Counted from the first letter of the stretch, positions 1 to 64,000 are shown. The stretch is DNA of 64,000 nt from Candidatus Poribacteria bacterium (GCA_965222225.1 CBDCTK010000002.1:2624001-2688000), one strand, 5' to 3'. Notes: a model not told the origin generated them from the letters alone. Numbers and translations are program-made.

Positions 1-3000
1 CTTCAGACTTCGCCTTAAACCTTACCTGAAGCAGGGGACCGCTGCCACTGACGCCACTGTCGGAAAGCAGCGCAGCCTTGAGTCCCATGATTTTTCCATT
101 TGCGTTATCAATACGCCCAGCCTGAAAGAAGACTGTTCCTCCATCCGTCTTCAGGAAATCGCCTTCGCTCGTGTCAATCGCTTCAAGGACGAAAGAATCA
201 AAGGCGATATCAAACTGCCACCCCGCCAAGTCGAACACATTTTCTGCTCGGATGTCGAGGCTAAAGGTATCGCCGATGTGAATTGGCGTCTCGGAAAAGG
301 CGTAGCCGACGCCAGTTCCCACCGTATATTCAGTGTTGGGCTCAAATCCAAAGAAAGCGCCGGTGTCGAAACTAGGCGAGAAAACCGCAACTAACAAAAC
401 ATTTTTCCCCTGCTGAAGCGTAACCGGGAAAAAATCATTGTAATCAAGCTCCAGCGCCCTGTCACCCAGCACCTCGTAGACCAAATCTCCGTTGAGCCAG
501 ACCTTTAGTCCTTCGTCGTTGCCAACGTGCATCCTTGTCTTCTGTTCCCGTGGCGAATAGAGGGATATAGTGCCGTAGATAACGCCGTCGCTCAGCATAC
601 CTCCGATGTTGTTCCGATCCGTAGACGGGAGTTGGTGGGAGGTCCACACGTCATCGCCAACTGATTTTCCCACTGTTGCCCCCTGTGTGGCGACGTCCAC
701 CTCTGTCACCGTACCGTCACTGGCTTCTGATAGTAAATCGGTACTGCTATCCAGTATGGTGTCCGGTAACAAGACCCATAACCAAGGTCCCCCAATTTTT
801 GGACCTCCTTGTGGGAAACCCGGATTGTCGTACGTCCTAAGGGATTTCATATTGGGACGTAACCCGTCTAGAGGAGAAAGATCGGAGATTTCGTTCACGG
901 AGACATCCAGCCATGTTAAATTGGATAAACCGGCGAGCGCCGATATGTCTGAGATTATGTTGTTGTGGAGGTTCAACCACTTCAAGTTGGATAACCCTGC
1001 AAGGGATGATATATCCGATATATCATTACGTGAAAAATCTAGCCGTTTCAAATCGGTTAATCCCGCAAGGGGTGAAATATCCGCTACGTCGTTGCCGAAT
1101 AGATACAGTTCTTCTAGGCCCGTCAAGCCCGCCAAAGGGGTAAGATCCGATATATCTCCACCGGGAAGATATAAATGCCTCAGTTTTGTCAATCCTGCCA
1201 AGGGCGATAAATCGGATGCGGATGTGCCCATGTGAATGAGTTCCAGGTTGACTAATCCGGCAAGCGGCGATAGATCGCGTATGTTAGAGTGACTCACAAA
1301 GAGTTGCTCTAACTTGGGTAGCCCAGCAAGGGGTGTAAGGTCCTCTACTCCATGAAGAGCTAAAAAAGTTAGATTAACCAATCTGGAAAGCTGTTTCGCG
1401 TCATGAATAACGGAAGGTGAATCGATGAAGTCAATATCTAGAGCTTTTAACTGGGTTAGTCCTGCTATCGGAGAGAGATCGGACACCTTAGACCCACTAC
1501 CATTTATGCTAGACAGATTGGTCGCAAACTGAAGACCGGTTAAATCGCGGATATCTTGGCCCTCTATTATGCTCAAGAAAGTCAATCCTTCCATGTCTTC
1601 CACGGTTATCGGGGCATTGGGACTTTTGCCAAGTTCTTCAGCAATGGCAGTGCGTAGGTTCGGATCCGGGATATAAACCTGCGTACCCGGTATTACATCC
1701 GGCTGCGTTATTACCGGGGGCTCTCCAACTTGCCCCGGGTAATCCAGCGCATACATCACGTCTCGAAAACTCGATGTCCAGGTGTCCCGTTGCACGCTCC
1801 CGTTCTCACCCTCTAACGCCAACAAACCTATGTTCTGTAGTCCCGTGTTCTCACGAACCTTTTCGAGAAAGACTTCGGTTTCTAAACCAACCACGGCAGC
1901 GGCGTATGCGGCGTCTACCGGTCCCTGGAACGCCTCATGGAAACGCGAAATCGGCTCGACTCCGCCAACCACACCGCCCGTGGCTTCAAGCGCTTCCCGA
2001 TAGCGCTCCATGTCGCCACCCACACGAGCGTCCATGTCCGACTTTTCAACGTAGAGTCGCAACGCCTGCGCTTTGTTGTAAGGCGGGTTGGTATTGCTCT
2101 CAATCACGGAACGCACTTGGTCTTCAAAGGTCTTCATGCCTTCCGTATGGCAACCTATACAAGAAAGCCCGTTGCGTACCGTCGGGTCGCTGGCAGCGGG
2201 GTTGGAAACAATGTTTATCGGCGCCTCGTCTAGACGGAAACTGGACGCATTGACAAGGTAGTATCCTTGCAACCCGTTTGGGAGATTGAAGATAGCCTCA
2301 CCGCCATCGTGGTTGAAAGCCAGCGGGTGGGTAAAGATGTTCTGTGTCCCGACACTCCCGGCAAAGTCGTAGCTTTTCCAGTACGCTCCATAGGGAGATG
2401 TATGCCGTTCCACCACCCGGTTGTTATTGGAGACGCCCGAATTGTTGAACCCCGCCCGCCAAACGCGCACTCCCGGCGCATTGATAAGGTTTCGGGCGAC
2501 ATCAACCTCCAATCGGGTCTCCAGCTCCCTATCCGTCAACGGCAGCGAAAGCAGGTCGTGATAAAGCGGTGGGGTTGAGGCGGTTGCAAGAAACCAGTCG
2601 ATATGAACCGACGGCACATCGGTCTTCATCTGTGTCTGCAACCGTCCGAGTTGATTCCGCAGTCCAAGCTGTGCGGGTGCATCAAATGCAATGTGGTAGG
2701 GGTATTCCTCCTCTATCTTGCTCCAGGCGTCAATGCGATCCCACTCGTAGTGTCGGAGGTCGATGTAGAAGATAGTGGCTTGCGGGTCGATTGGGATTGG
2801 GTTGATGACATCAAGTCCCCATGAGAGGCTGTTAACCAATTTATAGAGTGCTTTGCGATATTCACCAAGTAACTCCGGAGTTTCCCCTGCGTTATAGAGA
2901 TGGGTAAGTGTGAAGTAGCGGGCAAACGCTCGGTCAAACGCTGAAAGTGTGTTGAGGTGCGTCTCAATGCTCTTGAGTATTTCACCGGGCGAGATAAACC

Positions 3001-3406
3001 GGCTATTGGTCGTGGGAATTGTCGCCCAATCGGGTGCGCCCGATAGTATCCAGCGTCGAACGGTGTCAATCGACTGAGCGGGCAGGGGTGGTTGTCCGAA
3101 CGGCATCTGTGCGCCGCTTTCCGTGTTTCCAAGCAGGCGTTTATACAACTCGGACGCATCGGGGTTTCCCGGAACGACGGTCCCCCCTCCGATGAGCGCG
3201 TCGTGTTCCATGAGGAGAGTTTCTCGATACGCGCCGTCGGCCCCGTGGCAGATGAGGCAGCTTCCCTCAAAGATTGCGTAGGCGTCTTGCGCAATCTGCG
3301 ATTGGGCGGATACGTGTTGAGAACCCACGATGAAGGTCAATAGGCAGATAAATGCAACGCGATTCTGAGCACGAACCGGGGAAGAGATAGAATGACGTTT
3401 GAGCAT
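1..3406 (-). CDS. Large exported protein (3'-truncated by window): c-type cytochrome domains + internalin-like LRRs + cohesin-like domain
   Basis: Hand translation of the minus strand from ATG 3406 (AGGAG RBS upstream); absent from the ORF track because it runs off the window. Hydrophobic N-terminus, CLICH (~3250) and CIGCH (~2155), IPDPNLRTAI cap, repeated 'ISDLSPLAGLTxLxxL' LRRs, C-terminal 'GDTFSLDIRAENVFDLAGWQFDIAFD' cohesin-like segment. Confidence 0.85.
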   Translation of the reverse strand, partial: MLKRHSISSPVRAQNRVAFICLLTFIVGSQHVSAQSQIAQDAYAIFEGSCLICHGADGAYRETLLMEHDALIGGGTVVPGNPDASELYKRLLGNTESGAQMPFGQPPLPAQSIDTVRRWILSGAPDWATIPTTNSRFISPGEILKSIETHLNTLSAFDRAFARYFTLTHLYNAGETPELLGEYRKALYKLVNSLSWGLDVINPIPIDPQATIFYIDLRHYEWDRIDAWSKIEEEYPYHIAFDAPAQLGLRNQLGRLQTQMKTDVPSVHIDWFLATASTPPLYHDLLSLPLTDRELETRLEVDVARNLINAPGVRVWRAGFNNSGVSNNNRVVERHTSPYGAYWKSYDFAGSVGTQNIFTHPLAFNHDGGEAIFNLPNGLQGYYLVNASSFRLDEAPINIVSNPAASDPTVRNGLSCIGCHTEGMKTFEDQVRSVIESNTNPPYNKAQALRLYVEKSDMDARVGGDMERYREALEATGGVVGGVEPISRFHEAFQGPVDAAYAAAVVGLETEVFLEKVRENTGLQNIGLLALEGENGSVQRDTWTSSFRDVMYALDYPGQVGEPPVITQPDVIPGTQVYIPDPNLRTAIAEELGKSPNAPITVEDMEGLTFLSIIEGQDIRDLTGLQFATNLSSINGSGSKVSDLSPIAGLTQLKALDIDFIDSPSVIHDAKQLSRLVNLTFLALHGVEDLTPLAGLPKLEQLFVSHSNIRDLSPLAGLVNLELIHMGTSASDLSPLAGLTKLRHLYLPGGDISDLTPLAGLTGLEELYLFGNDVADISPLAGLTDLKRLDFSRNDISDISSLAGLSNLKWLNLHNNIISDISALAGLSNLTWLDVSVNEISDLSPLDGLRPNMKSLRTYDNPGFPQGGPKIGGPWLWVLLPDTILDSSTDLLSEASDGTVTEVDVATQGATVGKSVGDDVWTSHQLPSTDRNNIGGMLSDGVIYGTISLYSPREQKTRMHVGNDEGLKVWLNGDLVYEVLGDRALELDYNDFFPVTLQQGKNVLLVAVFSPSFDTGAFFGFEPNTEYTVGTGVGYAFSETPIHIGDTFSLDIRAENVFDLAGWQFDIAFDSFVLEAIDTSEGDFLKTDGGTVFFQAGRIDNANGKIMGLKAALLSDSGVSGSGPLLQVRFKAKSE

Positions 3407-3715
3407 AGGGCGTATCTCCTTTATGAAGAACCAATTTCATGTCGGGAACGATGGGGGCACTTCGGTCTCTGAGCTAGCACCAGAGGTTTATAGAATAGCA
3501 CAGCGACAAAAGATGTGTCAATCTTAATAGCAGAGGATAACAGGGAGATTTCATCTAGATTCTTGGTTGTAGGTGTGTTCTCTACCTTGCTATAGACTAG
3601 ACGTGTAATGAAGAGCGTCTTGAAGCTGGGTTTCGCTGTGCTCAACCCAGCTTACGGGCTCTAGCAAGAAGTCGCGACTCGGAAGGGCGTGCCGTGTTGT
3701 GCCATGAGTTCAACC

Positions 3716-3744
3716 TTGACTTTTCGGTGGTGATGCATTATGCT
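3716..3744 (+). promoter_or_regulatory. sigma70-type promoter for pyrD
   Basis: TTGACT-17 nt-TATGCT, 35 nt upstream of ATG 3779. Confidence 0.55.
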
Positions 3745-3778
3745 TTTTCCACTTGTAAAGGTTGGGGTGAGTTGGCTG

Positions 3779-4711
3779 ATGCAGGCAAATTCTATTTCGC
3801 TTGAAGTGAATGTGGCGGGTATCCGCATGAGGACGCCGGTCATGGTCGCGTCGGGGACATTTGGCTATGGGAGCGAGTACGTTGACTTCGTCGACCTCAA
3901 TCAACTGGGTGCCATTGTTGTCAAGGGTATCACAGGCGAGCCGTGGCCCGGCAACCCGATGCAGCGAATCATTGAGACGCCATCGGGAATGCTGAATGCC
4001 ATCGGGTTGCAGAACGTGGGCGTCGATGGCTTTATCTCGGAGAAGTTGCCCTACCTACGGGATTTCGACGTGCCTGTGGTGATCAACGTCTGCGGCGAGA
4101 CGCTGGAGGAGTATTGTGAGGTTACGGAGAAACTTGATGCGACGGCGGGTGTTGCCGCGATAGAGCTGAATATCTCGTGCCCGAATCTCGATTGCGGCGG
4201 GATGAGTTTCGGCGTCGATTCCCGGTTGGCTAACAATCTCGTCAAACATGTGAGAGAAAAAACAGGGTTGCCGTTGCTGGTCAAATTATCGCCGAATGTC
4301 ACGGACATTGCCGAGATTGCCCGCGCTATCGAAGACGCCGGCGCGGACGGGCTTTCCGTGATTAACACGCTGCTCGGTATGGCGATTGATGCCAAGACTC
4401 GTCGTCCCCAACTCGCCAACCTGACCGGCGGTCTGTCGGGTCCCGCGATTAAGCCGGTCGCGCTGCGTATGGTATGGCAGGTCTACAACGCGGTCAAGAT
4501 TCCAATCGTCGGCATGGGGGGCATCATGACGGGAGAGGACGCGGTAGAGTTTTTCATCGCGGGGGCTTCGGCGGTAGCGGTCGGCACGGCGAATTTCGTC
4601 AATCCGCGCGCCTCGCTTGATGTGACCGACGGGATTCGCGAGTATCTGGAAACGCACGGGTTTGATTCGGTTAAGGAGCTGGTTGGGAGTTTGGTGCAGC
4701 AAGCAGATTAA
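3779..4711 (+). CDS. pyrD: Dihydroorotate dehydrogenase, family 1B catalytic subunit
   Basis: ASGTFG, NAIGLQN, ELNISCPN, VKLSPN, GGLSGPAIKP motifs; start taken at ATG 3779. Confidence 0.95.
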   Translation: MQANSISLEVNVAGIRMRTPVMVASGTFGYGSEYVDFVDLNQLGAIVVKGITGEPWPGNPMQRIIETPSGMLNAIGLQNVGVDGFISEKLPYLRDFDVPVVINVCGETLEEYCEVTEKLDATAGVAAIELNISCPNLDCGGMSFGVDSRLANNLVKHVREKTGLPLLVKLSPNVTDIAEIARAIEDAGADGLSVINTLLGMAIDAKTRRPQLANLTGGLSGPAIKPVALRMVWQVYNAVKIPIVGMGGIMTGEDAVEFFIAGASAVAVGTANFVNPRASLDVTDGIREYLETHGFDSVKELVGSLVQQAD

Positions 4712-4853
4712 GCGAGTTTCAGTATCGCAGTTTGTCTTCTGAAGGGATTAGGACGAATGGGATTGGAAGGTTGGAAGATTTTCGCCCGCGCCATCGTCAA
4801 TTCTCAGGGGTGGTGGAGAGGTAGGCAATTGCTACAGACATAGTGCTCCTTTT

Positions 4854-4883
4854 TGTAGGGAACGCAGATCTGCGTTCCCTACA
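4854..4883. repeat. GTAG-type REP-like perfect palindrome
   Basis: TGTAGGGAACGCAGATCTGCGTTCCCTACA is self-complementary. Related GTAG/CTAC hairpins occur near 7123, 21087, 23852, 25889, 25995, 44996 and 55219. Confidence 0.75.
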
Positions 4884-5061
4884 AAAAGCAAACCGGTGAT
4901 TACTAAGTTACCCTAGTGGCTGCATAGGCGGCAATTTTGATGCTGCTGGTTTAAGCGCAGACGTTTGCCCTACATTTGCTCTAGAGATTAATAGACTAAA
5001 CAGTTACAACCACTACAACCACGAGAAAGCATCGCAGTTTTGAAGATTTGAGGCAGCGACC

Positions 5062-6141
5062 ATGAGACATCTCATCACGCTTGATGATTTATCGGACTTT
5101 GAGATTCGCCAGATTTTTCGACTCGCTGATCAGATGCGGACGAATTTGGCGACGTGGTCGGGCTTCTGTCAGGGCAAGCTGTTGGCAACGCTGTTTTATG
5201 AGCCTAGCACGCGAACGCGGCTATCGTTTGAAAGCGCGATGGAGCGGTTGAACGGACGGACATTGGGGTTTGCCGATCCGCACGCGGCGTCGGTTGCAAA
5301 GGGCGAAACCATCGCCGATACCGCACGGATGGTGACGAATTACGCTGACCTCATCGTGGTGCGCCACAGTTTAGCGGGGGCGGCACGGGTTATGGCGCAT
5401 TACGCCAACATACCGGTCATCAACGGCGGTGACGGCAGCCATGCGCATCCAACGCAAGCGCTTACGGACATGTACACAGTGATAGCGCGGAAAGGAGACG
5501 TGAAGGGGCTGGCGGTCGGTATCTGCGGCGACCTGCGCTATGGGCGAGCGGCTCACTCCTTTGCACTTGCCATCGCGCGATTCGGAGGCAGACTGATCCA
5601 TATCGCGCCGCAGTGTTTTCAGATGCCGAACTGGGTTCTCACGCAAATCAAGCATCTTTACGGGCAGGTGCCAACGGAGACCTCCCACCTCGCGCACGTG
5701 ATTGGCGAACTTGACGTTATCTATGTGAATCGACTTCAGGAGGAACGTTTGCCGGCTGATGTCGATCCGGAAACGGCACGTTCAAGCTACCTTGTCAATG
5801 CCGATGTGATGCGGAACGCCAAATCGGATGCGATGATAATGCACCCCCTGCCTCGCGTCAACGAGCTTTCCTATGAGTTGGACGAAGACCCGCGAGCCGC
5901 CTATTTCGAACAATCCGCAAACGCGATTCCGACCCGCATGGCCTTGATAGCGAGTTTTACGGGACTTGAAGAACTGATCTTGACACAGCCCCCTACACGC
6001 GAAATCTCTATAGGTAACCAACAGTGCCATAACCCGAACTGCGTCACCGCTTCTGAAAATTATCTGCAACCTGAAATTGAGGGGCGCGCAGGCGAGGAGC
6101 CTATAACTTCGTGTGCACATTGCGGAGTAATCATATCCTAA
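5062..6141 (+). CDS. pyrB: Aspartate carbamoyltransferase catalytic chain with C-terminal PyrI-like zinc domain
   Basis: FYEPSTRT, KGET, HPTQ, GDLRYGR, RLQEER, MHPLP motifs; tail CHNPNC...CAHC. Confidence 0.93.
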   Translation: MRHLITLDDLSDFEIRQIFRLADQMRTNLATWSGFCQGKLLATLFYEPSTRTRLSFESAMERLNGRTLGFADPHAASVAKGETIADTARMVTNYADLIVVRHSLAGAARVMAHYANIPVINGGDGSHAHPTQALTDMYTVIARKGDVKGLAVGICGDLRYGRAAHSFALAIARFGGRLIHIAPQCFQMPNWVLTQIKHLYGQVPTETSHLAHVIGELDVIYVNRLQEERLPADVDPETARSSYLVNADVMRNAKSDAMIMHPLPRVNELSYELDEDPRAAYFEQSANAIPTRMALIASFTGLEELILTQPPTREISIGNQQCHNPNCVTASENYLQPEIEGRAGEEPITSCAHCGVIIS

Positions 6142-6162
6142 TCTGGGAGCAAACCATTTACG

Positions 6163-7017
6163 ATGGATTTTCACAAATATCATGCACTCGGTAACGACTA
6201 CATCGTCATCGATCCGAACAGAAACGAGATTAGTTTGACGGATGCGAATATCCAACGAATCTGCCACCGAAACTTCGGAATTGGATCGGACGGGATTCTT
6301 TATGGGCCGCTCTTTGACGGCGGGGAGATCTCGTTGAAGATTTTGAATCCCGATGGCAGCGAGGCGGAAAAGAGCGGCAACGGCATCAGGATTTTTTCCA
6401 AGTATCTCTTCGATGAAGCTTACGTCGAAGGCAGAAAGTTCAGACTCCAGACGCTCGGCGGGGAGGTGGCTGTCGAGATTCTGGACGATCAGGTGCGACG
6501 GATCAAGGTCGATATGGGCACTGTGACCTTCGTCAGCGATGAAATCCCGGTTAGCGGAGAGCGACGCGAAGTGGTCGACGAAACCTTGAAAGTGGGAGAT
6601 GAGGAGTTCAAAGTGACGTGTGCGTCCGTCGGCAACCCGCACTGCGTCATTCCGATGCCGGAGATTTCCAAGGAAATGGCGCTTAAACTTGGGCCGCCTG
6701 TGGAAATTCACCCGCTGTTTCCGAACAAGATTAACGTGCAACTGTTGAAGGTCATCGATCGGCGGAACATCCAGATTGAGATTTGGGAACGAGGCGCGGG
6801 ATACACGTTGGCGTCGGGGAGCAGCAGTTGCGCGGCGGCGAGCGCCGCACACAAGCTGGGGCATGTAGACAGTGAGCTCACGGTGCATAGCCCCGGCGGG
6901 CAGATTGAAATTGAGATTAAATCGGACGGGCACATTTTCATGACGGGCGGCGTAACGGGGGTGATGTCGGGGCAATTCAAACCTGATTTGCGAGAGGAAT
7001 TGGGAATGAACGCATGA
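6163..7017 (+). CDS. dapF: Diaminopimelate epimerase
   Basis: KYHALGNDY, GIGSDG, NPDGSEAEKSGNG, VGNPHC, WERGAGYTLASGS; Ser replaces both usual catalytic Cys. Confidence 0.9.
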   Translation: MDFHKYHALGNDYIVIDPNRNEISLTDANIQRICHRNFGIGSDGILYGPLFDGGEISLKILNPDGSEAEKSGNGIRIFSKYLFDEAYVEGRKFRLQTLGGEVAVEILDDQVRRIKVDMGTVTFVSDEIPVSGERREVVDETLKVGDEEFKVTCASVGNPHCVIPMPEISKEMALKLGPPVEIHPLFPNKINVQLLKVIDRRNIQIEIWERGAGYTLASGSSSCAAASAAHKLGHVDSELTVHSPGGQIEIEIKSDGHIFMTGGVTGVMSGQFKPDLREELGMNA

Positions 7018-7217
7018 CGGGCGTGTGTCAATCAAGCGTTGAAGAAAAGCGGGGGACATTTTGATTATCTGGCTTATTTGGTTGGCCATTGAAAAAATCC
7101 ATCCCTGGCGCTTTCAAAGGCTGGTGCGCAGTGCGCACCCTACAAATGTACAAAGTCGAATTGAGAATCTGTACGTTTATCTACGGACCATACCGGAGTT
7201 GAGGTGCGTGTGTTCAA

Positions 7218-8561
7218 ATGGCTTCCATACGAAGGAATCGCTTTTCAGCTTCGCTATTTGTGTCCATACTCCTGCATTTGATGTTAGCCATTTTGCTGTT
7301 CCGGACCGTAACGCATGAGTATAAGGAGGAGGAGTTCATCACGCTAGATTGGGTCAAGCTACCGCCCGAAAAGCGCACAGTGAAGCCCGAAGTTATCAAG
7401 CGCCCGCAGCCAAGAGCGGCAACCCCAAAAACGCTCAATATACAGCGAAATCGGGTAGATCCTAATTCGAAGCCGGTTGAAGTGAAAGTGGCGTCCCGTG
7501 ATTCGCTTGAGTTTGTTCGAGAAGACTTTGACATATCCGTGGACACGCCTGAGGCGAGGGCAGCGAATCTAAGAACCGCGGCGAATATTCCGGTGAGGCC
7601 GCACGATAGTTCAGTACGCGAAACGGACGATGAAGCAGGTGAAGGGGATGAGGGATTACTCATTGGAAGGGCGCAAAAGCCTAGCAGCGGCAAATTTAAG
7701 TCAATTCGCCTGTCGTCATCAATAATTGAGTCAACAGGGGCGGTTGATTCGGTGAATTCCGAAGACTCGGATTTTTCGGGCCGCGAACTTGTTCCCGAAA
7801 ACAAACTGGGCGCGGTGCTCGTAGGAGAAGGCCCCGACTTGGAGGGGCACATCCGACTCATCAGACTCAAACATTCGCTCTCGGACTGGTGGCAAGATCC
7901 GACTGCACTCCCAAGTTTTATGAAATGGCTCGCCGAGAATACGCGCCTGCGTGCCGATATGAAATTTAAGGGCGGGTCTCTTCGGATGACCGATCCGGAC
8001 ATTATGGACTCACCGCTTGTCTTCATGACCGGACATGACAAGGATATTACCGTTTCGCGCAGTCTAAAAAAGGGAGGGGCATTGACCGGCACTTTTTCTG
8101 CGGAGGAGCGTGCCGCCCTTCGGAAATATATCGTTGAGCGCGGCGGGATGCTGTTTTTTGACGACTGCGGGTTTAACGGTCTGTTTGCGCAACAGGTCGC
8201 GCTCGAACTTGACAAAATCTTTCCGGAATTCCCGCTAGAGCCTATTTCGCATGACCACGAAATCTACAACTCTTATTATCAGCTTTCGGTACCACCCACT
8301 GGCGGCGATGTTTATTGGGGGTCTGAGAACAATCCGAAAACCTCCAAGTTCAAATATCAGAAAGGCATTAGCGTCGGACGCCGTCTGGGCGTGGTTTATA
8401 ATCGCAAAGACTATATGTGCGCAATGGAAACGGCGGAAATCCCAAGCCGCACGATGCTCCGCATGCGCCGCTCCCCGGATGTCCTCCGTTTTATGACCAA
8501 TCTCTTGGTTTACACCATGAAGTACGGCGGCAATACGGACAGATCCAATTATAAGCGGTAA
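7218..8561 (+). CDS. Membrane-anchored DUF4159-like domain protein
   Basis: N-terminal TM helix (SILLHL), low-complexity linker, C-terminal 'DWWQDPTAL...PLVFMTGH...LRKYIVERGGMLFFDDC' domain. Confidence 0.7.
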   Translation: MASIRRNRFSASLFVSILLHLMLAILLFRTVTHEYKEEEFITLDWVKLPPEKRTVKPEVIKRPQPRAATPKTLNIQRNRVDPNSKPVEVKVASRDSLEFVREDFDISVDTPEARAANLRTAANIPVRPHDSSVRETDDEAGEGDEGLLIGRAQKPSSGKFKSIRLSSSIIESTGAVDSVNSEDSDFSGRELVPENKLGAVLVGEGPDLEGHIRLIRLKHSLSDWWQDPTALPSFMKWLAENTRLRADMKFKGGSLRMTDPDIMDSPLVFMTGHDKDITVSRSLKKGGALTGTFSAEERAALRKYIVERGGMLFFDDCGFNGLFAQQVALELDKIFPEFPLEPISHDHEIYNSYYQLSVPPTGGDVYWGSENNPKTSKFKYQKGISVGRRLGVVYNRKDYMCAMETAEIPSRTMLRMRRSPDVLRFMTNLLVYTMKYGGNTDRSNYKR

Positions 8562-8609
8562 CCGTTCGGTCTCGCCGCTTTTATCTTTTTTACCCACCGA
8601 CTCGCCCCC

Positions 8610-10061
8610 ATGGACAACATTCTGCACTTCCCGATTACGGCGCTTGCAAATCTCATTCACACCGGCGAAATCTCTCCTGTGGAGCTGATTGAATCCACGT
8701 TTACAGAAATTGACGGACACAACCCGCAACTGAACGCCTTCATTACGCTATTTCGAGAACAGAGTCTTGAAGCGGCGAGGCAGGCGGAACTAGAGATTCG
8801 CGACGGGCGGATTCGGGGAATTTTGCACGGGATTCCGGTTGCGATAAAGGACATTATCCACGTTGCAGGGGCGCCTACCACATGCGGATCGAAGTTTTTT
8901 TCGGTTAATCCTTCTCAACCGGATGCAACTATCACGGCGAAACTGAAAGCCGCGGGGGCGATAATCGTTGGTAAAACCAATTTGCACGAGTTCGCCTACG
9001 GCGTGACGACAGAAAATCCGCACTTTGGCACAACCGCTAATCCATGGGACACGTCGCGAGTGGCGGGGGGATCGAGTGGCGGCTCGGCGGTTGCCGTCGT
9101 CGCGGGCTTTTGTGCCGGCGCGCTGGGCACCGACACCGGCGGATCCGTTCGCATTCCGGCGGCGATGTGCGGGGCTGTCGGGTTGAAACCCACCTACGGA
9201 CGAGTTGGTGTCAGCGGGGTCGTCGAACTCGCACAATCGCTGGACTGTGTTGGTCCGATATGCCGCCGTGTTGCGGATATCGGGATCATGATGAATACGC
9301 TTGCCGGGTATGACAGCTGCGATGTGAATAGCGAGAATCGACCTGTGCCTGACTACGCGCAAGCGTTGGGAGGTTCAGTCAATGGGATGAAAGCCGGCGT
9401 GCCGCCGCAGCATTGTTTTGAAGATCTCCATCCGGACGTGGAAACCAGCGTCGCCGAAGCGGTTGAAGTCTTGGCGAAGTTGGGAGTGGATGTGATTGAA
9501 CTCGATCTGCCTTCCATTCCCGATGCGCACCAAGCTACGTTGACCATGTTGATGGCGGAGGCGAGCCATTTTCATCAAAGGCGCCTTGCCGAGAATCGGG
9601 AGGATTACGGTCTTGATGTGCGCGAGATGCTAGAGAACGGTCAGAAGTTCTCCGCGGCGGACTACGTTACCGCCGTTCGGTCACGTGAACGCACTCGCCG
9701 TGAATTCGCTCGTGCTTTTGAGCGGGTGGGTTTCATTCTCACGCCCACCGTACCTGTGCCCGCTCCGCTTCGTTCCATGATGGATGCTTCGGACGGAAGC
9801 GACTCCAACTTGATTCGACCACGCCTAACTCAGAACACGCGAATCTTCAATCTGCTCGGATTGCCCGCCATCTCGGTGCCGTGTGGATTCACGAAAGACG
9901 GCTTGCCGGTGGGGCTTCAGATTGTCGGGCGATGGTGGTCTGAAAGGGAGTTGCTTCAAGTTGCGCACGCCTACGAACAGGCGACGCCGTGGCATAGGGT
10001 GCATCCTAGTGGCAGCGGTGCGGAAGCTGCCGAGAACTCTGTATCCACCATTCACGATTGA
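8610..10061 (+). CDS. Amidase signature family protein (GatA-like)
   Basis: GKTNLHEFA, GGSSGGS, GTDTGGSVRIPA, GLKPTYG; no gatB/gatC adjacent. Confidence 0.9.
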   Translation: MDNILHFPITALANLIHTGEISPVELIESTFTEIDGHNPQLNAFITLFREQSLEAARQAELEIRDGRIRGILHGIPVAIKDIIHVAGAPTTCGSKFFSVNPSQPDATITAKLKAAGAIIVGKTNLHEFAYGVTTENPHFGTTANPWDTSRVAGGSSGGSAVAVVAGFCAGALGTDTGGSVRIPAAMCGAVGLKPTYGRVGVSGVVELAQSLDCVGPICRRVADIGIMMNTLAGYDSCDVNSENRPVPDYAQALGGSVNGMKAGVPPQHCFEDLHPDVETSVAEAVEVLAKLGVDVIELDLPSIPDAHQATLTMLMAEASHFHQRRLAENREDYGLDVREMLENGQKFSAADYVTAVRSRERTRREFARAFERVGFILTPTVPVPAPLRSMMDASDGSDSNLIRPRLTQNTRIFNLLGLPAISVPCGFTKDGLPVGLQIVGRWWSERELLQVAHAYEQATPWHRVHPSGSGAEAAENSVSTIHD

Positions 10062-10102
10062 AAAGCAGGGGCACCCACAAACATAAAGATGAGGAATGAA
10101 TA

Positions 10103-11074
10103 ATGAAAAAGAGCGCCCCAAAAAATCGCACTCTGACCTGTAGTGAGGAAGAGATGAATCGCCTTTCGAATGCTATCCTTCAAGTGGAATGTCCTGTCAG
10201 TGAGAAAGAGATTACGGACAAGATTATCGGAGGAGACACGTTTGAAGTTTGTGGCTATCTGCCAAGGGGATTCGTCAATCTGCTGGTGCTCGACCCGCCG
10301 TACAATCTGTCTAAGGATTACAATGGACACGTATTCAAAACACAGGGAAAAGACAGCTATCAGAAGTGGTTCCTAAACGCCATCGAAGTCTTGACCCCCA
10401 CGCTTGCGGGAGATGCGACGGTTTATGTCTGCTCAGATTGGAGGACATCTGTGTTGATAACACCCATCCTCGAATCACACTTTCACGTCCGAAATCGAAT
10501 CACTTGGGAACGGGAGAAAGGTCGTGGAGCCAAAACCAATTGGAAAAACAACACGGAGGATATTTGGTTCTGTACCGCCTCCGAAAATTTTAATTTTGAT
10601 GTGGATGCGGTAAAGCTCAAGCGTAAGGTGAATGCCCCGTATAAAATTGATGGGATGCCGAAGGATTGGGAAGCAGAGGAGACGGGCAACTATCGCCTCA
10701 CTCACCCATCGAATATCTGGACAGATATAACAATTCCTTTTTGGTCTATGCCTGAAAACACAGACCACCCGACACAGAAGCCGGAAAAACTGATTGCCAA
10801 ACTGATTTTAGCCAGTTCCAAAGAAGGGGATTTTGTACTAGATCCGTTCCTAGGCAGCGGAACAACCGCAGTGGTGGCGAAAAAACTTGGGAGACGTTTC
10901 TGTGGAATAGAACGTAATCGTGAATATTGCTGCTGGGCGCACAAACGCTTAGAGCTTGCCACCGGAGATTCGACGATTCAGGGATATACTGATGGGGTAT
11001 TCTGGGAACGAAATACCCTAAGCGGCCAGTCGAAACCCACTCACGCAGCGCCCCAGCAGAGAGAGTTATTCTGA
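10103..11074 (+). CDS. Amino-DNA methyltransferase (N4C/N6A, beta class)
   Basis: DPPY precedes HPTQKP and DPFLGSGTT (beta-class motif order). Confidence 0.92.
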   Translation: MKKSAPKNRTLTCSEEEMNRLSNAILQVECPVSEKEITDKIIGGDTFEVCGYLPRGFVNLLVLDPPYNLSKDYNGHVFKTQGKDSYQKWFLNAIEVLTPTLAGDATVYVCSDWRTSVLITPILESHFHVRNRITWEREKGRGAKTNWKNNTEDIWFCTASENFNFDVDAVKLKRKVNAPYKIDGMPKDWEAEETGNYRLTHPSNIWTDITIPFWSMPENTDHPTQKPEKLIAKLILASSKEGDFVLDPFLGSGTTAVVAKKLGRRFCGIERNREYCCWAHKRLELATGDSTIQGYTDGVFWERNTLSGQSKPTHAAPQQRELF

Positions 11075-11742
11075 TGAAATCAACATTCTATTACAAGGGT
11101 CATTATTTGGATGTCGCTGGCAGCATCAAAAACTACATCAATTCATCACCAGAGTTTCTTTCGCAACAAACAGCTGGGAGCACCCGAGCCGTGGGAGATG
11201 CGCTAGAGTCATTATTGGCCGAGAAATTTGACACTTTTTTGGGAGATTGGTGCGCCGAGTATTCGAATGACTTTGCACGACGCGCAATGGCAGATCTCGC
11301 ATTTACTGACAACGAGGGATTCTATACTGTTGTTGATGTAAAGACACACCGAGAAGATACAAAGTTCAATATGCCGAATCTTACCTCCGTTGAGCGATTG
11401 GCAAGATTCTATGAATCGGATTCAAACATCTTCTGTTTGATATTGATAAGATACGCAATTCAGGGTACCAAGGTTACCGCCACCGAGGTCACATTTACTC
11501 CAATTGAATTCTTGAGTTGGGAATGCTTAACTGTAGGTGCATTGGGCTGGGGACAAATTCAAATTGCAAACTCAAACAACATCAAAATGGTCGATGGCTA
11601 TTCTCGGAAAAAGTGGATGCTCGAACTTTGCGACACGTTGTTTGAGTTTTATCCAAAGGAGATTCAAAAAATACAGGAAAGAGTAGGAAGGTTTGAAGAC
11701 GTGAAGGCACACTGGGAATCACGAGAGGATGTCTGGTGTTAA
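11074..11742 (+). CDS. Putative type II restriction endonuclease (PD-(D/E)xK, HincII/EcoRV-like)
   Basis: Coupled to the MTase by a TGATG overlap. 'GDALE...ADLAF...VDVKT...PNLTS...QIQ' matches my recollection of the HincII-type catalytic layout. Confidence 0.65.
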   Translation: MKSTFYYKGHYLDVAGSIKNYINSSPEFLSQQTAGSTRAVGDALESLLAEKFDTFLGDWCAEYSNDFARRAMADLAFTDNEGFYTVVDVKTHREDTKFNMPNLTSVERLARFYESDSNIFCLILIRYAIQGTKVTATEVTFTPIEFLSWECLTVGALGWGQIQIANSNNIKMVDGYSRKKWMLELCDTLFEFYPKEIQKIQERVGRFEDVKAHWESREDVWC

Positions 11743-11860
11743 CCTAGGACAATTTCCGTGACACAATCAGAAGAGTTATGAGAATGCGATTCACCTGTAC
11801 CCAGTTTCCTGGTGAAGCGTATCTCAAGGAATTTCTATGCCCGTAAGCTTGGAAAGAGGA

Positions 11861-11889
11861 TTGACAGCAAAAGCGAGTTATGCTACTAT
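11861..11889 (+). promoter_or_regulatory. Extended -10 sigma70 promoter for the ParB-like gene
   Basis: TTGACA-17 nt-TACTAT with TG at -15/-14. Confidence 0.6.
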
Positions 11890-11968
11890 GCCCAAGCGAA
11901 TTGCTCTGCCCAAACCAGCGACGAAGCGTTCACGATGCGACGGGAATTAGCAAAAACTAAGGTGAAAC

Positions 11969-13060
11969 ATGGGAATTAGCACAGAACTTCAATACGCGAC
12001 GCTGGATGACCTTTATCTTGATGCCAAAAATCCTAGACTTGGCAGACATCAAGCTAATACAAATCATTCTCAAGACGAAGTTCTTGATATGATGAGTGAG
12101 TGGGTACTTGATGAACTCGCTGTGTCGTATTTGGAGAGTGGTTTTTGGACACATGAACCGTTGTTGGTTGTCGAAGAGCAAGTGGATGGAGAGCAGCGCC
12201 TCGTTGTCGTTGAGGGGAATCGACGCCTTGCTGCGCTAATCTATCTTCGTCGGGCAGTTGACGGTCATGAGGTTTTAAAGAAATGGCACTTGCTTGTCGA
12301 AGGGGTTGACGTTCCCAAAGAACTTTTCGTTAAGATTCCCTATATACACGTAGGATCGCGCCAAGAAATCGAGTCGTTCTTGGGGTTTCGGCATGTTACA
12401 GGTATCAAGCAGTGGCATCCCGAGGAGAAGGCGCAATACATTGCCAAATTAATTGATGAACGAGGTATGAGTTACGAAGAAGTGATGCGAAGGATTGGAA
12501 GCAAGACCCCTACAGTTCGACGGCACTATATTTCCTATCGGGTGCTCTTACAGATGATGGACTGTTTGGAAGATTTCTCCGTTGAAGAGGCCAGGGGCCG
12601 ATTCAGCGTTATGTCCCTATCGCTTCGGACACACGGTGTGCAGCAGTATCTTGAAATTGACATGTCAGCCGACCCAAAGGCGGCTAAAACGCCAATACCT
12701 ACAACTCGTCTCAACGCTCTTGAGAACTTTTCGCTGTGGCTATTTGGGAGCCGGAATCAAATTCCGCTCTTCGCCGATTCGCGGCGTGTTGATGATTTCG
12801 GCAGGATTCTTGAAAGCCATCGAGCTGTCGAATATCTTGAAGGAAACAGGAAAGCCAAGTTTGATTACGCATTTCAACTAGCGGGTGGCGATGAATCGGA
12901 AATCGCTAATCTGGTCAACGAAGCGGCTGTAAATGTACAACTAGCGTTGAGCCGCGCCCATCATTACAAGAAATCAGAAGATGTCCAACGGTCAGTAAAG
13001 AGACTAGGGATTGATGTTGAACAATTGCAGAGCGGTTTTCGAAGTATGCGCAATCGGTGA
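11969..13060 (+). CDS. ParB/Srx N-terminal domain protein
   Basis: LYLDAKNPRL, 'EPLLVV...VVVEGNRRLAAL', RHVTG motifs. Confidence 0.8.
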   Translation: MGISTELQYATLDDLYLDAKNPRLGRHQANTNHSQDEVLDMMSEWVLDELAVSYLESGFWTHEPLLVVEEQVDGEQRLVVVEGNRRLAALIYLRRAVDGHEVLKKWHLLVEGVDVPKELFVKIPYIHVGSRQEIESFLGFRHVTGIKQWHPEEKAQYIAKLIDERGMSYEEVMRRIGSKTPTVRRHYISYRVLLQMMDCLEDFSVEEARGRFSVMSLSLRTHGVQQYLEIDMSADPKAAKTPIPTTRLNALENFSLWLFGSRNQIPLFADSRRVDDFGRILESHRAVEYLEGNRKAKFDYAFQLAGGDESEIANLVNEAAVNVQLALSRAHHYKKSEDVQRSVKRLGIDVEQLQSGFRSMRNR

Positions 13061-13277
13061 GAAAACCATTCGTCGGACGGCAAACACGAGCCAAAACAAA
13101 CACAAAAATCCAATCTTTTCGATTTTAGAGATGCTCTATCGCTAATGACTGTGAACGTTAAAATTTGCGTCAAGCAATAACCCAACCAATTGACCTAGGG
13201 CGCTTCTTCGTAAGGCGCGAGAAGTTAGATTGGGTTATAATTTTCAATGTCGATTATTTTTGGGGCTAACGACAGGC

Positions 13278-14123
13278 ATGGGAAATGTAATTGCTTTTGG
13301 TTGGTATGGCGGAAAATTTAGTCATCTTGGCTGGCTACTACCATTGTTACCGGATTGTCAGCATTACTGCGAACCTTTTGGAGGGTCGGCTGCAGTCCTG
13401 CTTAATCGAAGTCATTCCCCTGTGGAGACATACAATGATATGGATGGGGAAGTGGCTAATTTCTTCCGTGTACTTCGTGACCAAAAAGAGGCGCTACTTG
13501 AAGGGATTGGCTTGACCCCTTTTTCCCGAGAGGAGTTTGAAAAAGCAATTTCTCTCTCTACCAAAGGCATTTCGGATCTAGAAAAAGCGAGGCGTTTCTT
13601 TATTCGAGCAAGGCAAGTTAGAATTGGGCTTGCACAGAGGGCAAGTTCAGGCCGGTGGGCACATTGCCGATTAACAAGCCGGGCAGGAATGGCGGGAGCG
13701 GTGTCCAGGTGGTTGGGAAGTGTAGAAGGCCTTTCTGAAATTGCACAGAGGCTTTTGCGTGTTCAGATAGAGAATGGCCCTGCTATTGATGTCATCAAGC
13801 GTTATGATAGCAAGGAAACACTGTTTTACTGTGACCCGCCTTATCCGCATGAGTCGCGTGGTGATTCAAGTGCCTATGGATATGAAATGACAAATAGGGA
13901 TCATAGGAAGTTAGCTGATGTTCTTCGTTGTGTTGAGGGAAAGGTTGCCCTGTCAAGTTATCATTGTGATTTAATGGATGAATTGTACAGTGGCTGGACC
14001 TGTATCGAAGCTCCGATTAAGAAGTGTCACTCTGCTAAGGCTCCGAGACGTGAGGTGCTGTGGGTCAACTACTCAACCGAGAAGGAGCAGGAATGCAACA
14101 GCCTTCAGAAATCCTTGATATAG
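13278..14123 (+). CDS. Dam/D12-class N6-adenine DNA methyltransferase
   Basis: WYGGK, EPFGGS, YND, YCDPPY (alpha-class order). Confidence 0.92.
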   Translation: MGNVIAFGWYGGKFSHLGWLLPLLPDCQHYCEPFGGSAAVLLNRSHSPVETYNDMDGEVANFFRVLRDQKEALLEGIGLTPFSREEFEKAISLSTKGISDLEKARRFFIRARQVRIGLAQRASSGRWAHCRLTSRAGMAGAVSRWLGSVEGLSEIAQRLLRVQIENGPAIDVIKRYDSKETLFYCDPPYPHESRGDSSAYGYEMTNRDHRKLADVLRCVEGKVALSSYHCDLMDELYSGWTCIEAPIKKCHSAKAPRREVLWVNYSTEKEQECNSLQKSLI

Positions 14124-15241
14124 CTTTTGAAACTGCTATGGCTCATATTTCAGAGTCTCTTGTGGATGTTATGGATATTGCAGAACGGGTTGAGTTTGTT
14201 TGCCGCAATACCCAAAACCGCGCTTGCGTTCGGTTGTTAATGGCTTGTCTACTGGCAAAAGTCCATAAACCTGAGATTGATATTAGAAAACCTTTTACGG
14301 AAATTGGGGATTCAGATGTTTACTCTGGACGTACCTATGATGAGAGTTATATTTCTACTTTCATCGTTAAGCATGATTTACCATGTAATTCTACCACTGC
14401 GTTTTTAACACCTGCCCTGCGAAACAGAAACATAGCCCTAACCCCGGAAGCCGACTTGGTAGGGCGACCACCAAAACTTTACGAGACAGTTTTAATCCTT
14501 CTAGATCATGTACACTCGGAACAAGTGTGTCCCGATACTTTATTGGCGGAAACTGTGAGAGTCCTTCTGGTTGTCAGAGATGAAAAACGGCACAGAATGG
14601 AATCTTTGCTTACAGGTTTAAAACGTACTGAGGGTAACATTCCGTTATCGGCTGAAGCGATTGTGACGCTCATTGAACAACATTTACAATGTCCGCACCC
14701 CAGTCGTTTGCCTGTGCTAGTTGTCGCAGCCGCTTATCAGTCAGCAGAGAAGTATCTTGGAGAAAGAGGATTGCCTCTTCAAAGTCACACTGCAGCGGAT
14801 GAACAGACCGGAGCGTTGGGTGATTTAGAAATCACGCTAATAGATGATGAAAACGTGGTAACAAGCTATGAGATGAAGATGAAACGGGTTACCCGAGGTG
14901 ATATTGATCGAGCATTGCAGAAGGTGGTGGAACACGACGATCGAATTGATAACTATATCTTTATCACAACAGATGTCATTGAAGATGATGTCATTGAAGA
15001 TGATGTCAGCGAATATGCTGCAGAAATCTATAAAAGGACTGGAGGCATTGAAGTGGTAATTTTGGACTGCATAGCGTTCTTGCGCCATTTTATTCACCTG
15101 TTCCACCGACTACGCATTCAGTTCTTAGAGGCGTATCAGAGTATACTGCTAAGTGAGCCGGATAGTGCTGTCCGACAAGAATTGAAGGAGGCATTTCTAG
15201 CATTACGCGGTGCATTTGAAAGAGTTGAAATCAAGGTATAA
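14093..15241 (+). CDS. Putative restriction endonuclease (possibly SacI-like family)
   Basis: Overlaps the MTase end; 'GALGDLEI...SYEMK' is a PD-(D/E)xK-like motif. Confidence 0.55.
   Translation: MQQPSEILDIAFETAMAHISESLVDVMDIAERVEFVCRNTQNRACVRLLMACLLAKVHKPEIDIRKPFTEIGDSDVYSGRTYDESYISTFIVKHDLPCNSTTAFLTPALRNRNIALTPEADLVGRPPKLYETVLILLDHVHSEQVCPDTLLAETVRVLLVVRDEKRHRMESLLTGLKRTEGNIPLSAEAIVTLIEQHLQCPHPSRLPVLVVAAAYQSAEKYLGERGLPLQSHTAADEQTGALGDLEITLIDDENVVTSYEMKMKRVTRGDIDRALQKVVEHDDRIDNYIFITTDVIEDDVIEDDVSEYAAEIYKRTGGIEVVILDCIAFLRHFIHLFHRLRIQFLEAYQSILLSEPDSAVRQELKEAFLALRGAFERVEIKV
14972..15008 (+). repeat. In-frame 15-bp tandem duplication
   Basis: GATGTCATTGAAGAT x2 plus GATGTCA, encoding DVIED-DVIED-DVS. 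Confidence 0.9.
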
Positions 15242-15461
15242 CCTTTATCTTTGTTAGTTACGTAATTTGTGTACTATCTCTAGGTTACAATCAAAATAGT
15301 ACACATACCATAAAACCCTTAGTCACGCCTTATGAGAACCTGTCAACCCCTTCGGGGCAGGCCTTGGCTCCGCTCGGGTGACCGAACCTCAACGACGCAG
15401 CATTCTATACAACATAGCTACAAAAACTCAAGTCTCAACCCAACGAAAGGCCCTAAACACA

Positions 15462-15713
15462 ATGATACCATTTCTGATCGCAGCATCTATAACCGCATCA
15501 AGTTTCCTACCCTATTACCTCTGGGCTAACGATTTACACACTGCATCCGTTACTGTCGCAATGGGAACAATAATAGCCGCCATAATCGGAACCGCAACCT
15601 ACCTCATCTACAACGCACTCGACACATGCGTTCATAACCTCGCCCACATAGGGCATCAACTCGAAGCCATAATAGGAGGAAAATATGGAAATTCCAAAAG
15701 AGAAGCTACTTGA
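15462..15713 (+). CDS. Small hypothetical two-TM membrane protein (83 aa)
   Basis: Two hydrophobic stretches, strongly A/C-biased codons; overlaps the start of the next gene. Confidence 0.45.
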   Translation: MIPFLIAASITASSFLPYYLWANDLHTASVTVAMGTIIAAIIGTATYLIYNALDTCVHNLAHIGHQLEAIIGGKYGNSKREAT

Positions 15714-16665
15714 AATTTACGAGCGGATGGCAACCATCCGCCAATTTGAAGAGCGGGTGCGCGAAGAGTTCGCCGCAAATCGCATTCCGGGGTTCGTCCA
15801 TCTGTATGCGGGCGAGGAGGCGGTTGCGGTCGGCGTCTGCGCCCATCTGACCGATGAGGATATAATAACCAGCACTCACCGCGGCCACGGTCACTGCATT
15901 GCCAAAGGGGTCGATGTCAAGGCGATGATGGCTGAACTGTATGGGCGCGCCACCGGCGCCTGCAAGGGAAAGGGCGGCTCAATGCACATCGCCGATCTCG
16001 ACCGAGGCATGCTTGGCGCCAACGGCATTGTTGGCGCGGGAATTCCGCTCGCGTGCGGTGCGGCTCTCAGTGCCCAAGTGCTTGGGACTCAGAACGTTGC
16101 TGTCAGTTTTTTCGGTGACGGCGGCGCCAACGAGGGTAGCTTTCACGAAGGTCTGAATCTAGCCGGTGTTTGGCAACTTCCCGCTATCTTTGTGGCGGAG
16201 AACAACGGCTGGGCGGAATCGACGAGCAGCGACTACTCCGTCGCGGGCGCCGATATCGCCGGACGTGCGCGCGCTTACGGCATACGCGGCACCGTTGTTG
16301 ACGGCTTGGACCTCTTCAATGTCTACGAGAAAGCGGGGGAGGCGATTGCCGCAGCCCGCGACGGAGAGGGCCCCGCGCTTTTGGAGTGTAAGACGTATCG
16401 CTTCTACGGTCACCACGAGGGCGACAAGCAGCGCTACAGATCGCAGGAGGAAGTCGAGGAATATCGCAAGAATCATTGCGTCATCAAGAATTTCCGTGCG
16501 CGCATGACCGATGAGAAGGTGTTGACCGACGAGGAGCTTGACGAGATTGAGACGCGGGTTGAGGAGACGATAGAGTCTGCCGTGGCGTACGCGGCTGACA
16601 GCCCGTGGCCCGAGCCGAGCGACGTGACGGAAGATGTCTACGTGAACTACAAGGAGGTTGTATAA
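15685..16665 (+). CDS. Acetoin/pyruvate dehydrogenase E1 alpha subunit (AcoA-like)
   Basis: GFVHLYAGEEA, STHRGHGH, GGSMH, GDG...ENN ThDP motif, YRFYGH. Confidence 0.93.
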   Translation: MEIPKEKLLEIYERMATIRQFEERVREEFAANRIPGFVHLYAGEEAVAVGVCAHLTDEDIITSTHRGHGHCIAKGVDVKAMMAELYGRATGACKGKGGSMHIADLDRGMLGANGIVGAGIPLACGAALSAQVLGTQNVAVSFFGDGGANEGSFHEGLNLAGVWQLPAIFVAENNGWAESTSSDYSVAGADIAGRARAYGIRGTVVDGLDLFNVYEKAGEAIAAARDGEGPALLECKTYRFYGHHEGDKQRYRSQEEVEEYRKNHCVIKNFRARMTDEKVLTDEELDEIETRVEETIESAVAYAADSPWPEPSDVTEDVYVNYKEVV

Positions 16666-17687
16666 TGAGCGAAGAACGAGAGCTGACCATGGGAGCGGCT
16701 ATCCGCGAGGCGCTTCATCATGAGATGGAGCGCGATTCTACGGTGATCATTATGGGTGAGGATGTCGTCGGCGGAGCAGGTGCGAAGTTGGAAGGTGCCG
16801 AGGACTGCTGGGGCGGACCGTTTGGTATCACCGGAGGACTCGTGGGCAAGTATGGACGAAATCGCATTCGCGACACGCCGATTAGCGAGGCAGGTTTCAT
16901 CGGCGCCGCCATTGGCGCGGCGGCGACGGGACTCAGACCGGTTGCGGCGCTGATGTTCGTCGATTTCTTTGGCATTCCTATGGATCAGATTTTCAATCAG
17001 GGCGCCAAGATTCGCTACATGTTTGGCGGCAAGGCAAAAGTGCCCGTGGTTATCCGCGCGGCGATTGGGGGTGGGATTAACGCCGCGGCGCAGCATTCTC
17101 AATGCCTCTATTCTATCTTCGCGCATATCCCCGGATTGAAGGTTGTGGTTCCATCCACGCCGTACGATGCCAAGGGATTGATGACGGCAGCCATTCGCGA
17201 TGACGACCTTGTTTTCTTCCTTGAACATAAGCGGTTGATGGGATCGAAGGGGCACGTGCCCGAAGAGTCCTATGTTGTCCCGTTAGGCGAAGCATTGGTT
17301 CGGCGCGAAGGCAGTGATGTCACCGTGGTTGCGATCGCGAAGATGGTTGACTTGGCGCTAAGCGCGGCGGAGGGGCTTGAAGCCGAAGGGGTGAACGTCG
17401 AGGTGATAGATCCGCGCTCGTTAAGCCCGTTGGACGGCAGGACGATTGTGGATTCCGTCGAGAAGACGGGGCGGCTTGTGATTGTCGATGAGGACACGCC
17501 GAGATGCAACTTGGCTACGGACATCGCCGCCCTAGCGGCGGACGAAGCGTTCTATAGCCTTGAAGCGCCGATTAAGCGCGTCACGCCTCCGCACACACCT
17601 GTCCCCTTCAGCCCGGCACTGGAAAATGCCTATATCCCGTCGGAAGCCCGGGTTGTGACAGCGATTCGGGAGGTGATGGCTGCATGA
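16665..17687 (+). CDS. Acetoin/pyruvate dehydrogenase E1 beta subunit (AcoB-like)
   Basis: GEDV, DTPISE, AAQHSQ, EVIDPRSLSPLD; TAATG overlap with the alpha subunit. Confidence 0.93.
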   Translation: MSEERELTMGAAIREALHHEMERDSTVIIMGEDVVGGAGAKLEGAEDCWGGPFGITGGLVGKYGRNRIRDTPISEAGFIGAAIGAAATGLRPVAALMFVDFFGIPMDQIFNQGAKIRYMFGGKAKVPVVIRAAIGGGINAAAQHSQCLYSIFAHIPGLKVVVPSTPYDAKGLMTAAIRDDDLVFFLEHKRLMGSKGHVPEESYVVPLGEALVRREGSDVTVVAIAKMVDLALSAAEGLEAEGVNVEVIDPRSLSPLDGRTIVDSVEKTGRLVIVDEDTPRCNLATDIAALAADEAFYSLEAPIKRVTPPHTPVPFSPALENAYIPSEARVVTAIREVMAA

Positions 17688-18832
17688 AAGCAGTTGTCTT
17701 CCCCAAATCCGGATTGATTACCGAACAGGGGACTCTCCTTCAGTGGACTGCCTCGGAAGGCGACCGCGTTGAGGAGGGTCAACTTCTGTGCGAGGTCGAA
17801 ACCGAAAAAACCACAATCGAGGTAACCGCGCCCGTATCGGGCCTCCTTCGGAAGATACTTGTCGCCGAGGGCGGCAAGGGGCCCGTGGGCATGACGCTTG
17901 GGTGGGTTGGCGAGGCGGATGAGGAGATTCCCGAAGTCAAAGAGATGCCGACGCTACCGGGGGCAGCGGCAGAGAAGCCAACTCCCGTGGCGGCTGCCAA
18001 GACTCGTCCTCAACGTGCGGCGGCGGGCGGTCGGCTGCGCGCCTCGCCGGCGGCGCGAAAACTTGCAGCGGAGAACGGGATTGATTTGGCTGAAATCTCC
18101 GGCAGCGGTCCCGGCGGCGCCATCACGACCGGGGACGTGGAACGGGCTATTGAAGCCGCAGCGGCAGACGTAGACGCTGAGCGCGTGCCGATGAGTTCAA
18201 TGCGCCGCGCCATCGCCAATCAGACGCAGGAGAGTTTTCAGCAGGCGCCGCACTTCTACCTCAGCTTGGAAGCCGATGCGGAATTGCTGACAGACGGTCG
18301 TCCGGAGGGGGTTTCCATTACGCACTGCCTGATTAAGGCGACTGGGTTGGCGCTTCGCGAGTTTCCCCAAATGCGGGCGCAACTTCAAGGTCAGGAGTTC
18401 CTCATCCCTCACGCCGTGCACGTCGGATTAATCACGGCGGTTGAGGGCGGCTTGTTGGTTCCGGTGGTTCGCGATGCCGATCAGCTCTCGCTCTCCGAGA
18501 TTGCCGACAAAGTGCGCGCCCTCGTCGAGAATGCGCGTGCAGGCAAACTTTCCGGCGACGATGCGTCGGGTGCGGGGTTTAGCATAACCAACTTGGGCAT
18601 GTACGATGTGGAAACATTTCACGCCATTATCCACACGCCCGAATCCGCCATCCTTGCCGTCGGTACGGTCATGGAGAAACCGGTGGTGAAGGATGGGAGC
18701 GTGGTGCCCGGAAAGCGGATGGCACTCACGCTGTCCTGCGATCACCGCGTGGTTGATGGCGTCATCGCGGCGCAGTTTCTGGGGCATCTGAAGGCGCTCC
18801 TGGAGGATGGGTCGGAATTGGGGTTGAAGTAG
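17684..18832 (+). CDS. Dihydrolipoamide acyltransferase E2
   Basis: Lipoyl domain (EVETEK), E3-binding domain (RASPAARKLA...GSGPGG), catalytic DHRVVDG. Confidence 0.92.
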   Translation: MKAVVFPKSGLITEQGTLLQWTASEGDRVEEGQLLCEVETEKTTIEVTAPVSGLLRKILVAEGGKGPVGMTLGWVGEADEEIPEVKEMPTLPGAAAEKPTPVAAAKTRPQRAAAGGRLRASPAARKLAAENGIDLAEISGSGPGGAITTGDVERAIEAAAADVDAERVPMSSMRRAIANQTQESFQQAPHFYLSLEADAELLTDGRPEGVSITHCLIKATGLALREFPQMRAQLQGQEFLIPHAVHVGLITAVEGGLLVPVVRDADQLSLSEIADKVRALVENARAGKLSGDDASGAGFSITNLGMYDVETFHAIIHTPESAILAVGTVMEKPVVKDGSVVPGKRMALTLSCDHRVVDGVIAAQFLGHLKALLEDGSELGLK

Positions 18833-18877
18833 ATGTTCGGGTGTCAGAATTCCAGCGATTTTCGACAGCTTGAGTTA

Positions 18878-19005
18878 CTAGGTTCTGTTGACATTTGACA
18901 GCGCCATCCGTAGGGGTTGGATTTCCCAACCCACATTGGGGAACGGGCGAGGAGACCTCGCCCCTACGATTGGGGCTGCCTCATGTAAATGTCAACTCGT
19001 CCTAG
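18878..19005. mobile_element. Small MITE-like element containing a REP doublet
   Basis: CTAGGTTCTGTTGACATTT ... AAATGTCAACTCGTCCTAG imperfect terminal inverted repeats; internal CGTAGGGG...CCCCTACG hairpin pair. Confidence 0.6.
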
Positions 19006-19032
19006 CCATTCCGGTAGAAGGAGGCGTGAAGA

Positions 19033-20245
19033 TTGCCGGTAAAACCGTACACTATTGACAGATCCAGAGCCTGCCTGAAACGCTCGGACGAACTCATGGT
19101 TCGCGGTTGCCAACACTACAAACGGAGCCATGCGATGCTGGAGATGGGCTATCCCGTCTTCACGCAACGCGCCGACGGCGCGCGTTTCTGGGATGTCGAC
19201 GGCAACGAATACCTCGACTTTCTGCTGGGCTTTGGGCCTATCCTTCTCGGCTACAACGATTCTGCCGTCAATGCGGCTCTTGGAAAGCAGATAGCAGAGG
19301 GCACCGTCGTCAGCACTGCCCATCCCAAGGAGTTGGAAGTCGCTCAGATGCTGATTGATCGTATCCCGGTTGCGGAGATGGTGGGTTTTCTTATTGGCGG
19401 GAGCTCGGTTACCAGCGCCGCGTTGCGTCTCGCGCGGGTGTATTACGGGCAGAGAGAAAGTCATTCGATGCGGCTATCACGGTTGGCATTCCTGGACGTG
19501 ACCGGGCGACCCCGGCATACCGGCAGGCATCACCGAGTTGACGCTAGATTTCCCTTACGGCGATCTTGACGCACTGGAAGATCGGTTCAAGGAGCACGAC
19601 AACCAAGTTGCCTGCGTCATCATGGAGTCCGTGCTGGGTGATGGGCCGCCGGAAGGTTTCCTGCAAGGGGTGGTTGACATGGCACACCGCTACGACGCGC
19701 TTGCCGTGTTCGATGAGGTCAAGGTTGGATTTCGCGTGGCGATCGGCGGCGGCAGCGAGTATTACGGCGTAACGCCGGACTTGGCGACGTACGGTAAGGC
19801 GTGCTGCAACGGCTTTCCTGGCAGTTTCGTCGCGGGCAGGAAGGAGATTCTCGGCAGCGAGAAGTGTCAAGCCGCCGGACTCGCGGCTACATTTCACTGC
19901 GACCTGCCCAGCTTGGTCGCGTTGGAGGTGGTCATCAACGAGCTGGAACGGCGTGACGGAATCGCATACCAGTGGAAGATTGGAAACCGTCTAATCGAAG
20001 GCGTCAACAAGGCGTGCGAAGAGGGCGGATTGGGATATAAATTGATAGGTACAGGACCCATGCCCACCCCTAGAATAGAGGAGGAGGATAGAGACCGATG
20101 CATCGCCATGCTTCAGGGGTGTCTGGCGCGCGGTTTCTATCTGCATCCGGGCCATCCGATGTTCTTGAGTTTGGCGCATAGCGAGCAGGACATTGAGGAT
20201 ACCATCGTGGCAGTGGAAGAGTCTATTGCCGATCTTGATTCTTAA
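19033..20245 (+). pseudogene. Class III aminotransferase (GSA aminomutase-like), disrupted
   Basis: WDVDGNEYLD, FDEVKVGFR, TYGK motifs. +1 frameshift at ~19443 (TATTACGGGC) and in-frame TGA at 19499-19501 after GYHGWHSWT. Confidence 0.85.
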
Positions 20246-20297
20246 GAGGAACAGTATCGTAACATGGAAATGATTACCAATAAGGAGGGCACAACGT

Positions 20298-20993
20298 ATG
20301 CCATATAGCAATCCAACATGGGAACAGCTACGCAAATTGAGGGAACGCATGCGCAATGGCGAAGAGCTCAATATCGCAAACGGAAAACTGGGGATGTCCA
20401 AAAGCGAGATTGAAACGATTCTCGGTGGCGATTCCTATGATATGATCGGTGTTGATAGTCAACATGCCCCATTCAATGAGGAGAAGTTGGTGGAGTTCTG
20501 CGGGATCGCGAAAGAGTTGGAGATGCCGGTTCAATTCCGCATCAAGCACACGCGGCACACCTATCTCCTCGGAAATCTTCTCGATCTCGGTCCGGCGGCG
20601 ATTGTCGTCCCGCAGGTTGAGACCGAGGCAACGGTTGACGAAGCCATTCGCAACTTCTATTATCCGCCGGTGGGTAAGCGGAGTTGGCCGCCGCCCAACG
20701 GTTGGGGCTGGTCAGGCGGCGTTGACCGGGCGGAGTACATTGAATGGTGGAACGAGAACGGCATTCTCTCGTTTCAGATTGAATCCGTTGAGGCGGTGCT
20801 CAATGCGCGGAAACTTGCCAAACCCGGGATTTCCATGATTCACTGGGGTAGGAACGATTTGCATTTTAGCATGGCGATGTATCCCGAACCGCCGTTCGCA
20901 TCGTTTGAGGAGTGCGTGGCACATGTGAAGAAGCAGATGGAGGGGACAGGCGTTAAGGTCTCGTCCGCCGTCGCGCCGGCCGGGCGGCTCTAG
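20298..20993 (+). CDS. HpcH/HpaI aldolase family protein
   Basis: VDSQH, LLDLGP..IVVPQVET, YPPVGKRS, QIES motifs. Confidence 0.85.
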   Translation: MPYSNPTWEQLRKLRERMRNGEELNIANGKLGMSKSEIETILGGDSYDMIGVDSQHAPFNEEKLVEFCGIAKELEMPVQFRIKHTRHTYLLGNLLDLGPAAIVVPQVETEATVDEAIRNFYYPPVGKRSWPPPNGWGWSGGVDRAEYIEWWNENGILSFQIESVEAVLNARKLAKPGISMIHWGRNDLHFSMAMYPEPPFASFEECVAHVKKQMEGTGVKVSSAVAPAGRL

Positions 20994-21220
20994 TTTTCGG
21001 CTCATGGTCGGTGGCTTGACTTTCCCTCGATCTCCGGTCGCAATGGGGAATTCCGACGATTGTCAATGGCGTTGTAGAGCAAATGGTGGGTCGGCGTTTT
21101 GCTAATAGCCGATCCACCCTACAAACGCTTCCAAAGGGTAAACGCTCCCAAGTTGTAATTCGTTTTGTCCTGCCCTAGCAGTAGATTTTTCTAAACTCTC
21201 TCGAAAATTTGGAGGATTTC

Positions 21221-21826
21221 ATGAAACAACTAGCCATTTCGGTCGGCTGCATTCTCTTGGTCATTCTAGCAGGGTGCGGCGCGCCGAAAACCGTCGAACG
21301 CATTGAAACCGACACCACGATTGACCTTTCCGGGGAATGGAATGACACCGATTCTCGTCAAGTTTCCGAAGCCATGATCTCGGATTGTCTGAATCACCCG
21401 TGGATAGGGCGGCACACCGCCCGTTCCCAAGGGAAGAGTCCTGTGGTCATCATTGGCGCCATTCGCAACCGCAGTTCCGAACATATCGCGGTTCCTACAT
21501 TCGTGAACGATATTGAACGGGCATTCATCAACTCCGGCTTGGTGTCCGTGGTCGCGAGCTCCAACGAGCGCGGCAGTCTGCGTGACGAGAAGGACGACCA
21601 GAGCATGTTCGCAACCCCCGAATCCACCAAACAGATGGGACGCGAACTTGGCGCGGATTATATGTTGATGGGGCAGATTAACACCATTGAAGACCGTGAG
21701 GGCGGGAAACAAGTCACCTTTTATCAAGTTGACCTGACCTTGACCGACATTGAAAGCAACCAAAAAATATGGCTTGGGCAGAAGAAAATCAAAAAGTTCA
21801 TTCAACGGAAACGCGCCGCTTTTTAG
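21221..21826 (+). CDS. lpoB: Penicillin-binding protein activator LpoB family lipoprotein
   Basis: Lipobox LAGC, DLSGEWNDTD, NRSSEHI, GADYML.G, FYQVDLTL. Confidence 0.8.
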   Translation: MKQLAISVGCILLVILAGCGAPKTVERIETDTTIDLSGEWNDTDSRQVSEAMISDCLNHPWIGRHTARSQGKSPVVIIGAIRNRSSEHIAVPTFVNDIERAFINSGLVSVVASSNERGSLRDEKDDQSMFATPESTKQMGRELGADYMLMGQINTIEDREGGKQVTFYQVDLTLTDIESNQKIWLGQKKIKKFIQRKRAAF

Positions 21827-21833
21827 CCGACTG

Positions 21834-23261
21834 ATGCAAACTGCGAAACTCCTTCCGTTCTTTGCGCTCCTATGCCTAAGTCTTGGATGCGGCGGCTATA
21901 AGATGGGGGAGATTTATAGTTCGTTAGAAGCGGGAAACCCTGAAGCTGCCCTCAACTACCTTGATAAGAAGGCGCCGGACAAAGAGAACCTCCCGTTCCT
22001 TTTTGAACGGGGACTGGTTGCACATTACGCGGATCGCTATCAGGAAAGCAACGCGGCGCTAGCGCGGGCGGAATCCATTTCGGAAGACCTCTATACCCGC
22101 AGTATTTCCAAGGAGGCGGCCGCGCTGCTCACAACCGACTTGGTGCGGCCCTATCCCGGTGCGCGCTATGAGCGGCTCTTGAGCCATTACTATCGGATTC
22201 TCAATTATCTTTATCTGAACGAAATTGAGGATGCACTGGTAGAATGCCGTCGTGCGACGCGGCTCATCCGGTACTACGTAAACGAGCATGAGGATTACGA
22301 TTTTTTCGGTGCGCCGTTTTTGGCGTATTTGACGGGTATACTCTTCGAATCTTCCGGAGAGTTGAACGATGCCTTCATCTCCTACCAGCAGGCTGAAGAG
22401 TATTATGAACGCGTGTCGCCCAAAACAGGGGAAAGCCTTCCCCAGGATATCGGCGACTCGCTGGTACGGTTAGCACGCGCCCTGGGGTTTTCTGAAGAGG
22501 AGGCGCTTTACCGGAGGAAATATGGTGACCCACATGAACCGACCAAAGGTTATGGCGAACTCATCCTCTTTTACGAAAGCGGGTACGTGCCTGCCAAATA
22601 TGAAGAAACGCTGACATTTCCTATCCTGAAAACCGATTCGTTTGAAGACGAACCCAAGAAGAGACGTGGGAATCGGAAGACTTCGAACTTTGCCAGAACG
22701 CTCGTGTCGCGCCGCGGCAAATCCTATTCGGAAACCAAGTTGGAGTATCTTCTGCACGTCGCAATGCCCGCAATTCGTTCCAATCGCCCCCGACTCACAG
22801 GGATTGCTGTAGAAGCCGGCGAAGCCGAACAGAGAGGGATTCTGGTTGCCGATGTCGAAACTATGGCAATAGAAACGCTAGAATCTCAGGAGGGGGGCAT
22901 TCTCCTGCGCACGGTGACGCGTGCTTTGTTGAAATACCTTGCCTACCGGGAAATAACGAAGAAATCGGAAGATGAAAGCGAATCGGAGGAGGAAGCTGAT
23001 CGTACAAAAGAAATTTTCATGGATTTGCTAGGACGCGCGGTGAACGTTGTGAACATAGCCACCGAACGTGCCGACACCCGCTCGTGGCAAACCTTGTCGA
23101 ATCAAATTTTTCTTGTACGGATGCGCTTGCCAGCGGGCAGCCACACTGTCACGCTTGTGTTTTCCGACGGAGTTAACCGTCAAAGAGGGGTTGAGTCATT
23201 GGAGGATGTCGTCATTCGGGAGAATGAAGCGACTTTTCTGAATTACCGCACATTTGAGTAG
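21834..23261 (+). CDS. COG3014-like lipoprotein (frequent lpoB neighbour)
   Basis: Lipobox LGC, TPR-like N-terminus, 'PYPGARYE', 'ALVECR', 'ERADTRSWQTL'. Confidence 0.7.
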   Translation: MQTAKLLPFFALLCLSLGCGGYKMGEIYSSLEAGNPEAALNYLDKKAPDKENLPFLFERGLVAHYADRYQESNAALARAESISEDLYTRSISKEAAALLTTDLVRPYPGARYERLLSHYYRILNYLYLNEIEDALVECRRATRLIRYYVNEHEDYDFFGAPFLAYLTGILFESSGELNDAFISYQQAEEYYERVSPKTGESLPQDIGDSLVRLARALGFSEEEALYRRKYGDPHEPTKGYGELILFYESGYVPAKYEETLTFPILKTDSFEDEPKKRRGNRKTSNFARTLVSRRGKSYSETKLEYLLHVAMPAIRSNRPRLTGIAVEAGEAEQRGILVADVETMAIETLESQEGGILLRTVTRALLKYLAYREITKKSEDESESEEEADRTKEIFMDLLGRAVNVVNIATERADTRSWQTLSNQIFLVRMRLPAGSHTVTLVFSDGVNRQRGVESLEDVVIRENEATFLNYRTFE

Positions 23262-23459
23262 GCGTCGGTGGTTCGGCGTAGCGCGGGAAATTGCTATCAG
23301 TCCACTCTACAGGTACGGTTTGGATGTTCCTATCCGAGCGAAGTGGGCACGGTAGATAAAACGCAACACAACACACAAATAGATCCAGTTTCCACAATTT
23401 CCGGTTGGTGGCAACTTGGGTCATTTTAATCGTCCAAAAACGAGTGCCGAGTTGAGCAA

Positions 23460-23839
23460 CACGCGGCGTCGGTTCGGTGTATTACTCCGATTCGGCTTTC
23501 TGGACAGCGGATTGCCATAAAATACCGGTTCTCTATGTGATTTCGAACAATGGATCGTACGGGGTCGTTGCTCGCGCCTTCGGAAACGCTGGCGGCAGTA
23601 TACAGAAGACGGGTGAATATGCGGGGGTTGTTCTGGATAATATTGATATCGTGAAAATCGCCGAAGCGTATGGAGGACGGTATGCACGTGCAAGAGGAAT
23701 CAGAGCTTGCCGATGTGCCATGGAGCGTGGATTGAATGTGGTTGAAGGCGAGTGGCACCCATATATCCTGAACGTGCATTTGCCTGTTGGTCTTCCGGCA
23801 GGCGGCCGCCCGGCGAAACCGTACCATTTCCCAGAGTAG
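23460..23839 (+). pseudogene. C-terminal fragment of a ThDP-binding enzyme (benzoylformate decarboxylase-like)
   Basis: Degenerate GDG..(x)n..NN motif 'GSVYYSDSAFWTA...PVLYVISNNGSYG', 'IDIVKIAEAYG'; no N-terminal domains. Confidence 0.6.
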
Positions 23840-24146
23840 CACAGTTGGCGTGAGTTGCTACCCGTGTCTGCGCCGTTTTCGCATCAGGGTAGCAACTCGG
23901 GTTACCGTTGAACCTTACGCGCAAGACATGAATACCGGTGAAATTCTAACTTCACACCGAGGTCGGACAGATTAAAGCGGATTGTACAGGTAAGGGGTTA
24001 TGGGCCCGATTTAGGTTTTTTGGTGCCAGGATTGTTAAAGTTGGTCCACCTGACGTGCACGTCACGCGAATTGGGAAGAATGCCGTTGAAAATCCGAGTT
24101 TGAAGCGGTATAGTTCATAGCCGCTCGAATTCAAAGGAGAATTGCG

Positions 24147-24695
24147 ATGGAAGAATGGATTAGAATTGTCGTGCCGATGGCAGGAACATTCGTCGCGATT
24201 GCTGCGCTGTGGTGGAAGCTTACCAGTAGCGTGGCGACAAAAATTGACATAACAGGTCTGAAGTCTGACCTAAAAGAAGATATGGCGGGTTTGGAGTCTG
24301 GCCTGAAAGACGATATTGCAGGTTTGAAGGCTGATATGAACAGGGCAGATGACAACCTTCAGAAGCAAATCAGCCATGCGGTTGATTTGACGCTTAGCGT
24401 GACTCAGGAAATCAGAGAGGATATGCGGCAGATGCGCTCGGAGTTCCTGAAACTTGGTGAGAAAATGGATGCCGGCTTATTCAAGCTTGATGAGAAAATG
24501 GACGCGGGATTCACTCGACTTGACGACAAGATAGATTCCGGCTTAACCCGACTTGATGACAAGATGGAGGCCAATTCTCAGGCGTCCCATGTGGAGACAA
24601 TGAAATTTACAGAAAAAATAGATAACGTGGCGAACGATCTCCGCGCTGAAATCAGAGAACGGATAAATGGCAAGACCGAGGATATTGATAGTTAA
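24147..24695 (+). CDS. Membrane-anchored coiled-coil protein with 11-residue repeats
   Basis: AAAGGAG RBS, N-terminal TM, repeats such as KLDEKMDAGFT/RLDDKIDSGLT (33-bp DNA repeats at ~24450-24570). Confidence 0.8.
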   Translation: MEEWIRIVVPMAGTFVAIAALWWKLTSSVATKIDITGLKSDLKEDMAGLESGLKDDIAGLKADMNRADDNLQKQISHAVDLTLSVTQEIREDMRQMRSEFLKLGEKMDAGLFKLDEKMDAGFTRLDDKIDSGLTRLDDKMEANSQASHVETMKFTEKIDNVANDLRAEIRERINGKTEDIDS

Positions 24696-24880
24696 AACAA
24701 AATTGCGCTTTCACGTGCACGCCACTTTGACTCGGTGAGAGCAAAGTTTACAATTAAACACCGTTTTGATTCTTGAACACGACGCACAAGTCATGGAAGA
24801 AGGCGAACAATTTATGCAAGACATCGAATCCTGTGTGCATTCTACCTTTTAGGTGCCAAGGCGGTTATGAAAAGGAGATT

Positions 24881-25687
24881 ATGGAACGGAGAGGAACAAG
24901 GTTAGAAGGTAAAGTCGCTATTGTAACGGGTGCAGGCACCGTCACCGATGTCGCCGGAACAGGGCAAGCCATGGCTATCCTGTTCGCCAGACACGGCGCG
25001 AAGGTGATTGTGGCGGACATGTCGGAAGCGAACGCCCAAAAGACAATTGACACGATAGAGGCTGAAGGGGGCACGGCGTCCCTGTTCATCGTTGACGTAA
25101 CCAAGAACGCGGAATGCAAGGCGATGGTAGACGCGGCGGTCGAGCGTTACGGCGGGCTGGACATTCTCATCAATAACGTGGGAATTGGCCGCGGCGGGAC
25201 GGTTGTTGACGTCTCCGAGGAGGAGTGGGATCTCGTGCTGAACGTCAATCTCAAGAGCATGATGCTAACCAGCAAGCACGCCATTCCCACCATGATTGAG
25301 GGGGGTGGGGGTGCAATTATAAACCTGTCCTCGATCGACGGTCTGCGGGCGGGTTGGATAGCCGATATCCACTACAGCGCGGCTAAGGGCGGTGTCATCG
25401 CCATGACCAAGAACATGGCGGTACATCACGGTCGGGACAACATCCGCGTCAATGCCATTGCCCCCGGACACCTTTACGCATCGCTTGTCAGCAAGATTTC
25501 CGAGGAAGACCGAGAGATGCGACGTCGCGCCGCGCCATTGGGGACGGAGGGCACGGCGTGGGATGTCGCCTGGGCGGCGTTGTTCTTGGCGAGCGACGAA
25601 GCACGCTGGATTTCCGGTATCGTGCTGCCGGTTGATGCCGGGCTTATCGCGACGACGCCGCTTTCGATGCTGCCTCATTTGCGATAG
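24881..25687 (+). CDS. SDR family oxidoreductase
   Basis: VTGAG...GTG, NNVG, YSAAK, RVNAIAPG; AAGGAG RBS before ATG 24881. Confidence 0.92.
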   Translation: MERRGTRLEGKVAIVTGAGTVTDVAGTGQAMAILFARHGAKVIVADMSEANAQKTIDTIEAEGGTASLFIVDVTKNAECKAMVDAAVERYGGLDILINNVGIGRGGTVVDVSEEEWDLVLNVNLKSMMLTSKHAIPTMIEGGGGAIINLSSIDGLRAGWIADIHYSAAKGGVIAMTKNMAVHHGRDNIRVNAIAPGHLYASLVSKISEEDREMRRRAAPLGTEGTAWDVAWAALFLASDEARWISGIVLPVDAGLIATTPLSMLPHLR

Positions 25688-26069
25688 AGATTCTAGGACG
25701 ATAGAATATCCTGATCGTTGTCCACTCGCTTAATCGCTCCTGCGGGGAGTTTAGCGTCGGAATAAGAATTAAGCGCCCTAACGCGAACTTTTAAAGCCTG
25801 TTTGAAAATAGATGGTAAAGCCATTCTAGGGCATTTGAACGCTATTACCTGTAGAATCTCTATCGCATTGCGTACCCTACAAGAATTGGTGGGCGGTGCC
25901 CACCCTACAAATGTACAAAGTCAAGCTTAGGTGTGCAATTGCGTAAGTCCCAAATTTGATACAGCTTGCCAGAAGCGCTCTAAATGCCCAATCCGTAGGG
26001 TGGGCACCGCCCACCATATTGTATGCTACCCGTTCGCGTCAAATGATGCCACGTATTTCTCGCCGTAAA

Positions 26070-26101
26070 GAAACCGAGTTTTGCGGAAAAAACTCGGTTT
26101 C
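26070..26101. repeat. Dispersed palindrome GAAACCGAGTTTT-n-AAAACTCGGTTTC
   Basis: Copies at 26070-26101, 32742-32773 and, with a long spacer, 47303-47400. Confidence 0.8.
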
Positions 26102-26180
26102 GTCCGAGTCGTGTCCATAGTCCTTTGCATTTATATTTACACATATGAGCGTTGATTGACTCGACTTAGCTCGCTTTCCG

Positions 26181-28502
26181 TCATTGAGCCGTATCCTCCC
26201 TCCCTTTCTCCCACTCGCACCGCTCAATCCAATCCTTTGCGGCGAGGGTTGAACCGAGCGGCAAGTCGTTATCTTCGGACAACCGCTGAAACTGCGACAT
26301 CGCGCCGTCGTATTGTCGCAGATGATACAGATTGATTGCAAACAGCCGCGTGTTCTCAATCCGCAAAACCCGATGCGGCAAGCCAAACGCCGCTGCTTTT
26401 ACAAGGTAGTCGTTCGATGCCGCATACCCCTGATCGAGATGTAGTTGACGCCCAATTATGTAGAGAGCAAGCCCCCACTCCGGCATCTCATCGATCACCT
26501 CGTGGAGTAGATTCAACCTTGATGTGTTTGACTCCTTCCCAATCAACACCTGTTTCATCCGTGACCGCGCCGTTGTCGATTCAAGCGCGAGCGTCGCAAG
26601 TTTGGCGTGCGCTTCTCGACTGAGCGCGTCCGATGCATTGAGCGCCGATACCTCTTGATAGAGCGTTTGAGCGGATTCGTGTCTTCCGGCACCCCAGTTC
26701 AGATCGCCTTGCACGCTTTTGGCTTCGGCGATTTGCCGCGTTGTCGCGGCGGGATGAGCAGTGATTTTCTTCGCCCAATTGCTTGCTTGATCGTAATCTC
26801 CCGTCCGGTAATGAGCGTACATTAGCCCGCGCAGGTGACGCGGATCTTCTGAATCGAATTCGTGGATCCGGTTGAATAACCGAATCGCCCGCGCGAAGTT
26901 CGACTGACGATACGCCCTCCACGCCTTCGCCGAGAGTTCGGCAATCTCGTGGGCGCACGTCTTCTGAAAGATGCTCCCACGCTTCAAACGGTGTTCCGCC
27001 ATAGTCAAATCTTCGGGGGTCAGGGGAACGGTGTCCAGAAACGTCTCCCACTCGTTGCTCAGCTCCGCCAAGGATTTGCCGTAAACGGCTCTAAAATTCC
27101 CAGTCGGAAAAACACGCCTGAACGCCTCTATGCCGTATGTATCCACCACGTATCGGACGAACGATCCGGCGAGCATGTAGCTGCGTGAAGACGCCTGCGC
27201 CCAGAAACCGAGTCCCATGATTTGCTCTATCTCTGGGGCGACATCCAACTCCCTCATTGCCTTGCTCCATTGATGGGGTGTCAGTTTTCCCTCGTCCCAA
27301 TCGGCGACGACAGCGATGCCTTCGTGCAACCCCAGCTTAAGGCTGACCTTGAAGAACGGATGCCAATCAGTCGTCAGTGCGTGGACTAATTCGTGTTTGA
27401 TGATTGGGTGGGGAAACGGCTCGTAATTGACGTGAAAGCCGTAGCCGAACGGGTCTTCAACCAAGGTGTGCCCGGCGCCAATCAAGCGTTTTTTCTGGTC
27501 GGGCGATGTGTAGATATAGGCGTTCACCTTCCGTGAGGGCTGCGTCTGGAGATACGCGATTAGCTGGGCATACCGAAATTCGTGGTCTCGCGCAATCTTA
27601 TCGATTTCCCGTTCAACCTTCGACCCTTTCTCATAGAAAATATTAAAATGGTCTGTTTCGTGCAGTCCTCCCAACGTTCTTTCAATGTATCCCCGCGTCG
27701 GGCGCAAGCCGAGTTCACCCCTGTTCAGGTAAACAAGTAGAAGTAAACATGCGAGGGCTAGGAGTTGAATTCGCGGATATACCTCCACGAAACGCGGCTT
27801 AAACCGATAGAGTTTCCGCCAGTTCAAAGAGAGGGTAAGTTGGGGGCGTCTGCCACTCTCGAACGTAATGATTGAGAGCGATAGGAAGAGCCACGTCAGC
27901 AGAATCGCGGTTCCGCGCGCGATGAGGAGTGAGCCGGTGATTGAAATCTGTTCATCGTATATGGGTCCGGGAAGGTAACCGAAAGCCGCATGGAATCCGA
28001 ACACCGGGGGATGGAAGATGAGATTGTAGACGAACGTAAGGAATGTGACGACGATATACGCCAAGTATGCGGTATACCCACCCCAACGCCGCTTCATCCA
28101 GAAACCGAAAAACAGTCCGGCAGCAGTCGCGTAGGCGCAACTGATAACCGGCAACAGAAAAAAGAACGCCAAGCCGTCGGACAGATTGCAGTTCTTGACA
28201 CGCAGCGCGTTCAGGGACAGAATAGCCAGCGGCGCGATCAACAGCGTCAGGTTTGCCCCGAGCGTCCTCCAGAAAAGGGTTATCACGATTTGGTGGGATG
28301 AGCCTGAAAGGATTTGGAGTGAGCGCCTCAGATGGTGTACACAGGTTACGCTGATATACGCCCCGGCGAATGCGATGCCGATGGTGAGGACGGCGCAGGA
28401 TTCAAACGCCAACAGGTTGAACAGCGGAACGCGGATCAGCACTAACCCGATCCCTGCCAAGATGATGAACCAGAGCCAGTATGAGATTGATTTGAAAATC
28501 AT
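26181..28502 (-). CDS. Polytopic membrane protein with gluzincin-type peptidase motif and TPR repeats
   Basis: About 7 N-terminal TM segments, HELVH...EGIA, 'SYMLAGSFVRY', C-terminal TPR-like helices. Confidence 0.75.
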   Translation of the reverse strand: MIFKSISYWLWFIILAGIGLVLIRVPLFNLLAFESCAVLTIGIAFAGAYISVTCVHHLRRSLQILSGSSHQIVITLFWRTLGANLTLLIAPLAILSLNALRVKNCNLSDGLAFFFLLPVISCAYATAAGLFFGFWMKRRWGGYTAYLAYIVVTFLTFVYNLIFHPPVFGFHAAFGYLPGPIYDEQISITGSLLIARGTAILLTWLFLSLSIITFESGRRPQLTLSLNWRKLYRFKPRFVEVYPRIQLLALACLLLLVYLNRGELGLRPTRGYIERTLGGLHETDHFNIFYEKGSKVEREIDKIARDHEFRYAQLIAYLQTQPSRKVNAYIYTSPDQKKRLIGAGHTLVEDPFGYGFHVNYEPFPHPIIKHELVHALTTDWHPFFKVSLKLGLHEGIAVVADWDEGKLTPHQWSKAMRELDVAPEIEQIMGLGFWAQASSRSYMLAGSFVRYVVDTYGIEAFRRVFPTGNFRAVYGKSLAELSNEWETFLDTVPLTPEDLTMAEHRLKRGSIFQKTCAHEIAELSAKAWRAYRQSNFARAIRLFNRIHEFDSEDPRHLRGLMYAHYRTGDYDQASNWAKKITAHPAATTRQIAEAKSVQGDLNWGAGRHESAQTLYQEVSALNASDALSREAHAKLATLALESTTARSRMKQVLIGKESNTSRLNLLHEVIDEMPEWGLALYIIGRQLHLDQGYAASNDYLVKAAAFGLPHRVLRIENTRLFAINLYHLRQYDGAMSQFQRLSEDNDLPLGSTLAAKDWIERCEWEKGREDTAQ

Positions 28503-28768
28503 GTGTCGTGGTTACGTAAACCTGGAATTGAAGTAGAGAAATCCTAGGCTATATAAAAAAAAATGGATGCTTCTTGGGATATGGATGAATTTTAGCTGAA
28601 AATGAGGGAAGTGAAGTCATCCGTGCGATACCGAGATCGCCCTTGACATTCCTTGAACATTACCTATACTTTACGTACCAACCTTGAGGACTCCCGAATT
28701 TATGTTTGGAAATCACGTAATTTGAGTCCGTGAGCCAAGAAATCTACACCGAAAGGAAGTGCCAATTC

Positions 28769-29155
28769 ATGAAAACACCACACGATTGCGACCACGAAAG
28801 GTTGTTGGTCGCAAATCTGTCAATTGATTTTGTTCCATCTACCAAACTCACGTCGTTCGCCTTTTTGGGAGTAAAATATGAGGTAGAATCTTGGCCGGAC
28901 CTGTTAGTAAAATTATGGGAAATACTGCAAGACCAACCTGACTTTCGAAGTGCATTGCACCGCTTCGACCAATATGTGTCAGAATATGACGGTGTGGCCT
29001 TCCCAAAAGGAGCCAAGCGAATTAACGACACAGATTTCTTGATTATGACCGACTACCCGGACAATAAATTAAAAGCTATCGCAACGGAATTGCTAGAGCA
29101 CTTCGAATATAAGGCGACAGACTTGTCATTTGAATATCACTCTGGTAACGAATAG
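28769..29155 (+). CDS. Hypothetical protein
   Basis: AAAGGAAG RBS, upstream TTGACA-16-TATACT (28643-28670), protein-like composition. Confidence 0.6.
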   Translation: MKTPHDCDHERLLVANLSIDFVPSTKLTSFAFLGVKYEVESWPDLLVKLWEILQDQPDFRSALHRFDQYVSEYDGVAFPKGAKRINDTDFLIMTDYPDNKLKAIATELLEHFEYKATDLSFEYHSGNE

Positions 29156-29461
29156 CTTCATTTTCTTCCCTAACCTCCTAAGTCAATGAATGTCACTATC
29201 ATTTACCATCGTTGTTCTTACTTTCAGAAGTTGACCTGCCGTTATAATTTCCAAAACTTCATGAGGTGTGATTCCGACTCTTCACAGGCGCTATCGATCT
29301 CTTGAAATCAGTAGAGTCAATGTCACATTGACAACGCAACCCTGAAATGGGCACGCGTAGCGGTTCTGCCTCAATTCGAATGTTGCCGTGACACATCTCA
29401 GTTCAGGATGCTGCTGATTTGGCACATCTGAATACCGGCGTTCATACTATACAAACGACTT

Positions 29462-30472
29462 CTATCTACGGGAACCCGACATGGTTACTTTGCTGCCACG
29501 GTGCGTATCTGTTGTGCCAACATCGTAGGGAAGGAATTTGTGCTTTACAGAAACATCAACAGATTCATTGGAGCCCAAATTTGATGCAGTGGTAGGTAAC
29601 TTGAGCTTGTTTAGTTTCTCTGCCCGTAGAATTTCTACAATGGAGTAATCGGGATCATGGCGAAACACTCTTGCACGGGCTTCAAACCATTTCTGAATCC
29701 ATTCCTTATCCTCCGTCCAGATACTTCCCAATACCTTGTCCATCGGACTTTTGTTTCGTTCCCGAAGTTCCGCAGTAGCACTTCCCCGCTCAGTTGGAGA
29801 TGATGGAAAGTGGTGTAGTAATTTCAAACTCGTAGTACCGCGTGGAAAGAAGATTAAGGATTCTTCTGGCGTTTGGCCTGATGGGGTAATACGGACTAAA
29901 ACATACCTCACTATTCTTAAGTTTCCAGGCTTCCACACAAGGTATAGCCCGTATCCTTGGTAAGTGGATTTGCCCTCTGAATTAGTGCTAAATTCATATT
30001 CTTTCTCCAAATAAATCTGTTGTGCGTCAATAGAGTAATCAAAGGTTATCTTGGACGGTTTGCCAACATCGTAAGGTCTATATGGGTGTCCCACAAGAAC
30101 AGTATCAATGTATGTGAACTCGGTCGTGGCATCCCAAACGGTATTTGGTCGGTCGAAAGTGTCCCGTGTCGAAGCTGGAGGTAATTCTACCGACAATAAA
30201 ACGTTTTGCCCCACAACTTCATTATGACGAAATAATCGCGAGCGAAACTCTCCTACTGGAAAGAAATACAGGACTGAATTTGTAATCTGGCTTCCATAGT
30301 AATCAAACCGAGTTCTATGAAATAACACGATTCGCTGTTCTTTAAGTGGCTCGGTCCACTGAAGGTGAAATTCACTCTCCCCATCTTTGACGAGATAGAC
30401 TTCCGGATCGCCACAACCAAGTCCGATGAACACCAATGTTATTAAAGTGACGAGGTATTTGAAATACTGCAT
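29462..30472 (-). CDS. Hypothetical lipoprotein with internal duplication
   Basis: AAGGAG RBS, lipobox LGC; two halves each carry FFPxG and PYDVG motifs. Confidence 0.75.
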   Translation of the reverse strand: MQYFKYLVTLITLVFIGLGCGDPEVYLVKDGESEFHLQWTEPLKEQRIVLFHRTRFDYYGSQITNSVLYFFPVGEFRSRLFRHNEVVGQNVLLSVELPPASTRDTFDRPNTVWDATTEFTYIDTVLVGHPYRPYDVGKPSKITFDYSIDAQQIYLEKEYEFSTNSEGKSTYQGYGLYLVWKPGNLRIVRYVLVRITPSGQTPEESLIFFPRGTTSLKLLHHFPSSPTERGSATAELRERNKSPMDKVLGSIWTEDKEWIQKWFEARARVFRHDPDYSIVEILRAEKLNKLKLPTTASNLGSNESVDVSVKHKFLPYDVGTTDTHRGSKVTMSGSRR

Positions 30473-30576
30473 AATGATTGCTCCTTACTATATTGTTTGT
30501 AGTGCGTTGGTTGGATTGAACGATCAACCGACTGAATAGGAAGGGGACAGCAAATCCCGCGCGATAGAGGTTTTTA

Positions 30577-30615
30577 ATCCGTGAAATCTGCGTAATCTGA
30601 GTAATCCGTGATTCA
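30577..30615. repeat. Short 9-bp-period tandem repeat
   Basis: AATCCGTGA-AATCTGCGT-AATCTGAGT-AATCCGTGA. Confidence 0.6.
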
Positions 30616-32598
30616 GAATTGGTTCGCCACAAACACCAAATCAAATACATTAATGACCCCGTCCCCGTTCACGTCTCCCTCGGGCTTGTCGGTGCCGAAG
30701 GCTTGGGCAACCAGTGTCAAGTCAAGGATATTCACCACCCCATCGCCGTTGACATCTGCTGGATTCTTCGGTTTCACCCGCAGATACATCTCCCCGTCGA
30801 GGTTCGGCAACGTGTGCTCGGTGTTCATCAAACGGCTGGCGACGCCTTGCGCTTCTTCAGGCAGGGTGATTATCTGGGGGGCGCCGCTGTGATTGTAGAC
30901 CGCCCAGCCGTTCGTGTATTCGCGGATGTAGAGCCCCGGGCGATTGTCGTAAAGCTGCGCTTTCGCTTCACTTAACGGGCGCCCAAGGTCGGCGTCCCAG
31001 AAGTCGTACCAGTAGTGCTCGTGACCCTCGCCCAAGTTAAAAAGTACGTAGCCATTGGAATGTGTGAGGCTTAGGGTTGTGAACGCACGCATCCAACGGA
31101 GATTTGCCGGATCGTCGGGGGATTTAGTGGGAATCCCCCAACCTTCGAGTGCGTTAACTTGCGGTTCTCTTAAGTTCTGCTCTAACCAGAGCAGAGAGGT
31201 TTCAACTTCATTGAGTAGCGCTTCGAGATGGCCTCCGGTTAAAGTATGAGGCACTATTGTTTCCATGAAGCCGCCGTTGATATGAGGCGCTGTCCTTGGA
31301 ATTGTGTGACGATTGGTATTTCCCATTATCAGGAAAGCGGGTCTAGTTCCAGCGCGAATGCGCAGCAGGATATTATCCCTTGCTTCTTGCTCTGCTTCAT
31401 TTCCTCGATATTTGTGCGACCAATCGCCGTATAGATCGGCAAGAATAGCGCCATCTTCGTTCCACCAGTCAAAGTGAATGCCGTCGTATAAGCCGCACTT
31501 GGAAACAGCGATTGCCTGCTGGACAATTCGATCCTGAATGTCAGGGTGGGTGAAATCAATTAAACCGTATATTCCCGCCCAAGCGTTGACGATATTTCCA
31601 TCGGAGTCTCTTATCCAGTATGGCCAATCTTCGGGGAATTCGTCAAGCGCGTAGGACCTCATTCTAATGTCGGCGATGAAGAGCATGTTCGGATTTAGGG
31701 CGAGAAACTCATCACGTCTTTTTATTGCTTCGTCTACGCTGCCCGCCATTATAAATTCGTTGGATGTGTCCCTAAATGTCAATCCAAATTGAGGGACACT
31801 GAACCACAAATCATGGCTCGCCACGTTTTCGACACCTGATAAATCGGGACGATTGAGAATAGAAACCCAATTTGGGCCAGCCCATGCCGTGAAAATAGAA
31901 GGGTAGTCTCTATCTTTTATTCTATCGTGTATTGGAAGTGGCGGGAGTTCGCAGAATTCATCGTATAAAAAATCGGTTAAAGCGAGACCATCAAGCGGAG
32001 TGTAGTCATTGACGAGGTTACCTCGAATGTCTAATGTCTCCAATTCTACCAAATTTGCGAGCGGGCTAATATTTGCAATGTGGTTGTCGCTCAGGTACAA
32101 TTCGGTGAGTTGTGTGAGATTCGCGAGTGGTGTAACATCGACGATGCGGTTGCCCTCGAGTCGCAACGTAACAAGGTTTGGTAGGCTTGCGATCGGACTG
32201 ATATCGATAATCCGGTTAAACCTGACGTTTAGACCGGTTAGATTAACGAGGTTTGATAGCGATGTTATATCTGAGATGGAGCAAGCGGCTATATCAAGAT
32301 AGCTCAATCTTTCGAGGTTGGCTATCGGTGCGAGTTCGGCAAGAGGATTTCCCCATAGAGACAGACTTTTCAGATTCGTTGCGTGTTCCAAGCCGGTGAG
32401 GTGCATTATGTCGTGGCGGGCGGCGCCTAGGCTTTCTAGCCGCAGCATGTCTTCTTTTGTGATCCTACTGCCGGGGAGCAGTTGGAGTTCACCGCGAATT
32501 GCAGCTTGGAGGTTGGGGTCTGGGATGTCGACGACTTGGGCGTGGGCGGCGATGCAGAGGATAAGGAGGAGGAATAACCGGGAGATGTGTTTGATCAT
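30613..32598 (-). CDS. Exported LRR + putative glycoside hydrolase (GHL15-like TIM barrel) + dockerin protein
   Basis: Signal peptide, IPDPNL cap plus LRRs, 'IDFTHPDIQ...YDGIHFD...GGFME...WYDFWDADLGRP', twin DVNGDGVVNILDL dockerin motifs. Confidence 0.8.
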   Translation of the reverse strand: MIKHISRLFLLLILCIAAHAQVVDIPDPNLQAAIRGELQLLPGSRITKEDMLRLESLGAARHDIMHLTGLEHATNLKSLSLWGNPLAELAPIANLERLSYLDIAACSISDITSLSNLVNLTGLNVRFNRIIDISPIASLPNLVTLRLEGNRIVDVTPLANLTQLTELYLSDNHIANISPLANLVELETLDIRGNLVNDYTPLDGLALTDFLYDEFCELPPLPIHDRIKDRDYPSIFTAWAGPNWVSILNRPDLSGVENVASHDLWFSVPQFGLTFRDTSNEFIMAGSVDEAIKRRDEFLALNPNMLFIADIRMRSYALDEFPEDWPYWIRDSDGNIVNAWAGIYGLIDFTHPDIQDRIVQQAIAVSKCGLYDGIHFDWWNEDGAILADLYGDWSHKYRGNEAEQEARDNILLRIRAGTRPAFLIMGNTNRHTIPRTAPHINGGFMETIVPHTLTGGHLEALLNEVETSLLWLEQNLREPQVNALEGWGIPTKSPDDPANLRWMRAFTTLSLTHSNGYVLFNLGEGHEHYWYDFWDADLGRPLSEAKAQLYDNRPGLYIREYTNGWAVYNHSGAPQIITLPEEAQGVASRLMNTEHTLPNLDGEMYLRVKPKNPADVNGDGVVNILDLTLVAQAFGTDKPEGDVNGDGVINVFDLVFVANQF

Positions 32599-32788
32599 GG
32601 GTGTTCTCCTGAATGCGGTGTTGGTGTTTTCTCGGAGCTATTTTGCAGGAAAGGAACAGGGTTTTCAAGAGAAAACGATGGAAGAGAAGAAATCGGGTAT
32701 TTGGTGATTTCAAATCCCAACCCACGCAATTGCGGAGGGAAGAAACCAAGTTTTCAGGAAAAAACTCGGTTTCAACAGGGTGCTGGGC

Positions 32789-34456
32789 TTACACGCGCAT
32801 GACGACGGGCAGCACCATCGGACGGCGGTCGGTCTTTTTCGCGAAGAACCGGCGCAGCACAGTTCGTACCTCCGCCTGCACGGTTTCGGTCTCGCTCTTG
32901 CTCTCCAAACTCATGTGATCTAGCGCATGAATGACGACGTTTTTGGCTTCGTTCATCAAGTCTTCCGATTCATCCATGTAGACAAACCCCCTGGAGACCA
33001 TGTCGGGTCCGTCGACCAAATCCCCGCTGTTGCTGTCTAGCACCGTAATCGGAATCACCATGCCATCTTGCGAGAGTTGATGCCGATCGTGGAGCACGAT
33101 GTCCTCAACCCCAAGATCGATATGTCCATCGACCAAGACGCGGCCTGCCGGGATCTTGTCTCGGATGTCGCACGAGTCAGGGGTAAGCAGCACACAATCT
33201 CCGTTCTCGGCAACGGTGATGTTTTCGTTCGGCACCCCTACTGTCTCGGCGAGTTCAGCGTGCTTAACGAGGTTGCTATATTCGCCGTGCATCGGTATGA
33301 AAAACTTGGGACGCACAAGGTTGAGCATCAATTTCAGGTCTTCCTGCGCCCCGTGTCCGGAAACATGAACGTTGGCATTTTTTTCGTTGAGAACGTGTGC
33401 GCCGCGTCGTAGGAGGTGGTTGATCATGTTGCCGACCGATCTTTCATTCCCCGGAATAATTCGGGCGGAGATAACGACGGTGTCTTCCGGCTCAACTCGC
33501 AAAAAGGCATGGTTGTCCAGCGCCATGAGCGCCATCGCGGAGCGCGGTTCACCCTGACTTCCGGTGCTCAAGACGGCGACCTCGTGCGGACTGAACTGGT
33601 GAACCTCGCGCGGGTTGATCAGCAAGTCAGGCGGCACGTTGAGGTATCCGAGTTCGGAAGCTGTACGGATGTTGTTGACCAAAGAGCGCCCGCTGACCGC
33701 AACCAGGCGGTGGTGCCTCTGCGCGAGTTCCACAAATTGTTGGATGCGGTGGAGACTTGAGGAGAAGGTGGAGAAGAAAAGCCGGTGCTTGACGTTTTTA
33801 AAAATTTGGTCGAGATCGTCATAGATGCTGAGTTCTGAGGGGGTCAAGCCGGGACGGTCGGCGTTCGTGCTGTCGGAGACGAGGAGCAGCACCCCTTTTT
33901 GGCCGAGCGCAGCCAGCTTGTGCATCTCCGTGAGTCGATTATCTCCAGGGGTGAGATCGAACTTGAAGTCGCCCGTATGAACAATGACCCCGACCGGCGT
34001 GTGAAGCGCAATCGCAACCGCATCGGGAATACTGTGGGTGACGTGGATGAATTCCATGTTGAAGCTACCGAGTTGCAGCGGTTCGTCGGGGGTGATGACG
34101 TTCAACTCCGCGTCCTTGAGGACATCGTATTCGCGCAGTCTTCCTTTCGCTATGGCGAGCGTCAACGCCGTGCCGTAAACAGGAGCGTTGATTTGACGAA
34201 GGAACAACGCAAGGGCGCCGATGTGATCCTCGTGCGCGTGGGTGAGGATGATTCCCCGTACTTTGTGCCGGTTTTCGATTAGATAGGTCAGATCCGGGAA
34301 CACCAGGTCTACGCCGGGCATGTCGGGTTCGGGAAACATTAGACCGGCGTCGATAACGATGAGATCCTCACCGTATTCGTACGCCATCATATTCAAGCCA
34401 AATTCCCCTAAACCGCCAATGGGAATGATTGACACTCCGTTTTCAGTTTCAGACAT
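32789..34456 (-). CDS. rnj: Ribonuclease J
   Basis: GGLGEFGLNM, LTHAHEDHIG, HSIPD, HTGDFK, SDSTN, TGSQGEP, HVSGH, PMHGE. Confidence 0.96.
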   Translation of the reverse strand: MSETENGVSIIPIGGLGEFGLNMMAYEYGEDLIVIDAGLMFPEPDMPGVDLVFPDLTYLIENRHKVRGIILTHAHEDHIGALALFLRQINAPVYGTALTLAIAKGRLREYDVLKDAELNVITPDEPLQLGSFNMEFIHVTHSIPDAVAIALHTPVGVIVHTGDFKFDLTPGDNRLTEMHKLAALGQKGVLLLVSDSTNADRPGLTPSELSIYDDLDQIFKNVKHRLFFSTFSSSLHRIQQFVELAQRHHRLVAVSGRSLVNNIRTASELGYLNVPPDLLINPREVHQFSPHEVAVLSTGSQGEPRSAMALMALDNHAFLRVEPEDTVVISARIIPGNERSVGNMINHLLRRGAHVLNEKNANVHVSGHGAQEDLKLMLNLVRPKFFIPMHGEYSNLVKHAELAETVGVPNENITVAENGDCVLLTPDSCDIRDKIPAGRVLVDGHIDLGVEDIVLHDRHQLSQDGMVIPITVLDSNSGDLVDGPDMVSRGFVYMDESEDLMNEAKNVVIHALDHMSLESKSETETVQAEVRTVLRRFFAKKTDRRPMVLPVVMRV

Positions 34457-34504
34457 TCAGTTTTACCTCTTCATCATAATTCTTCAGGTGACCCCGTGCC
34501 CCGC

Positions 34505-37054
34505 TTACACGACGATGTTCACCAATCGATTGGGAACGACGATTACCTTTCGCACCGTTTTCCCGGTGATGTGATTTTGCACGCGCTCGTCCGCAAGCGC
34601 GGCGGCTTCCGCCTCTTCGTTGGTGGCATCCACAGCGAGTTGGACGCGCCCCCGTAGTTTGCCGTTGACCTGCACGACGATGGTGACTTCTTCGCGCTTG
34701 AGCGCTTCCGGATCGCAGATTGGCCAAGACGCATGAGCGATGAGTGTCGCCTCGCCGAGCCGCGCCCAGAGTTCTTCGGCAATGTGCGGCGCGTAGGGGG
34801 CGAGCAACCGGAGGAACGTCTTTACCACCTCTTTCGGGGCAGATTTCGATTGTGTGGCGGCATTGACAAACACCATCATGTGGCTAATGGCGGTGTTCAT
34901 CTTGTCGATTGATTCCGTATCCTCGGTAACGTCCTTGATAGCTTGGTTCAATACCTTCCACAGTTCAAGATCGCTATCAATGGGCGCATCGGTCAGCTTG
35001 GTGTTGAGTTCGCCCGTATCTTCGTCAATCACGAGCCGCCACACCCGCTGAAGGAATCGATAGACACCGTCCACGCCGCGCGTCTGCCACGGGGCGCTGA
35101 CGCTCAGGGGACCGATAAACAGTTCATACAGACGCAGCGCATCGGCGCCATACGCATCGGTTGCCTCCTCCGTTGTCACGATGTTAAAGCGAGACTTGGA
35201 CATCTTCTCAATCTGGGTGTTCGCCCGCACGCCGGATGCTTTAACGAACCACTCCGCATCCCGATTCTCCACCTCTTTCGGGGAGTAGTATTTGCCGTTA
35301 TCGTCCTGATAGGAATAGGCGAGAATCATGCCCTGATTAAAGAGTTTTTGGAACGGTTCCTTCGTGGAAACAAGCCCGCAGTCGTACAGAACTTTGTGCC
35401 AAAACCGCGCGTAGAGCAGGTGCAGAACGGCGTGTTCCGCGCCACCCACGTAGAGGTCAACCGGCATCCAGTATCGTTCCGTCTCGGCAGACCAGGGTTC
35501 AAGCGTGTTTTGCGGATCCATGTATCGCAGATAGTACCAACAAGATCCCGCCCACTGAGGCATGGTATTCGTTTCGCGCATCCCTTTCCGCCCGTCCGGC
35601 AAGGTGACCATTAGCCAGTCGTCGGAGGCACGTGCTAGAGGCGGCTCGCCTCCGGCTGTCGGTTTATACTCGTTAATCGGAGGCAGCTCTACCGGAAGTT
35701 CGCTCTCCGGGAGGGGCATAATCGTTCCATCCTCCAACTGCACCGTGGGGAAGGGTTCGCCCCAGTAACGTTGGCGCGAAAACAGCCAATCGCGCAGGCG
35801 GTATTGCACCTGGCGTTTCGCTTTCCCATCAGCTTCAAGCCGCTCAATCATCTTCGTTTTCGCAGCTTGAACGTCGAGACCGTTGAGAAATCCGCTGTTA
35901 ATGGCAGGTCCATCGCCGAGATAGGGGCCTCCCTCAAAGTCATCCGGCGGTTGAACGGTGCGGACAATGGGTAGATTGTACGCTTCTGCAAACTCCCAGT
36001 CGCGGTCATCCTGAGCGGGCACAGCCATAATAGCTCCCGTGCCGTACGCCATCAGTACGTAGTCGGCAACCCAGATAGGAATTGCTTTCTCATTCGCCGG
36101 GTTAACCGCATAAGCCCCCGTGAAAACGCCGGTTTTTTCCTTGGCGAGATCGGTTCGTTGCAGATCGGTTTTGTTCCTCGCGTCCTCAATGTAGGACTCC
36201 ACAGCGGATCGATGCTCTTCCGCCGTGAGTTTTTCAACCAGCGGGTGCTCCGGCGCAAAGACGCAGTACGTCGCGCCGAACAGCGTATCCGGTCGAGTGG
36301 TGAAGACGGAAAATGAAAGGTCGGAATCCTTTATCCTGAACTCTAGCTCCGCGCCCTCCGATTTACCGATCCAGTTCCGCTGCATCTCCTTAATCCCTTC
36401 GGGCCAATCAAGTTCTTCAATGTCCTCTAACAGTCGCTCGGCATATGCGGTAATCCTCAGCATCCACTGCCGCATCAAGCGTTGCTCAACCGGATCGCCG
36501 GTTTCCACGTACTTCCCGTCCTTGACCTCCTCGTTAGAGAGAACCGTTCCCAGTGCGGGACACCAGTTGACAGGAATGTCGTCAAGGTACGCCAATCCTT
36601 TCTCGTGCAGTTTCAGGAAAATCCATTGCGTCCATCGGTAGTAGTCGGGTGCGGAAGTGCTTATCTCTCTGTCCCAATCGTAGGAGAAACCGATGCGTTT
36701 TATCTGTTCGCGGAATTTGTCGATGTTTCTGCTCGTCACGATAGCCGGATGGATGTTCTCGCGCTCGGCGGTGCGTTCGATTGTCAGCCCGAACGAATCC
36801 CAGCCCATCGGATGCAGCACATTATAGCCCTGCATGCGTTTCATGCGAGCCAACACGTCCGTGGAGGTGTAACCTTTGGGGTGGCCAACGTGCAGTCCTG
36901 CGCCGGAGGTGTAAGGAAACATATCAAGGATGTAATACTTCGGTTTTCCTTTCCGAGCTTCAGGGTCGTCGGAAGTGCGGAACGTTTTTCGTTCATCCCA
37001 GATGCGTTGCCATTTCGGCTCAATGGCACCGGGCTGATATGAGTGTTCTGTCAT
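34505..37054 (-). CDS. leuS: Leucine--tRNA ligase
   Basis: [14 protein letters not shown] (HIGH), editing domain [21 protein letters not shown]. Confidence 0.98.
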
Positions 37055-37137
37055 TTCGGTTTCTCCTCAATTCGTCAACTTGTGCAATTGGCTATGGCTC
37101 CTAGGTTTAAGTCGTGTTCTTTTGATTCGCTAACAGC

Positions 37138-37179
37138 AAATAAAAAGCCCACCACCGAAGGGGAGTTCGATGATGGGCT
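37138..37179 (-). terminator. Intrinsic terminator in the leuS leader (attenuator 3:4 stem)
   Basis: Minus strand AGCCCATCATCGAA-CTCCCC-TTCGGTGGTGGGCT-TTTTATTT: 14-bp stem with two G-U pairs plus U-tract. Confidence 0.88.
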
Positions 37180-37207
37180 GTAAATCGGGAATCGGTATGA
37201 ATGCAGT

Positions 37208-37327
37208 CTAACGTCTCCTCAATACGCCTCCGCCCATCACGCAAGGCAATCGCAATAACTCCGAAAGAACGTTCTGTTGGGGAGCGATGGGGTGGCGGTT
37301 GTTGATGGGCGCGGGTTGGAAAAACAT
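37208..37327 (-). CDS. Putative leuS leader (attenuator) peptide, 39 aa
   Basis: GGAG RBS; MFFQPAPINNRHPIAPQQNVLSELLRLPCVMGGGVLRRR*; Leu codons CTT, TTA, TTG, TTG at codons 21-27. Confidence 0.7.
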   Translation of the reverse strand: MFFQPAPINNRHPIAPQQNVLSELLRLPCVMGGGVLRRR

Positions 37328-37375
37328 GATTAAGGACTCCGAATAAGAATATCAACTTCATAGGATGTTATTGGA

Positions 37376-37404
37376 ATTATACCAGATGAAGCGGACAAAG
37401 TCAA
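37376..37404 (-). promoter_or_regulatory. Consensus sigma70 promoter of the leuS leader
   Basis: Minus strand TTGACT-17 nt-TATAAT with extended -10 TG. Confidence 0.8.
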
Positions 37405-37636
37405 ACCAATTGGGGTAATCTCGCAAGGCGATTGCATCTGGTATTGGTCGTGGAGGCGCCCTTGTTCACACTTCGTCTTCTGTAGGAGCGATCTTCGATC
37501 ATCAAATCGAAGATGGAATCCCCTTTGCTCGCGACAGAAGGTCGAGATCTGGAGAGGGATCTCTATCGCACTGGGATCTCTATCGTCCTCGCTATTCACT
37601 CGGTTGATCTATTCGTTCGGTTGATCTCATTTAATC

Positions 37637-37792
37637 CCGCTGGAGTGCAAGACATTGCCAACACTTTGTCGGATTCTCTCGAAAATCAGATGCGGTTCTT
37701 CTGTTTTGTCTACGAAACGGAATTGACCATATACTTCCCCTCTGCTAGAATATGACGCACTTGAAGAGATTTAAATCCTAATCGCCCGGAAA
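37637..37792 (+). repeat. ~155-bp diverged direct repeat containing a promoter (copy 1)
   Basis: Aligns by eye with 43364-43521; contains TTGACC-17-TAGAAT at 37723-37751. Confidence 0.85.
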
Positions 37793-37828
37793 ACTGTGTT
37801 AACCGTATCGCTGACGACTGACAACCCT

Positions 37829-40800
37829 ATGGGTGCAGAGCGAGACACAACCACAAATCTCTCCGAACATTGCCTCTCGCTAGACCTCGAAGTCGGCGTT
37901 GAGGACTGCCGTATCCATGCCTTCGCGGCGGTGCGTCCGGATACGGGGCAACCCCTCCTCTTTCCCGCGGGGAGCAGCAGCTTGGCTGCGGCATTGAACA
38001 AGCTGGACGACTTTGCCGATGGCGTAGATTTCGTACTGGGCCACAATCTGATTGATTTCGATTTACCCCACCTGCAAGCCGCTGCCCCCAATCTACGGCT
38101 ATTGCGGCTGCCCGTCGTAGACACTCTGAGACTCAATCCCCTAGCCTTCCCTAGCAACCCGTATCACCACTTGGTTAAGCATTATCAAGACGGGCAAATC
38201 AAACGCGGGCGCATCAACGCCCCGGACCTGGATGCCAGACTTGCCCTGGAGGTCTTCGACGACCAGCAAAAGGCTCTCCGCAATGCATCGTCCGACTTGT
38301 TGACGGCTTGGCATTGGCTGACCACGGCGGTCAATGGCGCGGGATTCGATAGGTTTTTCACGTCACTGCGAGGCTCGGCAAGGCCCACCGACACCGAAGC
38401 GTCTGACGCAATTGACACCCTACTAAGTGGCAAGGCGTGCCAGACGCACGCTAGCGAGTCGATAGCAAATGCAGACCGGCACGCTTGGGAGTTGGCGTAT
38501 GCCCTAGCATGGATCTCGGTGTCCGGAGGCAATTCGGTCATGCCTCCTTGGGTGCGGCATCAATTTCCCGAGGCGGGACGGTTGGTGCGCCGGCTGCGCG
38601 ACACCTCGTGCGCCGATGCCGGCTGCGACTGGTGTCGGGAGCAGCACGACGCCGAAAAGGAACTTACCCGCTTGTTCGGCTTTGCCGACTTTCGGACAGA
38701 GCCGACGGACGATGCCGGGCGATCCATCCAGCAGGCCATCGTCAAAGCCGCGATGGCGCGCGAGCATGCGCTGGGAATCCTGCCGACCGGTAGCGGCAAG
38801 TCGCTTTGCTATCAGCTCCCGGCGCTGTCTCGCTACGACAAGACGGGTGCCCTAACGGTGGTAATCTCGCCATTGGTTGCCCTCATGGCAGACCAGGTGG
38901 CGGGGCTTGAGGCGCGGGAGATCGTTTGCTGCGCCACCATAAACGGGCTGCTGTCGATGCCCGAGCGAGCGGATGCCCTGGACCGAGTGCGCTTGGGAGA
39001 TGCGGGGATCGTCCTGATTGCACCGGAGCAGCTTCGCAGCGTCTCCTTCCGCAGGGCGCTGGAGCAGCGCGAAATCGGCGCCTGGGTGCTGGACGAGGCG
39101 CACTGCCTCTCGAAGTGGGGGCACGACTTTCGGCCCGATTACCGGTACGTGGGTCGTTTCATCCGCGAAAAGGCTGGGGAGCAGCCGGTGCCGCCCGTGT
39201 TGTGCCTGACGGCGACCGCCAAGCCAGATGTGAAGGCGGAAATCGTGAACTATTTCCGTGAGGCGCTTGACATCACGCTGAAGGTCTTCGATGGCGGTTC
39301 CCGACGAACGAATCTGGAGTTTGTGGTCGTGCAGACGACCGGCGGCGAGAAATATTCCCATATCTACCAGATTATTACAGCGGATCTGCCGACAGATGAA
39401 CCGAGCGGCGCCATCGTGTACTGCGCCACTCGGCGGCAGACTGAAGAGATTTCCGAATTCTTGCAGGCAAAGGAACTGACGGCAGACCACTTTCATGCAG
39501 GACTGCTGCCGGAGAAAAAGAAGCATGTCCAGCAGAGTTTCATCCGTGGCGATCTGCGAGTTATCGCTGCCACGAACGCTTTTGGCATGGGAATAGATAA
39601 GCCGGACGTGCGGCTGGTGATCCATGCCGACATCCCCGGTTCCTTGGAGAATTACCTGCAGGAGGCGGGGCGCGCCGGGCGGGACCAGAATGCGGCGCGC
39701 TGCGTGTTGCTGTACACGCCGGAAGATGTGGAGCGCCAGTTTGGCATGTCGGCGTATTCTCGGCTCACGCGGCGGGAAATCCACGGCGTCCTGAGGGCAC
39801 TGCGGAATTTGGACCGGAAAAATCGCCTGGGCGGCGAGGTGGTAGCCACCGTCGGTGAAATCCTCCTTGAGGACGAAGACAAAGCCTTCGAGCGGGATTC
39901 GGCAACCGACGACAACCGCGTGCGCACCGCAGTGGCGTGGCTGGAGGAGGCGGTGCTGCTGAGCCGAGAGGAGAACGACGTAAGGGTGTTTCCGTCCTCG
40001 CTGCGCGTGCGTTCAAAGGAGGAGGCATGCGCCAAGCTGGAGAAGGCTCGCATCAGAGATGCCTATCGTCGTCAACTGTTGACCATCGTTGAGAGGCTGA
40101 TCGAGGCAGATCCGGACGAAGGAATCTCCACGGACGAGTTGATGGCGGCATCCGGTCTGACTCCGGAAAGGGTGCGAGGCGCGCTCTACGACCTGGAACA
40201 ATTGGGTATCGCAAGTAACGACACAGTGTTGACCGCCTTCGTACACACAGGGGTGGAGCGCTCATCGCGGAAACGCTACGACGAGGCGGCGGCACTGGAG
40301 AGTGCCCTGATTGACATTCTACGCGAAACGGCTCCCGATATGGTCAAGGGCGAGAGTTCCATGCTGCATCTCCGGGTCGCCACCCAACGGCTCAAGGAGG
40401 AGGGTCATACCTCCGCCCTGCCGGAACGCCTATGGCGGATCGTCCGAAGCATCGCCGCCGACGGGCGTGGCGAGGGTAGCGGCGGGGGAAGCCTCGGTGT
40501 GCGAGGGCATGATGGAGAGACTGTGCAGGTGACATTACAACGCGAGTGGAATGCGTTGGAGGAGACCGCCAGGATGCGCCGGGAAGCCGCGGTACACCTC
40601 CTCGAACATCTACTTGCCAGCCTACCGCCGGGAAGCCGAGGCACAGACCTGCTTGCGGAGACGACCTTAGGCAAGTTGCTGATGGAGGTCAAGTCGGACC
40701 AGATTTTAATGAGCCGAGTCAAGAACCCTGTCAAGTTGATGGAGCGTGCTCTGCTTTGGCTGCACGAGCAGGAGGTCGTCCAGTTGAATAAAGGTTTGGC

Positions 40801-42950
40801 GGTGTTTCGGTCAGCGATGACCATCCACCTGAAACCGGAACGTCGCGGTTTTGCTCAGACAGATTTTGCATCCCTCAAACTCCACTACGACGAACAGATT
40901 CTGCAGATCCACGTTATGGCGGAATTCGCGCAGCAGGGACTTGGGTCGATGGCTGATGCCCTGCGTCTGGCTATGGACTATTTCGTGCTTAGCCGAGATG
41001 ACTTTATGCGTCGCTGGCTGCCAGACAGAGGCAGGGAAATCTCGCGGCAGACCACGCCGGAATCGTGGCGAACCATTGTCGAAAGCCTGAGAAATCCCAT
41101 TCAGCGCCGCATCGTCGCGGACGACCGGGAGCAGACGAACGTGCTGGTGCTCGCCGGTCCCGGCTCCGGCAAGACACGGGTGTTGGTGCATCGTATCGCC
41201 TATTCTGATTCGCGCGAGGCGCGAGAACCCTCGCGGAATCTTGGCGCTCGCCTACAACCGGCACGCCGCGGTGGAGATCCGCCGCCGCCTTGCGGAACTC
41301 ATCGGCGGCGACGCCCGCGGGGTGATGGTGTTCACGTGCCACGCGCTCGCCATGCGACTGGTCGGCGCCAGTTTCGAGGGGCGCGCCAATCTTATGAACG
41401 ACGAGGGTTTCCAAGCAATACTCCGAGATGCGGCGGCGCTGCTGCGTGGGGAGGGACTGCCGCCGGACGAGGCGGACGAGTATCGGGGGCGGCTGTTGGC
41501 GGGTTTCCGCTGGATACTGGTGGATGAGTACCAGGACATAGGCGCGGATCAGTACGAACTGATTTCCGCCCTGGCAGGCAGAACCCTCGCCGACGAAGAC
41601 GACAGGCTAAGCCTCTTCGCGGTGGGGGACGACGATCAGAACATCTACGCTTTCAGTGGCGCGTCGGTTGAGTTTATCCGCCGCTTTGAGACCGACTACG
41701 GCGCCCAACCCACTTTCCTGACCGACAACTACCGCTCCACCACCCATATTATCGCTGCCGCCAATGCGGTAATCGCGCCGGCGCGGCAACGGATGAAGAC
41801 CGGGCATCCCATCGGCATCGACAGAGCGCGCGCGAAAGAACCACCCGGCGGCGCGTGGTCTAATCTTGACCCGGTCGCCCGGGGGAGAGTCCAGATATTG
41901 TCGGTTGGCGATAGCGCTATCACCCTGGCTCAGACGGTCGTCGCCGAATTGAAGCGGTTGTCCGGTTTAACACAGGACTGGGATTGGTCGAAATGCGCCG
42001 TTGTGGCGCGCGAATGGAGCTACCTCGATCCGGTGCGCAGCCTCTGCGAACTTGAGGAGGTTCCAGTTCAGATGGCGAACGAAGACATCCTGAACGTCTG
42101 GCATCTGCGGGAGACCCGCGGTCTCGTGAACTGGCTACGCGCGCGGGATTCCCGCTTGATTAAGAGTGCTGACCTGAACGACTGGGCAGTCAAACAACCC
42201 CCGGGCGCTTGGGCCGAATTGCTGCAGGAAAGCATAGCGGAGTACGCGCTGGAAACCGGTGGCGCCGAGACACCCGTGGATCACTTCATCGAATGGCTGG
42301 CGGAGTGGGGGCGAGAGGTACGCCGCCGGCAGCGGGGGTTGTTGCTGCTGACCGCCCACCGCGCCAAGGGCTTGGAGTTCGACCACGTGGTTGTGCTGGA
42401 CGGAGGCTGGGATCGCGTTAGCAGCCATGAGGATGTGGATGCCCCGCGCCGGTTGTACTACGTGGCTATGACCCGTGCACGACACACCCTCGCTCTGGCG
42501 CGCTTTCCGGGGGCGCACCCGCGGCAGGATGCCTTGCGGGGCTGTCCTTCGGCACTGCACTACCCGGCGCCCGTCAGGCTCCCACCGGCACCACCGGAAC
42601 TTGAACGCCGCTATAGGCGGCTCAGCCTACGCGAAGTCTTTCTGGGTTTCGCCGGATATAAGCGCCCTAGCGACCCGGTGCATCGTGCAATTGGTGCGCT
42701 CTCGCCCGGCGATCGGCTGCAGGTGCGGGTCGGGTCGAAGCGTTGGGAGCTACTGGATCGCGACGGGACAGTTGTAGGAAGACTTGCCGCCGGTTTCAAA
42801 GCGCTTGACGGCATGCGCTGCACATCTGCCAAGGTCTGGGCAGTCGTCACCTGGGGCCGCGAGCGTTCGGAGCCGCAGTACCAAGACCGCCTTCTATGTG
42901 ATGACTGGGAGGTGGTGGTGCCGGAGTTGATTTTCGAGCCGAATTCGTAA
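37829..42950 (+). CDS. DEDD-exonuclease-like + RecQ (SF2) + UvrD (SF1) helicase fusion, single +1 frameshift at ~41204
   Basis: LDLEV..GHNLIDFD..VDTL; LPTGSGKSLCYQLPA, LDEAHCLSKWGHDFRPDY, ATNAFGMGIDK, QEAGRAGRD; then AGPGSGKT, VDEYQD, VGDDDQNIY, HRAKGLEF, YVAMTRA. Removing one T from GCCTATTCTGATT joins the two ORFs (RIAYLIRARRENPRGILALAYN). Confidence 0.85.
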
Positions 42951-43363
42951 TCTTACCGGCAAGCCGACATGCCGGTTCATTCACCCTTTTCCCGACTTGT
43001 AAGGATCTCTATCGATCAACGGACCGAACAGGATTCAAATGGGCGATAGAAAATCCTACTCGTTATTCGCTTGCTCGATCTATCCGCTCGCTTGACCTCC
43101 ACTGAGGTGCAGGACATTGCCAACACTAAACGACACGTACAATACTGCTACAAGGATTTCTCTCCAGCGGAGCGCCATGTTGGGCTTTTCTTAGAAATAA
43201 TGATTATCTAAACTAATTTAGAGATGCGGTTAGGTGCAGTATTTTGGGTGCATATTACGCTGCTCCAACTCGGAGAGATGGTTTTAAGCTATTTTGGAGA
43301 TAATGACATTCCGCTCCTCTGGAGCGGGAGAAAGACGTACCTCTTGGCTACAGACATAACACT

Positions 43364-43521
43364 CCGCTGAAGTGCAAGACATTGCAAACACTTCGTCGAT
43401 TTCCCTAGGACATCTAATGCGATTCGCCTGTTTTGCCTACGAAACGGAGTTGACCGTATACTTGCCTTCTGCTAGAATCTGGCGTACTTGGCCGGATTGG
43501 AATCCTCAAATTGCCCGGAAA
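43364..43521 (+). repeat. ~155-bp diverged direct repeat containing a promoter (copy 2)
   Basis: Contains TTGACC-17-TAGAAT at 43450-43478; a partial third copy lies at ~43099-43127. Confidence 0.85.
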
Positions 43522-43570
43522 GATTTACGAGCCGTACCGCTGAAATTACAAGTGAGGAGAAGAGATAGAT

Positions 43571-43885
43571 GTGCTTGCTATGGTGCAGAGCAGCGCAATC
43601 ATGGGCATTGATGCCTACATTGTTCAGGTGGAGATCGACATCGCAGATGGACTGCCCGCTTCAATACGGTCGGGTTGCCGGATAGCGCGGTAAAAGAGAG
43701 CCGCGAGCGCGTGGCAGCAACAATCAAGAACTCCGGTTTCTATTTTCCAACGACCCGAATCAAGGCGAATCTCGCGCCTGCCGATGTTCGCAAAGAGGCG
43801 TCTGCCTTCGATCTGCCGATTGCTCTGGGAGTCTTTGCGGCTACGGCACAAATCCGCGACAAGAGTTTTGACCAAACGCTGGTTT
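43571..43885 (+). pseudogene. comM: 5' fragment of comM/yifB (diverged duplicate)
   Basis: Colinear with 47501-47816 with many third-position changes, a 1-bp deletion at ~43658 and truncation after FDQTLV. Confidence 0.9.
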
Positions 43886-43979
43886 GTCAAGTCCTAAAAT
43901 TAGGTTTACATGAAAATCCACGAATTACCGGTGGTTTAGAGAGAGTTGCTGCAGGCTTTTCTGACTTAAGGAGTTCAAT

Positions 43980-44777
43980 ATGCCAAGATACGATCTTGAA
44001 GATCAAGTAGCCATCGTGACCGGCGCCGGCCGTGGGATCGGCCGAGCCATCGCACTACGGCTGGCGCACGAGGGCGCCAGTGTCACCATCGCCGACCTTG
44101 ATGAGACGAACGCGCAGCAAGTCGCGGAGGAGATCGCAGCGGCCGGTGGCCAGGCCCACGCTCTTAAAATAAACGTGACGCGCAAAGACGATGTCGAACG
44201 CATGGTGCGTGGCACTGTGGATCGATTTCACCGGCTGGATATTCAGGTCAATAACGCCGGCATCGGCATCATTGCACCACTCATGGACACTAGCGAAGAA
44301 GCCTGGGATGCGCTGATGAACGTGAATGCTAAAGGTGTTCTGTTCTGCTCGCAGGCAGCAGCACAGCAGATGATTGATCAGGGCGAAGGTGGCCGGATCG
44401 TCAACAACGCGTCTGGGGCCGGCAAAATTGCGCCAGGCAAAGGTGTGGCGCTTGGGGCATATTCGGCCAGCAAACACGCCGTCGTCGCGATCACAAAGCA
44501 GATGGGTCTAGAGCTGGCGGAGCACGGAATCCTTGTCAATTGCGTGTGCGCCGGCATCGTAGACACCCCAATGTGGGATCTAATCGATCGCGAGACCGCA
44601 AAGCTGCACGGCGTGCCGGTCGGATCGGTAAAAGCCAATGCGGTTGCGACCATCCCACTGGGTCGCATTGAGCAGCCGGAAGATGTCGCCAATATGGTTG
44701 CTTTCCTGAGTTCGTCAGATGCCAGCTACCTGACCGGCCAGACGTATAATGTGTGTGGCGGTCTCTTGCCTTATTGA
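43980..44777 (+). CDS. SDR family oxidoreductase (acetoin/polyol dehydrogenase-like)
   Basis: [25 protein letters not shown]. Confidence 0.92.
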
Positions 44778-45197
44778 TAATACAATAACCAATGGTGCTA
44801 GTTCGTACTAGATGACCCGTTCTAAATTAGATTGACATGAATTGCTCCGGATTACTACACTATTCAATGAGGTAGAAAGGAGAATTCAGATGTCACATCA
44901 GTTAGGAAAAGGATTTTCAATGGGAACTCTATCGCCCTCGTTATCCACTCGCTTGATCCCTCGTTGTTCACTAGGTTGATCTCCTACAGTGGGTTTGTAG
45001 GAGCGCAATTCATTGCGCGTCAAGCGGGTCGTTCACTTTGCTGTACGTCGTCTGGCATGCTGTTCTGTGTAGAAACGGGCAATATATCACCCTACTACGG
45101 ATCTTTTGATGTTCGACTGCGTAAGTCCTAATATGCCATAATCTACTTGACAGTGTACTAGGTGCTAGCCGGATAGTTCGCATTTGCGGAGGTGTAC

Positions 45198-46682
45198 ATG
45201 CTTATCAAAAACAGGCAGAGCAAAGGACGCCTACTTCCGAACGTTCTCTGGATTTGCACGGATCAGCAACGATACGACACTATTGGCGCCTTGGGCAACC
45301 CGTATGTTTCAACGCCGAATATTGACCGATTGGTCCAAGGCGGAGTCACCTTCACCCACGCCTTCTGTCAGAGTCCGATATGCACGCCCAGCCGGGCGAG
45401 TTTTCTAACCGGAATGTATCCAAGCGCCGTACATGTCAACGGTAACGGGAACGAATACTTCCCGAACAGACCGCCCCTCGTTACCCGCATGCTGGCGGAA
45501 GCTGGGTACGATTGTGGTCTAATCGGGAAGCTACACCTTGCCAGCGCGTATGGGCGCATCGAGCCCCGTGTGAACGACGGATATCGATATTGGCAGTACA
45601 GCCACGCGCCCCGTGATGACTGGGAGAAGGGACACGATTATGCGGACTGGGTGCGGGCGAAAGGGTATGTCCTTGGAGAGTTAATAAAGAACGTTGAAGG
45701 TGTACCGGCTGAACTCCATCAATCCAATTGGTGCGCGGAAAAGACGATTGACTTCATCCGGGAGGATCGAGATACGCCTTGGCTCGCAAGCGTAAATATC
45801 TATGACCCCCATCCGCCCTTCAATCCGCCGCAGACGTACAGGGAGATGTTTGAGCCCGCAAAGATGCCTGGGCCGCTATTCCGCGAAACCGACTTGGAAC
45901 AGCAGAAGAAGCTGGAAGCCGTTGATTTTCAGTCCAGCGGACAGTCTCCGGATAAGCTGGATATCAAAAACCCGATTGTGCCCCAATCTCCAGGTTCGTC
46001 AACCGCGGTTGATGCCGACTCAATAGGCGCACGGGATGCTAAGAGTTTGCAGGGAGCCTATTATGCGATGATTAAGCTGATTGATGATCAGGTGGGGCGT
46101 ATCCTTGAATCGCTGGAGGAAATCGGACAGCGTGAGCAGACGGTAATCCTCTTCACTTCGGATCACGGGGAAATGCTGGGAGATCACGGATTGATCCAGA
46201 AGGGGTGCCGATTCTACGAGGGACTGGTGCGCGTGCCGCTAATTGTTTCCTGGCCTGGACACTTTGAGTCCGGCTTGAAGAGCGATGCGCTGGTGGAACT
46301 CCTCGACAAAGCGCCGACGCTACTGGAGTTAGCTGGATTGAAGGTGCCTGACCGGATGCAGGGACGATCGCTGTTGCCAATTCTACAGGGGGAAGTCTCG
46401 AAAGACCATCACCGTGACTTCGTCCGATGCGAATACTACGATGCCATCGACATGCCGGATGGCACTTTTGCCACGATGTACCGAGATAGGTCGCATAAGC
46501 TGGTGGTGTACCACGGGCATCAACACGGAGAGCTCTACGACTTGGAAGCCGATCCCGACGAGTTTGAGAACCTGTGGGATGAGCCTAGTAGCCAGGGCCT
46601 AAAACTCGACTTGATGAAGCGAAGCTATGATTCGTCCATGCTGGCGATGGATAGGGGGCCGCGGCGGATTGGGCCGATATAG
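45198..46682 (+). CDS. Formylglycine-dependent sulfatase
   Basis: PNVLWICTDQQR, CTPSR, GKLH, PHPP, TSDHG, ELYDL. Confidence 0.93.
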   Translation: MLIKNRQSKGRLLPNVLWICTDQQRYDTIGALGNPYVSTPNIDRLVQGGVTFTHAFCQSPICTPSRASFLTGMYPSAVHVNGNGNEYFPNRPPLVTRMLAEAGYDCGLIGKLHLASAYGRIEPRVNDGYRYWQYSHAPRDDWEKGHDYADWVRAKGYVLGELIKNVEGVPAELHQSNWCAEKTIDFIREDRDTPWLASVNIYDPHPPFNPPQTYREMFEPAKMPGPLFRETDLEQQKKLEAVDFQSSGQSPDKLDIKNPIVPQSPGSSTAVDADSIGARDAKSLQGAYYAMIKLIDDQVGRILESLEEIGQREQTVILFTSDHGEMLGDHGLIQKGCRFYEGLVRVPLIVSWPGHFESGLKSDALVELLDKAPTLLELAGLKVPDRMQGRSLLPILQGEVSKDHHRDFVRCEYYDAIDMPDGTFATMYRDRSHKLVVYHGHQHGELYDLEADPDEFENLWDEPSSQGLKLDLMKRSYDSSMLAMDRGPRRIGPI

Positions 46683-47002
46683 GTAGACACGTGATTGGGG
46701 ACTCTCTGTAGTTAGGTCTGCACTAAAGTGCGGAGTAGCGAAATCTTCTGTCATGCGAGGAAAATTGTGCCTTACAGTAGTGCGCATATCAGAGATCCTC
46801 TCGATTAACATCCGGTTTCGATAGCATCACAGATGTATGACGTTCTTCAGCGTACCTCCGATTTCTGCTACAAGTCCGGACGTATGCGCGCGTTTACTCC
46901 TGTCATTTCAGATTTCGACTCGATTCAAGCCGGTCCAAAAAAATGTCCGGTAAATGGGAACAGTCACGTTAATCTCCCGTGATGCCCCGCCCGAAATCAA
47001 TA

Positions 47003-47031
47003 TTGACCACACACTACCCGTATGCTACAAT
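47003..47031 (+). promoter_or_regulatory. sigma70-type promoter upstream of comM
   Basis: TTGACC-17 nt-TACAAT with TGC before the -10; same architecture as the promoters at 37723 and 43450. Confidence 0.55.
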
Positions 47032-47065
47032 CAGCCAAGTTGCCACCTTGATAAGAAATGGGTAA

Positions 47066-47300
47066 GAGCTTGTTTGAAAATTCATTTCGGGTCGAGTCAC
47101 TGCCCTGAAACCTATCTTGATCATCAGGTCAAGATGAAATCCCTGCACCAGACTTTGTAAGCCCCAGAGCGGGATCAAGCGAGCGAATAGCGAGTGCGAT
47201 AGAAATCCCGACAGATATATAGTGGGTAACGACAAAAACACGACAACGCCCCTCCTCAAACGATCAAACATGACTTTGCCACCTATTTTCAAAAAAGCTC
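47066..47300. mobile_element. 235-bp MITE (IS5 family, IS1031-like ends)
   Basis: TIR GAGCTTGTTTGAAAAT / ATTTTCAAAAAAGCTC (15/16 match) flanked by TAA direct repeats; related solo ends at ~25796 and ~62198. Confidence 0.75.
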
Positions 47301-47500
47301 TAAGAAACCGAGTTTTCTGCGGTGACGAAACACGACGTGGGCGAAAATCCGACCGATTTAATCAGAGCCAGGCAATCCGTGAATCAAAAACTCGGTTTCT
47401 CTGGCATAGGTTGCAACTTGAGTTACAATACCAACTCAAAAGATGAACCTGCCATGCTGCCTACAATTAGGCGGATCGATGATTTGGAGAAGAGGTAAAC

Positions 47501-49036
47501 ATGCTTGCTACGGTGCAGAGCAGCGCAGTCTTGGGCATTGATGCCTATATTGTTCAGGTAGAGATTGACATCTCGGATGGGCTGCCCGTCTTCAATACGG
47601 TCGGGTTGCCGGATAGCGCGGTAAAAGAGAGCCGCGAGCGCGTGGCGGCGGCAATCAAGAACTCCGGTTTCTACTTCCCGACGACCCGAATCACAGCCAA
47701 CCTCGCACCCGCCGATGTGCGCAAGGAAGGGTCTGCCTTCGATCTGCCGATTGCTCTGGGGGTCTTGGCGGCTACAGCGCAAATACGCAACAAACACTTT
47801 GACCAAACGCTGGTTTTAGGTGAATTGGCGCTTGATGGGAGCATCCGCTCAGTGCGGGGTTGCCTACCAATCGCAATCAAAGCCAAAGAAAAGGGATTCA
47901 CGGGCGCAATTTTGCCCAATGCGAATGCGAAGGAAGCGGCAATCGTCGATGAGTTGAATGTTTACCCGGTGGAAACGCTGCAGGAAGCGGTTCAATTCTT
48001 GAACGGAGACCGAACCATTGCACCGTTTGAGTACGATATCCGGGAGGCATTTCAGCAACACTCGGAGTATATGATCGATTTCGTCGACGTGAAAGGGCAA
48101 GAACACGTCAAGCGGGCGATCGAGGTTGCCGCTGCGGGCGGGCACAATTTGATTATGATTGGGCCACCGGGATCCGGCAAGACGATGATTGCCAAGCGGA
48201 TTCCGACCATCCTGCCCGACATGACGCTGGACGAGGCGCTTGAGACGACAAAGATTCACAGCATCATGGGCTTATTGGCGGATGATGTGCCACTAATAGC
48301 CACGCGCCCCTACCGTTCGCCACACCACACCATCTCGGATGCCGGGTTAATCGGCGGCGGGAAGTTTCCGCACCCCGGAGAGGTCAGTCTCTCGCACAAC
48401 GGCGTGCTGTTTCTTGACGAATTGCCGGAGTTCCGCAAGAACGTGCTCGAAGTGATGCGGCAACCGCTTGAAGACGGGCACGTGACGATTGCGCGGGCAG
48501 CCGCCTCTTACACGTATCCCGCGAATTTCATGCTTGTGTCCGCGATGAACCCATGTCCGTGCGGTTATTTTGGTGAGCCAACCCGCGACTGCCGATGTTC
48601 GCCGCAGCAGATTCAGAACTACATCTCCCGCATTTCCGGTCCCCTGCTTGACCGAATCGACTTGCAGGCTGAGGTTCCGGCTGTGAAATACAAGGATTTG
48701 TCGAGCGATTTCACGGGCGAACCGTCGGCGGATATACGCGAGCGGGTGCAGGCCGCGCGCCGTATCCAACAGGAGCGTTTTGCTCAGACGACGGTCTACT
48801 GTAACGCGAATATGGAATCCAAGCACCTCCGCGAGTTTTGCAAGGTTGAGGAGGATGCCCAAGAATTGCTGCGGGTCGCTATCACGCAACTCGGGCTTAG
48901 CGCCCGTGCCTATGACCGTATCCTGAAGGTTGCGCGTACCATTGCCGACCTCGGAAATAGCCCCACCATTGAGGGGGAGCATGTTTCGGAGGCTATTCAG
49001 TATCGCAGTCTGGATAGGAGTTTTTGGAATCGGTAA
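47501..49036 (+). CDS. comM: ComM/YifB Mg-chelatase-like AAA+ ATPase
   Basis: [70 protein letters not shown]. Confidence 0.96.
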
Positions 49037-49712
49037 GTCGGGGATTATAATCGAATACTATAGGTAGAAGCGTGCCGTCCCTCCAGATATCGTCACTGAT
49101 TGTTGTAGGACACCCCCTCGGCAAATGAGAGCAATCTACTTCCTATCTGAGTAACGAATGCCGTTGCGGTATCGCTGTGGTAGGCTTTCTTGGCGAAGAT
49201 TCACTGCGGATACAAACTGGGGTTCGATTCCCTACAATGCTATCTGGCTTGCGCGAGTATCCCAGAGGGAAAAAGCGAAAATGAGTACCCTCTGATTCAG
49301 AATGTCGGACAGATCGTTGAAATTGCCCTGCCAGTCATAAAACTAACGGTATTACCATTTTTCATCCTGCCCCTAGAAATTTTCATTTGCCTCATCAGCG
49401 CGCTATTTTAGCTTGTTCATGACTTTGTGTCATAAGAGGCTTTAAGCGGCCGACCTTCTAGATATCACGACAGCTCAGAAATCATCAGATGGCGTCGAGG
49501 GGAGTGGTATTCCTCAGGAGGAGTGGGGGCCAAAGAACGATCGTTCACAAGCGGCGCTGATTAATGCCATGTTCGATTGACAGAGAAGTTAGGGTTTGTT
49601 TGTCGTGAAGAAGGTATTGCGGCTCAGGCAACCGTGCTACAAAAAAATTCGGAATGAGTATAACCCAGCTATTTGGTGTTTTATCAAGTTTGCATATTGT
49701 ATCACATAGCAC

Positions 49713-49745
49713 AAAAAAGGCACCCTTAAAGTTTCAGGGGTGCCT
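49713..49745 (-). terminator. Intrinsic terminator
   Basis: Minus strand AGGCACCCCTGAAACTTTAAGGGTGCCT-TTTTT downstream of ORF 49782-50162. Confidence 0.65.
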
Positions 49746-49781
49746 GAGTGATTAGATGTAAGTAGACTAGAGGGAAAATTT

Positions 49782-50162
49782 TTATCTCAATTTGTTTATC
49801 ACATTTATGATGTATTCAATACGGCGTGGTGATGTGCAATAAATCATAACACGGTTGTTCTGAGCTTTACCAGCATTAAACTTGGGAAATGCTACGCATG
49901 GCTTACAAAGACCTTGAGCATCTACGTCTGGCGTAATAGCGGAGAAGGGTGTGTCTATCAATACACGGAAATTTAATATGCGCCGATCTGCATAAACAAA
50001 TGGAAGCCAACTCTCAGGAAATGTATAAGGTATATATTCAAATGCTTCAAACGACGGCTCAACATTAAGTGCAATTAAAATGCGATCGTGAAATTGTATT
50101 AGTAGTTGTGCGGCGTTATCTGCCAAATTATGCGAATAATGTTGTGATTTGTTAACAATCAT
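49782..50162 (-). CDS. Hypothetical protein (AT-rich)
   Basis: GAGG RBS, 126 aa, followed by a terminator. Confidence 0.55.
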   Translation of the reverse strand: MIVNKSQHYSHNLADNAAQLLIQFHDRILIALNVEPSFEAFEYIPYTFPESWLPFVYADRRILNFRVLIDTPFSAITPDVDAQGLCKPCVAFPKFNAGKAQNNRVMIYCTSPRRIEYIINVINKLR

Positions 50163-50178
50163 AATAGCCTCATTCGCT

Positions 50179-50337
50179 TTACTCTTTATCCTTTTTGATG
50201 ACTCTCGCTTGCACTAAGACATCTAGAAATGCTTCTGCGATTTCTCTTTTTACCCTAATTTCAAATTTATCAAAACGTCTGTCTAGTTCTTTTTCGCTAA
50301 CTAATGTCCCGCCTATTTGAATGCCTTTGGCAATCAT
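50179..50337 (-). CDS. Small hypothetical protein (52 aa)
   Basis: Hand translation MIAKGIQIGGTLVSEKELDRRFDKFEIRVKREIAEAFLDVLVQARVIKKDKE*, ending just upstream of the next ORF. Confidence 0.4.
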   Translation of the reverse strand: MIAKGIQIGGTLVSEKELDRRFDKFEIRVKREIAEAFLDVLVQARVIKKDKE

Positions 50338-50659
50338 AACGAAACAAGTGCTCACCCCGCAAGGATAGTTGGCACTTCAGTTGGCAGTCATTTTATCACC
50401 AATCTTTGATATCATAACGTGGAGTGTAAGTATTAGACATCTTTCCTAATTAAATCATGGAGACACAGAGGTTCGGTGCAGGAAAGTGAGGGGACAAGTG
50501 GGAAAACAAGCATACAAGTACATCTCCTCAATCTCTTGACTGCGCATTTGCTCCTTTGGTCACTCAACGCTGTGAAAAAAGCTCCGAAACGACCGATAAT
50601 ATTTTGGAAAGATGTCTATTGTAAACCCTGAAGTTTCACTTGTCAAGAATATAAAACTA

Positions 50660-51908
50660 CGGAATTAGTAGCTTGTAGCTTTTAGACTGACGACAAACAT
50701 AAAACTTGGTACCCTGTCGTAAATCTTTTCGTCACACGTAGATGTCCATAGTGACTATTCTTCTCGTAGGAGTTTGCTATGGACATTTTGAATCTTATGA
50801 AAGAGTTTCCAAATCAAGAATCTTGTCTCAGATTTATAGAGGAAAAACGTTGGAAGGACGGTGTTTGCTGTATCCACTGTGGCAGTGAAAAAGTTGGACG
50901 CAAGAACAAAAACGACATTACTACTGGTTGGAATTGCTACGATTGTGAATCTAGCTTTTCGGCTACAGCAGGAACCATCTTCCATGGTACCAAGATACCT
51001 CTCCAGAAATGGTTTTTGGCTATCTCAATTCTTTCCAATGCCAAGAAAAGCATATCGAGTTGTCAGCTTGCTCGTGACTTGGACATGAATCAAAAGTCCG
51101 CTTGGTATATGGCAATGCGCCTCCGTGAGAAAATGAGTGATAGTGATGAATTGCTGAAAGGGATAGTTGAAGCGGACGAAACCTATGTCGGCGGCAAACC
51201 CAGAGCAAAATCTAAGAGAGGTAGAGGCACAAATAAATCTCCCGTCATCGGCGTAGTCGAGAGAGGCGGTCGGGTGGTTGCTAAATTCATGAAGGTTCTA
51301 TCTGGTGAAAATATCAGAGAATTCATCCTTAGCAATGTCTCACCCGATGAGTCTATTCTTATGACTGATGAATTTCGCTCTTACAATAGTCTGGACGAAG
51401 ATATCGAAAGACATGTTATCCATCACCAAGAGAGATATGTTTCTGAGGACGGCGTAACTCACACCAACACCATCGAGTCGTTTTGGGCTTGTGTCAAGAG
51501 GTCATTCTACGGAACGCATCATCACTACAGCAAGAAGTGGCTGCCACTGTATATCATGGAGTCTTGCTGGAAATATAATCGCAGAAAAGATGATGAGATT
51601 TTCATAAGATTTTTTGATGAATGCTTCACCTGAGCCACATGAATTGTTTGGCTATCGGTATATTCTGTCAACGACAACATCATGGTGTGCTGAAAATCCC
51701 ATAGTGTTGGAAATTAAAATCCCGCAGATAACCCGCAATGCTCCCGCGAGCATGTACAAACGCTTGGTCAACATGATATGCCTCCATTTCTCTCTTATAG
51801 AGATGTATTTTAGTGTGAATCAAGATTCCGAACACTGTCTAAAATGATTGTACATTAAGAAGAGAAAAGCAAGCAAATCGACCAAAAAGCAGTTAACTAC
51901 TAAGTCCC
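50660..51908 (+). mobile_element. IS1595-family insertion sequence
   Basis: Imperfect ~24-bp TIRs (CGGAATTAGTAGCTTGTAGCTTTT / AAAAGCAGTTAACTACTAAGTCCC); 8-bp TSD TAAAACTA at 50652-50659 and 51909-51916. Confidence 0.92.
50779..51633 (+). CDS. IS1595-family transposase
   Basis: Zn ribbon CxxC..CxxC, GTIFHGTK, VEADETYVGG, MTDE, HTNTIESFW. Confidence 0.95.
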   Translation: MDILNLMKEFPNQESCLRFIEEKRWKDGVCCIHCGSEKVGRKNKNDITTGWNCYDCESSFSATAGTIFHGTKIPLQKWFLAISILSNAKKSISSCQLARDLDMNQKSAWYMAMRLREKMSDSDELLKGIVEADETYVGGKPRAKSKRGRGTNKSPVIGVVERGGRVVAKFMKVLSGENIREFILSNVSPDESILMTDEFRSYNSLDEDIERHVIHHQERYVSEDGVTHTNTIESFWACVKRSFYGTHHHYSKKWLPLYIMESCWKYNRRKDDEIFIRFFDECFT

Positions 51909-51961
51909 TAAAACTAACTATTTTTCGTGATGACAGTGTAAAATATGGCGCCTTGATAGGC

Positions 51962-52231
51962 TTAACTTACCCCCATCCTCTAGGTAGAAAATAACGAGAT
52001 TAAAGTAATGAAAACTGACTAAACCTGGTCAAATTTAAACGCCTAACGTTATGGGGAATACACCTGGTATAGTGTATGGTAGTCGATCGATTGATGAAAC
52101 CGCTCTTGGTTATAAAAGTTGAAATAATCTCTCAATCGACAATGAGCCGTGTTCATTGAGTCATAGTCGTTGAGGTAAACCTCCTGATACTTGACACTGC
52201 GCCAAAGTCGCTCAATGAAGATGTTGTCAAA
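51962..52231 (-). pseudogene. IS3-family transposase C-terminal remnant and probable right end
   Basis: Minus strand 52231-52049 reads FDNIFIERLWRSVKYQEVYLNDY...YFNFYNQERFHQSIDYHT. Confidence 0.8.
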
Positions 52232-52292
52232 ATAGCTGGGCTCTACTCATTCCCAAAATTTATATTGAATTCTGAGTCGGGGACGGAGAAAT

Positions 52293-53671
52293 ATGTCTAC
52301 CATACAAGGGATGTTAAGTGGCAAACAATTACAAACTCTTATTGAGGGAGAAGAGATTGATACTATCCTGGTCGTTTTTCCTGATATGTATGGACGGTTT
52401 ATGGGAAAACGATTTGACGCTGAGTTCTTTCTAAAAGATACGCTCCGACAAGGAGCTCATGCCTGTGATTATCTCCTGACTGTGGATATGGAAATGGAAC
52501 CTGTCTCTGGCTATCAATTTGCCAACTGGGAGTCCGGTTATGGAGATTTTCATCTTGTCCCTGATTTATCAACTCTTCGTCTTGCCAGCTGGTTAGAAAA
52601 AACCGCTATGGTGATTTGTGATGTTGTCACAGACCCGGAACACAAGCCTGTACCACAAGCACCTCGTTCCATCCTCAATCAACAGATAGAGAAAGCAGCT
52701 GCAATGGGGTTTTCTGCAATGGCAGGTTCAGAACTGGAATACTATCTCTTTCAAAATTCTTATCAACAAGCAGCAGAACAAAACTATCATGGGTTAACAT
52801 TAGCCGGCTGGTACATTGAAGATTACCATATGCTGCAAGGGGCACGGGAAGATTCATTCAATGGCGCGGCTCGTCGTCATCTCAAAAAATCGGGAGTTCC
52901 AGTAGAAAATTCAAAAGGAGAATGGGGTAAGGGCCAGCATGAGCTAAATATTCAGTATGCAGCTGTACTGAGCATGGCTGACCGGCATTCTATTTATAAA
53001 CAATGCTTAAAATAAATCGCAGATCAACAAGGTATTAGTGTCACTTTTATGGCCAAATATGCCTCCGATCAAGCGGGTTCCAGCTGCCACGTTCATTTAA
53101 GTCTGTGGAATAATGACCAGAATGCTTTCCTGGCAATCAAAAATTGGGAAAAATTGAGTGCTCAAATACCTTTCGCTGGTTTCTCGGAGGATGGATGGCT
53201 CATGTATCGGAAGTCATGTTATTTTATGCCCCCAACATCAACTCTTATAAACGTTATCAATCTGGGTCATAGGCTCCCACAAAAATTGCCTGGAGTTATG
53301 ACAATCGCACTGCTGGTTTCCGCGTAGTCGGCAAAGGGAATAGCCTCCGCATCGAATGCAGAATTCCGGGAGCGGATTGTAATCCGTACCTGACCTACGC
53401 TGCAGCCTTGGCTTCCGGGCTGGATGGCATCAAAAATAAAATAGAACCTCCTCCTATTTTCGAAGGCGATGTTTACAGTGCGGAAACCTTGCCTTCCGTG
53501 CCCTTAACCCTCGGAGATGCGATCTCTGTTTTTAAGTCCAGCCAATTTTCAAAAGATACTTTTGGTGAAGAGGTAGTTACACACTATACCCATTTCTTTG
53601 AAACCGAGCTCGAAGCCTATCAAAGTGCGGTCACTGACTGGGATCGTCAACGTTACTTTGAGCGAATCTGA
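52293..53671 (+). pseudogene. Glutamine synthetase-like gamma-glutamyl ligase (GlnA4/PuuA-like), disrupted
   Basis: GSELEYY, GEWGKGQHE, TFMAK, GSSCHVHLSL, DNRTAGFR, RIECRIPGAD. TAA at 53013-53015, frameshift at ~53130, TAG at 53270-53272. Confidence 0.9.
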
Positions 53672-53678
53672 GGACTTT

Positions 53679-54385
53679 ATGGCTTTACCCATCATTGGTA
53701 TCACCACCTACGGCCGGAATGAAGACAACCATTTTACTTTACCGGCGGAATATATCGAAGCCATTCGAAATGCGGGTGGACTTCCATGGCCTATCATGCA
53801 TGGGGAACCTCATTTGCGAGAAATATTGGAACACGTTGATGGTTTAATATTGGCTGGGGGAGGCGATCTCAACCCCCTTCTTTATGGAGGCGATGATCAT
53901 GAAACCATTTACATGCTGGATGATGAACGAGATCAAACAGAAATCGATCTAGCCAATCAGGCAATAGATTCGGGTATTCCTACTTTAGGTATTTGTCGTG
54001 GTACTCAAATCCTTAATGTCGCTAGAGGAGGTTCTTGTATGAAAATTTGCCTGATGTGGTTGGAGATAAAATCAGTCACCGTGTTCCTCCACGTGAACCC
54101 ACCCCTCATGCCATTTATGTTGCATCAGGTTCCAGATTAGCAAAAATACTTGAACAAACCCGTTTTTCTTCATCTTCCTGGCATCATCAGGCCCTCAAAA
54201 ATGTTGCAGACGAATTTAAAGTAGTTGCCAAAGCACCCGATGGAGTCATCGAAGCGATAGAAATGCCAGATCACCCCTGGCTCATTGCGGTGCAATGGCA
54301 TCCCGAGTTAACCGCTGCCGAAGACCCTATTCAACAACGTCTATTTGATAAACTGGTCGAAGCGGCCTCTCAAATTAACAAGTAA
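53679..54385 (+). pseudogene. Gamma-glutamyl-amide hydrolase (peptidase C26, PuuD-like), frameshifted
   Basis: DGLILAGGGD, LGICRGTQ, VQWHPE; frameshift at ~54035. Confidence 0.85.
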
Positions 54386-54398
54386 CCGAGAAAAGCCC

Positions 54399-55172
54399 AT
54401 GAGACTTCAAGAAAAAATAGCACTCATTACCGGGGCCTCCAGCGGCATCGGAAAAGAAACCGCTCTTTTATTTGCAAAAGAAGGTGCTCAGGTCGTCGCT
54501 GTTGATATTAATGACGAAGCAGGTAATCAACTAGTCGAGTTAATCCAGTCTCAGGGAGGAAAGGCAATATATGTGCATGCTGATATTTCCAAATCAGAAG
54601 ATTGTCGGCACATGATCCATATCGCTGAAAAAACCTACGGCCGCCTAGATATTCTATTCAACAACGCCGGTATTATGCACAGCGAAGATGACGATGCTGT
54701 TAATACTTCGGAAGAGGTATGGGAAGCCACCTTGTCTATCAATCTGAAAGGGGTATTTCTTGGTTGTAAATTCGGTATTCCTGCTTTGAGACGAGCGGGA
54801 GGCGGATCCATTATCAATACGGCTTCGTTTGTTGCACTATTGGGAGCAGCGACTCCACAAATCGCTTATACGGCTAGCAAAGGAGGGGTCCTTGCCCTGA
54901 CTCGTGAATTAGCCGTCGTTCACGCTCGAGAAAATATCCGAGTCAATGCCTTATGCCCCGGACCTTTGAAAACCGAATTGTTGATGAAGTTTTTAAATAC
55001 CGAGGAGAAAAAACAACGGCGCTTGGTTCATATTCCTACAGGTCGTTTCGGAGAAGCTTCGGAAATGGCAAAAGCGGCACTGTTTTTAGCTTCGGATGAC
55101 TCTTCTTATGTAACGGGAACGGAGTTTACCGTAGATGGAGGAATTACCGCCGCCTACGTAACTCCTGAGTAA
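54399..55172 (+). CDS. SDR family oxidoreductase
   Basis: TGASSGIG, NNAG, YTASK, RVNALCPG; intact. Confidence 0.92.
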   Translation: MRLQEKIALITGASSGIGKETALLFAKEGAQVVAVDINDEAGNQLVELIQSQGGKAIYVHADISKSEDCRHMIHIAEKTYGRLDILFNNAGIMHSEDDDAVNTSEEVWEATLSINLKGVFLGCKFGIPALRRAGGGSIINTASFVALLGAATPQIAYTASKGGVLALTRELAVVHARENIRVNALCPGPLKTELLMKFLNTEEKKQRRLVHIPTGRFGEASEMAKAALFLASDDSSYVTGTEFTVDGGITAAYVTPE

Positions 55173-55320
55173 AAGGCAGTAGTTCGCACTTAAGATTAAT
55201 GGTTCTTCCGAATCCTGCTGTAGGAGCGACCTCCCGGTCGCGATAATAAACACTAACGGAACAATGTTTTTAAAGGGAATTATATACGAAAGTAACATTT
55301 TTGCTTGACTTTCTAGAGAT

Positions 55321-55577
55321 TTGGGAATCAGGCAAAAATCGGCGTGGCATATGGCACACCGAATTAGAAAGGCGTGGGGGGAAATTGGCGAGCCGTTCTA
55401 CAACCAAGTTGAAGTTGATGAGACTTATGTTGGTGGTAAAGTGAGTAACAAGCACGTAAGCGAGAAACTACATGCTGGACGTGGTACAGTTGGAAAAACT
55501 GCGGTTAACAGATGATTGATGTCGTCAAGGAATGCGTTGGAAACAATTGAAATACTCGGATTTGATTTCAGACTAAA
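55321..55577 (+). pseudogene. Internally deleted IS1595 transposase remnant
   Basis: QKSAWHMAHRIR, VEVDETYVGGK, GRGTVGKTAV, then C-terminal 'GMRWKQLKYSDLI'. Confidence 0.85.
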
Positions 55578-56456
55578 CTGAAGGCATTTTAGTAGTGTTC
55601 TTCAATTACGTCAATAGAAATGGTGTACAAGATTTCTCCAGTATAAACGTCTATGATTTCCCACACTGACTGAGTATCCGAGAACTGTCTACGACGCAAT
55701 CTGGTCTTCATGATGATTTCCCTTATTGTTTACAGTGCAATTTGGTTTTATCGTGAAAATGCAAATGGTTGTATCAGCAACCATTTGCGACTTATTAGGG
55801 CGTTCCTCCAATAGGAACGCCCTAATATTTTGGCACAATTAGAACGAATGCGCCAGAAAAACTGCGGACTCTGAAAACACGTATTTTTACCTTGACAAAA
55901 ATTTGAAGTCGTAAGATTATTTAATCGTTTTCATCCAGTGTAATGAGTTTCAATCGCTAACCTCAATTTCTATAAGGAGTATTTACAATGACGTTCGGTG
56001 AGAAGTTGAAACATGCGGCGTTTGGTTGTCTTTGTACTTTAGCAGGCGTGTTATTTACTTCGTTTGTTTTGACACTATTTGCTGAATCTGGTGAGAACGT
56101 TAGTTATGACCACGTCATGTGTAAAAAGGTAACTATTCTTGGGGAAGATGATAACCCAATAGCAATACTAAGCGGAATGAGTGGGAGTGGAGAAATAGGT
56201 GGCGGGGATTATGGCACACTAATCTTGACAGATAAAAACAGGGACCGCACGTTTTTTCTCACTAATTATAGTTTACTATTTTCTACTAATGGACAAGAAG
56301 TCGTAGAATTAGGTGTTGATGGCGATAGTGGTAAGTTATTACTAAATAGCAGTAAAGATGATGGAACAACAATTATCGCTGACACAGAAGAAGGATTTGC
56401 AGTTGGTGTTTTTGGACCTAAGGGGGTTGGAAGCGCTGGTGGGGCCTCTTTAAGTA

Positions 56457-57500
56457 TAGGAGTTACGCAGTTGGCTGAAGCGTATAAAGAGGTTGTGCCA
56501 AATAAGCCCGTACCGCATCTCTGACAATAGAGAGTTTTGCATCAAACCAACTGATACCGGTATGATAGCAATAGTGCTCAATTCTCAGAAAGGCTCTCAG
56601 CGCTAAACCGATATGATTTCTTTGAGTGCGAGCAGAGCGCACTTGTGCGCGTTCAATGCCAACAAATTGCTTAATCCCGCGATGATATTCTTCTATTGTC
56701 CAAGACCATTCGGCATATTTGAGACGCGTCAATTCGTCCATCTGTAAATCATTCGTTGCCCAATATTCAATGTCACCTTCTGGAGTGTCAACCTTAAATA
56801 CTCGAATCAATCCATAGCCTTTGAGATGGACAATTGTACCTGTTGATTCACTCGGAAGCGTACTCACCGGACGGTTACCGGAATAATCTTTACTGACAAG
56901 TCGGTTGGCAGCTAGACGAGTAAGCCACTTCCAACCATGACCTCGCACCGCTTTTAGATTCTTTAGACTGGCATACCAACTATCAAAACACACACATTCA
57001 GGAGCAAAACCGCGTGTTTTCGCTTCTTCAAGCATGGCGCGGAAATGCTCATTCTTCGTCAAGCCGTCTTTGGCTTTATCATAGATTCGATAATCACACG
57101 GAATATGTCTATCGCCATCCGTCCAGAGCAAAGTGACCAAGTTAATCCCATTCACAACTCGGTGGTGTTTCCCTGACCAGTGTTTTGTCACGAGTTCAAT
57201 CTTTTGTGAATAAGGTTTATCCAGAGTCGAGTCATCTATAACTAAAATTCCGGATTCTAATTTCACCTGATTTCTCGATTCTTGCCGCAGTTTGCCAGTA
57301 TCGGGTTCCTCTCGATGCAAGAGCCGTGTTATCGAATCGTGAGCCGGAGGATTATCAGCTTGGGGTTGAACTTTTTCCGATTCAAGACAACTGTAACTTT
57401 TCTGAGCGGCTACCAAGAAATCAATATAGTCAGTGTCAGTATATTTAGGGGGATTCATACTCAAATTATAACCTATTTTCACTCAACTGCGTAACTCCTA
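56457..57500 (-). mobile_element. IS701-family insertion sequence
   Basis: Perfect 17-bp TIR TAGGAGTTACGCAGTTG; 5-bp TSD AAGTA at 56452-56456 and 57501-57505. Confidence 0.9.
56463..57458 (-). CDS. IS701-family DDE transposase
   Basis: LVIDDSTLDK, WSGKH, FDSWY, WTIEEYHRGIKQ; the stop codon lies inside the TIR. Confidence 0.9.
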   Translation of the reverse strand: MNPPKYTDTDYIDFLVAAQKSYSCLESEKVQPQADNPPAHDSITRLLHREEPDTGKLRQESRNQVKLESGILVIDDSTLDKPYSQKIELVTKHWSGKHHRVVNGINLVTLLWTDGDRHIPCDYRIYDKAKDGLTKNEHFRAMLEEAKTRGFAPECVCFDSWYASLKNLKAVRGHGWKWLTRLAANRLVSKDYSGNRPVSTLPSESTGTIVHLKGYGLIRVFKVDTPEGDIEYWATNDLQMDELTRLKYAEWSWTIEEYHRGIKQFVGIERAQVRSARTQRNHIGLALRAFLRIEHYCYHTGISWFDAKLSIVRDAVRAYLAQPLYTLQPTA

Positions 57501-57910
57501 AAGTATAAAAGATAATAAAGGTCAATTAATTCTTTTTGGGGAGAATTCAGAAATCCTTTTTAGCAGAGGGGAAATTACTTACGGAGAGTAATGTTTATGG
57601 GTTGGTTCTTTAGACAACCAACCCGACCCACACAGAAAAGATAGATAGCAAGGAAAAAGTTTCACAAGGATAAAGATCAGAAACTACGAAAAGGAAAAGC
57701 GGCGAAACAAAAAGCAGGTAGGGAGTCCATCGAAACGTCCTATTAAACAGATACAAGATACACCTGAAAACGTGGCAAAGTCACTGTTTGGAATCCGTCC
57801 AGATGGTAAGAAAGTTAAAAAAATTAGACCTTGATTTTGATGGCAAATGTTACTTTCGTATATAATTCCCTTTTTAAAGTATTATTGAACGAACTGACAT
57901 AGCCCCAGCG

Positions 57911-57959
57911 GGGATCAACTGAGATCAACCGAGTGAATAACGAACACGATAGAGATCCC
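57911..57959 (+). repeat. Dispersed intergenic repeat family (GATCAA..GAGTGAATAACGA..CGATAGAGATCCC)
   Basis: Related copies at ~30521, 37556(-), 43002, 44921(-), 47171, 59431 and 63361. Confidence 0.75.
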
Positions 57960-58046
57960 TTTCCAACCGTACCTACGAGCCTAGATACATACCGGTTCGG
58001 TTGAGAAACCGCACCTACCGCGGTGTATAAATTATTGTCGGTTTTA

Positions 58047-59318
58047 CTATAGTATCCGATCCAGATTCCCCATCACCTTCCGGAACGCTTCGACATACAT
58101 GCCCATCAGCTCCAGGTCGTTGGGAGGGTTCACGTCGAAAACGTAACAATGCGAGTCAATGAACTCTACAGCCCTTGGATAGTCATCTTGTCTATACTCG
58201 ACTTCGGAATTGTGGCATTTCCAAGGACATCCCTTGCCGTACCCTACCCCATTTTGGAATATCTCCTGCGCCGGGACAGGCAGACGCTGCCATAGCCCCA
58301 TCGACACACCTTCCGCTTTCATGGCTTCCTGCACCTTGTCACGCAGGGCTCTTGGCGGGATATTGAGGCCCAATTCCTCCGGCTTAAAGCCCACCACGTA
58401 GTTGTAATAAACCGGTTCACACTCGTCCGGGACAAAAGGAGTTTCGATACCCTTAATTTTGCTCAGATGCTCGGTAAGAAAGTTGCAGTTTCCGATGCGG
58501 AGGTTGTTGTTTTCATCCAGCCTGTTGAGCTGGCTTCTGATGAACGCCTGACTGAACATATCCCCTCGATACATCCAGCCCAGCCCATAGGCGTTGTATT
58601 CCTGCTCTTCTCGCTCTCTTCCGGGCACGACAATCTCCCCGAAATACTGCAATAACCCGGCTCTTTTGTGTGCGGCTTCGTCATTGGTCGTGAATATCCC
58701 GCCTTGGCAACCGCTGCTAAGGGTTTTTGACGCCTGAGTGCTATATCCCGCAGCGTCACCCATGGAACCGCACAAGCGGCCTTTGTACCTTGCTCCGTGC
58801 GCCTGAGCGACATCCTCTATCACTTTCAGGTTGTGCTTTTCGGCTATCTTTTGCACGGCGTCCATGTCTGCAGGCATGCCGTGAATATGCACGGGCATGA
58901 TGGCTTTCGTTCTTTCCGTTATTTTGGCTTCGATCAGAGTCGGATCTATGCAATACGTCTTCGGGTGAATATCCACGAAAACGGGTATGGCGTTATGGTG
59001 CAGCACCGCTGCCGCACTTGCCCAAAAAGTAAAAGCGGGAACAATCACCTCGTCGCCCGGCTCTATACCCACCGCTGCCACGCACATGTGCAGCGCGGCG
59101 GTACCGCTGTTTACGGGAATACAGTATTTCACACCCATGTATTCAGCCCACTCTTTTGTAAGACTTTCGGATTGGATCCGCTGCTGCTCGGTGATTCTGG
59201 CGGACTCGAATACGTCCATCACAGCCTGCTGGTCGGCTTCCGTGACATGGGGCCAGGATTGGACTAAACCTTCCGGTACCGTTCGTTTTCCACCGTGTAC
59301 GGCTAATTTTTCCGACAT
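58047..59318 (-). CDS. DegT/DnrJ/EryC1/StrS family aminotransferase
   Basis: NSGTAALH, GDEVIVP, PVHIHG, IEDVAQAHGA, STQASKTL (PLP Lys). Confidence 0.92.
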   Translation of the reverse strand: MSEKLAVHGGKRTVPEGLVQSWPHVTEADQQAVMDVFESARITEQQRIQSESLTKEWAEYMGVKYCIPVNSGTAALHMCVAAVGIEPGDEVIVPAFTFWASAAAVLHHNAIPVFVDIHPKTYCIDPTLIEAKITERTKAIMPVHIHGMPADMDAVQKIAEKHNLKVIEDVAQAHGARYKGRLCGSMGDAAGYSTQASKTLSSGCQGGIFTTNDEAAHKRAGLLQYFGEIVVPGREREEQEYNAYGLGWMYRGDMFSQAFIRSQLNRLDENNNLRIGNCNFLTEHLSKIKGIETPFVPDECEPVYYNYVVGFKPEELGLNIPPRALRDKVQEAMKAEGVSMGLWQRLPVPAQEIFQNGVGYGKGCPWKCHNSEVEYRQDDYPRAVEFIDSHCYVFDVNPPNDLELMGMYVEAFRKVMGNLDRIL

Positions 59319-59588
59319 TTGGAACTCTCCTCTGCTCTGTAATCAGGGCGTTTCTGTTCTGTTATGCTTAACCCGTTGGAGTGCCGGACGAAAGCCTACG
59401 GTTGGGCATACACCGGCATTCGTAGGGGTTGGGATCAACTGACTGGATAATGAGGGATCAAGTGAGTGGATAACGAACGCGATAGCAAATCCCGATAGAG
59501 CATCCTACTCCCTGTCCAGTTGCTTAATCTCGGTGCGATTATAGACGGCTTCACACAAATGCCAACAGAAACTGACTCCTATCCGCCA

Positions 59589-60464
59589 TTATTCTCGCCA
59601 TTCGAGGTTGATGCTGGTGTACCCATGGGTGTATCGCCGGAGGTGTGCCGGAAGGTCGGCCAGGAATTGCTTGCCGGCTTCCGGGATCTCCCACGGAACC
59701 TCAATGGTATGACGCCGATCGCGAAAACCTATGCCGCAAGACAAGCGAATCTCGTCGGTGCGGTTGGCGAAACACGCCGCGTGATAGGTGCGGTGTGCAA
59801 ATACAATCATGTCCCCCGGATTGGTGAAAAGCGGCACTGCCCCCGGGACATCAAAACCGTCATACGGTTTTTCTGCTTCGCCCGCCTTATAAAATGACCT
59901 CCTATCCACTGTCAGGTTGAAACCTTCTGGACCTTCCCAGTTCTCGACGTGAGAATCCTCAATGACGCACAGCCCACCGTGTTCCGGACGAGATCCCGTC
60001 AGGTAGAACCATTTGCCCGATGGCCAAAGCCCACGATTCAGTACGTCACCGGAGTTCTTCGGCGGCTCCGTCGAAAACCCGCACCAGTCGGTGTGCCAAG
60101 CACTCGGCGGATTGCCCGGCATCCGAATGATGGCGGCAGATCGATGAATTGTCAGCTGATCCGTACCAAGCAGATGCCGGTGGATTCGCATAAATGGTTC
60201 GTATTCCAAGAGTTGCCAAGCGTCCGGACCGGATTCAATCCAGGCGTGTCGAGTACGACTTTGCCCAGGCTTTAACTCCCTTTCCGAATCCGTCCCATCA
60301 AGAACGGCTTGTTTTAAGCTGTCAATCAGCGGATCCGGCAGGACATCTTTGATGATTGAAAAGCCGTGTGCGTCCAAACACTCGGACATGAGGTCTAATT
60401 GACCGACCTCGAACTCATACGTGTAACCCAGCTCAGGTTTCTGAATCTGTGAATAGTCTTCCAT
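59589..60464 (-). CDS. PhyH-family Fe(II)/2-oxoglutarate dioxygenase
   Basis: HGFSIIKDVL, WHTD (HxD), GGLCVIEDSH, PGDMIVF..RTYHA. Confidence 0.85.
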   Translation of the reverse strand: MEDYSQIQKPELGYTYEFEVGQLDLMSECLDAHGFSIIKDVLPDPLIDSLKQAVLDGTDSERELKPGQSRTRHAWIESGPDAWQLLEYEPFMRIHRHLLGTDQLTIHRSAAIIRMPGNPPSAWHTDWCGFSTEPPKNSGDVLNRGLWPSGKWFYLTGSRPEHGGLCVIEDSHVENWEGPEGFNLTVDRRSFYKAGEAEKPYDGFDVPGAVPLFTNPGDMIVFAHRTYHAACFANRTDEIRLSCGIGFRDRRHTIEVPWEIPEAGKQFLADLPAHLRRYTHGYTSINLEWRE

Positions 60465-60580
60465 GAAGATTATCCTTTCAGATATGCTTTGACGAGATGT
60501 TTTTGCCGGATTCGCTGTTCCACCGAGCGCTACGGCGACACCCTAGGCGCCCACAACCTGAATCGGAGCTTTGGTTCTTG

Positions 60581-61999
60581 TCAGCGCGTCTTCGGGTACG
60601 ACTCATTGACAAAGAGTTCATTAATGCTCGCAAGCGTCTCTTCCACGAGCATCTGGCCGCCTTCGGGGCCTACCCAGTTGGACTTGATTATCGCGCTGTA
60701 GTGGCCGCCTTCGAGAGCGCGCTGCGTCGGAAGGTAGCAACCGTTCCCCGACCCGTCTGCAAGCTGCACGAGGAAGGTTTGCAGCGCCTTGCTCCGGGCA
60801 CGAATGCGGGCGCCGTAATCCATGAAAAGCTCAAAGGGGTTGGTGGCGAAGACAGCATCCCCGAGTCGGATAATGTGGCACTCTGTAGGGTGCATCGGGT
60901 TCTCATCCTGATGCTCATAACGATCGATGAGGTCGCAGACGGGACCAAACGGCCAGATACGTTCAAATCCCCAAGGCTGCCGTTTCAGTTCCTCCTCACT
61001 CATTGAGGGGATCTGCTTCTCCATCTCATATTCCTCCGGCGTCACACGCAGCCGCGGCAGGTGCAGTGTTCGCACGACATGCCGAAACTCGACCTCCCGC
61101 TCGGGTCTCGAAGCCAAGGCTTGCGCCTCTTCTACGGCGGTCATGATGCGCCGTGCAATGATTCCCTTGTCATCGACGTGCGCGCGGTCGCGTAGGTCTT
61201 TCTCCTCCCGCCGGTCCAACATGAGATGAGGCGAAGCGTCGCCCGACGGAGCGCACTGGGGCAGAAGATGCACTGCCGGGCCGTAGCGGTCACGGAGACT
61301 GACTCTGACATCGTGCCAGAAGTCGGCAGAGATTTCCTTCTTTCCCTCGTCGCACTGCGAGGGGCAAGCCAAATTCACCAGCATACCGGTCAGTGCGCCG
61401 GAGGCGTCATGGGTGAAAAGCAGATTAACCGCATGGTCGTCACAGGCTTCAATGCCAAGGAAATCCTCCCGGTCGGCCGCTCCGTACATCCGCGCCGACC
61501 CATCGCGGTAGACGGCGCGGCGACAGTGCCCCACGACGGCGTAGGCAAAGCCTCTGCTGATTGCCCCCGGCTGCCTGCCTTCCCACGCCGATTCCACGAC
61601 ATCGGCAAGTCGATCTACGAGGAAGCCGCGACACTCATCCGGCGTCATGAAGTCCGGGTCATCCTCGGGCTCCTCGTACATCCCGGAGCGTAAGGGCGGC
61701 GCATTGTGCGTATGGGTTGCATTGATGGTGAGTTTATTGCTGTCGAACCCCCGGCAACGACCGGCAAGCTTCGCCCGCAAGTCAGCCTTGAAACTTTCCG
61801 CTGCCAAGTCGCAAGAAAGGAAGATCGCCTGCTCCAGACTGGCGTTCTGGGATTGGGTCTCGACGGCGAGTGCGGTTGCTGTCAATGGACTTATCGCGGT
61901 ATCGGCTAACCGCGCGTGGAATTGGCCCAGCAGCAACGTCTTCTTCGGTGGCGTGATATCAATCCGCGCCCAGCCGATATGTAGCTGTCCTCCGGGCAT
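60581..61999 (-). CDS. Neutral/alkaline ceramidase-like hydrolase
   Basis: GWARIDITP, ATHTHNAP, ISAD, PFELF, YLPT...GHYS. Confidence 0.7.
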   Translation of the reverse strand: MPGGQLHIGWARIDITPPKKTLLLGQFHARLADTAISPLTATALAVETQSQNASLEQAIFLSCDLAAESFKADLRAKLAGRCRGFDSNKLTINATHTHNAPPLRSGMYEEPEDDPDFMTPDECRGFLVDRLADVVESAWEGRQPGAISRGFAYAVVGHCRRAVYRDGSARMYGAADREDFLGIEACDDHAVNLLFTHDASGALTGMLVNLACPSQCDEGKKEISADFWHDVRVSLRDRYGPAVHLLPQCAPSGDASPHLMLDRREEKDLRDRAHVDDKGIIARRIMTAVEEAQALASRPEREVEFRHVVRTLHLPRLRVTPEEYEMEKQIPSMSEEELKRQPWGFERIWPFGPVCDLIDRYEHQDENPMHPTECHIIRLGDAVFATNPFELFMDYGARIRARSKALQTFLVQLADGSGNGCYLPTQRALEGGHYSAIIKSNWVGPEGGQMLVEETLASINELFVNESYPKTR

Positions 62000-62303
62000 C
62001 TGCTGCTCCTTTTGCCCCTCAGTTTTGGCAATAATTAGAATTCGGCAGCTTTCACTGCCCACATGGGAAATAGACGATAGCCATTTTACCCCATTTTCGC
62101 TTGGGGGGCAACAAACATCTCCTGTCCGTCTTACCCCCGTATTTCCTAAGGCATGTACTCATGGGCTCGGAGTAGGTACCTAGATGAGAAAGGCTGAGAG
62201 CTCGTTTGAATAGTAAGTGGCAAAGCAATTTTTGGTCACTTGAGGAGGGGCTATTCCATTTTTCGATGCTTGAGGCGGGAGGCATTGTTGCCCTACGGTT
62301 GCC

Positions 62304-63137
62304 TCAGTCGTTCGATTTTTCAGCCCCCGGCACATCGCGGTCCGGCAAGGTATAGCTCATCCAGCGCGTCAGGTACCGCTGTTCCGGGGTGAAGCGCTGG
62401 CGGATTGACGGCGGCATCCAGTAATGCCGGGCGTTGTGGTGATCCCACATGCTGCCGGACCGATTGCGGTGGTTGTACTGCAGAGTGGTGCGCCGACGGC
62501 TCGTGGTTTTGGCGGCCCCGGCGTGGCGGAGCGCTTCGGTAAAGAGCATCACGTCGCCGGGCTCGCCGGTGATTTCAATGGCTCCGGGCGTGTCGACCCC
62601 CGCCGTGGCCCAGCGCTTCGTGTCGAGTTTTAGATTACTCTTGTGCGACCCCGGGATGACGACGAAGCAACCGTCGCCAGGGTGATTGGGCGTGAGCATG
62701 GTGACCACGTTGAGCATTGGCGATCGGATTGTGCCGTTGCGCACAGTGTATTCCTCGATCGGCAGGCCGTTGTGCCAACCACTGGCTCCACGACCTTCAT
62801 ATTTCGAGATCGACCAGGTGTTCACGAGTTGCGGCTCGCCTATGAATTCCTGCAGGTAGGGAAGATAGGAGGGATGCGCGATGAGTTGGTCGAAAATGGG
62901 GTCGAGCCGGGGCAGGCCGTTGAGTCTAATCTGACAATCAATGTCGGTGTCTTTGGTGAAGTGCTTGCCTTGGACGACCGGCAGGCCCTCCGCCCAGCTT
63001 TCGTCGTGGTCTTTCGCCTCGTTTTCTACAACTGCCGCATCCAGTGCGTCGATCAAGTCGCGGTCTATGGCTCCGCGCAGGATTAGAAAACCCTGGAGAT
63101 CGAAAAGGAAACGCTCTTCTGCGGTAACTTCGTGCAT
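62304..63137 (-). CDS. PhyH-family Fe(II)/2-oxoglutarate enzyme with HxG motif
   Basis: FDLQGFLILRGA, WHNG, GDGCFVVIPGSHK, PGDVMLFTEALRHAG, RR. Confidence 0.85.
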   Translation of the reverse strand: MHEVTAEERFLFDLQGFLILRGAIDRDLIDALDAAVVENEAKDHDESWAEGLPVVQGKHFTKDTDIDCQIRLNGLPRLDPIFDQLIAHPSYLPYLQEFIGEPQLVNTWSISKYEGRGASGWHNGLPIEEYTVRNGTIRSPMLNVVTMLTPNHPGDGCFVVIPGSHKSNLKLDTKRWATAGVDTPGAIEITGEPGDVMLFTEALRHAGAAKTTSRRRTTLQYNHRNRSGSMWDHHNARHYWMPPSIRQRFTPEQRYLTRWMSYTLPDRDVPGAEKSND

Positions 63138-63570
63138 ATGAAAACTCCTGTTTTTGGGGCACTATCCTCAGTGTGATATCGAATGGTGCGCTGCTGATGT
63201 ACACCGTGTCATTGGCAATTGGCGCCGTTTTCCGTGAGCAGCGGGGCAGATGATCGAAGGGGCAGCAAAGCGTCTCCATAGGGATCAACTTAGGAGAGTT
63301 CGTCCGGTATTGGTGGGGTTTTCCGTCGTAAAACCCTTACCTTAGTCCCTATTGAGCGGGGAGAGATCTCTTTCGATCAACTGAGCGGACAGCGAAGGCG
63401 ATAGAAAATCCTTCTCCTTTTTCAGTCGCTTGATCCCCTTGAACATGTCCAGGGTTGTCGGTGTGCTGATGAATGTATTGGATTCATGGAGAAGCGAAAC
63501 GATGCCAACGCGCATAAATTAACTCTTATATCAGTTCGTTAGGATAAGGCGCTGCGTTGGAACGAGATAA

Positions 63571-64000
63571 CTAACCTACCTTTACCCCCTGGACTTCGAA
63601 GACCTCCTTGAGAAAATTCTCGCCCATGCGCCTGTAGCCTTCAGCGTCGGGGTGCAAGTCGTCGGGCAGATACGGGGCAAGGCTCGCGTCAAATAGTTTC
63701 AAACCATCGACGTAGTAAATATTCTTGTCGCCGTGGCTGCGAAAAGATTCGACGGCGTCTGCCACTTCGACGCGCATCCGCTCCAGTGTCATGTCTACAG
63801 CGTTGGGTGTTTTTTCGCGCGCCGGAGACCAGATGGGCGAGCAGACTATCAAGGGAACCTCGGGGTGGCCGTCGCGGATAGTGGCGATGGTGCCGATGAC
63901 GGCGGGGCGAAAGGTTCGCGGGCTCAGGGTCGATCCACCATAGATATTGATTCCCATTTTGACGGAAACAAAATCGGCATCAAGGTCACGGATGAGCCGG
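63571..64000 (-). CDS. SGNH/GDSL hydrolase (5'-truncated by window)
   Basis: GIN block III and DDLHP catalytic motif; the frame stays open to the window end. Confidence 0.8.
   Translation of the reverse strand, partial: RLIRDLDADFVSVKMGINIYGGSTLSPRTFRPAVIGTIATIRDGHPEVPLIVCSPIWSPAREKTPNAVDMTLERMRVEVADAVESFRSHGDKNIYYVDGLKLFDASLAPYLPDDLHPDAEGYRRMGENFLKEVFEVQGVKVG

Follow-up and report, generated by a model that had tools for sequence, protein, structure and literature searches.

The 64-kb stretch of Candidatus Poribacteria DNA analysed here (referred to as the window) carries, directly 5′ of leuS, a near-consensus promoter, a short ORF with clustered leucine codons and a strong intrinsic terminator, the 5′ arm of which can alternatively pair with a segment inside the ORF. 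On sequence logic and folding, a leucine-sensing attenuator appears to be the best single explanation of this arrangement, a judgement that we hold at about even strength. In this reading the leader would be a ribosome-mediated transcription attenuator tying leuS, and probably also the RNase J gene behind it, to charged tRNA-Leu. The elements of the locus, numbered from the first letter of the window, are the following:

37376..37404, minus strand: sigma-70-type promoter with −35 TTGACT (37404-37399), a 17-nt spacer with TG, and −10 TATAAT (37381-37376)
37337..37340, minus strand: GGAG Shine-Dalgarno motif, 9 nt 5′ of the leader ATG
37208..37327, minus strand: leader ORF from ATG at 37327 to TAG at 37208, 39 codons plus TAG, MFFQPAPINNRHPIAPQQNVLSELLRLPCVMGGGVLRRR
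37303..37311, minus strand: segment 1 (CGCCCATCA), leader codons 6-9, which pairs with segment 2 as anti-antiterminator
37247..37267, minus strand: Leu codon cluster, leader codons 21-27, CTT TCG GAG TTA TTG CGA TTG
37231..37240, minus strand: segment 2 (GTGATGGGCG), leader codons 30-33, with two alternative partners, segment 1 and the terminator 5′ arm
37166..37179, minus strand: segment 3, the terminator 5′ arm (AGCCCATCATCGAA)
37146..37159, minus strand: segment 4, the terminator 3′ arm (TTCGGTGGTGGGCT)
37138..37145, minus strand: U-tract (TTTTATTT), directly 3′ of the terminator stem
37068-37062, minus strand: ribosome-binding site of leuS, GAGGAGA
34505..37054, minus strand: leuS with its ATG at 37054, the presumed regulated gene
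34456-32789, minus strand: RNase J gene (NF047419 and Pfam), 48 nt behind the end of leuS

The presumed target encodes a leucine--tRNA ligase of 849 aa, which was identified by a Pfam match and by TIGR00396 at 1097.7 bits. All leader elements fit into the 740 nt that separate leuS from a divergent gene for a RecQ-like helicase (37796-41527). The 48-nt gap between leuS and the RNase J gene (34456-34505) contains no terminator-like site on that strand; RNase J is thus probably co-transcribed with leuS, and any attenuator of leuS probably governs RNase J too.

Some other genes of the window are irregular in themselves. The RecQ-like helicase ORF (37796-41527, 1243 aa) carries at its end the initial ~40 residues of a helicase domain of UvrD type and overlaps by 287 nt with a 569-aa UvrD/PcrA-like ORF (41241-42950); the two ORFs may represent a frameshifted RecQ-UvrD fusion. 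A class-III aminotransferase resembling glutamate-1-semialdehyde aminomutase is split into two overlapping ORFs (19033-19569 and 19538-20245), one matching the N-terminal half of the family and one the C-terminal half, so that a frameshift, a pseudogene or a sequencing error is indicated. Finally, a Mg-chelatase-like ATPase of YifB type is present both as a full-length copy and, 3.5 kb away, as a 111-aa fragment, and fragment, copy and the nearby IS1595- and IS701-family transposases (43675-44010, 47501-49036, 50779-51633 and 56463-57482) suggest that this region has been rearranged.

The leader promoter matches the consensus at 11 of 12 positions, has in addition the TG extension, and ranks at the top of the five promoter-like sites detected between 34000 and 41000. 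From its position, the transcript would start near 37369. The same scan revealed no other recognisable promoter for leuS, and none was found in the 83 nt between terminator and leuS. As the sole promoter-like site of this essential gene is thus located 5′ of a strong terminator, some mechanism of read-through is needed. The promoter is followed, in the same direction and ahead of leuS, by the short ORF with its own ribosome-binding site. SD-like motifs precede 16 of the 28 long ORFs in the window compared to 11% of random positions, so that the GGAG motif can be regarded as meaningful in this genome. The leader peptide itself matched no Pfam family. Promoter, GGAG motif and 39-codon ORF had all been proposed in a first-pass annotation of the sequence, and each was found exactly where that annotation had placed it.

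Two repeats were observed in this part of the locus. An imperfect inverted repeat at 37356-37391, with 17-nt arms that are 71% complementary and a perfect outer CTTCAT/ATGAAG, spans the −10 box and the presumptive transcript start, and could be an operator. Moreover, the ribosome-binding region of leuS at 37062-37074 (CGAATTGAGGAGA) recurs with 12 of 13 positions at 37214-37226 (CGTATTGAGGAGA), also on the minus strand, within the 3′ end of the leader ORF and with no start codon behind it; this copy may be a relic of the origin of the leader or an SD-like pause site. Some folds pair the GAGGAGA repeat region with UCCUUAAU, which adjoins the SD of the leader. A pairing of UCCUUAAU with both GAGGAGA copies was considered as well and dropped, being broken in the sequences deduced for close relatives.

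Leucine is encoded at positions 21, 24, 25 and 27 of the leader ORF (CTT, TTA, TTG and TTG) and once more at position 36, which bears out the cluster of four Leu codons within seven that had been noted at codons 21-27. Among the Leu codons of the long ORFs of the window, TTA is used least (6.7% in the codon usage table). Clusters of at least four Leu in seven codons occurred in 8 of the window's 593 ATG ORFs with a length of 20-60 codons; for long ORFs, 40 of 14661 seven-residue windows (0.27%) showed such a cluster. The leader ORF is thus rich in codons for leucine, the cognate amino acid of the downstream gene, although this signal is modest: Leu accounts for 5 of 39 residues, Pro and Arg likewise for 5 each, and the longest consecutive run of Leu is two.

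The terminator (37179-37146) consists of 14 pairs, 7 of them G-C, followed by TTTTATTT to 37138, and is by far the strongest of eight terminator-like sites between 34000 and 41000, the others having 5-7 pairs. It stands between leader ORF and structural gene, with 83 nt between the end of the U-tract and the leuS ATG, close to the ~85 nt reported in the first-pass annotation. Segment 2 is complementary to two partners. Positions 37311-37303 of segment 1 match 37239-37231 at 9 of 9 positions, and positions 37239-37232 match 37178-37171 of the terminator 5′ arm at 8 of 8 positions, with an additional G-U pair at 37240. Duplex energies were −17.7 kcal/mol for 1:2 and −24.0 kcal/mol for 3:4. For the antiterminator 2:3, the duplex energy was −17.1 kcal/mol; in a comparison with shuffled sequences its duplex reached −17.5 kcal/mol, the shuffles averaging −11.3 and 5 of 300 doing equally well. 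The stems 1:2, 2:3 and 3:4 are therefore mutually exclusive pairings, as had been claimed.

This three-way complementarity is unlikely to have arisen by chance. When the 190 nt 5′ of the terminator arm were shuffled 20000 times with dinucleotides preserved, 623 shuffles contained an 8-mer complementary to the arm, and only 4 contained such an 8-mer together with a further 5′ complement of it; with 7-mers, the corresponding numbers were 2360 and 28. The 8-mer GCCCATCA or its complement is found six times in the 64 kb, three of these within 140 nt at the leader. A survey of hairpins in the window with a stem of at least 7 bp yielded 378, of which 14 have a T-rich tail, and the three-way 8-mer relation was seen in a single one of the 378, namely the leader terminator. 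The fold of the whole 316-nt leader is unexceptional (z = −1.59; 7 of 100 shuffles fold as well).

Folding of the free RNA resulted in probabilities of 0.98 for 1:2, 0.98 for 3:4 and 0.00 for 2:3. A stalled ribosome was modelled by folding only the RNA 3′ of a ribosome with Leu21, Leu24 or Leu25 in its A site, at a stage when segment 3 has emerged and segment 4 has not; under these conditions, P(2:3) amounted to 0.99-1.00. A ribosome stalled at Leu27 would itself overlie part of segment 2. After synthesis of segment 4, the terminator state (−33.3 kcal/mol) is favoured over the antiterminator state (−22.0 kcal/mol) by 11 kcal/mol, so that the decision of the switch would have to be kinetic, as in known attenuators. 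The antiterminator leaves 4-5 loop-proximal nucleotides of the terminator arm unpaired. When only the footprint of the ribosome was masked and pairs were allowed to span it, equilibrium folding gave P(2:3) = 0.00 in all masks tested, with P(1:2) at 0.98 for Leu21 and at 0.22-0.58 for Leu24/25. The constrained fold suggested in the first-pass annotation thus produces the antiterminator if the stall cuts off segment 1, but never by masking the footprint alone, and the model would need either a steric block of helix closing or a queued ribosome.

The position of the sensing codons differs from the classical arrangement, in which the codons lie in or beside segment 1 and the stop codon is placed so that the ribosome masks segment 2. 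Here, the Leu codons (37267-37247) are located 36-56 nt 3′ of segment 1, in the 62-nt loop that separates segment 1 from segment 2; a ribosome stalled on them would consequently leave segment 1 uncovered. The distance from segment 2 to the stop codon (37210-37208) is 21 nt, and a terminating ribosome would be placed between segments 2 and 3, not on segment 2. The distances from the A site at Leu24 and Leu25 to segment 2 are 16 and 13 nt, which resembles the spacing between the Trp codons and segment 2 in E. coli trpL.

From these data a working scheme can be proposed, in which translation of the leader ORF, stalling at its Leu codons and a block of 1:2 by a ribosome in the loop are presumed. 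Transcription would begin at the strong promoter, near 37369. With no ribosome on the leader, or after its departure from the stop codon, segments 1 and 2 would pair, leaving segment 3 free for segment 4 and resulting in termination at 37138. If charged tRNA-Leu is scarce, a ribosome would stall at Leu codon 21, 24 or 25, that is in the 1/2 loop, its leading edge still 3-14 nt away from segment 2, and would hold segment 1 off segment 2. A second ribosome queued ~10 codons behind might possibly lie over segment 1 (codons 6-9). Segment 2 could then pair with nascent segment 3 before segment 4 emerges, whereby the terminator would be blocked and the polymerase would continue into leuS.

The lineage of the host was assessed by a LeuRS search, from which the best 80 of 597 stretches were considered. 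The LeuRS of the window is 83-84% identical to those of two Candidatus Poribacteria MAGs (L001 and L002), and not more than 65% identical to all other loci among these best 80. This closeness assigns the host to Poribacteria and not to Firmicutes, and the contrast with T-box control of leuS in Firmicutes drawn in the first-pass annotation is thus beside the point. T-boxes bind uncharged tRNA directly and have no need for an ORF; the leuS T-boxes of Bacillales resemble the leader in their target gene and in a terminator/antiterminator logic that answers to the charging of tRNA-Leu. Rfam models applied to the entire 64-kb window at gathering score matched zero families. At E values up to 10, the region 36800-37900 contained no T-box and gave only four chance-level matches (two miRNA models, ncr1175 and sX13), all far under their gathering scores. 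As a control, 13 of the 80 loci including both Poribacteria were scanned: the T-box model was positive in all three Bacillales leuS leaders (L003, L005 and L009; 129-145 bits), and nothing was found 5′ of leuS in the other 10 loci, both Poribacteria included. A covariance-model match that would assign the leader to the T-box leader family (RF00230) was not obtained in the window.

The leader was detected in five very close relatives (P0001-P0005), in all cases as a translated ORF. Differences were mapped onto the DNA of the window by parsimony, which gives a lower bound, as silent changes in the reported frame are invisible. Four database relatives (P0001-P0004) correspond to an 84-aa frame at 37361-37107. 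In P0002-P0004 this frame changes after residue 57 through a 1-nt indel, yet the terminator arms are unchanged at the translated level and variation is confined to the second loop position; what is conserved is consequently the RNA or DNA and not an 84-aa protein. The 84-aa ORF was rejected as a gene: it has no SD, crosses the terminator, starts ~8 nt from the presumptive transcript start, and its C-terminal third shifts frame in three of the four relatives. The 39-aa frame is represented by one relative, P0005, which is 92% identical and of equal length, keeps start and stop, and retains VLSELLRL. Two further hits, P0006 (1106 aa) and P0007 (598 aa), were discarded, since they are translations of tandem repeats sharing only low-complexity similarity with the peptide.

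Within the segments, a C to T change at 37309 in segment 1 was deduced for three of the four relatives of the 84-aa frame, in agreement with P7S in P0005, and keeps a G-U pair; in segment 2, a G to T change was deduced at 37240, a terminal position. Both visible substitutions are compatible with pairing. No double compensatory change was present among the visible differences of the relatives, nor did the segments show clearly fewer substitutions. The GGAG motif would read GGAA in P0003 and GGAT in P0004, a weaker-looking SD. P0003 and P0002 are linked to LeuRS clusters ~98% identical to that of the window, so that conservation may be mere recency; 49 LeuRS clusters fall at 90-100% identity. 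Conservation is thus shallow, the leader being present in five close relatives and absent from L001 and L002, species at 83-84% LeuRS identity. The alignment of related leaders recommended in the first-pass annotation therefore had a mixed outcome: ORF and Leu cluster are kept in P0005, but compensatory changes were not seen and the leader is lacking in L001 and L002.

Comparison of the window with L001 and L002 showed that only leuS aligns (78.6-78.8% nucleotide identity) and that the flanking genes differ; synteny of the RNase J, helicase or LRR gene was not found in either genome, nor was a remnant of their upstream genes in the window (best tblastn E = 0.19, elsewhere in the window). L001 has neither the leader nor such a terminator. 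It possesses a 28-nt perfect palindrome (L001:3856-3883) ~120 nt 5′ of leuS, with no U-tract directly behind. L002 shares the terminator (44 nt, 91% identical), the stem differing by one G-U to A-U exchange and the loop being different. In this genome the terminator (region L002:3542-3700) is located 301 nt 5′ of leuS and 123 nt 3′ of a co-directional 236-aa ORF, and a promoter-like TTGCAT-17-TATAAT, read by eye, stands behind it and ahead of leuS. A near-copy of segment 2 of the window directly adjoins the L002 terminator arm. Segments 1/2 and the antiterminator were not found in L002 (best duplex −12.9 kcal/mol vs a shuffle mean of −15.7), and 5′ of the terminator no homology to the leader was detectable (global score 20.0 vs a shuffle mean of 21.3, with 288 of 500 shuffles as high). 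As L002 has the terminator without the switch, the terminator appears to be the older of the two, and its setting in L002 resembles that of an ordinary gene terminator.

L002 also contains a GTG ORF with three consecutive Leu (MSFQASSVYESGERLLLISSSVYYRGLQT), which overlaps the stop codon of the 236-aa ORF and ends 36 nt before the terminator. Leu-cluster ORFs within 500 nt 5′ of leuS were, however, found in 13 of 71 loci scanned (the 80 loci minus 8 without the LeuRS N-terminus and 1 with a short upstream stretch), and this ORF is thus weak evidence.

These comparisons bear on other explanations of the leader. The terminator might simply have been inherited from a lost upstream gene, a rearrangement having placed a promoter 5′ of it, and segments 1 and 2 being chance matches or duplication relics of no regulatory function. 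The co-directional 236-aa ORF in front of the L002 terminator, the non-syntenic flanks of leuS among the three genomes and the restriction of conservation to near-identical relatives would agree with this, as would the resemblance of segment 1 to segment 3 past the core (13 of 17 positions), which a local duplication would give. Nevertheless, we regard it as unlikely: 4 of 20000 shuffles and a single hairpin among 378 show complementarity of this kind, the complementarity falls together with a Leu-clustered ORF that has an SD and stands ahead of leuS, and the repeat spacings of 132 nt (1/3) and 85 nt (2/4) are unlike those of a single tandem duplication.

Rather improbable, in our estimation, is an independent ~230-nt transcript, an sRNA or the message of a small protein, with its own promoter and a constitutive terminator, in which case leuS would depend on leaky read-through or on a promoter that escaped recognition. 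The unit does have a strong promoter and a strong terminator, and in L002 the terminator is parted from leuS by ~300 nt and a promoter-like site, indicating that it is not intrinsically tied to leuS control. Such a transcript would nonetheless leave the complementarity of segments 1, 2 and 3 unexplained; the 83 nt before leuS contain no promoter-like site, and neither an Rfam sRNA match nor a family was obtained for RNA or peptide, the latter having one homologue only. A slightly lower probability still is given to a conditional terminator built from the same three segments that senses something other than Leu-tRNA, for example the overall efficiency of translation or of coupling, or the binding of a protein or RNA to the 62-nt 1/2 loop, the Leu cluster being incidental. 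The alternative pairings are indeed better supported than the modest Leu signal, the Leu codons lie outside segment 1, and the deduced SD is weaker in two relatives. On the other hand, the enriched amino acid is the cognate of the downstream gene, P0005 keeps start, stop and length of the ORF, and no Rfam family, T-box included, was matched at E values up to 10 while the T-box control succeeded in 3 of 3 Bacillales. Returning to the leucine-sensing attenuator, we tentatively consider it possible that it evolved recently and is non-canonical, with the Leu codons in the anti-antiterminator loop and one or more ribosomes acting as a wedge, built on a pre-existing terminator.

With the attenuators of E. 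coli trp, pheST and the leu operon, the leader shares a promoter, an ORF with cognate codons, 1:2/2:3/3:4 hairpins and an intrinsic terminator. In those systems segment 1 contains the regulatory codons, and a ribosome terminating at the stop codon covers segment 2. Neither placement holds for the Poribacteria leader, and no Rfam leader model matched it; of the trp/leu/pheST architecture invoked in the first-pass annotation, the parts and the exclusive pairings were thus recovered, whereas the geometry of Leu codons and stop codon was not.

Leader-peptide attenuation of an aminoacyl-tRNA synthetase operon, pheST, is established in gamma-proteobacteria (PMC1262725); in the same study, classical attenuators comprising leader ORF, antiterminator and terminator are also predicted 5′ of leuS in S. 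coelicolor and S. avermitilis. A transcriptome-based reannotation of S. lividans TK24 lists LeuL2, a leaderless peptide of 12 aa (MRAVRLLLSEPR), with a hairpin and U-stretch before leuS (PMC8079986). The Streptomyces elements resemble the one reported here in having a short Leu-clustered ORF followed by a hairpin and U-tract directly before leuS (PMC1262725, PMC8079986). They differ in several respects: LeuL2 has 12 aa with three consecutive Leu and is leaderless, in contrast to 39 aa, four Leu in seven codons and an SD in Poribacteria; the phylum is another one and sequence similarity is lacking; and in the Poribacteria leader segments 1 and 2 are both inside the ORF with the Leu codons between them. 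Since leuS leader attenuators in Streptomyces are in print (PMC1262725, PMC8079986), novelty is lower than the first-pass annotation had estimated. A literature search for attenuators, riboswitches or regulatory leader peptides in Poribacteria yielded nothing relevant. The element is plausibly a candidate example of a known mechanism, with an atypical placement of the sensing codons.

Poribacteria are an uncultured, largely sponge-associated phylum, and to our knowledge almost nothing is known of their gene regulation. The mechanism class is a textbook one and Streptomyces leuS cases exist, so that for specialists the leader would be a useful annotation rather than a surprise. If the proposed reading is true, leader-peptide attenuation of an aminoacyl-tRNA synthetase gene extends to Poribacteria, and the leader would provide a natural example of unusually placed sensing codons. 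The comparison with L002, which has the terminator and not the switch, hints at how switches arise from ordinary terminators; a wedge-type switch on an old terminator that is still plain in L002 would then represent a snapshot of the birth of an attenuator.
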